Assembly (NCBI GenBank): GCA_964016885.1
Contig: OZ024762.1
Location: forward strand, 4,650,001-4,714,000
Reading direction: 5' to 3'
Origin: Eledone cirrhosa
Lineage: Eukaryota
DNA: 64,000 bases
The notes under the pieces are model-generated. The model did no database searches. It saw nothing but the letters and a program-made list of their open reading frames with translations, and was not told where the DNA came from. Within the stretch, counting starts at the first letter, position 1. The number at the start of each line of letters is the position of its first letter. Both the position numbers and the translations under genes were made by a program. Shown here piece by piece: positions 1 through 64,000 of the stretch.

Positions 1-39
1 ATATATGTATATATATACATATATATATGTATATATATA

Positions 40-240
40 GTTTTAATATAGATGAGATTCTACAGGACTAGAACTGTTTCATTCATTAGAAATCATCAGG
101 AATCCTGATGATTTCTAATGAATGAAACAGTTCTAGTCCTGTAGAATCTCATCTATATTAAAACTGTTATACTCTGCTATGTATTGAGTAACCTACCTTA
201 CTTACTGTGGTTACCTCCGATTCAACCCGGAATAACGTAT
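40..240. mobile_element. Penelope-like terminal fragment forming a perfect ~125-bp palindrome with a hammerhead-like core
   Basis: 40-164 is self-complementary around position 102; CTGATGA 105-111 and GAAAC 124-128; flanked by (TA)n; diverged copy at 21076-21240. Confidence 0.6.
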
Positions 241-243
241 ATG

Positions 244-274
<31 letters not shown>

Positions 275-713
275 ATATATATATGTGTGTATATATATAT
301 ATACATATGTATGTATATAAATATATACATATATATGTATGTAAATATATACATATATATGTATGTAAATATATACATATATATGTATGTAAATATATAC
401 ATATATATGTATGTATGTATACATATATATATGTATGTATATATATATACATATATATATATATACATATATATATGTATGTATATATATATATACATAT
501 ATATACATATATATATGTATGTATATATATATATATACATGTATATATACATATATATACACACTTACATATGCACATATATATATATATATATATATAC
601 ATATATATAGAGAGATTGGTATCATCATCTTGAAAAGTTTTCTATATATTTTCCTTCAATTTTTATTGCTAAATATATATATATATGTGCATATATATAC
701 ATATATACAACCT

Positions 714-751
<38 letters not shown>

Positions 752-1066
752 CATATCCATGCATATATATATACACACACATATATATATATATATCCAT
801 GCATATATATATATACACACACACATATATATATATCCATATATATATCCATGCATATATATATACACACACACATATATATATATATATATCCATGCAT
901 ATATATATATACACACACACATATATATACACACACATATATATATACACACACACATATATATATATACACACACATATATATACACACACACACACAT
1001 ATATATACACACACACACACATATATATACACACACACATATATATACACACACACACATATATAT

Positions 1067-1128
<62 letters not shown>

Positions 1129-1132
1129 ATGC

Positions 1133-1176
<44 letters not shown>

Positions 1177-1277
1177 ATATATATATATCCATGCATATAT
1201 ATATATATCCATTCTTATCCATGTGTATATATATATAAACATATAAGGATTCATTCATTCATACATACATACATGCA

Positions 1278-1337
<60 letters not shown>

Positions 1338-1416
1338 AAGTATATAAACAAATAAAAACAAACGATAATAAAAACAAAAACAAAAATATAAACTCAATAA
1401 AAGTATATTTACTCAC

Positions 1417-1524
1417 CCTCTGTATGACCAAAGGTGTCGTGAGATCCTTTCCGCCTTGCAGACGAATTCCCCATGGGGTCGTGAAAGAATCCCTGTACAG
1501 ATTTATCTGTAACTGGGTCATCAT
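1417..1524 (-). CDS. First coding exon of a PDZ-domain protein (PDLIM/Zasp/Enigma-like); gene continues leftward out of the window
   Basis: Translates MMTQLQINLYRDSFTTPWGIRLQGGKDLTTPLVIQR, matching the PWGFRLQGGxDxxxPLxIxRV start of PDZ-LIM family PDZ domains. Ends at a phase-0 donor AGG|GTGAGT (plus-strand ACTCAC 1411-1416). Confidence 0.88.
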
Positions 1525-1983
1525 TCTCCTAACCTTATGTCATATCACAACAAGAAATAAATCTTACTTTTTTTTTTCCTTTTCGGAAAAAAAAAATTTC
1601 AGCTAATTTTCTTGTTTTTTCAGAGGTGACGGCGTAAATAATCGGAATTATTCGGCCATCAAAAAGTTGTCGTCTGGTTTTCTTCAATTTTTTTTTTTTT
1701 TCCTCTTCCAATATTTATTCACGCTTCGTTAGTTGTCTAATTACTTTCGTAATTCAAAATTATTGTTATTATTATCAAATTATTTCTTTTTCTCTCTTAT
1801 AATAATTATTTCGTTATTATTATTAGCAGTAAAAGTAGTATTTGTATATTTATTATTTGTTATTTTGATACGAAGTTTTAGTTGGTACCCTCTCGACGAC
1901 TTTAGCGTGCCGAACTGTCTCCGGCTGGATTCGATTCTAAATTTGCATTCTTGTTCACGTCCTTAATGAGTTGTGTTGCATCG

Positions 1984-1989
1984 AACTGA
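1984..1989 (-). promoter_or_regulatory. Candidate initiator (TCAGTT) for the PDZ gene
   Basis: Minus-strand TCAGTT in a non-repetitive, CpG-containing stretch ~460 bp upstream of the ATG; motif match only. Confidence 0.25.
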
Positions 1990-2279
1990 AAAAATACGAA
2001 AACGAGTCTTGAATAAATAAGTAAATAAGTAAATAAACAGGCAAGCAAAGAATATCTACGGGCTTCACGCTGTTGATACCATTTCATATGGCACACTTAT
2101 ACACACTTATACACACACATACACACAGAGATACTCTCACACATACACACGCTGACGTATACACACACGGCCGCATAGACACACTCCCAACGGAGTACAC
2201 ACGCATATACATACGGGTGCATAGACACGCACGCTCATACACACGTACACACGCACACACTGGCGTATACACACGCATA

Positions 2280-2334
<55 letters not shown>

Positions 2335-3704
2335 ATACATACACAGGCAAATACACATGCACATATACACATATAAAGACATACACACACTGGTACTGGC
2401 GCATACACACGCATATATACACATATAAAGACACACATGCACAGACACTGGCGCATATACACACAGGCATATACAGACACATGCACATACGCACGTGTAA
2501 ATATACACACGGGTGCATGCACACGCATATGCACGTACATACACACACATTCAAATGCTAATGCACTGCTGCAAACACACGCACATATTTACGCATACAG
2601 ACATACACAGTGATGTATACAGACACATACACACGTACATACACACATACATGCATACAAACTTGCGCATATACACCTGTGCATATGTACATATATATAT
2701 GCATGTGTGTATATATATATATACATACACACATATATGTGTGTATGTATATGTTTGTGTGTGTATATATATATGTATATGTGCGTGTATATATATCTTT
2801 ATACAATATGTATATAAACATGTGTGTGTGTGTGTGTGTGTGTGTATACATACACACATATATACATATATGTGTGTGTATATATATATATATACATGCG
2901 CACACACACACACATATATACACATATATATATGTATGTGTGTATGTATACGTTTGTGTGTGTATATATATATATATGTGTGTGTGTATATATATATATG
3001 TGCGTGTATATAGAATTTTATATATACACACACACATTTTTTATACACACACACGTATATAAACATGTGTCTGTGTGTGTGTGTGTAAATGCGTATAAAT
3101 ATGTATAAATGCGTATAAATATGTATAAATGCGTATAAATATGTATAAACATGTATAAATATGTATAAATGTATGTAAATGCGTATAAATATGTATATAT
3201 GTGTGTGTGTGTAAGTGTTTGTCTATATGTGCGTACGTGTGTGAAAGCTTCACAGAGGACTGGCTGTTTGTGGGGGGAGGGGGGTGGCGGTGTGAGGGAT
3301 TTGTTCGCGAACTTTCTACATCTATCTGTACCTAACTAGATTGATGGGAAGAAGAAAGACAGAGAGGAGTGTGAGGAGAGATGGGGATGAGAGAGAGAGG
3401 GGGTGAGATAGTGAGATAGAGGAAGAGAGAGGAAGAGAGAGAGAGGGGCCATGAAAGAGGGGAATAAGAGAGAGAGAGGGGTGAATGAAAAAGAAGTGAG
3501 AGGGAGTGAGAGAAAGGGGTGAGAGAGAGATGCCTATGATATAAAGGAGAGGAGGGGTCGGTAGAGGAGTTACATCTCAGATGAATGAAAACCGAAGGAA
3601 AACAGAGGAAAGTAGTAATAAAAGAACGGATGGGGGGGGGGGATATAGAGGGAGCAGAAGATGGTGGTGATGGTGGTGGTAACGGTGGTGTTGGTGAGAT
3701 ATTC

Positions 3705-4335
3705 AATTTGTTGGTAATTCAACAAATATAAATGTTTATAACTGATTCAGAGCACTCGACAAATTTTCTGGAGTATAATATTCAATGATATTAAATAAAT
3801 AGAAACTATATTTATTAAACCATATTTATTCTATTATATATATTTCAAGGGTACCAAAACTTTGGTACGCACTCGTCAGATAAAATACAAAGTTTGTTTT
3901 ATAAATATTGACATATCCAGGAATGAGACCTTGGCGGTTCAACTTTTACCTGGATAGTGTGCTTCGAATAAGTTATAAATATATATATTTGTTGAATTAC
4001 CAACAAATTAAATACCCCTTTGCTTATATATATATATAAATATATAAATATATATGAGGGGAGGGTGTATTACCAAAACTTTGGTACGCACTCGTCAGAT
4101 AAAATACAAAGTTTGTTTTATAAATTTTGACATAACCAAGAAACGATACCTTAACGGTTCAAGTTTTTCTTGGACCGTTAAGGTATCGTTTCTTGGTTAT
4201 GTCAAAATTTATAAAACAAACTTTGTATTTTATCTGATGAAAGCGTACCAAAGTTTTGGTACCCTTGAAATATATATAATAGAATAAATATGGTTTAATA
4301 AATATAGTTTCTATTTATTTAATATCATTGAATAT
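3705..4335. mobile_element. Penelope-like pseudo-LTR fragments (family B): one reverse copy plus an inverted pair
   Basis: Same ~250-bp AT-rich unit recurs at 16917-17160, 17415-17510, 21556-21710, 33540-33785, 37590-37822 and 37848-38182; contains a hammerhead motif; always adjacent to (TA)n. Confidence 0.7.
4226..4286 (+). ncRNA. Type I hammerhead ribozyme motif (minimal, palindromic stem III)
   Basis: Stem I TATTTTAT / ATAGAATA; CTGATGA 4234-4240; stem II GTACCA..TGGTAC; GAAA 4267-4270; stem III TATATA; UH = TA. Confidence 0.7.
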
Positions 4336-4746
4336 ATATATATATACTGTAGTAAAGGTTTGGTAGAAATATCCAAGTGTAGGAGCACTCAGTTCATAGG
4401 ACGAGTTAAGTATAATTACAACAGTGACATATACAGATACTGAAGTCTCATTCAGCCTGTCATAAAAAAATGAAAATAAATATATATACTGGACTTCCAA
4501 GGCGGTACAAGACCCCTTGGGGCCCGAAGCAGACAAAATATTTTCTCAAAATGGATGTTGCATGGTTGCTGTGGGGCCTTCTTAGCTCTTGGGACCTACA
4601 ACAAAGTACTGGCTGGATCCCCCTCTCATAGGACCGAAAGAAATCGAAAATGCAACTGGAGTCTTTTAAAGAATATTTATTTGTTTCCTTTACTGGTTTC
4701 ACAGATCTTATGCTTTTCAAAAGTAGCATTGAGATGGGGGGTTTGT

Positions 4747-4795
<49 letters not shown>

Positions 4796-5068
4796 AGTAA
4801 ATATCTTTAAGTCGTTTGGAAGCCTCGACAATTCAAATGGGTAAATCTCCGGGTAACAAGATCCGGTGGCGGAGAGAAAGATGTAAGTGGGTGTACGTTG
4901 AGATGCGTGGTGTGTAGAAGATGTGTAGAAGAATGAAGGAAAGAGTATAAAGGATAAAATAAATATAACAACACGAGAGAGAGTTACCTTGGGAGAGATT
5001 TAATTGTCCCTATATATTTCGAAATATATTTACTTATTATTCCACAATGCTTCAAGCAAACTTCAATA

Positions 5069-5130
<62 letters not shown>

Positions 5131-5419
5131 TAAAAGGAAAAGAAAATGCTGACAAATTTTTCCCAGTGAAAAATAGTTTAATTAGGAATAAGTATAAATT
5201 AGTAATAAGTATTGGTTAGTATTCAGTTTTAGTTCTAAGTTTTTACCGGTTGCGCATTTCTAATGCTTTTCAAAAATAATTTTGAGATAGAGCGCCCGTG
5301 ATGTTTGCTCTAATCTGATCAGTTTTGGAAATTCTTCCTGTTTTATGTGAAAAAGGTGGCTCCAGAGGTATTAAGATTTGGTTGGTTGTTGAATGTCACG
5401 TGAATGAGTACTATAAATT

Positions 5420-5810
5420 AACCCAGTACAACCTGCTTCATGGTCGAGTGGTCGGTGGCTATAACCTGCTCCCTCACCAGACCTCGGTCTGGTCAGGTCA
5501 AGCTTCTGTCTGCTACAGGTACCATGTAATCCAGTACAACCTGCTTCATGGTCGAGTGGTTGGCGACTAAACCAGCTCCCCATCCAGACCCTGGTCTGGT
5601 GAGGAGGGTATGTGGAACCCCAGTAGCACAAAAAACTAGAGCTGTTAAAGGGACAGACGAACTCATCAGAGTCAACAGCCACCCACCACATCTATGGCTT
5701 AAATAGTCTCCCCAACTCGCAATTGGTCTAACGTGGTGAGTACGGCTACGCCCCTAACATGACGAAAACCTAACAGAAAGCGGTGGAGGGGGTTCCTCCA
5801 ACATGAGTCA
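5420..5810 (+). mobile_element. Interspersed repeat, probably the 5' region of an RTE-type LINE, with an internal duplication
   Basis: CCAGTACAACCTGCTTCATGGTCGAGTGG occurs twice; a related copy with tandem GGTACCATGTGACCCAG units lies at 16570-16780. Confidence 0.4.
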
Positions 5811-6193
5811 CAAGGCCCTGCATCGGATTAGACTGGCTGTTTTAGTAAAACCATTTAAAATCTTTTCGAAATGGTTTAAAAACCATAAGTTGAGTGTTTC
5901 AGTAGAAATAGGGTTAGAAAAGAATTCAGTTAATGGAGCGAATGATGGGCGAACAGACAAGGTTGCTGACAGTAATGATGTGGTGAAGGGTGGATTTGGG
6001 GGAGATACGGCTGATGATGACGATGATGGTGGTAGTGATGATGGTAGTGATGATGATTGTGGTACTAGAGGTGGTTACTACTACATAAATATGTGAATGA
6101 AATGACTGAATGAGTTAACTGTAGTGATGATGGCGATGGTGATGGTGTGTAACCAAGCCTTTCGTTTACACACACACTAACAAACACACACAC

Positions 6194-6227
<34 letters not shown>

Positions 6228-6229
<2 letters not shown>

Positions 6230-6340
6230 AAAACGTATGACCCCGACGGCAGAGCTCAAGCCGTTTCGACGGCTATTCTGAGTCCAGAAATAGCCGTCGA
6301 AACGGCTTGAGCTCTGCCGCCGGGGTCATAATTTTTCCTA
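6228..6340. mobile_element. Inverted pair of a Penelope-like fragment retaining the 3' half of a hammerhead (GAAACGGC...GCCGTC)
   Basis: ATGACCCCGACGGCAGAGCTCAAGCCGTTTCGACGGCTATT is followed by its reverse complement; single copy at 43905-43950. Confidence 0.5.
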
Positions 6341-6441
6341 TTACCCACTCTACTACCCTAAGTATTGAGTACTCTGGTGCGTTATGGTCCATCTGGTTCC
6401 TTACCACACTTCCTTCGTTATATACATGCATATATATATAT

Positions 6442-6473
<32 letters not shown>

Positions 6474-7135
6474 GTGTATATATAATCTGAGTTTTTCGAA
6501 TATTAATAATTGTTTCTACTTTTGGCACAAGGCCAGCAATTATCCAGTGTATTACTGGTACTTTATTTTATCGACCCCCTTAAGGATGAAAGGCAAAGTT
6601 AACCTCGGCGGGATTTGAACTCAGACCGTCGATTCGTTTGCAATTATGCAAACAAGCCTCATTTTTAAAGCCATGTCAGTAGAATGAACACTTCATTCTT
6701 ACTCTTGTGTTGGCATACTCTAGGGTCTCGTATACATGCTCCCTGCGCTTATGGTAATGGTGATAGTGGCGGGGTGGTGGTGGTGGTGGTGGTGGTGGTA
6801 ATGGTGGTAGTGGCGATGACGGTGGTGGTTAAGGTGGTGGTGGAAGTAATGGTGGTAGTGGCGGTGGTAGTAATGATGGTGGCGACGGCGGTGGTGGTTG
6901 TGGTTGTGGTGGTGGAAGCGGGGTTGTGGTGGTGGTGGTGGTTAAGGTGGTGGTGGAGGTAATGGTGGTAGGGGCAGTAGTGGTAATGATGGTGAGGGGG
7001 GGACTGGATTGCCAGAGAGGAACTATTGGAAGAAACTGCAGACTTTCTGCTAAAAGTCGGTCAGTTCTGATTCTTTGCCAAAATCTGAAGGGCAATAGAT
7101 TCCTAGCAACACAACGGTGGAATTGGTATTCTACT

Positions 7136-7382
7136 CTCTCTCTCCCTACTGTCTCACTCTCTACTCTCCCTCTTTCTCACTCTACTGTCTCACTCTCTCT
7201 CCCTCTACTGTCTCACTCTCTACTCTCCCTCTCTCTACTGTCTCACTCTCTACTCTCTCTCTCTCTACTGTCTCACTCTCTCGCCCTCTCTACTGTCTCA
7301 CTCTCTATCTCTCTCTCTCTTTCTCCTGTCTCATTCTCTCACTCTCTACTGTCTCACTCTCTCTCTCTATCTACACTGTCTC
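7136..7382. repeat. CT-rich minisatellite (CTCTCTACTGTCTCACT core)
   Basis: Repeated TCTACTGTCTCACTCTC units visible directly. Confidence 0.85.
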
Positions 7383-7471
7383 TGTCAGTATATTAAGTAT
7401 GGAATTGTATATGGCATATACACATACCAATATATATGGTGTGTGTGTGTATATATATATATATGTATATA

Positions 7472-7524
<53 letters not shown>

Positions 7525-7579
7525 GTGTGTATGTATGTGCGTGTGAGGAGTAGAAAAATATCAAGAAGGAGAAAGACCT

Positions 7580-7631
<52 letters not shown>

Positions 7632-7649
7632 AAGCTAATAATTATTTAA

Positions 7650-7865
7650 TTGTTTCTACTTTAAGCACAAGGCCAGCAATTACCCCAGTGCATTACTGGT
7701 ACTTTATTTTATCGACCCCGTAAGGATGAAAAGCAAAGTCAACCTCGGCGGGATTTGAACTCAGATCGAAAAGGGACGTAACTATGCTGGGAAGCATGGC
7801 GTACGGACCCTGCTTTCCAGCATAGTTACGTCCCTTTACGATCTGAGTTCAAATCCCGCCGAGGT
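7650..7865 (-). mobile_element. tRNA-derived SINE (family S1) with a 5' inverted segment
   Basis: Reverse SINE 7650-7810 is followed directly by the forward fragment TGCTTTCCAGCATAG...CCCGCCGAGGT. Confidence 0.8.
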
Positions 7866-8326
7866 ATAATAATATCTAATATGGTCTGGACACACGATAA
7901 TTCATTTGCTACCATTGGTTTCGTGTGCTCACAAACCTGCCTGAAGTTACAACCAGCATCCATGGTTCTAAGCTATGGACGTTAGTTGTAACTTCAGGCG
8001 AATGTGCATAAAAAGGGCCGAGCGAAAACATTAAATAATTGTTTCAACATTTGGCAGATAGACCAGTCAGTCTCATGTATACAAGCGATTAATGGCCGGC
8101 TTCGCCATATTCAAATAACTAACAAATAGTTAATCGTTCTATATATATACACAGGGTATCCCAAAAATGAATACACACTTAAACAGCATTCTAACAAATA
8201 TGTGTAAACATATTTTGGGGACAGCCTTGACTTAATACCAGCGATCTTCGTTAATTCTATTATATATATATATAATATATATAAGAGAGTATTGAAGTTT
8301 GCTTGAAGCATTGTGGAACAATAAGT

Positions 8327-8502
8327 AAATATCTTTAAGTCGTTTGGAAGCCTCGACAATGCAAATGGGTAAATCTCACACATCTTATACACACCACGCA
8401 TCTCAACGTACACCCACTTACATCTCTCTCTCCACCACCGGACCTTGTTACCCGGAGATTTACCCATTTGCATTGTCGAGGCTTCCAAACGACTTAAAGA
8501 TA
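8327..8502. mobile_element. Repeat fragment with ~47-bp inverted ends; related copy at 4797-4925
   Basis: ATCTTTAAGTCGTTTGGAAGCCTCGACAATGCAAATGGGTAAATCTC and its reverse complement bound the block next to (TA)n. Confidence 0.6.
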
Positions 8503-8503
8503 T

Positions 8504-8545
<42 letters not shown>

Positions 8546-8627
8546 AAACTTGGACGAGAACAAAAACAGAGAGGCAGACAAATAATAAAGGTTTATTAGG
8601 TTCACGCTCTTGAGAGTGAGGGGAAAT

Positions 8628-8660
8628 GACGTTTCGAGCATAAGCCCTTCTTCGGGAGAA
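8628..8660 (-). ncRNA. Penelope-type minimal hammerhead motif (degenerate core)
   Basis: Minus strand reads CCGAAGA-AGGGCTTATGCTC-GAAACGTC, the typical Penelope pLTR pattern with one core change (CTGA to CCGA). Confidence 0.5.
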
Positions 8661-9129
8661 AATTGGGTAGGAAGAGAGTTCCGAGGTTGTGTAGAGGAGG
8701 GGTGGAAAGACATTTAGAAAATAAGGGGGAAAGAGAACAAATAAAAAATAAAATGAACAAGTGGTGGAAGGGTGTGAGGCGTGTAAGGGTGGTGGCGGGT
8801 GGAGTTGGGAGAGGGAGGCGGGTGGTCGAATCGGGAAAGGCTGAAGGTGGTGTTTGTGTATGTGTGTAGGTGTACGTGTGTGTGTGCGTGCGTGTGTATA
8901 TGAGAGTTGGGGGAAGAACGAGGTTCCATGTTCAGGAAAAGGTGTGTGTGCGTGGGGTGGGGTGTAAGTCGGTGCGTGCGGGCGTGTGGAAGGAGAGGGG
9001 TCAGGGGGCGTGTGGATTCCGGAGGCTATATATATAGAGAGAGAGAGAGAGACGGAGAGAGGCATACAGACAGACTGATAGACAGGCAGGCAGATAGCTA
9101 GACTGACATGTAGTTAGATAGATATACAT

Positions 9130-9315
9130 GTGGATTGGCAGTATCGATAGAGGGTCGGACGCCATGCTTTGAAGCATAGAGTTACCTCCCTTTATGATCT
9201 GAGTTCAAATCCCGCCGAGGTTAACTTTGCCTTTCATCCTTACGGAGTCAATAAAATAAAGTACCAGTAATGTACTGGGATAATTGCTGGCCTTGTGCCA
9301 AACGTAGAAACAATT
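9130..9315 (+). mobile_element. tRNA-derived SINE family S1
   Basis: A-box TGGCAGTATCG, B-box GAGTTCAAATCC, central CTTTGCCTTTCATCCTTACGG..ATAAAATAAAGTACCAG (resembles the Meta-type SINE domain, from memory), tail GGCCTTGTGCCAAA.GTAGAAACAATTA. Confidence 0.85.
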
Positions 9316-9861
9316 ATATTATCAGGTAACAACCACTTTATTATAAATTTGGTTGGAAAGAGGTAATTTGATATATTCCTCTCTCTGTCTATATGTATAT
9401 ATGTGTGCGTGTGTGTGTGTGTGCGTGCCTCACACACACACACACACACATTTGACAAGGCATATCCACCTTTTAGATTGTCAGTAGTTTAACAACAGTT
9501 ATTTATTTCTACCTACATCTCCATTTATCTTCGAACAATAAAATCTCTCTCTCTCTCGTTATCAAGGAATTATTAGATTAGGCGTTTTATGCTTCCAACT
9601 CCATCATTTGTGACGGGTACTATGCTAGTATATATATATATATATATATATCATAAAACGCAAATATCAAGTGACAACCATTTTGTGCGAGAATGGTTGG
9701 GGGTGGGGAAGTGGTAATTTGATATCTTCTACCCTTTCTATCCATCTATCTCTCTCCCTGCTTATCTCCCTATCCGTATATCTATGTTGATCTAGTTATT
9801 TGTCTCTCTATCTAATCTATATTCTCTCTCTCTCTATCTATCCATCTATCTAGGAAGAGCG

Positions 9862-10072
9862 GAAGGGAGTACTCACTCTTGGTGCTCCTGGAGATGAGGG
9901 TTGTACATTTTTTCGGGGTGTGTACAACCCCTGTGTAACACCTCCCCCCCCCTCCCCTCTATTGGGGATTTCAATTGTTATTTGTTATTGTATTAATAGT
10001 TTTATTTTCATATACCTGTATGTAAACTCCCCATTTGTATTTGTCCCCTTCTTTTGTGGTTAATAAAGAAAT
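9862..10072 (+). mobile_element. LINE-like 3' end fragment; reverse copy at 17525-17720
   Basis: Shared CTCCTGGAGATGAGGGTTG...TTTGTCCCCTTCTTTTGTG..TAATAAAGAAA between the two loci. Confidence 0.55.
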
Positions 10073-10088
10073 GTATCTATCTATCTCA

Positions 10089-11683
10089 CAGTGGCGGCTC
10101 GTGGCTAAAATTAGTGGGGTTGCTGCTTCAGAAATGTTTAGCCATAGTTTTAATATTTTGTAAAACGAAACAAAGATATGAAATTAAAATTTATACATAA
10201 ACTTGATAAAATCCTAAACGAAAAAATTACTTTTTACTTAAATATATTCTTCTTGTTTTACTTTGAACGAAAAGGTTAATAATTTTCTCATTGATCCCTT
10301 GAGGAAATATTTCTCCATTGCAAGCACTGCAAGTACATTTAGTCTTTCGGGATTCATGGTGCTCCTTAGAAACATTTTTTTATTCTTTTCAGTGTTGAAA
10401 AACGGTATTCTGTCTCTGATGTATTCATGAGAATTGTCAAGAGGATTTTTTATCAGTTTCGTAATTTCACTAAGAACACAATCTAGATTATTCTACAAGC
10501 TAAATTTCAGCAATATTCCTGCATGTCGGATCTACAATAGAATACTTTTAGTTCAGTTTCAAGCTTTTCTTTGTCAATCATGGCATATGCTTCAGTGGTC
10601 AGTATGATATTTTCTCTAGGCAGTTCATTCTTAAAACTAGTGAAGTTTTTCTTGTCGAACAATTTAGTAACTACTAAGTGTTTAGTGGAAGAATATCTGT
10701 CCATTATATCAACAGATATGCAGTCACACATTTCCTTTGCTTCCACCATGAGTGTATTTGAAGGATTCTCACAGTACTTCGAGTTTCTTATTTCTAAAAT
10801 AGCAGTTTTAAAATCTGTTATATATTCATTGATTTTAAACACGCTAATTTCTCGAGGTTGTATTTGGGTGTAAATTACAGCAACATACATAAGGCATAAT
10901 CTGATAAAAAAAAAAAAAAGCTCTAACCAAAATATAAAATTCTATCATTCAGGTATTTTAAAATTCATGTTGCTTCTGCAACGGTTTGATCTGCATTCGA
11001 TGTTCACTGAATTTCAGTAAGACAGCTTTTTAAAGGTTGTAAATTTTCATGAACTCACAGTCCGTATGTTAAAGTTTCATCTTGCAGAGGATGGACATGG
11101 AATGCTGACGTCCATATGTTTCTTGAGAATGGATACACGTTGTGGTGTTCTTAAGACAAATGTTGGAATAGCCAAAATGTTAGAGAAAAATATTCTTGCG
11201 CTCCGTGTAACACTTGCTGTATAAAATTTCACGATTCTTTTTAAACTTCATGTTATGCTCATTGATTGAAAGTCTGTCTACCTCACTAAAACAATAAATT
11301 AAATAGAATAGCTGGAAGCATGATAATCATTGACAGTTTATCACATTCAAGAATATGGTAGACGGTTTTTAAACACAACACACACTGAGTCAATAATAAA
11401 CATTACCTTACACTCAGACAACACGGTCGGCATTGCGTGAGCTCTCTCTAACCAGCGTTCAACTTCCTTCCTCGGACATGTGCGCATGTGCACAACAGCC
11501 AAACACCGCATACAATTCCATAGAAGGATTTTTGTAATTTTTCATGAACGAGGATTATATAAAGTACAAGTATAAAGAATTAAAGAAAAAAAAAAAGAGT
11601 TGTTATATTGAATGTTATCGATAATATCGAGTGGAAATAGAGGGCGCTACAGTTCCGCAGTGACTATACATAGGCCGCCACTG
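10089..11683 (-). mobile_element. Internally deleted, decayed hAT DNA transposon
   Basis: TIRs CAGTGGCGGC / GCCGCCACTG; 8-bp flanks CTATCTCA vs ATCTCTCA (6/8, degenerate TSD). Minus-strand remnants include FSTLKRIK..FLRSTMNPERLNVLAVLAMEK (hAT dimerisation domain, ~10310-10400), the 10507-10890 ORF, and PSSAR*NFN (RW motif disrupted). Confidence 0.88.
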
Positions 11684-11750
11684 ATCTCTCACCCCCATTT
11701 CTCTCACTATCTATCTAATCTATCCTCTCTCTCTCTCACACTCACCCCTT

Positions 11751-11790
<40 letters not shown>

Positions 11791-12065
11791 ATCTATCCGC
11801 CCCCTCCCCCCTCTCTCTATCTATCTATCTCCCTCTCTCTATCTATCTATCTATCTCCCTCTATATATATATATATAACTCTCCGACTCAAAAACTTCAA
11901 GCTTAACGCAGAAACAAATGGTCTGATTCTAAGTGTATATTTTGTGTTATGTGTATATACCCAATATCTCATGTTATGTGTATATATCCAATATTTCATG
12001 GTATATATCTCATATATTGAAGTATATATATACTGTAACATATGAGATATATACCATGTAATATT

Positions 12066-12109
<44 letters not shown>

Positions 12110-12994
12110 GAATAAACAAGAGAGATGAACACTAATATAAACATACATGTGTTCGAATCGTAAGGACCAAAATTTGCTAGGGTGAAAAAATACTAACTAC
12201 AGCAATATAGTTTGTTATCCTTAACTTTAAATATTAAATTAAGAAAAATAAAGAAAAATAACAGACCTATATTGGGCAAACCGCCTGGTAACAACTAGAC
12301 AGTGTTGGAGACTGTTTCGCAACGACTTATTAAGTGAAGTTCTCACGTTTCTCTGCTCCTCAGTAGTTGTTGAGAAATTAGTGATCCTTTCACTTCTAAA
12401 AATATTAGAGAATGAATTGTGCCCGATATGAATTATCTCACGTGTTATTCGGAACCCAGCTTGTCTCGAAATTCCCTGCCGCCAAAAATAGCAGCCTGGC
12501 TCACAGGACAATAAAAATTAGCTCTACATGAAGGAGCCGACAAATATATTGTACGGTTCGGAAAAGTATTTTCCCATTATGCGCCATTTTGGCGGCTTAA
12601 AATTACAGACAAGCACACAATCACAGAGTTTTAGTAGTATATAGTTAGATACCACTTATTTGATTGTATATCTCATACATTACATTATATCCTTCTGTTC
12701 GCGGTTCCAACCAAAGTTACGGCGCCATTGCAATCAGAGAGCAACTATCTGGGTATGTTCTGATCAGAAACATTGTTTATTTACCTGTTTCAAATGTACG
12801 TACCGCCCTTATCACACTGGCTGATTATATTTCACAGGTGCAACACACCTTGATTGCTTCGTGTACATAGGCACACATACATACCTACATATATACAGAT
12901 ATACATATTATATATATATGTGTGTGTATGCCTATATATACATACATATATTTATATACATATATATATAAATGTATATAAATATATATATATT

Positions 12995-13067
<73 letters not shown>

Positions 13068-13245
13068 ATATGTATATATATATATGTATATATATAAATA
13101 TAAATTCAGTGAGAATTGCATTTCGGCGGATAGAAAAACGAATATATATATATATACACACAGATACATCTGCATATATAATATATATAAGTGTGCGTGT
13201 TTGTGTGTATAAGAAAGTGTGTGTTTAGATATATATACAGACATG

Positions 13246-13304
<59 letters not shown>

Positions 13305-13312
<8 letters not shown>

Positions 13313-13565
13313 AAGAAGAAATTAAAAGCTGGTTAAAAGAGTTCCATATATTTTATTATGCGCATTTCGAATACAAAATCATCCTGGAACAAAAATTGTG
13401 TTCTCATCAGATAAAATAGGGTAACATGATATGAGAGGCATAATAGCACTTGTTTATAGGAAAGTGCTAAGTCTACATATGACAGAAATATAAGTGTTAA
13501 AACTGTTGAGTGCTACTTATCTGATATATGCATAGTTTTATTGTTCTTCAATATTACTCACCTTC

Positions 13566-13570
<5 letters not shown>
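13305..13570 (-). mobile_element. Penelope-like fragment (family B2) with hammerhead motif
   Basis: Minus strand TTTTAT-CTGATGA (13410-13404)...GAAA-TGCGCA-TA-ATAAAA; same family as 18816-19143. Confidence 0.65.
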
Positions 13571-13632
<62 letters not shown>

Positions 13633-13682
13633 AAATAAAATAAAATAAAATAAATAAGTCAAATGTTTAAAATTTGGCTTCG

Positions 13683-13748
13683 TTTATTACTGCTATATAT
13701 ATTTCGGTGACAGCCATCTTTGGTTGTGACTTCTTCAGGAGTATTAGC
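13683..13748 (-). ncRNA. Hammerhead-like motif
   Basis: Minus strand CTGAAGA (13738-13732), stem ACAACC..GGCTGT, GAAA-TATATA-TA. Confidence 0.5.
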
Positions 13749-13755
13749 AAAAGAG

Positions 13756-13945
13756 CGGTGGATTGGCAGTATCGGTAGAGATTCGGACGCCATGCTTTGC
13801 AGCATAGAGTTATGGCTCTTTACATTCTGAGTTCAAATCCCGCCGAGGTTAACTTTGCCTTTCATCTTTACGGGGTCGATAAAATAAAGTACCAGTAATG
13901 CACTGGGATAATAGCTGTCCTTGTGCTAAAAGTAGAAACAATTAT
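13756..13945 (+). mobile_element. Full-length SINE S1 copy
   Basis: GCGGTGGATTGGCAGTATCGG through GTAGAAACAATTATTA. Confidence 0.85.
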
Positions 13946-14762
13946 TATTAAATGAAAAACTCTGGAGAAAGATCTGAGAAACACTTGGAGAATTTCCTCA
14001 GCCGCAGATTAAGATGAAAGGGAAGTATTGCAACTGTCAGGTATGTGATGAATATGATAAATAAACTGGGTTGAAGAAGATGGAGAGAAGAAGAGAGAGA
14101 GAAGAGGAGAGAGAAGAGTGAGGAGTGAGAAGAGGGAAGAAGAGAGAGGAGAAGAGGGAGGAGAAGAAGATGGAGAGAAGAGGAGAGAGAAGAGTGAGGA
14201 GTGAGAAGAGGGAAGAAGAGAGAGGAGAAGAGGGAGGAGAAGAAGAGAGAAGAAGAAGAAGAAGAAGAAGAAGAAGAAGAAGAAGAAGAAGAAGAAAGAA
14301 GAAAGAAGATATATTCTTAGATTGTATTTATTTGTTTGGTTGTTTGTTTTGTCCTTTGTTATATTCTGAGGAAGCAGGTTATATATTTTAGGAGGGAGTT
14401 TGATAAAAAGGACTCCCATCTCTCTATCAAAGGTATATAAAGGTTGCTGTCTTAAAAGGTTTCGATATACCTGAAGGGTAAATTGATAAGGAGAAGAAGA
14501 AGAAGAAGAAGAAGAAGAAGAAGAATAGAAAAGATTTTTTTTAAAAAAGAAAGAAAGAAAGAAAAAAAAGAAAGAAAAAAAAGAAAGAAAAATGCGGGAA
14601 TTACAAGGAAAGGTTGTTGTATCTTCTTATATTCCATAGCTCAGGTGTTACAATAGGTGTTGCAGGTGTTAATAGATAAAATATGTCTCCTTCCTTGAAG
14701 CAACAGGTCGAGCAACGAACGTCCTCTGGTGACTTCATACGTGTGTACTGTGTAGTTGTAAA

Positions 14763-14915
14763 GGGCGGCAACATTGGTGTTAGAACCTCGGATAGAATAC
14801 TTGGCCGTATTCGTTTTATCTCTCTACTCTCTGAGTTCAAAATCCCGCCGAGGTCAATTTGACCTTTCACCCTTTCGAGGTCGATAAATAAAGTACCAGT
14901 CTAATACTGGAATCG
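14763..14915 (+). mobile_element. Related tRNA-SINE subfamily; reverse copy at ~39828-39990
   Basis: B-box GAGTTCAAAATCCC and TTTCACCCTTTCGAGGTCGATAAATAAAGTACCAG. Confidence 0.7.
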
Positions 14916-14989
14916 ATTCTTCCGCTATATTTCTTTCTCACTTCCATTCTTTCTCTCTCATTCTCTCTCTCTCTCTCACGCTCTCTCTC

Positions 14990-15029
<40 letters not shown>

Positions 15030-15739
15030 TCTCTCTGTCTCTCTCCCTCTCTCTTTCACTCACCCTCTCTCTCTCTCTCTCTCACCCTCCATCTCTCTCT
15101 CTCTCTCTCTCTCCCTCCTTCTCTGGAAGAAATCAACTGTGTTCAGACCTGGAGGGGAGATGGGCTCCGCCAGGTTTTAAAATGTGCCCTAGAAACACCG
15201 TATTTCAATATGGCGCCCCTACGACTCCCTCGGGAGTCACGGGACTATGCATGCTAGTTGTGGACGGCACATGGTTAAGTCCGCTTTGCAATCAGAATGT
15301 CCCCACATACACACACCGCATCATCCCACCACCACCACCACCACCACCACCACAGCATCACCACCACATCACTATATCTCACGTCCCCCCTCCCCCCACA
15401 TATACACACCGCATCACCCCACAACTACCATCACCACCACCACATCACAACCCCCACCACAGCATCACCACCACATCACCTCACCACCACCACCACAACC
15501 ACCACATCACTACCATATAAACCCCACCACCCCCAGTGCATCATCTCCACCACACCACCATCATTTATGTATTTTGTAACAAGACGCCATGTTATGTGTT
15601 TGGAGGGAGTTTGGTAAAACGAGTGCGAGAGAAACTGCCTGAAAGTCTGTTAACTTGAAAACGATGATGAATAATTTCCAGAATTTGCTTTGATGGTTAA
15701 TTAGCACTTGATAATAACTACAGGTGTTTGAAGGAGAAG

Positions 15740-15756
15740 GCATGATGATGATGATG

Positions 15757-15833
<77 letters not shown>

Positions 15834-16143
15834 TGTTTCTACTTTAGGCACAAGGCCAGCAATTACCCAGTGCATTACTGCTACTTTATTTTATCGACCT
15901 CGTAAGGATGAAAGGCAAAGTCAACCTCGGCGGGATTTGAATAATAATAATAATAATAATGATTTCTTTATTAACCACAAGGGTTTACATAAAGTAGACA
16001 TTAAGGACAGTACAGGACAAAACAGGACGGTACAAATAATATTAATAATAATAATTGTTTCTACATTAGGCACAAGGCCAGTAATTACCCAGTGCATTAC
16101 TGGTACTTTATTTTATCGACCCCGTAAGGATGAAAGGCGGGAT

Positions 16144-16198
<55 letters not shown>

Positions 16199-16236
16199 TA
16201 ACTAACATCAATGACTGAGACTCAAGGAGTAATAAC

Positions 16237-16300
<64 letters not shown>
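15740..16300 (-). mobile_element. Two truncated S1 SINE 3' ends with expanded (AAT)n tails
   Basis: Reverse SINE tails at 15833-15940 and 16055-16145 embedded in (TAA)n runs. Confidence 0.8.
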
Positions 16301-16837
16301 CCATATGAAGAAAAAATGTATTTAATTAACTATTCATATTAGCGTAACGAAGAGGAAATATGTATTAACTTTCGTTTCTACCTAACAGCAATAAAGACTT
16401 AATTAGCGGAATTCTATTTAAAGGGGAACATTTTCATCATACATCGTCGTCTTCTTTCTGAACAATTTCCCTCGTCGTCGGTTTTTAATTTCCAACAAAA
16501 TTACTTACGTAACCCAAACTAGATTGACATGATTTCAGATCAAACTGAATATGGACATCGCTTTGTAGGATACAACCTGTTACTGGTACCATGTGACCCA
16601 GTATGCTACTGGTACGATGTAACCCAATTCAACCTGTTACAGGTACCATGTGACCCAGTACAACCTGCTACAGGTACCATGTAACCCAGTAGAACCTGCT
16701 TCATGGTTGAAGTGCTCGGCCACTAAACTCGTCTCCCCCATTAGACCCTGGACTACATAAGCTGTAGCTTAACACCACACATCCTCGGGGCCACGTTTAT
16801 ATAATTATATTAGTTTTTATTCTTTAACACTAAATCA

Positions 16838-16918
<81 letters not shown>

Positions 16919-17155
16919 ATGATATTAATAAATGGAAACTATATTTATAAAACCATATTTATTCTGTTATATATATTTCAAGGGTACCAAAACTTTGGTA
17001 CGCTCTCATCAGATAAAATACAAAGTTTGTTTTATAAATATTGACATATCTAGGAATGAGACCTTGGCGGTTCAAGTTTTACCTGGATAGTTTGCTTTGA
17101 ATCAGTTATAAATATATATATTTGTTGAATTACCAACAAATTAAATACCCCTTTG

Positions 17156-17192
<37 letters not shown>

Positions 17193-17335
17193 GGAGGGTG
17201 TATTACCAAAATTAGATTAAAGATGCCATGTCTGAGAATATCAGAAACATATGCCATACCCCCTGTGGAATAAACTCAAAAATTCCAAGTAATAAATGCG
17301 AGCATTTATTAACATTAAATTAAAAGTCAAATGAC

Positions 17336-17415
<80 letters not shown>

Positions 17416-17737
17416 GATATTAAATAAATGGAAACTATATTTATAAAACCATATTTATTTCATTATATATATTTCAGGGATATCACATTAAAAATATGGT
17501 ATGCCTTCTTCATATATATATATGTTTCTTTATTAGCCACAGGGGCACAAAAGAAGGGGACAAATACAAAGGGGGAAGTTTACATACAATAAAAACGTGT
17601 AAAATGTTATCACAAATGCAATTTAAAAAATTAGTCGATTTTCCCCAATAGGGGGAGACAGTTCATATGGGTAATACATACCCCCGAAAAAATGTGCAAC
17701 CCTCATCTCCAGGAGTACGAAGAGTTTGTACTCCTTT

Positions 17738-17784
<47 letters not shown>

Positions 17785-17959
17785 AACATAATCAAACAAT
17801 TACAGGGGATAATTTGTAAAGAGTGTAACCACACATTAAATAAAGGTAACACATTAAATATTAACAAGAACCTTGAAGATACCTTGCAATGATAATTTAT
17901 CTCCTCTGTATATATTCCATTGAAGAAATATATTTCACCATTAATCGGTGAATCGTAAA

Positions 17960-18352
17960 TGTCAAATCTTGGATCATCGGCAAACGAGATTTAACTATCT
18001 ATGATCACACGCTAAAAGCAAATCAGGGAATATCACTCAAAAACACGTGAGCGTAACATCGTGTCATCTCCATACATTTGCTGCAGCAATCCCAGTGCTC
18101 CTGACGGAGTTTTCCCCAACTGTACCAGAAACTTCAAGTTTGTTCGTTGCTCTGTGCTCATTGCTTGACGACCTGAAATAGAGGACATGGATATAAGATT
18201 ATGAAGAAAAAATTTTGATCGCTGCAGAGAGCTAAGATTACAGTTACATACTCCAGGGGGATTACTTTGAAGGAGAAAACTCTTAGTGTGAAGTTTGGGT
18301 TTGAAATAAATCTTTTGTGACATCAGTCCTGGAACTTTTCTGACACACCTCG
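17960..18352 (-). mobile_element. 5' end of a mariner transposon (TIR plus transposase N-terminus, pseudogenised)
   Basis: TA|CGAGGTGTGTCAGAAAAGTTCCAGGACT TIR at 18352, then MSTEQRTNLKFLVQLGKTPSGALGLLQQMYGDDTMLRSRVFE* (mariner HTH, conserved W replaced by a stop). Confidence 0.85.
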
Positions 18353-18459
18353 TATATATATATATATGTGTATATATGTATGTATATATATACATACATA
18401 TATATATATGTGTGTGTATGTATATACATATATATATGTATGTATGTATACATACATAT

Positions 18460-18610
18460 ATGGTGGCTGCCAACTCGTTTTCGAGTACGGCCACTACTTT
18501 ATATCCATATAGGAGAACCCCTACCGATGCGCTGAACGAGTGTGACTTTTTAGTCCAGCCAGCGACTTGAAAACTCTGGTACAAACACTACACTTGTGAC
18601 AATTATTGAC
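18460..18610 (-). mobile_element. RTE-type LINE 3' end with C2H2 finger remnant
   Basis: HKCSVCTRVFKSLAGLKSHTRSAHR* followed by a short 3'UTR ending in microsatellite. Confidence 0.6.
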
Positions 18611-18815
18611 ACATATTATTGACACATGTATACATACATATATATATGTATATATACATACATATATATATGTGTGTATATATACATACATATGTATGTG
18701 TGTGTATGTATATACATATATATGTGTATGTAGGAGGTGAGTTTTATTGTAGTACAATAAAGCAATGCAGATATCGGATAAGAAGCACTCTACAGTTTGT
18801 AGGACTGGAGTATGC

Positions 18816-19143
18816 ATAATATAAGATCAAAAGATGGTTAAAGGAGTTCCATGTATTTTATTATGCGTATTTCAAAAACAAACATCATCATGCAATAATA
18901 TTTGTGTTTTCATCAGATAAAACAGGAGAACATGATATGAAGGCTAAAAAACACTTGTCGATAGTGCAGTTGATATGTTGATTTAAAACTGCACTATCCA
19001 CAAGTGTTTTTTAGCCTTCATATCATGTTCTCCTCTTTTATCTGATGAAAACACAAATATTATTGCATGATGATGTTTGTTTTTGAAATGCGCATAATAA
19101 AATACATGGAACTCCTTTAACCATCTTTTGATCTTATATTATA
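18816..19143. mobile_element. Inverted pair (~160-bp arms) of Penelope-like family B2, each arm with a hammerhead motif
   Basis: 18816-18970 is the reverse complement of 18988-19143; CTGATGA at 19042-19048 (+) and 18916-18910 (-); GAAA-TGCGCA-TA. Confidence 0.75.
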
Positions 19144-19179
19144 TATGTGTATGTATATATACATACATTCATACATACA

Positions 19180-21077
<1,898 letters not shown>

Positions 21078-21293
21078 ATTCTACAGGACTAGAACTGTTT
21101 CATTCTGGAGAAATCAGGAAACCCTAATGATTTCTCCCGAATGAAGCATTTCTAGTTCTGTAGAAGTCATTTCTATATTAAATATTTACACTCTGCTATG
21201 TATTGACTACCGTACTTACTGTGGTTACCCGGGATAAATGTATATGTGAGTGTGTGTGGGGGGGGGGGTACGTGTGCATACTTACACACACAC

Positions 21294-21343
<50 letters not shown>

Positions 21344-21489
21344 GCAGAATATATAATGTGTATATATATATATATATATATGTATGTACATATGCATGTA
21401 TATATATATATATAAATATACATATGCATATTTATCTATGTACATATGCATGTGTTTATATATATGTGTTTATATATATATATATGTGT

Positions 21490-21557
<68 letters not shown>

Positions 21558-22122
21558 GATATTAAACAAATGGAAAGTATATTTATAAACCATATTTATT
21601 TCATTATACATATTTCGGGGATACCATATTAAAAATATGGCATGCCTTCGTCAGATAAAATACAATATATAAACAGTTTTATAAATAATGTTGACGTACC
21701 ATAAATATGAGCGACCATTATGTAGGAAGCTGGTTTGGTAGTGAAGTGTGTATAAATATTTAGTGTTAAGCACAGTTATAAAGAAAGACGGAGAAAAAGA
21801 AGGAATGTATGTAAAGAAAAACAGAGAGAAATAGAGAGAGATAGGGGAGAGAGAAATAAGGAGGAGGTGAAAAAAGAAAGGCAACCGAAGGCAACAGATG
21901 AATAATAATAATTCATCATACAAATTGAGAGATTTAAGAGGGAGGGAGTACGGTAATTATTTAGTTATAGTGTTAAGGACAGTTATCCGGGATCCTGGAT
22001 AACAAGGTGTCGAGATGTTTCTTGAAGACATCCATCTCCACGTCATGCAAATCTCTCATGTATATATATATACATGTATATATATACATGTATATATATA
22101 CATGTATATATAACTATATATA

Positions 22123-23108
22123 TAGCATCACTCATTCATAGGCTGACCAAGATACTCTCATGGAATGACCAAATGAGGTTTATTTTTCAACATGCAAGAT
22201 TGCACAGCTCTAGCATCACTCCTTCATAGGCTGACCAAGATACTCTCATGGAATGACCAAATGAGGTTTATTTTTCAACATGCAAGATTTCACAGCTCTA
22301 GCATCACTCCTTCATAGGCTGACCAAGATACTCTCATGGAATGACCAAATGAGGTTTATTTTTCAACATGCAAGATTTCACAGCTCTAGCATCACTCCTT
22401 CATAGGCTGACCAAGATACTCTCATGGAATGACCAAATGAGGTTTATTTTTCAACATGCAAGATTGCACAGCTCTAGCATCACTCCTTCATAGGCTGACC
22501 AAGATACTCTCATGGAATGACCAAATGAGGTTTATTTTTCAACATGCAAGATTGCATAGCTCTAGCATCACTCCTTCATAGGCTGACCAAGATACTCTCA
22601 TGGAATGACCAAATGAGGTATATTTTTCAACATGCAAGATTGCACAGCTCTAGCATCACTCCTTCATAGGCTGACCAAGATACTCTCATGGAATGACCAA
22701 ATGAGGTTTATTTTTCAACATGCAAGATTTCACAGCTCTAGCATCACTCCTTCATAGGCTGACCAAGATACTCTCATGGAATGACCAAATGATGTTTATT
22801 TTTCAACATGCAAGATTGCACAGCTCTAGCATCACTCCTTCATAGGCTGACCAAGATACTCTCATGGAATGACCAAATGAGGTTTATTTTTCAACATGCA
22901 AGATTGCACAGTCCTAGCATCACTCCTTCATAGGCTGACCAAGATACTCTCATGGAATGACCAAATGTGGTTTATTTTTCAACATGCAAGATTTCGCAGC
23001 ACTAGCATCACTCTTTCATAAGCTGACCAAGATGCTCTCATGGAATGATCAAATGAGGTATATTTTTCAACATGCAAGATTGCACAGCCTTAGCATCACT
23101 CCTTCATA
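22123..23108 (+). repeat. 88-bp tandem array A1 (~11 units + 18 bp)
   Basis: Unit TAGCATCACTCCTTCATAGGCTGACCAAGATACTCTCATGGAATGACCAAATGAGGTTTATTTTTCAACATGCAAGATT(G/T)CACAGCTC. Confidence 0.97.
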
Positions 23109-23689
23109 GTGAGCCTATGAACTTTTAAGCCTACCTTATATGCAAATAATGTAAGTATATACAAATAATTACTAAGAAATTCGAAATAATTTTTGCACCC
23201 ATTTTTGCGATTAAGTAAAGACGGAGTTATCGTTCTTCAGATTTCGGCTCGGAGAAATTTAAGGAACTGATGTCGCTAAATCGCCAAATCATTTACCTGC
23301 CCCGTTGCATCATGGGAGGGTAATGGCTGCCTTTTATTTTTTAAACGATGGCAGATTCTTTAGTTTCTCTCGCAACATCTTGTTCCTTGTTTCATGTAAG
23401 TAAATAATTAAAACATTTTGGCGAGAAAGATATTAAAAAGACTGCCATGGTTTTCGAAAAATAAAAGGCAGCCATTACCCTCCCATGAGGCAACGGGGCA
23501 AGTAAATGATTTGGCGATTTAGCGACATCAGTTCCTCAAATTTCCTAGAGCCGAAATCTCAAGAACGATAACTCCGTCTTTACTTAATCGCAAAAATGGG
23601 TGCAAAAATTATTTCGAATTTCTTAGTAATTATTTGTATATACTTACATTACTTGCATATAAGGTAGGCTTAAAAGTTCATAGGCTCAC
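23109..23689. mobile_element. 581-bp palindromic MITE-like core, copy 1
   Basis: ~230-bp inverted arms GTGAGCCTATGAAC... / ...GTTCATAGGCTCAC around a ~115-bp weakly symmetric centre. Confidence 0.85.
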
Positions 23690-26082
23690 TATGAAAGAGT
23701 GATGCTAAGGCTGTGCAATCTTGCATGTTGAAAAATAAACCTCATTTGGTCATTCCATGAGAGTATCTTGGTCAGCCTATGAAGGAGTGATGCTAGAGCT
23801 GTGCAATCTTGCATGTTTAAAAATATACCTCATTTGGTCATTCCATGAGAGTATCTTGGTCAGCCTATGAAGGAGTGATGCTAGAGCTATGCAATCTTGC
23901 ATGTTGAAAAATAAACCTCATTTGGTCATTCCATGAGAGTATCTTGGTCAGCCTATGAAGGAGTGATGCTAGAGCTGTGCAATCTTTCATGTTAAAAATA
24001 AACATCATTTGGTCATTCCATGAGAGTATCTTGGTCAGCCTATGAAGGAGTGATGCTAGAGCTGTGCAATCTTGCATGTTGAAAAATATACCTCATTTGG
24101 TCATTCCATGAGAGTATCTTGGTCAGCCTATGAAGGAGTGATGCTAGAGCTATGCAATCTTGCATGTTGAAAAATAAACCTCATTTGGTCATTCCATGAG
24201 AGTATCTTGGTCAGCCTATGAAGGAGTGATGCTAGAGCTGTGCAATCTTTCATGTTGAAAAATAAACCTCATTTGGTCATTCCATGAGAGTATCTTGGTC
24301 AGCCTATGAAGGAGTGATGCTAGGACTGTGAAATCTTGCATGTTGAAAAATAAACCTCATTTGGTCATTCCATGAGAGTATCTTGGTCAGCCTATGAAGG
24401 AGTGATGCTAGAGCTGTGCAATCTTGCATGTTGAAAAATATACCTCATTTGGTCATTCCATGAGAGTATCTTGGTCAGCCTATGAAGGAGTGATGCTAGA
24501 GCTGTGCAATGTTGCATGTTGAAAAATATACCTCATTTGGTCATTCCATGAGAGTATCTTGGTCAGCCTATGAAGGAGTGATGCTAGAGCTATGCAATCT
24601 TGCATGTTGAAAAATAAACCTCATTTGGTCATTCCATGAGAGTATCTTGGTCAGCCTATGAAGGAGTGATGCTAGAGCTGTGAAATCTTGCATGTTGAAA
24701 AATAAACCTCATTTGGTCATTCCATGAGAGTATCTTGGTCAGCCTATGAAGGAGTGATGCTAGAGCTGTGAAATCTTGCATGGTGAAAAATAAACCTCAT
24801 TTGGTCATTCCATGAGAGTATCTTGGTCAGCCTATGAAGGAGTGATGCTAGAGCTGTGAAATCTTGCATGTTGAAAAATAAACCTCATTTGGTCATTCCA
24901 TGAGAGTATCTTGGTCAGCCTATGAAGGAGTGATGCTAGAGCTGTGCAATCTTTCATGTTGAAAAATAAACATCATTTGGTCATTCCATGAGAGTATCTT
25001 GGTCAGACTATGAAGGAGTGATGCTAGAGCTGTGCAATCTTGCATGTTGAAAAATATACCTCATTTGGTCATTCCATGAGAGTATCTTGGTCAGCCTATG
25101 AAGGAGTGATGCTAGAGCTGTGCAATCTTGCATGTTGAAAAATAAACCTCATTTGGTCATTCCATGAGAGTATCTTGGTCAACCTATGAAGGAGTGATGC
25201 TATGGCTGTGAAATCTTGCATGTTGATAAATAAACCTCATTTGGTCATTCCATGAGAGTATCTTGGTCAGCCTATGAAGGAGTGATGCTAGAGCTGTTAA
25301 ATCTTGCATGTTGAAAAATAAACCTCATTTGGTCATTCCATGAGAGTATCTTGGTCAGCCTATGAAGGAGTGATGCTAGAACTGTGCAATCTTTCATGTT
25401 GAAAAATAAACATCATTTGGTCATTCCATGAGAGTATGTTGGTCAGCCTATGAAGGAGTGATGCTAGAGCTGTGAAATCTTGCATGTTGAAAAATAAACC
25501 TCATTTGGTCATTCCATGAGAGTATCTTGGTCAGCCTATGAAGGAGTGATGCTATGGCTGTGAAATCTTGCATTTTGAAAAATAAACCTCATTTGGTCAT
25601 TCCATGAGAGTATCTTGGTCAGCCTATGAAGGAGTGATGCTAGAGCTGTGCAATCTTGCATGTTGAAAAATAAACCTCATTTGGTCATTCCATGAGAGTA
25701 TCTTGGTCAGCCTATGAAGGATTGATCCTAGAGCTGTGCAATCTTGCATGTTGAAAAATAAACCTCATTTGGTCATTCCATGAGAGTATCTTGGTCAGCC
25801 TATGAAGTAGTGATGCTAGAGCTGTGAAATCTTGCATGTTGAAAAATAAACCTCATTTGGTCATTCCATGAGAGTATCTTGGTCAGCCTATGAAGGATTG
25901 ATCCTAGAGCTGTGAAATCTTGCATGTTGAAAAATAAACCTCATTTGGTCATTCCATGAGAGTATCTTGGTCAGCCTATGGAGGAGTGATGCTAGAGCTG
26001 TGCAATCTTGCATATTGAAAAATAAACCTCATTTGGTCATTCCATGAGAGTATCTTGGTCAGCCTATCAAAGAGTGATGCTA
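23690..26082 (-). repeat. 88-bp tandem array A2, inverted (~27 units)
   Basis: Reverse complement of the A1 unit. Confidence 0.97.
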
Positions 26083-26194
26083 TATATATATATATATATA
26101 TAGTTATATATACATGTATATATATATACATGTATATATATATACATGTATATATATACATGTATATATATACATGTATATATAACTATATATA

Positions 26195-26916
26195 TAGCAT
26201 CACTTCTTCATAGGCTGACCAAGATACTTTCATGGAATGACCAAATGAGGTTTATTTTTCAACATGCAAGATTTCACAGCTCTAGCATCACTCCTTCATA
26301 AGCTGACCAAGATACTCTCATGGAATGACCAAATGAGGTTTATTTTTCAACATGCAAGATTGCACAGCTCTAGCATCACTCTTTCATAGGCTGACCAAGA
26401 TACTCTCATGGAATGACCAAATGAGGTTTATTTTTCAACATGCAAGATTTCACAGCTCTAGCATCACTCCTTCATAGGCTGACCAAGATACTCTCATGGA
26501 ATGACCAAATGAGGTTTATTTTTCAACATGCAAGATTTCACAGCTCTAGCATCACTCCTTCATAGGCTGACCAAGATACTCTCATGGAATGACCAAATGA
26601 TGTTTATTTTTCAACATGCAAGATTGCACAGCTCTAGCATCACTCCTTCATAGGCTGACCAAGATACTCTCATGGAATGACCAAATGAGGTTTATTTTTC
26701 AACATGCAAGATTGCACAGCTCTAGCATCACTCCTTCATAGGCTGACCAAGATACTCTCATGGAATGACGAAATGAGGTTTATTTTTCAACATGCAAGAT
26801 TTCACAGCTCTAGCATCACTCCTTCATAGGGTGACCAAGATACTGTCATGGAATGACCAAATGAGGTTTATTTTTCAACATGCAAGATTTCACAGCTCTA
26901 GCATCACTCCTTCATA
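26195..26916 (+). repeat. 88-bp tandem array A3 (~8 units)
   Basis: Same unit, forward. Confidence 0.97.
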
Positions 26917-27497
26917 GTGAGCCTATGAACTTTTAAGCCTACCTTATATGCAAACAATGTAAGTATATACAAATAATTACTAAGAAATTCAAAATAATTT
27001 TTGCACCCATTTTTGCGATTAAGTAAAGACGGAGTTATCGTTCTTGAGATTTCGGCTCGGAGAAATTTAAGGAACTGATGTCGCTAAATCGCCAAATCAT
27101 TTACCTGCCCCGTTGCCTCATGGGAGGGTAATGGCTGCCTTTTATTTTTTAAACGATGGCAGATTCTTTAGTTTCTCTCGCAGCATCTTCTTCCTTGTTT
27201 TATATAAGTAAATAATTAAAACATTTTGGCGAGAAAGATATTAAAAAGACTGCCATGGTTTTCGAAAAATAAAAGGCAGCCATTACCCTCCCATGATGCA
27301 ACGGGGCAGGTAAATGATTTGGCGATTTAGCGACATCAGTTCCTCAAATTTCCCAGAGCCGAAATCTCAAGAACGATAACTCCGTCTTTACTTAATCGCA
27401 AAAATGGGTGCAAAAATTATTTCGAATTTCTTAGTAATTATTTGTATATACTTACATTGTTTGCATATAAGGTAGGCTTAAAAGTTCATAGGCTCAC
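26917..27497. mobile_element. 581-bp palindromic core, copy 2
   Basis: Near-identical to copy 1; centre in the same orientation. Confidence 0.85.
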
Positions 27498-29451
27498 TAT
27501 GAAAGAGTGATGCTAGGGCTGTGCAATCTTGCATGTTGAAAAATAAACCTCATTTGGTCATTCCATGAGAGTATCTTGGTCAGCCTATGAAGGAGTGATG
27601 CTAGAGCTGTGAAATCTTGCATGTTGAAAAATAAACCTCATTTGGTCATTCCATGAGAGTATCTTGGTCAGCCTATGAAGGAGTGATGCTAGAGCTGTGA
27701 AATCTTGCATGTTGAAAAATAAACCTCATTTGGTCATTCCATGAGAGTATCTTGGTCAGCCTATGAAGGAGTGGTGCTAGAGCTGTGAAATCTTGCATGT
27801 TGAAAAATAAACCTCATTTGGTCATTCCATGAGAGTATCTTGGTCAGCCTATGAAGGAGTGATGCTAGGACTGTGAAATCTTGCATGTTGAAAAATAAAC
27901 CTCATTTGGTCATTCCATGAGAGTATCTGGGTCAGCCTATGAAGGAGTGATGCTAGAGCTGTGCAATCTTTCACGTTGAAAAATAAACATCATTTGGTCA
28001 TTCCATGAGAGTATCTTGGTCAGCCTATGAAGGAGTGATGCTAGAGCTGTGCAATCTTGCATGTTGAAAAATATACCTCATTTGGTCATTCCATGAGAGT
28101 ATCTTGGTCAGCCTATGAAGAAGTGATGCTAGAGCTGTGAAATCTTGCATCTTGAAAAATAAACCTCATTTGGTCATTCCATGAGAGTATCTTGGTCAGC
28201 CTATGAAGGAGTGATGCTAGAACTGTGCAATCTTTCATGTTGAAAAATAAACATCATTTGGTCATTCCATGAGATTATCTTGGTCAGCCTATGAAGGAGT
28301 GATGCTAGAGCGGTGCAATCTTGCATGTTGAAAAATATACCTCATTTGGTCATTCCATGAGAGTATCTTGGTCAGCCTATGAAGGAGTGATGCTAGAGCT
28401 GTGCAATCTTGCATGTTGAAAAATAAACCTCATTTGGTCATTCCATGAGAGTATCTTGGTCAGCCTATGAAGGAGTGATGCTAGAGCTGTGAAATCTTGC
28501 ATGTTGAAAAATAAACCTCATTTGGTCATTCCATGAGAGTATCTTGGTCAGCCTATGAAGGAGTGATGCTATGGCTGTGAAATCTTGCATGTTGAAAAAT
28601 AAACCTCATTTGGTCATTCCTTGAGAGTATCTTGGTCAGCCTATGAAGGAGTGATGCTAGAGCTGTGAAATCTTGCATGTTGAAAAATAAACCTCATTTG
28701 GTCATTCCATGAGAGTATCTTGGTCAGCCTATGAAGGAGTGATGCTAGAGCTGTGCAATCTTGCATGTCGAAAAATAAACCTCATTTGGTCATTCCATGA
28801 GAGTATCTTGGTCAGCCTATGAAGGAGTGATGCTAGAGCTGTGAAATCTTGCATGTTGAAAAATAAACATCATTTGGTCATTCCATGAGAGTATCTTGGT
28901 CAACCTATGAAGGAGTGATGCTATGGCTGTGAAATCTTGCATGTTGAAAAATAAACCTCATTTGGTCATTCCATGAGAGTATCTTGGTCAGCCTATGAAG
29001 GAGTGATGCTAGAGCTGTGCAATCTTGCATGTTGAAAAATAAACCTCATTTGGTCATTCCATGAGAGTATCTTGGTCAGCCTATGAAGGATTGATCCTAG
29101 AGCTGTGCAATCTTGCATGTTGAAAAATAAACCTCATTTGGTCATTCCATGAGAGCATCTTGGTCAGCCTATGAAGTAGTGATGCTAGAGCTGTGAAATC
29201 TTGCATGTTGAAAAATAAACCTCATTTGGTCATTCCATGAGAGTATCTTGGTCAGCCTATGAAGGAGTGATGCTAGAGCTGTGAAATCTTGCATGTTGAA
29301 AAATTAACCTCATTTGGTCATTCTATAAGAGTATCTTGGTCAGCCTATGAAAGAGTGATCCTAGAGCTGTGAAATCTTGCATGTTGAAAAATAAACCTCA
29401 TTTGATCATTCCATGAGAGTATCTTGGTCAGCCTATGAAAGAGTGATGCTA
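27498..29451 (-). repeat. 88-bp tandem array A4, inverted (~22 units)
   Basis: Same unit, reverse. Confidence 0.97.
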
Positions 29452-29559
29452 TATATATATATATATAGTTATAAATACATGTATATATATATACATGTAT
29501 ATATATATACATGTATATATATACATGTATATATATACATGTATATATAACTATATATA

Positions 29560-31073
29560 TAGCATCACTTTTTCATAGGCTGACCAAGATACTCTCATGG
29601 AATGACCAAATGAGGTTTATTTTTCAACATGCAAGATTTCACAGCTCTAGCATCACTCCTTCATAGGCTGACCAAGATACTGTCATGGAATGACCAAATG
29701 AGGTTTATTTTTCAACATGCAAGATTTCACAGCTCTAGCATCACTCCTTCATAGGCTGACCAAGATACTCTCATGGAATGACCAAATGAGGTTTATTTTT
29801 CAAGATGCAAGATTGCACAGCTCTAGCATCACTCCTTCATAGGCTGACCAAGATACTCTCATGGAATGACCAAATGAGGTTTATTTTTCAACATGCAAGA
29901 TTTCACAGCTCTAGCATCACTCCTTCATAGACTGACCAAGATATTCTCATGGAATGACCAAATGAGGTTTATTTTTCAACACGCTAGATTTCACAGCTCT
30001 AGCATCACTCCTTCATAGGCTGACCAAGATACTCTCATGGAATGACCAAATGAGGTTTATTTTTCAACATGCAAGATTTCACAGCCCTAGCATCTCTCCT
30101 TCATAGGCTGACCAAGATACTCTCATGGAATGACCAAATGAGGTTTATTTTTCAACATGCAAGATTTCACAGCTCTAGCATCACTCCTTCATAGGCTGGC
30201 CAAGATACTCTCATGGAATGACCAAATGAGGTTTATTTTTCAACATGCAAGATTTCACAGCTCTAGCATCACTCCTTCATAGGCTGACCAAGATACTCTC
30301 ATGGAATGACCAAATGAGGTTTATTTTTCAACATGCAAGATTTCACAGCTCTAGCATCACTCCTTCATAGGCTGACCAAGATACTCTCATGGAATGACCA
30401 AATGATGTTTATTTTTCAACATGCAAGATTGCACAGCTCTAGCATCACTCCTTCATAGGCTGACCAAGATACTCTCATGGAATGACCAAATGAGGTTTAT
30501 TTTTCAACATGCAAGATTGCACAGCTCTAGCATCACTCCTTCATAGGCTGACCAAGATACTCTCATGGAATGACCAAATGAGGTTTATTTTTCAACATGC
30601 AAGATTTCACAGCCCTAGCATCTCTCCTTCATAGGCTGACCAAGATACTCTCATGGAATGACCAAATGATGTTTATTTTTCAACATGCAAGATTGCACAG
30701 CTCTAGCATCACTCCTTCATAGGCTGACCAAGATACTCTCATGGAATGACCAAATGAGGTTTATTTTTCAACATGCAAGATTGCACAGCTCTAGCATCAC
30801 TCCTTCATAGGCTGACCAAGATACTCTCATGGAATGACCAAATGAGGTTTATTTTTCAACATGCAAGATTTCACAGCCCTAGCATCTCTCCTTCATAGGC
30901 TGACCAAGATACTCTCATGGAATGACCAAATGAGGTTTATTTTTCAACATGCAAGATTGCACAGCTCTAGCATCACTCCTTCATAGGCTGACCAAGATAC
31001 TCTCATGGAATGACCAAATGAGGTTTATTTTTCAACATGCAAGATTTCACAGCCCTAGCATCACTCCTTCATA
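29560..31073 (+). repeat. 88-bp tandem array A5 (~17 units)
   Basis: Same unit, forward. Confidence 0.97.
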
Positions 31074-31654
31074 GTGAGCCTATGAACTTTTAAGCCTACC
31101 TTATATGCAAGTAATGTAAGTATATACAAATAATTACTAAGAAATTCGAAATAATTTTTGCACCCATTTTTGCGATTAAGTAAAGACGGAGTTATCGTTC
31201 TTCAGATTTCGGCTCGGAGAAATTTAAGGAACTGATGTCGCTAAATCGCCAAATCATTTACCTGCCTCGTTGCCTCATGGGAGGGTAATGGCTGCCTTTT
31301 ATTTTTTAAACGATGGCAGATTCTTTAGTTTCTCTCGCAACATCTTGTTCCTTGTTTCATATAAGTAAATAATTAAAACATTTTGGCGAGAAAGATATTA
31401 AAAAGACTGCCATGGTTTTCGAAAAATAAAAGGCAGCCATTACCCTCCCATGATGCAACGGGGCAAGTAAATGATTTGGCGATTTAGCGACATCAGTCCC
31501 TCAAATTTCCCAGAGCCGAAATCTCAAGAACGATAACTCCGTCTTTACTTAATCGCAAAAATGAGTGCAAAAATTATTTCGAATTTCTTAGTAATTATTT
31601 GCATATACTTACATTGTTTGCATATAAGGTAGGCTTAAAAGTTCATAGGCTCAC
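31074..31654. mobile_element. 581-bp palindromic core, copy 3
   Basis: Near-identical to copies 1 and 2; centre in the same orientation. Confidence 0.85.
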
Positions 31655-33080
31655 TATGAAAGAGTGATGCTAACGCTGTGCAATCTTGCATGTTGAAAAA
31701 TAAACCTCATTTGGTCATTCCATGAGAGTATCTTGGTCAGCCTATGAAGGAGTGATGCTAGAGCTGTGCAATCTTGCATGTTGAGAAATAAACCTCATTT
31801 GGTCATTCCATGAGAGTATCTTGGTCAGCCTATGAAGGAGTGATGCTAGAGCTGTGCAATCTTTCATGTTGAAAAATAAACCTCATTTGGTCATTCCATG
31901 AGAGTATCTTGGTCAGCCTATGAAGGAGTGATGCTAGAGCTGTGAAATCTTGCATGTTGAAAAATATACCTCATTTGGTCATTCCATGAGAGTATCTTGG
32001 TCAGCCTATGAAGGAGTGATGCTAGGGCTGTGAAATCTTGCATGTTGAAAAATAAACCTCATTTGGTCCTTCCATGAGAGTATCTTGGTCAGCCTATGAA
32101 GGAGTGATGCTAGAGCTGTGCAATCTTGCATGTTGAAAAATAAACCTCATTTGGTCATTCCATGAGAGTATCTTGGTCAGCCTATGAAGGAGTGATGCTA
32201 TGGCTGTGAAATCTTGCATGTTGAAAATTAAACCTCATTTGGTCATTCCATGAGATTATCTTGGTCAGCCTATGAAGGAGTGATGCTAGAGCTGTGAAAT
32301 CTTGCATGTTGAAAAATAAACCCCATTTGGTCATTCCATGAGAGTATCTTGGTCAGCCTATGAAGGAGTGGTGCTAGAGCTGTGCAATCTTGCATGTTGA
32401 AAAATAAACCTCATTTGGTCATTCCATGAGAGTATCTTGGTCAGCCTATGAAGTAGTGATGCTAGAGCTGTGAAATCTTGCATGTTGAAAAATAAACCTC
32501 ATTTGGTCATTCCATGAGAGTATCTTGGTCAGCCTATGAAGGAGTGATGTTAGAGCTGTGAAATCTTGCATGTTGAAAAATAAACCTCATTTGGTCATTC
32601 CATGAGAGTATCTTGGTCAGCCTATGAAGGAGTGATGCTAGAGCTGTGCAATCTTGCATGTTGAAAAATAAACCTCATTTGGTCATTCCATGAGAGTATC
32701 TTGGTCAGCCTATGAAGGAGTGATGCTAGAGCTGTGAAATCTTGCATGTCGAAAAATAAACCTCATTTGGTCATTCAATGAGAATATCTTGGTCAGCCTA
32801 TGAAGGAGTGATGCTAGAGCTGTGAAATCTTGCATGTTGAAAAATAAACCTCATTTGGTCATTCCATGAGAGTATCTTGGTCAGCCTATGAAGGAGTGAT
32901 GCTAGAGCTGTGAAATCTTGCATGTTGAAAAATAAACCTCATTTGGTCATTCCATGAGAGTATCTTGGTCAGCCTATGAAGGAGTGATGCTAGAGCTGTG
33001 AAATCTTGCATGTTGAAAAATAAACCTCATTTGATCATTCCATGAGAGTATCTTGGTCATCCTATGAAGGAGTGATGCTA
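31655..33080 (-). repeat. 88-bp tandem array A6, inverted (~16 units)
   Basis: Same unit, reverse. Confidence 0.97.
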
Positions 33081-33191
33081 TATATATATATATATATAGT
33101 TATATATACATGTATATATATATATACATGTATATATATATACATGTATATATATATACATGTATATATATATACATGTATATATATATAC

Positions 33192-33270
33192 ATGAGAGAT
33201 TTGCATGACGTGGGGGTGGATGTCTTCAAGAAACATCTCGACACCTTTTTATCCAGGATCCCGGATAACT
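33192..33270 (+). mobile_element. CR1-group LINE C-terminal remnant inside the right outer arm; mirror at ~21983-22060
   Basis: Reads MRDLHDVGVDVFKKHLDTFLSRIPDN, like the FKxxLDxFLxxIPD ending of CR1-group ORF2. Confidence 0.55.
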
Positions 33271-33588
33271 GTCCTTAACACTATAACTAAATAATTACCG
33301 TACTCCCTCCCTCTTAAATCTCTCAATTTGTATGATGAATTATTATTATTCATCTGTTGCCTTCGGTTGCCTCTCTTTTTTCACCTCCTCCTTATTTCTC
33401 TCTCCCCTATCTCTCTCTATTTCTCTCTGTTTTTCTTTACATACATTCCTTCTTTTTCTCCGTCTTTCTTTATAACTGTGCTTAACACTAAATATTTATA
33501 AACACTTCACTACCAAATCAGCTTCCTACATAATGGTCGCTCATATTTATGGTACGTCAAAATTATTTATAAAACTGTTTATATATTG

Positions 33589-33654
33589 TATTTTATCTGA
33601 CGAAGGCATGCCATATTTTTAATATGGTATCCCCGAAATATGTATAATGAAATA
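33589..33654 (+). ncRNA. Type I hammerhead motif in the right outer arm; mirror on the minus strand at ~21597-21662
   Basis: Stem I TATTTTAT / ATGAAATA; CTGACGA 33597-33603; stem II ATGCCATATT / AATATGGTAT; GAAA 33635-33638; predicted cleavage after A33646. Confidence 0.7.
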
Positions 33655-34112
33655 AATATGGTTTTATAAATATAGTTTCCATTTGTTTAATATCGTATAT
33701 CTACTCCAAAAACTTGTCGAGTGCTTTATATCAGTTATAAAATATTTACTTGTTGTAACCCAACAATTTTAAATAAAACTTTTGCATATATATATATATA
33801 TATATGTACGTATGCATGTATATATATATATGTACATATGCATTTATATATATATGTACATATGCATGTTTCCTTAGCTGTTGACTTACCATCCAATCTC
33901 CGTTAATAGTATTTCATATCCTGTCTCAATTGGGAGACTTCCCGTGTGTTGTCCTCATGTAAACAAATATTTCCTCTCGTCCCTTAGTCCTCTTCATTCC
34001 ACTTTCTCATGTCATATAACACTCTACTATACTAATATGATAGTCACATATCCAACGTGTATCTGTCTGTCTTTCCTACCATTTATCACGAATTTCACTT
34101 TTTCTTTCTCTG

Positions 34113-34184
<72 letters not shown>

Positions 34185-34192
34185 ATACACAC

Positions 34193-34232
<40 letters not shown>

Positions 34233-34241
34233 GTGTATTTT

Positions 34242-34296
<55 letters not shown>

Positions 34297-34398
34297 GTGT
34301 ATTTGTATATACATATATATATATATATATATATTACATATACATATATTACATATATATATATATATATATATGTATATGTAATATATGTATATGTA

Positions 34399-34432
<34 letters not shown>

Positions 34433-35093
34433 GTAATATATGTATATGTAATATATGTATATGTAATATATATACATATGATATATATATATATATATAT
34501 ATATATATCATATGTATGTTTACAATCCAATCCAAGAAGTGAGAGTAGAGATTAGTTTGTGAGAATTAAATACCAGTAGCAAGGAGGGCAATCTGCTCTA
34601 TGTGTAGAGGGGGTAAGACAAGTGTTTAGAGAGGGTGAAACAATGTATAAGCCAAACATTAAATATATTGGCAGGGCGTAAATATCAAAGTTATAATTAG
34701 AGAAATCCAACCAAAATTCTTGTAGAAATGTTTATTAGTTTACAATTGTTTCGAAGGATGAGGTCAATATTTAATCAATAAACATACATACTATCAATAT
34801 TTCAATTAATAGATATACGTGTTATTAAAAGCAAATCAGGACCTTAACCTTGTCTTCGGAACATACAAACAAATTCCAAAAATATGTCATTTAGGGACGA
34901 TTACAAAAGGGGAGGAAAATATACCAGTAATTTTACCAAAAAATAAACCATGGTATGAATCAAAGAGAAAGGTCCCAACATATTTACAGGACCTGTCACA
35001 TCTAGTTTAACTATGGCTGCTGATGTATTTTTGACCAGTATATAGGTTTAGGAATGCCTAAGAAACATCGTATGTCAATACGGCACCCCAAAG

Positions 35094-35147
<54 letters not shown>

Positions 35148-35235
35148 TCTGTCAAATGAACAGATAACAACTTGTCGCTGTTTTTATGTCTACCCATTTG
35201 ATCTCCTTTGTAGCATTGTCATGATGAGACCATTA

Positions 35236-35350
<115 letters not shown>

Positions 35351-35539
35351 TTGTTTACCCTAGCGTCCCCTTTATTTACGTGTCCCAACGACTTTTTTTA
35401 GCCGTTGCTCGCACCAACCTGAGGTATATGGCCTTTAAAGCGACGAAATGCCTACGACGGTTAGAAGGCCACTGATGAAGGACAAACTTTTTCATATGTA
35501 ACCCATTTGCAACGCCGCAGCTCCATTATTATCATATTT

Positions 35540-35573
<34 letters not shown>

Positions 35574-35575
<2 letters not shown>

Positions 35576-36380
35576 GGAGCAGAGTATCAATAATAATAAT
35601 ATATAAGGGAACAAAGAATCAGTGTTACATCATATACATATTTTATAACATATTACATATGTTTCACTGTCGATCAGCTCGAGGAACGATCTATTAATGA
35701 TCTAACCTGACTCTGGAATCGGAAGCTCCTCAGATGCAACACTGATTCTTTGTTCCCTTATATATTACAATTATTGATACTCTGCTCCCCAAGAGCATCG
35801 TTCGACATACCACCTACGGACACAATTAACTTGCACCTTTAATACCTGGTTAGCTCTTACACCAGTCGAGCGCTTATTGCGGAGGATCGCCATGGGAGAA
35901 GTTTCAGAACACCTCCTCGCTGAAAGACATCCCTATACCATCTAATAACACTTTCATGCGTCTGCCCATCCAGCATACCAATTCTTTCGTTAGACGCATG
36001 AGATGGCGTACTTTTCACTCTGACAGAAGGGGACTCAATACCATACACAGGAGTACTCTGAAGCCCGCCTTAAACGGGCCTTTAAATCTAGGAGGGACCC
36101 TGGACAACTTTGAGAGCCGGATCATTGATATGGTCCGGAAGATTAAATTCAGGAGGAATACCACACGGGACAACGCTTACCTCTATCAACTCAACTTCCG
36201 GATTAACTACATGAGAGAGTGCCCGGGTATACTGGTGCCGTCAGACAAAACAGGAAACAAATATAGACTTGACCACAAGACATACAGAGACTGCATAAGT
36301 AAGGAAATTAGCAACAACTATAGGACTACGGAACAGGAGAACCTTACTAGGGTTAATGCTGCGACCAAGAAGATAATAAA
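35574..36380 (+). mobile_element. Penelope-like element 5' portion: inverted repeat followed by an ORF remnant, truncated by a SINE
   Basis: Inverted arms 35574-35631 / 35732-35790. ORF 35956-36390 has FVRRMRWR...DNFESRIIDMVRKIKF...ILVPSDKTGNKYRL...Y...ISNNY, typical of the pre-RT N-terminus (DKG/DKT motif) of Penelope-like proteins. An S1 SINE tail starts at ~36376. Confidence 0.7.
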
Positions 36381-36806
36381 GTACCAGTAATGTACTGGTT
36401 AATTGCTGGCCTTGTGCCTAAAGTAGAAACAATTATTATTATTATTATTATTATATATATGTGTGTGTGTGTGTGTGTACCAGCAGCATAAACGCCACTC
36501 CATCTCACCAGCATATCCATTACCACTAACAACAGCAGCACATCGCCACCATCACCACCACGATAGCATCCGCCACCATAACCATCTAAACTTCATCTAC
36601 CACCACCACCACCACCACTATCTAGACTGCATCAACCACCACCACCACCACCACCACTATCTAGACTGCATCAACCACCACCACCACCACCACCACTATC
36701 TAGACTGCATCTACCACCTGTTTTTAACATTCATCATTCTGTAAATAAACAAAACTTAAATAACTGCGTCGCACAACCAGGTGAACAGGTTTCGTCCGTG
36801 CTACTG

Positions 36807-37445
36807 ATCACGTCCTCAGTCACGTTAGTCCCGCGATCACGTCCTCAGTCACGTTAGTCCCGCGATCACGTCCTCAGTCACGTTAGTCCCGTAATCACGT
36901 CCTCAGTCACGTTAGTCCCGCGATCACGTCCTCAGTCACGTTAGTCCCGTAATCACGTACCCAATCACGCTAGTCCTGTAACCACGTCCCTAATCACGCT
37001 AGTCCAGTGATCATGTTCGCAGTCACGCTCTTCTAGGGATTACGTCCCCAGTCACGTTAGTCCCGTTATCACGTCCCCAGTCACGCTAGTCCCGTTATCA
37101 CGTCCCCAGTCACGTTAGTCCCGTAATCACGTACCCAATCACGCTAGTCCTGTAACCACGTCCCTAATCACGCTAGTCCAGTGATCATGTTCGCAGTCAC
37201 GCTCTTCTAGGGATTACGTTCCCAGTCACGTTAGTCCCGTTATCACGTCCCCAGTCACGCTAGTCCCGTTATCACGTCCCCAGTCACGCTAGTCCCGTTA
37301 TCACGTCCCCAGTCACGCTAGTCCCGTTATCACGTCCCCAGTCACGCTAGTCCCGTTATCACGTCCCCAGTCACGCTCGTCCCGTTATCACGTCCCCAGT
37401 CACGTTAATCCCGTGATCACGTCCCCAGTCACGCTCGTCCTGTTA
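36807..37445. repeat. 29-bp CpG-rich minisatellite (ATCACGTCCCCAGTCACGCTAGTCCCGTT), ~22 units
   Basis: Direct observation; a block of variant units is itself duplicated (~36950-37070 vs ~37125-37245). Confidence 0.92.
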
Positions 37446-37589
37446 TCTGTCCCAAGTTATAATTATGTAACCACGGCCTGAACTACACTCGTCATGTGAT
37501 CACGGCCCGAGTGGCGCTCAAATTACGCTCTTCTCGCGATCACGTCCCGGGTTACACGGTTGGAGCTTCCTGGATATCCAGGTATTCCG

Positions 37590-38182
37590 GGTATGTCAAT
37601 ATTTATTTATAAAACAAATGTGTATTTTATCTGATGAAAGCGCACCATAATTTGCCTTGGTGGCCCTTGAAATATGTATAATAAAATAAATATGGTTTTA
37701 TAAATATAGTTTCCATTTATTAATATATTGTGTATTTACTCCACTAATCTGTTGAGTGCTTTATATCAGTTATAAAAATGTTTAAGCTTGTTGAATCCCA
37801 ACAAATTAAATATAACCTCTGCATATATATATATATATATATATATACGATATTAAACAAATAGAAACTATATTTATAAAACCATATTTATTTCATTATA
37901 CATATTTCAGGGATACCATATTAAAAATATGGCATGCCTTCTTCAGATAAAATACAATATATAAGCAGTTTTATAAATAAATTTGACGTACCATAAAATA
38001 TTGATCAACTTCCATTTAAAAAAGTATCCTTGAAATATGTATAATGAAATAAATATGGTTTTATAAATATAATTTCCATTTGTTTAATATCGTATATCTA
38101 CTCCAAAACTTGTTGAGTGCTTTATATCAGTTATAAAATATTTACTCGTTGTAACCCAACAATTTTAAATAAAACTTTTGCA
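37590..38182. mobile_element. Penelope-like family B: one forward copy plus an inverted pair
   Basis: CTGATGA 37631-37637 (+) and CTGAAGA 37946-37940 (-); reverse arm starts TATACGATATTAAAC at 37848. Confidence 0.7.
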
Positions 38183-38495
38183 TATATATATATATATATA
38201 TATATATACTTGAATTTCGTACTTCTAAAGAAATACGGTATGTATATAAATGAACATTTAGAAAACCATAGCTATGAATATAACACTGGCAACTAGCAGA
38301 ATCGAAACCCTGACAACATGTTTGAAGACGAGAAGATGAAGTTGGTGTTGATAAGGTTGCCAAAACTTGTACAGTGTCCTTGAGGTTGTTTGTAGTCTGA
38401 AACAGAGAATTTTGAACAATTAACATTTTGCCGGAGAAAAATCTTCCGGTTTACCAAGAATAAACAAGAATATATATATATATATATATATACAA

Positions 38496-38568
<73 letters not shown>

Positions 38569-38651
38569 CACATATATATACATATATATATATATACACA
38601 TATATATACATATATATATATATACATATATATACATATATATATATATAC

Positions 38652-38682
<31 letters not shown>

Positions 38683-38767
38683 CATATATATACACATATA
38701 TATACATACATATATATACACATATATATACATATATATATATACATATATATACATATATATATAC

Positions 38768-38827
<60 letters not shown>

Positions 38828-38986
38828 AAACCTACCAACTAAAATAAAGAAATATATAAATCAAGACAAAATAAAATCCCACGCTATAATAATTACAAGG
38901 AAACAGAAACCAGGCAAAAACTGCACGTTGACGTCTGCATATATGTGTGTGTGGGGGGGGGGGGGGGTATGTGTGTGTGAGTGTGG

Positions 38987-39025
<39 letters not shown>

Positions 39026-39086
39026 TGTGTGTGTGTGTGTGTGTATGAGTGTGTGTGTGTATGAGTGCGTGTGAATATATATAGAC

Positions 39087-39117
<31 letters not shown>

Positions 39118-39207
39118 TGTATGTATGTATATGCATGTGTGTGTGTATATATATACACACACATACACACATACATACATACATACATACATACATACAT
39201 ACATACA

Positions 39208-39242
<35 letters not shown>

Positions 39243-39298
39243 GTATGCATATGTATGTATGCATATAAAAATATATATATAACATATAGTTACGAAAT

Positions 39299-39487
39299 AA
39301 TTGTTTCTACTTTTGGCACAAGGCCAGCAATTATCCCAGTACATTACTGGTACTTTATTTTATCGACCCCGTAAGGATGAAAGGCAAAGTAAACCTCGGC
39401 GGGATTTGAACTCAGATCGTAAAGGGACGTAACTATGCTGGAAAGCATGGCGTCCGACCTTCTACCGATACTGCCAATCCACCGCCT
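39299..39487 (-). mobile_element. Full-length SINE S1 copy
   Basis: Reverse complement of the 13756-13945 sequence. Confidence 0.88.
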
Positions 39488-40632
39488 ATATAGTTACGAA
39501 ATAATGTCAAGAGAGATGTTGTGTTGACATAATTGCAATTATTGGATTATACGTATTTCAGTGACATAGGGCGATAGTAATTATGTAATGGATACATCAT
39601 TAACAGGCATCAATATGATATCATCAGATGCTAACACAATTACGTGAATTGATCACGTTGGTATGTTGACATGCTGCTGAAAAACTAGTACTATCCTGAT
39701 GTAAACCAGCGATCATAAGTTTTTATTATTCACTATATTATACTATATAATATCTGTAATGCACATTTCAGAGGCATTACACTGTGCTTGCTTAATGGTT
39801 GTGTATAATGAGAAAGAGATATAGAGGAAGAATCGACTCCAGTATTACACTGGTACTATTTTATCGGTCTCGAATGGATAAAAGGTAAATTTGACCACGG
39901 AGAGTTTTGAACTCAGGGAGCAAAGAGCCGGAACGAATACCGCAAGGTATTCTATCTGACATTCTAACAACTCTGGCATATCGTCGCCTTAATAAAGGAA
40001 AGAAAATCTTAAAGAAAAGACAAAGGAAATGTGAAACAAAGGACAAAATCAATAAAAGATCAGGTAAAATCAATTACGTTACACGATAGAAATTCTAGAA
40101 GGTTGAAGTTTAAACAAGATATTGTAGAATCTGAACAGGTTTCCACAGAATGTCACAATATTTTGATTGCATGTAATACGTGACGTGTATATATATATAG
40201 GTATGTATGTATGTATGTATGTATGTATGTATGTATGTATGTATGTATGTATGTATGTATGTATGTATGTATGTATGTATGTATGTATGTATAGTTAACA
40301 TGTGTATATACACATATACATACATATATACTTCTGTTGTTATATTGTAAATGTTGATCGTCTGCTGACGACCTTCCTTTGTACTGGCCATCTGTTATAT
40401 GTTAGTGGGTATATACAGACATATATGCATACATATACACGCATACACATATATATATGTATATACATACATACACATATTACATACATACGTACATACA
40501 TGCATGCAACCACATACATATATACATACACCTATACATACATGCATATATACATACATTTACATGCATGCATACATACATACATACATATATGTGTGTG
40601 TGTGCGTATGTGTGTGTATGTGTGTGCACGTA

Positions 40633-40738
<106 letters not shown>

Positions 40739-41235
40739 GTGTGTGTGTGTTGCTACCTTCTGTTGGTGGAGGTAAGTGGTGGTGGTGATGGTGGTGGTGG
40801 TGGTGGTGATAATGATGGTTGTGGTGGTGGCGGTGGTGTTGGTGGTGGTGGCGGTGGTGGTGTGATGGTGGTGATAATGATGGTGGCGGTGGTGTTGGTG
40901 GTGTTGGTGGTGGTGGTGTGATGGTGGTGGTGATGGTGGTGGTGGTGGTGGTGGTGATGGTGGTGGTGATGGTGGTGGTGGTGGTGGTGGTGGTGGTGGT
41001 GATGGTGGTGGTGGTGGTGGTGGTGGTGGTGATGGTGGTGGTGGTGGTGGTGGTGGTGGTGGTGGTGGTGACCTCGTTAGTAATATGGCAGCTGGAGGTA
41101 GAGAAGGAATTCCTAAGTTGATGACAAATTAGGAAATGGCTTCTTAATTGAAAGAATTAGTAGACAGGTACGTTTGTCTACTGTGTGTATGTTGGCATGT
41201 ATACATATATATATACATATATATATATATATGTG

Positions 41236-41312
<77 letters not shown>

Positions 41313-41326
41313 ATATATATATATAT

Positions 41327-41357
<31 letters not shown>

Positions 41358-41378
41358 GCATATATATATATGTATATG

Positions 41379-41439
<61 letters not shown>

Positions 41440-41760
41440 ATATATATATGTATATATATATGTATATATATATATGTGTGTGTATATATATATATATGTG
41501 TGTGTGTATATATATATATATATGTGTGTGCGTGACTGTGTGTGGGGGTATGGGGTGATTAATGAGATCAAACCTGTGTGCATGTATCTATGTGTGTATT
41601 GGCATACATTCACACATACATAAGTACACATACATGTACACATAAGCATATATATATATGTATGTATATGTATGTATATGTATATATATGTATATGTATG
41701 TATTATAAACAGTTCCCCGCAGGCAGACCTACCTGGATGATTAACTAATAGAACAACATG

Positions 41761-41807
<47 letters not shown>

Positions 41808-41936
41808 TTATATATATTTATATATATATATATACATATACAGATATATATATATATATATGTACCTATATGCATATATATACACATATGTATATACATA
41901 TGTATATATATATATGTATATATATATATATTTAAA

Positions 41937-41974
<38 letters not shown>

Positions 41975-42102
41975 CATATATATATGCATATATATATATA
42001 TTACGTATATATTTATGTACATCTGCATAATGCATACATACATACATACATACATACATACATACATACATACATACATACATACATACATACATACATA
42101 CA

Positions 42103-42134
<32 letters not shown>

Positions 42135-42584
42135 CACAAATTACTGAGAGCCTACCAGTAATGGGAAAAACGGCTTCGTTTGAAGCATTGCTCTCCCTTG
42201 ACTGAGCTCTCACATGTTTAATATCAATTAAAGCTTTGAAGCGTGATACAAATTACATCTCATGCAATTTCCTCTCACTGTCTGCACTTTTGTATAATTT
42301 ATTTAACTGCTTTATTATGCACTGTACACTGTTATAATATATATATATATTATATATATATATTGTATATATACTTACATATTATATATATATTATATAT
42401 TATATATATTGTATATTATATATTATATATTCATTGAATATATATATTGTATATGAATTGTATATATCATATATTGTACATATTGTATATATTGTATAAT
42501 ATACAATATATACAATGTATATACAATACATATAAAATATGTATACAATACATATATAAATATTGTATATACAATATATATATA

Positions 42585-43300
42585 TGGTTCCAAGTTTGCT
42601 AGGCCGAGGGGTGGGATGAGCTCGCACTGCTTAAAAAATGCTCCTCGTGTCTTGTGCCTCAAATAGCCTCTGGCAACCATGTTCAACTCCTGGCCTTCTC
42701 GTGTGGTTTAACATGCAAGCTAGGGGGAACTGCCCCTATTGACTGGAGATTGGGTTCTGGCACCTTCAAACCTATGCTCCGGGTAGATGGGACACGTCAG
42801 CCTATGGGGGTAGTTCAGCTAAGAGAAGGAAAACTCTGAACTTAATCCTACCCCGCCTTGCGACTATACCCACGTATGGGAAAGGTGTGCAAAGGGGGGA
42901 GGGGGTTACTTGTTGAAAGTACGGCGTCAGTGCTAGGAGAAGGGAACCCACAAGACATAAGAGAATACAACATTGTCGCCCCCTAAAAGCAATAGCTACC
43001 GAAGCATCTCGTTGCTAAGCAGCGTTGAAAAGGTCTTTGCCCACGTGGTCCTGAACAGACTAGAGAAAATCGTTGAGAAGGTATACTCAGTGTGGTTTCA
43101 GGTCAGAACGCTCCACCATAGACATGATTTTCTCCCTCTGACAGCTACAGGAGAAGTGCCGAGAGCAAAAGCAGCCACACTACGTCACCTTCATCAACCT
43201 CACGAAGGCGTTCGATCTAGTTAGTAGAGACGACCTGTTCAAAATCGTTGCCAGGATTGATGGCTCTTCTTCAGAGGCCTTTAACATGTGCAGCGGTGTG
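42585..43300 (+). mobile_element. RTE-clade LINE relic (5' region plus frameshifted RT fragment)
   Basis: SYRSISLLSSVEKVFAHVVLNRL, then in another frame QCGFRSERSTIDMIFSL*QLQEKCREQKQPHYVTFINLTKAFDLVSR. Confidence 0.88.
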
Positions 43301-44059
43301 TGCTTTTAGTCGTGAGACCAATTTGACCACATTACAGGGTGGACTGGCTGCTTTTTGCCGATCAATAATTTAAGCTCAATGTGTTCAATATATTCTTTTA
43401 TTATTTTATTATGTTGTCCTGTTGAGGTTAGCTTTGCCTTTCATCCTTACGATGTTAGTAAAATAAAGTACCAGTAACACACTGAGGTCGATTTAATCAA
43501 CTTTCCCCTCCCCCAAAATTGTTGTCCTGGACCCTAAACCAGAAACCCTTTTGTTGTCTTCATTGTATTTTTCTTGAGTGATTTTTTGAAGCAATTATTT
43601 TAAGAACACTTATCTATCATCTGAATGTGTGTATATATATGTATATATATGTATATATATGTATATATATGTATATATGGGCCTGGCTCAGGTATGTATG
43701 TATGTATATATGTATATACGAACGGTATATATGTTTATGCATGTTTATCACTGTATATGTATGTCTGCAGCTGGTATGTGTGTGGTGTTTTCAAAATAGA
43801 AAGGTTACATATTTTGAATCTCAGCTCCTTGTGTGTGTATATATATCCACACATATATATACATCTATCTATCTATATATATATATACATATATAGGAAC
43901 GAGTAGGACCCCGACGGCTGAGCTCAAGCCGTTTCGACGGCTAATTCTGGATATATATAGGAACGATCGACTTTCGTCAAATCGGACCGAGGGAACAATG
44001 TTTCCGTTGGTCTTTCCAATTGCTAATACTATCTGTCGGTCGCAACTCCAGGTAGAAGG

Positions 44060-44178
44060 AGCAACGTGAAATAAAGTGTCTTGCCCAAGGACATAACGCA
44101 TCGCCTGGTCCAGGAATCGAACTCACAACCTTATGATTGCGAATCCAATTCTCTAACCACTCAGCCACCCACACGCCT
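44060..44178 (-). mobile_element. tRNA-derived SINE family S2, 5' part
   Basis: Minus strand TGGCTGAGTGGTTAGAG (A box), GAGTTCGATTCC (B box), GTCCTTGGGCAAGACACTTTATTTCAC. Confidence 0.8.
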
Positions 44179-44903
44179 TCACTGTGTATGTGTGTGTGTG
44201 TATTGACAAATTTTATTTTTTGCAAGTGACCTGGCAGCTTTTGTTCAGCATTTCTACTCATCTACCTGTCTGTCTGTCTGTGAGCCTGTCTGTCAGTCTG
44301 TCTGTGTGTCTGTGAGTCTGTCTGTGTGTCTGTCAGTCTGTCTGTAGCTACTGAAGCAGTGTTAGCAGTGTTAACAAGCTGATATCCTATTACCAATGTT
44401 ACCAATGTTACTAAAGTTAGCTGCTTGTAACACATCTTCAACTGATAACCAGAAAAGAAACGAGTTCGTCTCTAAGTAAGCATTACAGTCACGTGCTCAA
44501 GATTCACAGCACATCTCTCTTTTAATAGAAGGGGGAGGGTTGGAGTAAGGGTTGAGCCCATAGCCTTTAGAGACCCCACCCCCACCCCACCCCAAGAGCC
44601 GGACTTTCCCCTGCTAAGGTCCTAAACTATATAAAATTTGAGGCCTTTCTCTAAAAATATTTCGGGTAAAAGAATTCTAAATATTTCTACATGATTATTA
44701 TTTATTAATCCTGTAGAAATATTTAGAATTCTTTTACCCGAAATATTATTTATTACAAACTTTATTACAAACTTATTACAAACTTATTACAAACTTTAAT
44801 TAGTTACACAATGTTCCTTTAACTAATTAATTGATTTATTCCATTTGTCACATAGAAAATAATTACTGCCTTTAACAATTAGCAAGTATTCAGCACAAAT
44901 ATA

Positions 44904-45247
44904 CAGTCCCGATTATTCGCGGAATTTTCCTTAGAACCTAACTTATAATAATTCGTGGAAACCACTGCATATTCGCGGAATCGTAAATATCTTTCGCAAT
45001 TTTTTTATGGCTTTTTTCGTAGCAATATATATATTTTTAATGCTAAATTATTAACAACAATATACCATATTTTCCGGCCTATTTGACGCCCCTTTATTTA
45101 AGACGCTCCCTTTTTTTTTTTTGTCATAATTTACGTTATATTTTGACATTTATAGGCATTTTTATGGGCCACGTTGAATATTCGCGGTTTTTCACTCTTC
45201 GTGGATGCTCTAGGAACGTTAACCCCGCGAATACCGGGGTACAACTG
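44904..45247. mobile_element. Tigger/pogo-like MITE
   Basis: TA|CAGTCCCGATTATTCGCGG ... CCGCGAATACCGGGGTACAACTG|TA; imperfect TIRs with TA flanks. Confidence 0.6.
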
Positions 45248-45328
<81 letters not shown>

Positions 45329-45334
45329 GTGTTC

Positions 45335-45540
45335 ATTTTATTAAGGCTAAATACTGAATCTTGTTACTCTGGAGTTTCGCCTGCTTATCACAGGGTCATC
45401 TGACAAGAACTCTTGACTGATGACCCTGTGGTAAACTGACGAAACTCCAGAGTAACAAGTCTCTATTTAACCTTCATAAAATAAATATTAAAACTCTACT
45501 TCGGTATCGAGTACTCTTTTTCTCTCAGCCGACAACCACA
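45335..45540. mobile_element. Inverted pair of a third Penelope-like family with hammerhead motif
   Basis: CTTGTTACTCTGGAGTTTCG...AGGGTCATC is mirrored by CTGATGA (45417-45423) CCCTG...CGAAACTCCAGAGTAACAAG. Confidence 0.6.
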
Positions 45541-45830
45541 TACGTATACATATTTATACATATATATATATTGACTTTTGGGGTAAATGCATTCGATGTT
45601 CAGAGAGTGAGATTGGCCCCGTGTAAAGCGTTTCCTCACTTAAAAAAAGCTTCAAGCTTAGGCATCGCTTTATATGTGGCACTTTTTGCAATGTATGGTA
45701 TTGCTGGCCACAGGCAAGTCCCTAGCAGGACTAAAAAGCCAGGTCCGTGTTGCTCGTGCTTAAGTATCAAGCGATGGCATTACTCGAAATCGGGTTTCAG
45801 CCATCATATATATATATATATGTGCGTGTG

Positions 45831-45874
<44 letters not shown>

Positions 45875-46387
45875 CGCACATGTGTGTGTGTATATACACT
45901 GAGCCAGAAGAAATACTTCAAAATATGTATCTAGTGCGCTAACGATTCTGCCAATTTACCGCTCTTATTTTCACAAGGTAATCTGTTTGTCTTCTAACAA
46001 CTTCGTCGCCATATTGTTTGTACAGACAGATGTAAATATCTTGTCTGTAAATACAATAATTTCTGTGTACAAGTTAATTGAATACCACCTTATTAAATGG
46101 TCGCCGTCAACCATGAAATATTATGATGGGGTCTTTATGTCAATAATTATTTGTTTAGATTATTGCTAACGAGAGATATTCTTTTTAATGTTAGCAGTTG
46201 AGCGATGAGGTAAGCGATCTCTGATAAGAATGAAATTATCTTTACTTGCAATTAAGCGAAGCTCCTTTGGTTTATATGCAGGTTATATTTCCACAAACTC
46301 TTCCCCCTCTTCACCTGCGATTTGGCAACATTTTCAGATTGAAAAATGAATAGGGTCGATCGCAAACACACACACACACACACACAC

Positions 46388-46735
46388 GTTAGTATGGTAG
46401 TTCTTCTTTGTTGGAAAACACTAAAATCCAATTATTGGACTGCATACGATAGTGTAATGATATCGGTATAACAGCTCTCCTTTGTTGGAAAACACTAAAG
46501 TGCAATACTTAAGTTTCAGACGACATTATATTGAGGGTGCTATAGTAGCTCTCCTTTGTTGGAAAATACTAAAATGCAATGTTTGAACGGCAGACGACGT
46601 TAGTATGATAGCTTTCCTTTGTTGGAAGATACTTATGTGTAATACTTAGGTTGCAGACGACACTGCCTTCAAAGCAGTATGGTAGCTCTCCTTTGTTGGA
46701 AAACACTAAAAGGCAATACTTAAATTTCAGACGAC
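46388..46735. repeat. Degenerate ~70-bp tandem repeat (CTCCTTTGTTGGAAAACACTAAA core, 5 copies)
   Basis: Core recurs near 46404, 46477, 46551, 46614 and 46688. Confidence 0.8.
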
Positions 46736-47772
46736 AGCAACAGCATATGTAGATATATGTATGTGTATATACATATATATCTGTGTGTGTGTGTGTGTGT
46801 GTAGAAAGTTAAACATTTACATACACACGAACACACACATAACAGAGCCACCACCCTACTTACACATAATTAACACTCACCCCCCACTTCTCACTCACAT
46901 AATGAACACTCACCCACCCTACACGCATACTGAACTACCCCACCTCCCCACCACCTGTCCACCACCCCTATCCCAAACTCACACATAATTAACACTCACC
47001 CCCCACTTCTCACTCACATAATGAACACTCACCCACCCTACACGCATACTGAACTACCACCACCTCCCCCCCACTCACACATACTGAACACTCCCCCACA
47101 CAAGCACCAATCGTCAGATCTTGACTTCTCATGCAAAGTCAATCAAGCGCAGCAAGTAAACTTTATCTTACTAGGTGATCTGATATCTCTCTCACCTCAT
47201 CTTTCTCTCGCCTCATCTCTCTCTGCCCTTCTCACTCTCCCTGTCTCTCTCTCTCTCTTTTCTCTTGTCTTTTCCTTTTCTTCACTCTCTCTCCCTTTCC
47301 GTCTCGCTATATTTACATATATAGATGCACACACATACACACACACACACACACTGACAATGTGATGATATATTCACCGAGGAACCGAGAGAGAAGTGAT
47401 AAATCTATTTTCGTTTCGTTTCATTATGAAAAAATGTATTTTTCTTCGGCGGCGAATCTACCCAAGTTTATTATATGGTGGATTGGCAGTATCGGGAGAA
47501 GGTCGGACGCCATGCTTTGACGCAGAGTTACGGCCCTTTATGGTCCACCAACAACACCACCAACACCACCTCCACCAACAACAACAACAGCACCACCACC
47601 ACCACAAACACCACCTCCACCAACACCACCACCACCAATATCAACAAGTTATCGCAGAAATCCTATATCCCCACATATTTTACGAAGACATTCTAAATAA
47701 CTCTTTGTCATTCATGTGTGAGTGCGTTTGTGTGTGTATGTGTGTGTATGTATGTGAGTGTGTGTGTGTTTG

Positions 47773-47846
<74 letters not shown>

Positions 47847-49106
47847 TATATGTATGTATATATATTTATATATGTGTATATATTTATATATGAGTATGTA
47901 TGCATGTATGTGTATGAATATATATGGCTATAGATTTATATAAATACATATTTCCATATATATATAGTCACGTGGTGAGAATAGACACTGGAAAATCGGA
48001 GCAAAGCGGGTAAGGGGACAAATCTCTATGTCATCGACTACCCGTTGATGGTCACCAAAGTTTTGGTTTTTAAGTGACGATATCAAACCGGCCACTGTAC
48101 CAGTGGTTGCTATGCAACACAATTTCAAGGCAATATGTCATAAAATGAAGTAAGCTGAGTCTTTTCGACTAATGTGACAAGCGTTTGTGTATAGGCTGCA
48201 GGAGGCTACAAACAAAATGCAATGATAACAAGAATATTTGTACCACAATTTATGTGCTATGTGTGTTTTTATTGACAGTATGACTCTCCTAAAGTATGAA
48301 GTATTGATTTTTGCGTTTCGCCAGTCACCACCACCACTACTACCATCACCACCATCACCACCACCATCACCACCACCACCACCACCATCACCATCACCAC
48401 CACTACCACCACCACTAGCACCAGCACCATCACCACCAGTATCTCCCTAATATCTCCACAACAGAGACACCAGATATGCAGGCTTGCACAAACCAACTGC
48501 ATTTGATGCGCTTATTTGTAGTTGAGTTTGGCAAACTACCAACACCTGGTTACTACCACTGTGGTAGTGTGTGTGGTGGTGTGTGGTAGTATTCTTAATG
48601 TTCACCCTTCCCTTATCTGTCATTTTCTCTCTCTCTCCCCTCTCTTACCTCTTGACCATATATGGTAAACACTGAAACCTTCACCTATTTCAATGGTCAA
48701 AGAAAAATTGTCCACATCACAGCACATAGAATGAGAGTGCGAAATTCTTTACCCACATCCCCCCTCTCTTCCTAACTTTATCTACTTCTCACTCTAATTT
48801 ACTGTATTTTATTTTATCTTATCTTATTGTCATTTGATTTATTCTCCTTTTATTTTATTTTATTTCATAAACGTAAATACAATTTTTAAATTGAACAACT
48901 CATATGGGAAGAACATTACCACAAACAATTTAAGCTTTCTGAAGACGTGTGGAAAATAATTAAGTATTGCATATGATTGAACAATGTATATTGAAGTCAG
49001 CATATGTAGACTATTATAATGGGCAAAGAAACATATGTTAAAGCCAATAAATTCTTACTTTTTCATCTCACCGAAGTCTATATTTTTGGGGGTGTTATAC
49101 TTGCTT

Positions 49107-49406
49107 GGTGGATTGGCAGTATCGGTAGAGGGTCGGACGCCATGCTTTGACGCATAGAGTTACGGCCCTTGCCATTCTGAGTTCAAATCCCGCCGAGGTT
49201 AACTTTGCCTTTCATCCTTACGGAGTCGATAAAATAAAGTAGCAGTAATGCACTGGGTAATTGCTGGCCTTGTGCCAAAAGTAGAAACAATTATATTATA
49301 TAATCCTGCCGAGGTTAACTTTGCTTTTCATCCTTACGGTGTTGATAAAATATAGTACCAGTAATGTACTGGGTAATTGCTGGCCTTGTGCCAAAAGTAG
49401 AAACAA

Positions 49407-49410
<4 letters not shown>
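49107..49410 (+). mobile_element. Full SINE S1 followed by a tandem 3'-half copy
   Basis: 49107-49295 is full length; 49303-49410 repeats from the B-box end to the tail. Confidence 0.85.
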
Positions 49411-49437
<27 letters not shown>

Positions 49438-49439
49438 GA

Positions 49440-50255
49440 AGGCCGTCTGCTCCATACAAAGCTTGACCACTTCTTGCACTTTATGTCTGTTCCTTCCTGG
49501 CATGAGATCTTAAATGGCTTTTGAGTCCTGAAAGCCTGTAAAACACCCATCCACAAATAATACAATGATGTCTCATTTCGTTCTTGTGTCCTCTTTGGGT
49601 TTGCTTATTCTATATGTCCAGATCTCGCTTCAATCCACCACCTGATTTGCAAACATGGCACTGGAACAGATTATCTGCAATGAAGTTTGAATGGTCAACC
49701 GGGACTTTACCATCAAGTACTCGTTGGTGTGACTTCAAGTCAACATTTGAAAGGCACTCCTTGGGATACACAGGGTATTTGACAACCAACTCTGGATAAG
49801 ATTCATCATTATTACTGTTGGTCCCATTCTTCCAGGCTTTTCTTTTCAGCTCTACATATTTTACCCTCTCCATTTCAAATGGTTTATCTCCATTCCAGGC
49901 CACTCCATCTGCTGCACATGATTCAACATTTTTGTATACGAGATGTGATTTCAGTATCCAATTTACCATCAGCTTCTATCCTACTGCCAAGGTATTCAAA
50001 TGAGGTCACCGTCCTTAGCATTGTGCCCTTAACGAGGATTTAAGATGAATTTTTCTGCTCCCCAGGAGAAGGTTGATGCACTACAACTGTTTTTTTTTCA
50101 AATTAATTATAAGACAGAACACATAACAAGCAGCGTCGAAACCACTGATCAGGCTTTGCAAGCCTCACTGTTACTTATTAGATCGCAGCCATCTGCCAAT
50201 AGAAAGTCACGGATGAAACAGGTGAAGATGTTAGAGTTGATTATCAATGAATGCT
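49440..50255 (-). mobile_element. Decayed RTE-type LINE (RT and C-terminal region)
   Basis: Minus strand FIRDFLLADGCDL (YADD-box equivalent), TVTSFEYLGS, and FQCHVCKSGGGLKR finger remnant. Confidence 0.65.
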
Positions 50256-50299
50256 GACGGGCTAGGGCAAGATTTTGTTGATATTCTGAACTTACTGGT

Positions 50300-50690
50300 A
50301 GATGAAATGAACAATGATAGCGGAAAACCTATGAACCTAAGATTAGGCAGTATGAAAACAGAGTTAGTCAGTATAGACAGAACCACATGTTTGACAACGA
50401 CCAGAAGATATTGAACAGCTTGAAGGGAAAGAAAGAGGTAACGATATGATCCCTGAGGCTGAACAGACTAAGACATTCTGGAGAGGAATATGGGAGCAGG
50501 ATGTTGAACATAATAACCAGGCAGTGTGGATTAAGACAGTTCAAAAGGAGATTAGTGAACGAGCACACCAACAACCTGATTTGAGTATCACAGCTGAAAC
50601 TCTTAAAGGGCAGGCCAAAAAACTAACCAACTGAAAATCACCAGATGGTGTGCAAGGATATTGGATAAAAAATATAACATACCTACATCC
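50300..50690 (+). mobile_element. R4/Dong-like non-LTR retrotransposon fragment
   Basis: QYRQNHMFDNDQK...KTFWRGIWEQDVEHNNQAVWI...KKLTN*KSPDGVQGYWIKNITYLH, the pre-RT region pattern of R4/Dong elements. Confidence 0.7.
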
Positions 50691-50869
50691 AGTCTGTCTG
50701 TCTGTAGTTGATGCATTTCCATAGTTTCCATCCGATTTTGTTCAAATTTGGTACATATGTTATTTAGCTTCCGGAGCATGTCAACATATTGTTTAAATCT
50801 TGCTCTCCTCTAAAATAGTAGAGTTCTGGGGCTATTTAAAGACAGCCATGTTGAGGAGAGAGGGTGGTC

Positions 50870-50875
50870 TTTATT
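50870..50875 (-). terminator. Candidate poly(A) signal AATAAA of UPF2 (3'UTR ~50850-51532)
   Basis: Plus-strand TTTATT ~660 nt downstream of the predicted stop, just before transposon-derived sequence begins. Confidence 0.4.
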
Positions 50876-51532
50876 TACAATGGAGAAAAGTGTGCCTGAC
50901 AGCGACAGGCTCTTTTGCTAGTATATATATAAACAAAAACAAAAAGAAAAACAAAAACAAGAGTGGCTCTGGCAGAGTTTTCATTTTATAAAAAGACAAA
51001 AAGTATTGTGATTTGTGAGAGGAGAAAGAGGGAAGGGTGTGTATCTGTATGTCTGTATGTGTGTGTATGCATGTGTGTATGTATGTGTATATGTATGTGT
51101 ATATCTTGTCTTGAGGTGATGGTGGTGGAGGTGGTGGTGGTGGTGGCGCTGTCTCACTGTCACCTGGGTTAGACTGTTTGCTTTTGTTTGTTTTTTTTTT
51201 GCAAAAAAAGGCCGTGTGCTTTTGCTTGTTTGCACAACACATACAACACACACACACACACACAACACCACACACGCATACAGAGAAACACAGTACAACA
51301 CACAGCACTGCACTGTACTGCATTGCACTGGATTGCACTGTTGCTGCTGCTGTTGCTGCCGCTGCTGCTGTTGCTGCTGCTGCCTTTCTTTCGCTCCACT
51401 AACTGCTCTGCATTGCCGCCACTACAGCCAATCAAATTGGTCGGTCAAGTCAGCTGACAAACAGGCACAATAACTAATGCCTGGAGGAGGAGGAGGAGTA
51501 GTCATACACTTGCCTCAAGCTTCAAAGTTCCT

Positions 51533-51542
51533 TCAACGCTCC
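51533..51542 (-). CDS. UPF2: Probable terminal coding exon of UPF2 (K-E-R-stop) at the start of the 3'UTR exon
   Basis: Acceptor ...GGTAACTGCATTTCTGTAAATTTTCAG|G GAG CGT TGA completes the phase-2 AA codon of the previous exon; followed by UTR-like sequence. Confidence 0.5.
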
Positions 51543-51597
51543 CTGAAAATTTACAGAAATGCAGTTACCTTAAAAAAAAAAAACTAATTCATCAATA

Positions 51598-52482
51598 TGG
51601 TCATGTTGGTGACATGACAAAAAGCACCCAATCCACCCTGTAAAGTAGTCATGTTGGTGAGAGCACCTGGTCCAACCTGTAAAGTGGCCATGTTGGTGAC
51701 ACAAAAAGCACCCAGTCCACCCTGTAAAGTGGTCATGCTGGTGACATGACAAAAAGTGCCCAGTCCACCCTGTAGGTGGTCATGTTGGTGATACAATAAA
51801 AACCACCCAGTCCACCCTGTAAAGTGGCCTTGCTGATGACATGACAAAGAGCACCTGGTCCAACCTGTAAAGTGGCCATGTTGGTGACACAAAAAGCACC
51901 CAGTCCACCCTGTAAAGTGGTCATGCTGGTGACATGACAAAAAGTGCCCAGTCCACCCTGTAGGTGGTCATGTTGGTGATACAATAAAAACCACCCAGTC
52001 CACCCTGTAAAGTGGCCTTGCTGATGACATGACAAAGAGCACCTGGTCCAACCTGTAAAGTGGCCATGTTGGTGACACAAAAAGCACCCAGTCCACCCTG
52101 TAAAGTGGTCATGCTGGTGACATGACAAAAAGTGCCCAGTCCACCCTGTAGGTGGTCATGTTGGTGATACAATAAAAACCACCCAGTCCACCCTGTAAAG
52201 TGGCCATGCTGATGACATGACAAAAAGCACCTGGTCCAACCTGTAAAGTGGCCATGTTGGTGACACAAAAAGCACCCAGTCCACCCTGTAAAGTGGTCAT
52301 GCTGGTGACATACAAAAAGTGCCCAGTCCACCCTGTAAGTGGTCATGTTGGTGATACAATAAAAACCACCCAGTCCACCCTGTAAAGTGGCCTTGCTGGT
52401 GACATGACAAAAAGTGCCCAGTCCACCCTGTAGGTGGTCATGTTGGTGATACAATAAAAACCACCCAGTCCACCCTGTAAAG
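51598..52482. repeat. SINE-derived ~47-bp minisatellite with 188-bp (4-mer) higher-order period
   Basis: Unit GTCATGTTGGTGACA..AAAAAGCACCCAGTCCACCCTGTAAAGTG; ends in the SINE tail AAGATAGACGTTAAACGATGATGATG. Confidence 0.88.
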
Positions 52483-53374
52483 ATAGACGTTAAACGATGA
52501 TGATGATGATATATATATGTATACATACATTATATATATTGATAGATAGATGAGTATGTGTGTATATAAACATATGTACATAATACTAAAAAGAATTATA
52601 TATATGTCTGTCTGTACATTAAATGTCGTTCATAGAGTCCATTGTATACTAAAATTATTTAGATTTATGTACACTTAAACAACTTCTAGCAAATTCCATG
52701 GAGTAGAACCCCTAAAAGAATATTTTTTCGTTATAAAAACCAATTATTGAGGAAAGTCATTCGTAACCATTAATGGTGAAAGAACATGGTCACGCAACAA
52801 AAATAAAAAGACAGCAGACGCACACACATGTACAAAAAAGAGACACAAACAGATACATATTAAACAGACACACACACACAGTGAAAATTATGTAAGAATA
52901 GGAATGCAGGGATGGGGAAGATGAAGTATTGTTATTCCAGGATATTTAGTTTACAGGTGTAAATCATACAAAAAAAATCAACAATGAATCCTTCTTACTT
53001 CAAAACCACAGTTTGGGAGACAGGAGTTGGATGACACTGCTAGGAAGAGGGACAGGCTAGTTGGCCTTGCCGATCCCTTCACACAGCAGAACCGTATTTT
53101 GGGTGCCACAACCACGTTTGCAGTGCGAAACTGGGTGGCGCCGCTATGGGGAGGGACAGGCCAGTTAGTGTAATGTGGCCGTGTAGGTAACACGGTAAAA
53201 ACCTCCCAGTCCACACTGTAAATGTGGTTGGTGTTAGGAAGGGCATCCAGCCGTAGAAAACCTGCCAGATAGTCCTATACGAGTGAGACACAGTCACCCG
53301 ACCAATCTTGCCTCAAATGGGACAATTCCCGTCTAACCCATGCTAGCGTGGAAGATAGACGTTAAATGATGATG

Positions 53375-53409
<35 letters not shown>

Positions 53410-53710
53410 GTAATAAACGAAAGATATATACTTTATATCATCTCTATTTATTTCATTATATATATTTCAAAGATGTAAAGTTTTATGTATAACATAAAGC
53501 AAAACATGTTCTCTTCAGATAAAATACATAGAAAATGTATAATTTTTTTTCATATGCTGATAGACAAACGAGCTGGATAGATCGGGGACCACCAGGCATA
53601 TGGCGGACATGTTTTGCTTTGTTATACATAAAACTTTACATCTCCTAAATATATATTATGAAATAAATAAAAATGATATAAAGTATATATCTTTCATTTA
53701 TTACTATTTA
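53410..53710. mobile_element. Inverted pair of a Penelope-like fragment in the last UPF2 intron
   Basis: 53407-53508 mirrors 53607-53706; minus-strand CTGAAGA 53518-53512...GAAATATATATAATGAAATA. Confidence 0.6.
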
Positions 53711-56700
53711 TTACTTTAGATTTAAAGGCATGTGTGAGGGGGTGGAGTATTCAGGTATGGGTGGAATGTTAGGACATGGGAAGTGCAAGAGGAAGAGGGA
53801 CATGCACGGGGAGAGGGATTTTAGGATGTGGAGGTATATGGAATAGGAAGAGGGAAGGTAGTGCATACAAGATGTATGCTTCAACCCATGCATGTGGGAA
53901 GGCAGGTTTTCTGTATTACTGCATAACACCAAAGATCTTGATCCCGTGTCAACACCTTATATATAGATTTATCATTATTTCCTTCATCCTTACGGGGTCG
54001 ATAAAATAAAGTACCAGTAATGCACTGGGTAATTGCATGGCATGGATGGGCTGTCACCCTGAAATTCTAGTAGAAGATACATGCTGAAGGTGCCATACAT
54101 TAGGATAGAACTAAAAACCTCATGATTGAGAAACAAGCTTCATCACACAGCCATGCTTGCTTGCATCTCCTCATTTTAAAATATAAGCAAAAGATTTATC
54201 TGCTCAGAGTGAGGAGAAAAAACAACAAAAACAAGAAACAGGAAACAAAACTCAGGGTTAGTTGGTTAGAAAGGGAAAAGTCTGATCCAGAAGATTGGGA
54301 CACAGAAGTAAGATATTTCTATTATTGATACTGTCTGCCTGTCACAACTCCTGGCAGAAGTAAGGAGCTGATCATCAGATCAGATCAAGGAAACTATGTT
54401 TCCATTGGTCTTTCCATTACTGATATTATCTGTCAGTCACAACTCCTGGCAGAAGTAAGGAGCTGATCAAAAGATCAGATCAAGGAAACAATGTTTCCAT
54501 TGGTCTTTCCATTACTGATACTCCCCACTCTCATCACTGGCTCCCCAGCCTGGCCAAGGATATGACATGCACTCCAATGTCATAATGAGGTAGGGTTGGT
54601 GCCACAACAAAATACTCCATGAACAAACAGTAATATGGTTGACATTAGGAAGGGTATCCAGCTATGGAAATCATCTAAAAACCAAGCATATAAGTAAGAC
54701 ATAGTCACCTGGGATGCCTGGTGTCATGATGTGACAAACCATCTAACCCATGCAAGCATGGAAAATATGTTAAACACTGACATAGAATACACAGAGTTGG
54801 AATAGATACAACAATGTATCCACCAAGTCTACCGCTGCCAGGCTGATGTTTTAATTATTGACCTTTAAAATATGAACAGCAAAGTTGACGTCGGCGAGAT
54901 TTGAACTCAAAGCGCAGAGAGGGGGGAAGACATACCACAAGACATCTTCATCCAACACTCCTCCCATCCCCCACCCCCCTCGGCTGGTACTATATTTTTA
55001 CCAACCCCCAAAAGGATGAAAGGCAAAATTAACCTCAACAGAATTTGAACACAGAGTACACTGGGTCAGAACAAATACCATAAGGGACCTTGTCAAAACA
55101 CTAACAATTCTGCTACCCTACCACCACTTACTTGGACTCGTACTATATTTATCAATCCTAAAAGAATAAAAGGTAAAGCTGATCTCAGCAGGATTTGAAC
55201 TCAGAGCAGAAAGGGAGTCGGATCAAATGCCACAAAGAATTCTTCTCAAAGCTCCAACAACTTTGCTAATTAATAAAAGTCTAAGTCTAAAGTTTGTCTT
55301 GAGCCATTCAAAGCTCGTTAGGCCGGTGCTTATCCCAGTTTCATGGTGTGAAGTGACTGAGAGTACAAGACTCCCCACTGGGCAGGATGCCAGTCCACTG
55401 CAGGGGTAAACCCCCAGCTATTGCTGGTACTCATTTTCAGCTGAGTATACTGGAGCAGCATGAAATGAAGTTCAAGAACACAACACACAACCCAGGAATC
55501 AAACCCACAACATTATGATCCTAAGTCCAACACCCTTACCACTAGGCCACATGCCTCCACATTAATTAATAAAAATAAAACCAAAAAATAAAAATAGACA
55601 TAAACAAGAGGAAACAGAAACGTAGCAACTATACTTTGAATGTTTCTTACTTGCATACAAAAGTGTTTAGATGCCTGAGAGCAAATCATCAAGTTAATTC
55701 AGCTGAAATTTACAAAATATACATCATACAATACTACGTTGGTAACTGAAGTTAAAAGCTTTCCCTACCAAACTACCTACAACTAACCCAGGTTTTACAA
55801 TTTAAAGAAACCTGCAACCATAAATTTATGTAAAGACTTTTGTTAGCCCTTTCCCCATAAAACTACCTACAGCTAACCCAGATTTTACAATATAAAGAAA
55901 CCTTCAACCATATTGTTATATTTCGGGAGGGTCATGTTGTTATAATATTGCTAGAAATATAGAATAAAACACTAACTTTATGTAAAGGCCTTTGTTAACC
56001 TTTTCCCTACGAAACCACCTACAATGAACCAACTTTTACAATATAAAGCTGTTTAATTTCTAGTGGTAAGAAACTCTCAGGAGAGTTGGACAGCAGAAAG
56101 TCTTCAGAGAAGAAATCCCACCTCAAACAAGAAGCCTTCAATCATAAGTTCATGTAAGGATCTTTGTTACCCTTTTAATACTAAACCATCTGTAACCTAT
56201 CAAATTTCTACAATACAAATTGTTTATTTTTAAAGTGGTTATATTGAGCTAAAAAATACTTCCAACATAATTTTATGTAAGGGTTAAACCCTTTAGCATT
56301 TAAATAAGCCATATCCAGCCAGAATCCTCTCACCTCTTTCTGTTCAAACCAGCTGTAACTGGCCACTCATTCTGATGTTAAGGTATTGTTCTCAAAATAA
56401 ATAATATCAAAATCTCATAAATTTGATATTATGTGAGATAGAGTTTACCATGAAAATACAAGAGTTAAGTTATGTTATATTAATAGCCAAAATGAGCATG
56501 GCAATATAGGGCAAGGTCCGCCCACTGAATAGACTTCCACACAGTTTCTGTCTACCAATATCACTCACTTGGCTTGAGTTGATCTCAGGCTATGGTTAAA
56601 GACATGTACTTGCCCAAGATGCTACACAGTGAGACTTGAACTCAAGATCTTTCGATTGCAAAGCAAACTTCTTAACACCTCACCCTCCCAACCCATATCA

Positions 56701-57733
56701 ACGTTTACGAGCTACATTATAAAATATAACTGGATGGAAACAAAGGAGATATGTAGCCGATCTCTCAGACTTTAAGCACTGAGAATATAAAGTTAATATA
56801 AAGAATGATGTGTTCATGTGCAGAGATGCTATAAAATAACTTGAAGACCCTTAACCTATTGACTGCCACATATATTTACACAGCTACAGTTGTTGTGCTG
56901 GAGATTGTTCAATAAAATGACTATTTTGATTGACAAATAAACTAATAACCCCATCTAGCTTTGAAGTTATGAACTGTTGGAAAAGAGTTCAAACATGTTA
57001 AAACAAGTTGTCTTGTCTACAACACTGAAGAGGTTAAAAGACAGCAAAAAGAAGTTGCCCTCAGCCACTATGAGGAATTTAACCATATCAGTATCTGGGA
57101 TATATGAGGTTAAATTCCTCATAGAGGCCAGTGGCAAATTCTTTTAAGGGTCTTCACCCTATTTTATAAGCTATTTATAAGCATATCTGTACATGAGCTC
57201 ATTGTTCTTTATAAATTGATGTGTTTAGTAACGGGTCCCAACCCTAAGCAGTTCCCATTTTACAGATGCAAATACATGCAATCATATACAATCACAGACA
57301 TAGACATACAAACATATACACAGGTATATGTACACACAGGCATATGTACAGAATGACACACATATATACACAGGTATAAATACACACAGACAAACAAGCA
57401 TATGTACAGTGACACGCACACACACATATATAACATATATATATACAGAAGCAAACATACATAGAGAAAACTGATTCCCAATCATCGAGACACATATATA
57501 CACAGGCATACATACACACAGACACCCCGCCCCGTCTTACCCATGCTAGCGTGGAAGATAAATCGATGATGATGATGAGACAAACACAGGCATATGTACA
57601 GAGTGACACAAACACAGATACACACACATATATATATATATATATACAGGCATATGTACACAAAGAAAACTGATTCCCAATCATCAAGATCAATAATATG
57701 GCACCTGAAGTATGGGAAGCAGTGACAACTCAC

Positions 57734-57845
57734 TTTGATCCGAAGATCAAGTCTGCATCAGGAGCCCCTTTGGGGTGTTGATAGCGTACACGTCTCTCCC
57801 TGTTAGTGTTCACAGGTGCTGGTCTACTGAGGGCAGCTAACATCT
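57734..57845 (-). CDS. UPF2: UPF2 near-terminal exon (112 nt)
   Basis: Polypyrimidine tract plus CAG acceptor; (E)MLAALSRPAPVNTNRERRVRYQHPKGAPDADLIFGS(K), very close to the vertebrate UPF2 C-terminus RPAPANTNRERRPRYQHPKGAPNADLIF; followed by GTGAGT. Confidence 0.95.
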
Positions 57846-57944
57846 CTGAACAAACAAGAAAATATTCAAAATATAACAACAAAGTTAAGTAAAAGTCTGT
57901 TCCAAAGCCATCAGGCTTATCCCGGTTTTCATTTTCCTTTGCTG

Positions 57945-58730
57945 AGAATACAAGACTCCACTTCTTCCCTGGATAGGGTACCAGTCCATCACAGGGTTAA
58001 AGTCAGTCCCAAGCCTTTCATATTTCATTAGTGTTAAGTGACTGAAAGTACAAGACTCTACTTCTTCCCTGGATAGAGTACCAGTCCATCACAGGGTTAA
58101 AGTCAGTCCCAAGCCTTTCATATTTCATTAGTGTTAAGTGACTGAAAGTACAAGACTCTACTTCTTCCCTGGATAGAGTACCAGTCCATCACAGGGTTAA
58201 AGTCAGTCCCAAGCCTTTCATATTTCATTAGTGTTAAGTGACTGAAAGTACAAGACTCTACTTCTTCCCTGGATAGAGTACCAGTCCATCACAGGATTAA
58301 AGTCAGTCCCAAGCCTTTCATATTTCATTAGTGTTAAGTAACAGAGTACAAGACTCTGCTTATGCCCTGGACAGGGTACCAGTCCACCACAGGGTTAACC
58401 CTTTAGTATTTACATTACCCTATATTTACTATTGTATTTTCATGGTAAAGGCTTTATCTCACATAATTACTTCACAAAATATCGAATCTATGAGATTTTG
58501 ATATTATTTATTTTGAGAACATTACCTTAATAGCAGTAAGAGTGGCCGGTTACAGCCGGTTTGAGTAGAAAGAAGACAGAGGGTTCTGGCCAGATACAGC
58601 TAGTTTAAATGCTAAAGGGTTAAATTCTGTCCCAAGCCTTTAATATTTCATTAGTGTTAAGTGACTGAGAGTACAAGACTGCTACTCCCTGGATAGGGTA
58701 CCAGTCCATCACAGAGTTAAAGTCTGTCCC
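57945..58730. repeat. 100-bp tandem repeat (~5.5 units) interrupted by a MITE
   Basis: AGTCAGTCCCAAGCC at 58001, 58101, 58201 and 58301; resumes at ~58625. Confidence 0.9.
58399..58619. mobile_element. piggyBac-type MITE with TTAA target duplication
   Basis: TTAA|CCCTTTAGTATTTA...TAAATGCTAAAGGG|TTAA; neighbouring tandem units show the empty site GGGTTAAAG; related reverse copy at ~56289-56480. Confidence 0.8.
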
Positions 58731-59403
58731 ATACCACCAGGTTCATCAGACGTGCTGACCTCAGCAGGATTTGAACGACAAGCTTCTGTACAGTTTCAAA
58801 TTCCCCTGCTAAGGCACTGATCATCAATACAAGACTATAGTAGAGACACTTGCCCAAGGTAGCATGCAATAGGACCAAACCTGAAACCAAGTGGCTGCGA
58901 AGTGAATTCCTTAACCACACAGCCATACATATGAGTGCATGTGTAAATTTCTTTTGCTAATGTATATAATCAGCACAGGATGTAGACATTGGCAAAAAAT
59001 AAGGAATATATTCTTAAACAATATCCTTTGTGATATTTGTTCTACTTGGAGACACAGATACTCCCTAGTCAGTCCCTTGGTAATAAGTGTAGTGAAAGAG
59101 TAGCTGGCCAGACAAATATCAAAACAATTTTATATTTTATACACACAGTGAAACCTACAAACAGTTAAATACACATGCACACACAATCAAAGACGCGTGC
59201 AGTTAGACCCATACACACTCTCAGTCAGTTACACTAACACACTCACAATCAAACACACAGACTCACAAACATACTTCCACACACACACACACTCACACAA
59301 ACATACACACACACACTCACACAAACATACACACACACTCACATACACTCACACAAACAGACTCATACTCAGTCATATACACAATGATATCTAAACGCAT
59401 TAC

Positions 59404-59482
59404 CTTGATAATCTTCTTCTTCTTGTCGTTCATGGATACCAAGAACAACCTGTTTCATTTGTTCCTTCTCCGCCCTCTCAGC
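59404..59482 (-). CDS. UPF2: UPF2 internal exon (79 nt)
   Basis: TAG acceptor and GTAATG donor; AERAEKEQMKQVVLGIHERQEEEDYQ + G, compare AEQEERMRMKKLTLDINERQEQEDYQE. Confidence 0.92.
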
Positions 59483-59504
59483 CTAAATAAATAATAATAA
59501 TAAA

Positions 59505-60015
59505 GATTTCTGATTTAGGCAGACCACCAAGAATTTGGGGGGAGAGGAAAGGTGATTAAATCAACCCGTGTATTACTGGTACTTTGTTTTATCGGCCACA
59601 TAAGGATGAAAGGCAAAGCTAACCTCAGCAGGATTTGAACTCAGAATGTAAAGGGACGTAACTATATACCCCAAAGCATGTCTGACACTCTACTGGTACT
59701 GCCAATCCACTGCCCTAATAATAATAATTGTTTCTACTTTTGGCACAAGGCCAACAATTACACCACTGCATTACTGGTACTTTATTTTTTCGACCCCTTA
59801 AGGTAGAGAGGCAAAGTTAACCTCGGCGGGATTTGAACATGGAACACAAAGGGCCGTAACTCTATGCTGCAAAGCATGGCGTCCGACCCCCTACCAATAC
59901 TGCCAGGTGATTTCTAATTATGGCACATGGCCAACAATTTGGTGGAGAGACAAAGTTAATTATATCAACCCCAGTATGTTACTGGTACGTTATTTTATCG
60001 ACCCTGGAAGGATGA
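59505..60015 (-). mobile_element. Three tandem S1-type SINE copies
   Basis: Reverse SINEs at 59505-59715, 59727-59906 and a partial copy at 59910-60015. Confidence 0.8.
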
Positions 60016-60117
60016 ACAACTAAGTATGTTAAAAGCCAAAACAAACACCACAGTGGTATTTTATCTGACACTCTACTGCTTCTAATAATCCTTTATAAAA
60101 CATAACAATAACACCAT

Positions 60118-60705
60118 AGTGACAACATCTGGTATAACTACAGCAACATGTGGTATGACTGTGACAATATCTAGTATGGCAGTGACATGTGGTATGACTG
60201 TGACAATATCTAGTATGGCAGTGACATGTGATATGACTGTGACAATATCTAGTATGACAGTGACAATATCTAGTATAGCAGTAACATCTGGTATGACTGT
60301 GACATCTAGTATGGCAGTGACATCTGGTATGACTGTGACAACATCTGGTATGACAGTGATAACATCTGGTATGACTGTGACAACATCTGGTATGACAATG
60401 ATAACATCTGGTATGACTGACATCTGGTATGACTGATAACATCTGGTATGGCAGTGACATCTGCTATGAGAGTGACATCTGGTATCACATCAAGATATCT
60501 GCTGTTTACACTGTCACATCTGGTGTCTTACAGACAGATCTGGAGTCATCAGACTCATCTGGTGTCATACAGACTCATCTGGTGTCATACTGACACATCT
60601 GGTATCACACAAACACATCTGGTATCATATGGACCATCTAGTGTCACATCTACACATCTGGTGTCACACCTATACATCTTGTGTCAAATCTATACATCTG
60701 GTATC
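60118..60705. repeat. 18-21-bp minisatellite (GACAACATCTGGTATGACTGT and variants)
   Basis: Direct observation. Confidence 0.85.
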
Positions 60706-60748
60706 TAACTTTTAAGAGTTCCCTATAGATATAATATTAAATACTTAC

Positions 60749-60811
60749 CCGTTCTCGTTCTTTAAATTTAGCAGCAAACTCAGTAGAAATTGGAACATTT
60801 AAGTTGGTATA
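60749..60811 (-). CDS. UPF2: UPF2 internal exon (63 nt)
   Basis: CAG acceptor and GTAAGT donor; YTNLNVPISTEFAAKFKERER, compare vertebrate FKILNVPMSSQLAANHW. Confidence 0.88.
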
Positions 60812-60884
60812 CTGTAAAATAAGAATATAAAGACACATAAATAAAATAAATAGAAATTGTGGTAGATATGGTTAACAGTACATT

Positions 60885-61225
60885 TCATTACCATATTTCT
60901 AGTGTCTATGTTTAACCCTTTCATTACCATATGTCCAATGTGTATGTTTAACCCTTTCATTACCATATTTCTAGTGTCTATGTTTAACCCTTTCATTATC
61001 ATATTTCTAGTGTCTATGTTTAACCCTTTCATTACCATATTTCTAGTGTCTATGTTTAACCCTTTCATTACCATATTTCTAGTGTCTATGTTTAACTCTT
61101 TCATTACCATATTTCTAGTGCCTATGTTTAACCCTTTCATTACCATATTTCTAGTGTCTATGTTTAACTCTTTCATTACCATATTTCTAGTGCCTATGTT
61201 TAACCCTTTCATTACCATATTTCTA
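60885..61225. repeat. 36-bp tandem repeat (TTTAACCCTTTCATTACCATATTTCTAGTGTCTATG), ~9.5 units
   Basis: Direct observation; 12-aa periodicity in the ORF track. Confidence 0.93.
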
Positions 61226-61576
61226 ATGAAAGTCACTGTTTATGATTTTGAAATAATTTCTTAAATAATCAAGAATTTGGAGGGATTTAGTAATATAACT
61301 AAATCTTTCTCATTATTAAGTTTGTGTTTGGAATATAACTTAAAGGTTCTTACATGATATTATATTGGAAGTCTTTTTGATAAATATAAACACTCTAAAA
61401 TAAAAATGTTTATATAATAGAGCCAAGAGTGGTTTCGGGTGGGTTTGGGTGAGAAAAACCCCCTGAAACTACCCCTGGCTCTCTATTACAAAACTGTTTG
61501 TGGGTTTATATTTATTTAAAAACCTGCCATCATAATTTATTGTAAGAACCACTCACAACTCCCATCATCATCATCA

Positions 61577-61831
61577 TCATTTTACGTCCACTTTTCCCTG
61601 CTTGCAAGGGTGGGACGGGAACTGATTCTGGCTTGATTTCTACAGCTGGATGCCCTTCCTAACACCAACCTCATTTACAGTGAGTGCTGGGTGCTTTTTT
61701 TCCATGGCACCTCCACGACCACTTTGCAGTGGAATGATAGAGACCCCAGTCCCTATCATCTCATTTCTACAGCTGAGTAAACTAGAGCAATGTGAAATAA
61801 AGTGTCTTGCTCAAGGAAACAACACATCACC
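61577..61831 (-). mobile_element. SINE S2 copy lacking its tRNA head (left member of inverted pair)
   Basis: Reverse complement of 62560-62814 with 4 differences seen. Confidence 0.88.
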
Positions 61832-61949
61832 CTATAACCACAGAAACTTACAAACAAGCATCCTACCCCACCCGGTAACTATAGGAACATAGCGGCAAGC
61901 AGCAATCCCCGACCCACCCTATGTTTACCCATGTCAATTCTCCACCCAC

Positions 61950-62183
61950 CTCCTGTAACTACAGGAACATACCCACAAGAAGCACCCACCACCCCCAGTA
62001 ACCATAGGAACATACCCACAAGCACCCACTCAACCTTCCCCTGTTGCCATAGGAAAGTACCCACGACAAGCACCCTTAGCCCCTGTAACCATAGGAACAT
62101 ACCCACGACAAGCACCCTTACCCCCTGTAACCGTAGGAACATACCCACGACAAGCACCCTTACCCCCTGTAACCATGGGAACA
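61950..62183. repeat. 42-bp tandem repeat (CCTGTAACCATAGGAACATACCCACGACAAGCACCCTTACCC)
   Basis: About 5 units abutting the donor of the 80-nt UPF2 exon. Confidence 0.8.
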
Positions 62184-62191
62184 TGACATAC

Positions 62192-62271
62192 CTGTTGTTT
62201 ATTGCCCTTCTTTGTCATCAGTACAAACTTGATGGTATCGTTATGATCAATGTTATTCTGAGGGAAGGTAA
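62192..62271 (-). CDS. UPF2: UPF2 internal exon (80 nt)
   Basis: CAG acceptor and GTATGT donor; (F)TFPQNNIDHNDTIKFVLMTKKGNKQQ contains the FVMLTRKGNKQQ-like UPF1-binding segment; phase matches both neighbours. Confidence 0.9.
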
Positions 62272-62313
62272 CTGACAACAAATACAAACATCATTAGTTT
62301 CATTTCAGGCACA

Positions 62314-62377
<64 letters not shown>

Positions 62378-62429
62378 ATGTGTGTGTGTATGCATATGTG
62401 AAACAAACAACATTAATTTCATTACAGAC

Positions 62430-62496
<67 letters not shown>

Positions 62497-62498
<2 letters not shown>

Positions 62499-62823
62499 GG
62501 CTTAGTGGTTAGAGCATTGGGCTTGCAATCGAAAGGTTGTGAGTTCAATTCTCAGACCGGGTGATGTGTTGTTTCCTTGAGCAAGACACTTTATTTCACA
62601 TTGCTCCAGTTTACTCAGCTGTAGAAATGAGATGATAGGGACTGGGGTCCCTATCATTCCACTGCAAAGTGGTCGTGGAGGTGCCATGGCAAAAAAGCAC
62701 CCAGCACTCACTGTAAATGAGGTTGGTGTTAGGAAGGGCATCCAGCTGTAGAAATCAAGCCAGAATCAGTTCCCGTCCCACCCTTGCAAGCAGGGAAAAG
62801 CGGACGTAAAATGAAATGATGAT
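62497..62823 (+). mobile_element. Full SINE S2 copy (right member of inverted pair)
   Basis: A-box TGGCTTAGTGGTTAGAG, B-box GAGTTCAATTC, body, tail GGACGTAAAATGAAATGATGAT. Confidence 0.88.
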
Positions 62824-63159
62824 ATATGCATGTGTGAGTGTGAGTATGTGTGTGTGTGTATGTGAGTGTGTGTATATGCATGTGAGAATGTATGTGTTAC
62901 TGTATGTATGTATGTATGTGTATCTGTCTGAGTGAGTGTATGTGAGTGTGTGTATGTATGTGTGTTTGTCTGAGTGTATATATGTGAGAGAGTGTGTGTG
63001 TATATGTATGAGTGTGTGTGTGTATATGTATGTATGTGCATCTGTATGGGTGTGTATATGTGAGAGAGAGTGGGTCTATGTGTGTGTGTGTTATGTGTGT
63101 AAGTATGTGTGTCCGTGAGTGTGTGTATGTATGTGTGAGTGTGTGGGTATATGTGTGAC

Positions 63160-63605
63160 TGTGCGTGTATGTATGTGTGTCTGCCCGAGTATGTATATAT
63201 GAGTGTGTGTGCGTGTATGTATGTGTGTATGCCCGAGTATGTATATATGAGTGTGTGTGCGTGTATGTTTGTGTGTCTGCCCGAGTATGTATATATGAGT
63301 GTGTGTGCGTGTATGTATGTGTGTCTGCCCGAGTATGTATATATGAGTGTGTGTGCGTGTATGTATGTGTGTCTGCCCGAGTATGTATATATGAGTGTGT
63401 GTGCGTGTATGTATGTGTGTCTGCCCGAGTATGTATATATGAGTGTGTGTACGTGTATGTATGTGTGTCTGCCCGAGTATGTATATATGAGTGTGTGTGC
63501 GTGTATGTATGTGTGTCTGCCCGAGTATGTATATATGAGTGTGTGTGCGTGTATGTATGTGTGTCTGCCCGAGTGTGTATATATGAGTGTGTGTGCGTGT
63601 ATGTT
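63160..63605. repeat. 48-bp tandem repeat built from GT/AT microsatellite (CTGCCCGAG core), ~9 units
   Basis: Direct observation; 16-aa periodicity in the ORF track. Confidence 0.9.
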
Positions 63606-63642
63606 TGTATATGTGAATATATATGTAGCATAAAATACTTAC

Positions 63643-63724
63643 ATTGCTTGCGCACCTGTCCCCTCAGGTGCATTGGAACAGCAATGTCCAACTGTGGCAC
63701 CTTCAATGACTCTTGTGATCTGGC
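63643..63724 (-). CDS. UPF2: UPF2 (regulator of nonsense transcripts 2) internal exon
   Basis: CAG acceptor and GTAAGT donor; encodes ARSQESLKVPQLDIAVPMHLRGQVRKQ + 1 nt, resembling vertebrate UPF2 QRSGESVKVHQLDVAIPLHLKSQLRK (recalled). Confidence 0.9.
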
Positions 63725-64000
63725 CTGCAAGTAACAACAATGTCACAAAACATTTACACAAATATGGAGGAACATCATCATCAGCATCATTAGACATCCA
63801 TTTTCCCAGCTAGCATGGGTTGGAAGGGCCATCGCAAACCAAGTCAGTACTTAATTGAGGTCAATGACATCTAAGATGGGCCAGAGTTTGAGATTGGAAC
63901 CTGGTGGAGCTCATCCCTCGCCAGGTCGGAACAGCTGATTTCTTCCCAAGAAACACAGAGAGAGAGGAAGAACCACTGTATTGAACTGGTATTTTATTTA

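Follow-up and report, generated by a model that had tools for sequence, protein, structure and literature searches.

An inverted pair of Penelope-like ends enclosing mariner-derived satellite palindromes in Eledone cirrhosa

What kind of sequence is a 12-kb fold-back structure that carries hammerhead-like motifs at both ends and three satellite palindromes in between? The structure lies in a 64-kb window (the whole stretch of Eledone cirrhosa DNA analysed), and the first-pass annotation had considered a giant non-autonomous element or a hairpin-RNA locus. Our comparison with the rest of the assembly leads to a different answer: the locus is a one-off composite and not a single element, in which an inverted Penelope pair encloses mariner-derived satellite palindromes. 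An outer arm is followed by three modules (array, core, inverted array; six arrays and three cores altogether) and by the inverted outer arm:

21294..21555, no strand: target compound (TA)n microsatellite, left half, with a 12-mer motif
21556..21985, minus: left Penelope-like (PLE) arm, a 5'-truncated copy of the last 430 bp whose outward 3' end has no tail
21597-21662, minus: left minimal type I hammerhead-like motif, pointing outward; no Rfam match
21985..22058, minus: LINE 3'-end piece, 74 bp, starting at the base of a 16-bp quasi-palindrome
22059..22122, no strand: linker, (TA)n-CATG, self-complementary
22123..23140, plus: array 1, with 11 88-bp units of mariner-MITE origin, closed by a mariner terminal-repeat remnant (23112-23140)
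23141..23657, plus: core 1, fold-back of a ~240 bp low-copy one-sided sequence, spacer ~110 bp
23658..26082, minus: array 2 (27 units) next to an inverted copy of the terminal-repeat remnant
26083..26194, no strand: inter-module linker, a right-end linker fused to a left-end linker
26195..29451, plus: module 2, with array 3 (8 units), core 2 (26949-27465) and inverted array 4 (22 units)
29452..29559, no strand: inter-module linker
29560..33080, plus: module 3, with array 5 (17 units), core 3 (31106-31622) and inverted array 6 (16 units)
33081..33192, no strand: right (TA)n-CATG linker
33193..33266, plus: LINE 3' piece, mirror copy, same junction to the PLE
33266..33696, plus: right PLE arm (last 430 bp)
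33589-33654, plus: right minimal type I hammerhead-like motif, pointing outward; no Rfam match
33697..33785, plus: PLE tail, 89 bp, at this end only
33786..33870, no strand: target microsatellite, right half; the sequence beyond is single-copy in the assembly

Repeat and arm comparison bears out the layout first described, with its outer arms, three modules and palindromic (TA)n-CATG linkers, but the modules are direct tandem copies and not nested mirror images. The six period-88 arrays (22123-23109, 23689-26082, 26195-26917, 27497-29451, 29560-31074 and 31654-33080) comprise 11.2, 27.2, 8.2, 22.2, 17.2 and 16.2 copies, which confirms the six-array pattern but yields 101 full-length units instead of about 102 (11, 27, 8, 22, 17, 16). 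As claimed, the right arm runs to 33696; because the 89-bp PLE tail sits at the right side only, however, the right end of the locus is 33785. No transposase or reverse transcriptase (RT) frame of at least 100 aa lies within the structure, again as stated, and the only listed frame of that size is a low-complexity one of 101 aa in the left arm. The same 12-mer motif occurs in both flanks (four forward occurrences in the window, two left and two right of the insertion), so the flanks are one microsatellite split by the insertion. A paralogous empty site was not found in the assembly.

An assembly artefact, produced by fold-back reads or mis-joined repeats, is very improbable. The runs searched consist of short contigs and RAD reads, none of which bridged the PLE-LINE junction or the locus, an outcome that counts neither for nor against the structure, and the array lengths and module number could be misassembled. 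On the other hand, the two arms differ at nine sites, their ends are unlike but each correct for the family, the order of variants is distinct in all six arrays, the three palindromic cores are 11-13 substitutions apart in 520 (with the same spacer orientation in all), and the same module is present at dozens of other loci. The single-copy right flank was found without differences in sequencing runs X1 and X2, which derive from one sample, possibly the assembled one.

In each outer arm, 430 bp from the 3' end of a high-copy PLE meets 74 bp of a LINE end, unrelated to it, at 21985/33266. Between the arms (21556-22060 and 33191-33696), 9 of 506 positions differ (eight substitutions, one indel), and the PLE portions account for five substitutions in 430. 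The PLE parent is represented by a 750-aa frame (L217:1552-3801) with a copy of the arm on either side. Searched directly against Pfam and PDB, this frame had no match; some members of its Atlas neighbours (0.96-0.99) have HTH_animal, GIY-YIG and RVT_1 domains, and RT and GIY-YIG motifs were recognised in the frame by eye. At the locus, as in all 11 other complete inverted PLE pairs, the copies are inverted and 5'-truncated, and one end is tail-less while the other bears the 89-bp tail, both within (TA)n; this count is made without L018 (second arm without a 3' end) and L021 (second arm a 27-bp stub), and with the overlapping loci L020 and L022 entered once. These traits and the hammerhead motif in the terminal repeat place the outer arms in an EN+ Penelope-like family that encodes an RT plus a GIY-YIG endonuclease. 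EN+ PLEs with inverted pLTRs, as described in PMC8557442 and PMC11167929, likewise comprise a 5'-truncated inverted pair with a tail at one end in a (TA)n target, a hammerhead motif in the repeat and a parent ORF with RT plus, at its C-terminus, a GIY-YIG-like domain. Their tail measures 30-40 bp versus 89 bp here, and our locus, unlike them, holds 11.3 kb of palindromic cargo that is not PLE and is joined identically to the two arms.

The suggested link to Penelope-like elements and their hammerheads is thus borne out by arm identity. What had been called well-formed, outward-pointing type I hammerheads are outward core motifs indeed, and all 16 PLE copies examined (76-100% alike) retain the core boxes together with a variable stem II, but the motifs are minimal: stem III has 3 bp with a 2-nt loop, the register of stem I is the best of five offsets, and unconstrained folding does not predict the catalytic topology. 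Rfam reported no hammerhead over 20-35 kb, in a focused scan of the motifs or in the 88-bp tandem unit. The ends match those of all 11 other pairs, and inverted pairs whose 3' ends face outward make up at least 16 of the 35 other top-scoring PLE sites, so a bracket of hammerheads belongs to ordinary PLE anatomy and is nothing special to this locus; the motifs are passengers of the PLE ends. Retrozymes are short head-to-tail hammerhead monomers, a pattern that two inverted motifs 12 kb apart do not match.

The cargo has its own ancestry. Mariner-type MITE monomers of ~200 bp (L173-L177), an intermediate with two 88-bp units (L181) and a locus with both halves of the unit plus Transposase_1 (L185; PF01359, E 2e-12) show that the 88-bp unit derives from a Tc1/mariner MITE, whose TA-flanked terminal inverted repeats are shared with the transposase-bearing parent; the kinship with transposon-derived satellites proposed earlier is thereby upheld. 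For the core, a parent transposon was not found, and its relatives are one-sided low-copy sequences. In miDNA4 and Tetris (listed in PMC9659126), tandem units were also born inside a Tc1/mariner MITE, as long inverted arms, whereas the arrays here lack an outer terminal repeat, have neither termini in common nor a readable target duplication, and belong to a family whose scanned part yielded no transposase.

The arm, the 88-bp unit and the module are each found on their own elsewhere in the assembly. The PLE-module junction is present only at the two ends of the locus, identical on both sides, and searches at one and two mismatches recovered no other copy, and no source junction, in the assembly. 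Since the junction is unique while the parts occur independently, the locus is a composite and the idea of one giant non-autonomous element family is not supported; independent occurrence of the components was also the first part of a refuting condition set in the first-pass annotation. At other loci, the arm of the module regularly includes the LINE 3' piece; a terminus of a transposon in the 78 bp inside the PLE arm was considered and rejected, the piece being a LINE 3' end. Three of four breakpoints seen inside the LINE piece fall within one 16-bp quasi-palindrome, a post hoc count to be set against five such mini-stems in 236 bp. Galileo is a Foldback element with long inverted arms. Conserved termini and a target duplication in several copies, which would characterise an element of the Foldback/Galileo type, were not found: the junction is unique, the termini are those of a PLE and module ends vary. 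A target duplication is unreadable at the locus itself because the insertion lies inside (TA)n.

That the structure is a mobile, non-autonomous element, or a hairpin-RNA locus under selection, is very unlikely, even though PLE ends lie on both sides and the capacity to fold into kilobase-long hairpins was rightly predicted (4-11 kb, 96-97% complementary). The locus is single copy, and no host gene domain was detected among the 78 frames of the window, except for two weak matches on one frame at 62 kb. Moreover, genomic PLE ends, stopping at the reverse-transcription start site, would presumably lack the downstream ORF sequence needed in the system of PMC11167929. Over 20-35 kb Rfam gave only sub-threshold microRNA-like matches, which stem from hairpins and TA runs, and none on seven loci of the module family. 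The locus is most likely inert repeat DNA.

The module itself recurs at dozens of loci on five small contigs (C22-C26), where it forms tandem multimers and also occupies the middle of palindromes 30-43 kb long. All of the best 40 core matches fall on these contigs, which represent 4.9% of the genome; the closest relative among the cores compared lies ~1.2 Mb away on the same contig, and three variants are common to all three cores and the copy at C23:3.51 Mb. In four of six giant palindromes the arms diverge by 0-0.2% within a locus, against 1.5-4.4% between loci, and unit variants are mirror-imaged across the centre; at our locus, variant 83T is confined to arrays 1 and 2, and the cores show left/right swaps at mirror sites. 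These patterns argue that a symmetrising arm-to-arm exchange occurs in the family and at the locus. Fixed termini of the giant palindrome were rejected, as at other loci the homology of arm A runs on past its right end; the ends of modules differ from one locus to the next and often are TA runs. The copies contain transposon debris where sequence was read, and a scan of 41 of the 45 long frames (from 84 10-kb stretches, part of the family) and of 45 shorter frames found no transposase, Rep or helicase. Palindromic segmental duplications, which undergo arm-to-arm conversion, and fold-back inverted duplications have large inverted arms and a small spacer, and are closer within than between loci; here, in contrast, dozens of dispersed copies have one common centre module. 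Full-text searches of openly readable papers gave no description of the giant-palindrome family.

How did the module come to lie between PLE ends? We favour, at a probability of roughly 0.55, that a PLE inverted pair in a (TA)n microsatellite had its centre replaced by a nearby module through DNA repair, with symmetric joining. The pair would fold into a hairpin or cruciform whose paired stem would be severed, or trimmed back, at position 430; the trimmed stem would then join the paired stem of a folded module at 1-2 bp of microhomology. Alternatively, joining might occur on one side, followed by arm-to-arm conversion; either course would leave an identical junction on both sides. Unequal exchange at the self-complementary linkers would have multiplied the modules, whether they had already been captured or not. 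Consistent with such a capture, both outer ends are standard PLE 3' ends, the flanks continue one microsatellite, and two of 12 cargo-free PLE pairs (577/575 and 415/415) are likewise cut at equal positions in both arms. The arms share sub-lineage variants, as they do in the other PLE pairs that show variants. The single tail, the unique junction, the core variants in common with C23:3.51 Mb, the symmetrising exchange and, post hoc, the breakpoints in the 16-bp quasi-palindrome point the same way. The location of the cargo is also in favour: PLE copies are scattered genome-wide, C22-C26 hold one of the 35 other top-scoring PLE sites, and retrotransposition across the genome would rarely land among the module donors on these contigs. 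The joining step has left no direct trace, however, and none of 12 other PLE pairs contains more than 26 bp of foreign DNA, although these loci span +/-1.5 kb, in which long cargo is invisible. Late capture further predicts arms older than the cargo, unless they were homogenised, yet the PLE arms (5/430) are not older than the cores (11-13 in 520), and two of the six giant palindromes have arms as divergent as different loci (2.4% and 3.0%).

The similar age of arms and cores could instead reflect transduction, in which a chimeric RNA composed of module, LINE piece and PLE repeat serves the PLE enzyme for priming at both target strands, or the enzyme switches template to module RNA or DNA during insertion, and the two cDNAs anneal through the palindromic cargo. 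Such a process would yield identical junctions in one step. Among the 11 pairs the tail lies on the longer arm in five, on the shorter in five and on equal arms in one, which makes it probable that normal pairs have two RNA-templated arms. Plain snap-back of a single cDNA is disfavoured as their origin, and as a route to transduction, since it leaves the five pairs with the tail on the short arm unexplained. PMC11167929 describes a PLE protein that cuts both strands and extends them, beginning at two internal start sites by which the tail is delimited. PLEs are reported to take host DNA along in trans, enclosed by their repeats, in Adineta vaga (PMC3846280), where unrelated host sequence also lies inside PLE terminal repeats without a PLE ORF; there, however, a gene lies between direct pLTRs with a target duplication, and here a satellite palindrome between inverted arms, and the cargo's location suggests DNA-level capture in our case. 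Against transduction, the source junction is absent from the assembly, the locus sits among module donors, and reverse transcription would have to pass through 4-11 kb of 96-97% complementary hairpin; we regard it as possible but doubtful.

Homogenisation of arms raises a further alternative, that a single PLE landed at the right end of a module already resident in the microsatellite and that the left PLE arm was then copied from the right one. Such homogenisation is active in the module family, whose members frequently have TA runs at their ends. If copying went from one TA flank to the other, however, it should bring the tail along, yet the left end stops at the tail-less site as in all 11 normal pairs, and no outer-arm sequence of the module family flanks the locus, which makes this order of events unlikely.

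The locus is a clean record that inverted PLE pairs can accommodate foreign DNA on the scale of kilobases, joined symmetrically at the two sides, a point of relevance to the formation and repair of such pairs, and the 11 other pairs provide genomic support for two RNA-primed arms over simple self-priming. The giant-palindrome family is a more interesting lead than the locus itself: on five small contigs its 30-43-kb palindromes homogenise their arms, with no enzyme found so far, and could drive local rearrangement. Tentatively, the module may be the exchangeable heart of this transposase-free family, spreading locally as fold-back DNA, rebuilding both arms from one and graftable stem-to-stem into other palindromes, in which case the locus would be one such graft into a Penelope pair.

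The earlier map of the 12-kb fold-back, with six arrays of 88-bp units, three modules (array, palindromic core, inverted array), linkers and inverted outer arms, proved accurate. The window spans C23:4,650,001-4,714,000 within a 3.0-Gb assembly. Against the roughly 102 units of the first-pass annotation we count 101 full 88-bp units over the six arrays, and the linkers noted there as palindromic are self-complementary (TA)n-CATG sequences joining the modules. The three cores share one orientation and differ from each other at 11-13 of 520 sites; because ordered diagnostic variants are common to all three minus arrays, the modules are direct tandem copies. Over 506 bp, 8 substitutions and one indel separate the two outer arms. 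A 12-mer with four forward occurrences in the window is found twice in each flank, and therefore the whole structure interrupts one microsatellite. Sequencing runs from one sample, possibly the assembled individual, confirm only the right flank, and an assembly artefact is very improbable. Elsewhere in the window, 36805-37447 is a GC-richer 29-bp tandem repeat (22 copies), and a coding-like 121-aa frame at 49613-49975 (-) has no Pfam match.

Each outer arm has two parts. Its first 430 bp match a highly abundant repeat, for which a first look gave 3558 candidates, 40 of them scored; the inner 74 bp are a fragment of a LINE 3' end that elsewhere forms a constant 236-bp component of the module's arm. 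The arm repeat is a Penelope-like element (PLE). One long copy holds a 750-aa frame, and some members of its Atlas neighbours carry GIY-YIG, HTH_animal and RVT_1; since Pfam and PDB offer no direct match to this frame, the assignment also draws on by-eye reading of motifs and on the anatomy. Passages of PMC8557442 describe PLEs with an inverted truncated copy, a one-sided tail and a (TA)n target, and the ends of the locus have the same arrangement. At least 16 of 35 other scored PLE sites are inverted pairs with outward 3' ends. Among loci L001-L030 compared here, all 11 pairs having both 3' ends carry an 89-bp tail on exactly one arm, and the locus is likewise one-tailed (33697-33785). The tail is placed independently of arm length (longer arm 5, shorter 5, equal 1), and its position on the shorter arm in 5/11 pairs speaks against simple self-priming of a single cDNA. 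According to passages of PMC11167929, a PLE protein cuts and extends both strands, two start sites bound the tail, and the hammerhead is protein-assisted and dispensable for insertion in vitro. For the hammerhead previously called well-formed, the boxes and a variable stem II persist in 16/16 PLE copies examined, but stem III is minimal and Rfam scans do not recognise the motif. Diverged PLE subfamilies contribute further 3' ends to the window at 3787-4326, 16921-17516 and 37590-38093; these carry the same hammerhead motif, and some form inverted pairs.

The point at which PLE meets LINE (21985/33266) occurs twice in the assembly, at both ends of the locus and identically on each side, although such counts may be lower bounds. 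The centres of 12 other pairs hold at most 26 bp of foreign DNA each, long cargo being invisible in those short loci. The locus is thus a single case, an otherwise normal PLE pair whose centre is abnormal. As for components co-occurring elsewhere, arm, unit and module do recur, but separately, and the junction is found only here. The locus is real, its parts are of known kinds, and their combination is new.

The 88-bp unit has its origin in a mariner MITE. Both of its halves are present in dispersed, TA-flanked ~200-bp monomers, an otherwise whole MITE at one locus (L181, C20:6.52 Mb) contains two units, and a 1.25-kb relative bears transposase remnants (PF01359); the core-side end of each array is a remnant of the terminal repeat. 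Longer tandem variants with units of ~143 bp occur at C6:91.88 Mb (L178) and C12:32.59 Mb (L179), and tandem repeats of ~143-bp and of 88-bp units arose independently from the same MITE. Satellites born inside MITEs are already known from passages of PMC9659126. Searching with an exact 54-mer from the unit gives 770 matches, and among the first 100 listed, long arrays start only at C22. The core is a fold-back of a ~240-bp, low-copy sequence that is otherwise one-sided; of the 328 candidates for the core 40 were scored, every one of them on C22-C26. Long tandem multimers of the module comprise ten cores at C23:22.14-22.18 Mb and eight at C26:19.92-19.96 Mb.

Higher-order arrays and giant palindromes of the module family
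C23:22.13-22.19 Mb (L187-L192): higher-order arrays, up to ten modules, locus-specific linkers
C26:19.92-19.96 Mb (L219-L222): higher-order arrays, locus-specific linkers
C24:4.38-4.40 Mb and C24:5.93-5.94 Mb: further higher-order arrays, locus-specific linkers
C23:9372366-9415571 (9.37-9.42 Mb; L113-L116, L109-L110): 43-kb palindrome centred on module
C23:11783247-11816631 (11.78-11.82 Mb): 33-kb palindrome centred on module
C23:7.36-7.40, 14.39-14.43, 17.59-17.61 and 3.95-3.97 Mb: other giant palindromes

Each giant palindrome has at its centre either a module or a one-sided form of one, and the arms are homologous from locus to locus (64 candidates for the arm probe, mostly on C23). With a 2.2-kb probe, arms differ within a locus by 0.0, 0.1, 0.0 and 0.2% at four loci, a near-identity that assembly polishing could have inflated in some, and by 2.4 and 3.0% at two; between loci they differ by 1.5-4.4%. 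A LINE insertion is present on both sides in two loci, and unit variants mirror each other across the centre in some. The giant arm read consists of transposon debris, no fixed outer terminus was found for these palindromes, and the frames scanned from the family contain no transposase, Rep or helicase. A GC-richer segment of ~400 bp appears three times in the giant arm (L109:1600-1950, L109:3200-3620, L114:600-1000), at 70-83% identity, in both orientations and with no Rfam or Pfam match. At C1777:38590-48786 (L241-L242) family arm sequence surrounds a different, module-free ~8-kb centre of repeat runs and LINE fragments. C2H2 zinc-finger genes lie near loci of the family, and the genome is TA-rich; both traits may hint at a cephalopod.

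We consider it somewhat probable (roughly 0.55) that the cargo was captured from nearby DNA into a PLE pair, with a joining step that we infer. The locus sits amid donor module copies, although C22-C26 (4.9% of the genome) hold only 1/35 other PLE sites, and its cores have three variants in common with a copy at C23:3.51 Mb; the location, which is the chief clue, and the core variants favour a nearby source. The symmetric junctions would have formed either by joining of two paired stems or by a one-sided join followed by conversion, as suggested by arm-to-arm exchange, traces of which are seen both across the family and within module 1 of the locus, and by 2/12 cargo-free pairs that are symmetrically cut. 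On the other hand, PLE transduction from a chimeric RNA, the main rival, would explain the junction symmetry in one step, fits the similar age of arms and cores, and has a precedent for capture in passages of PMC3846280, but the assembly contains no source for the PLE-LINE junction, and we regard it as possible though rather unlikely. A module already residing in the microsatellite, into which one PLE inserted and had its arm copied across, is improbable; the family's outer-arm sequence does not flank the present locus. That the locus is a mobile or functional element is highly unlikely. The value of the locus lies mostly in the family of giant palindromes and in the symmetric capture.
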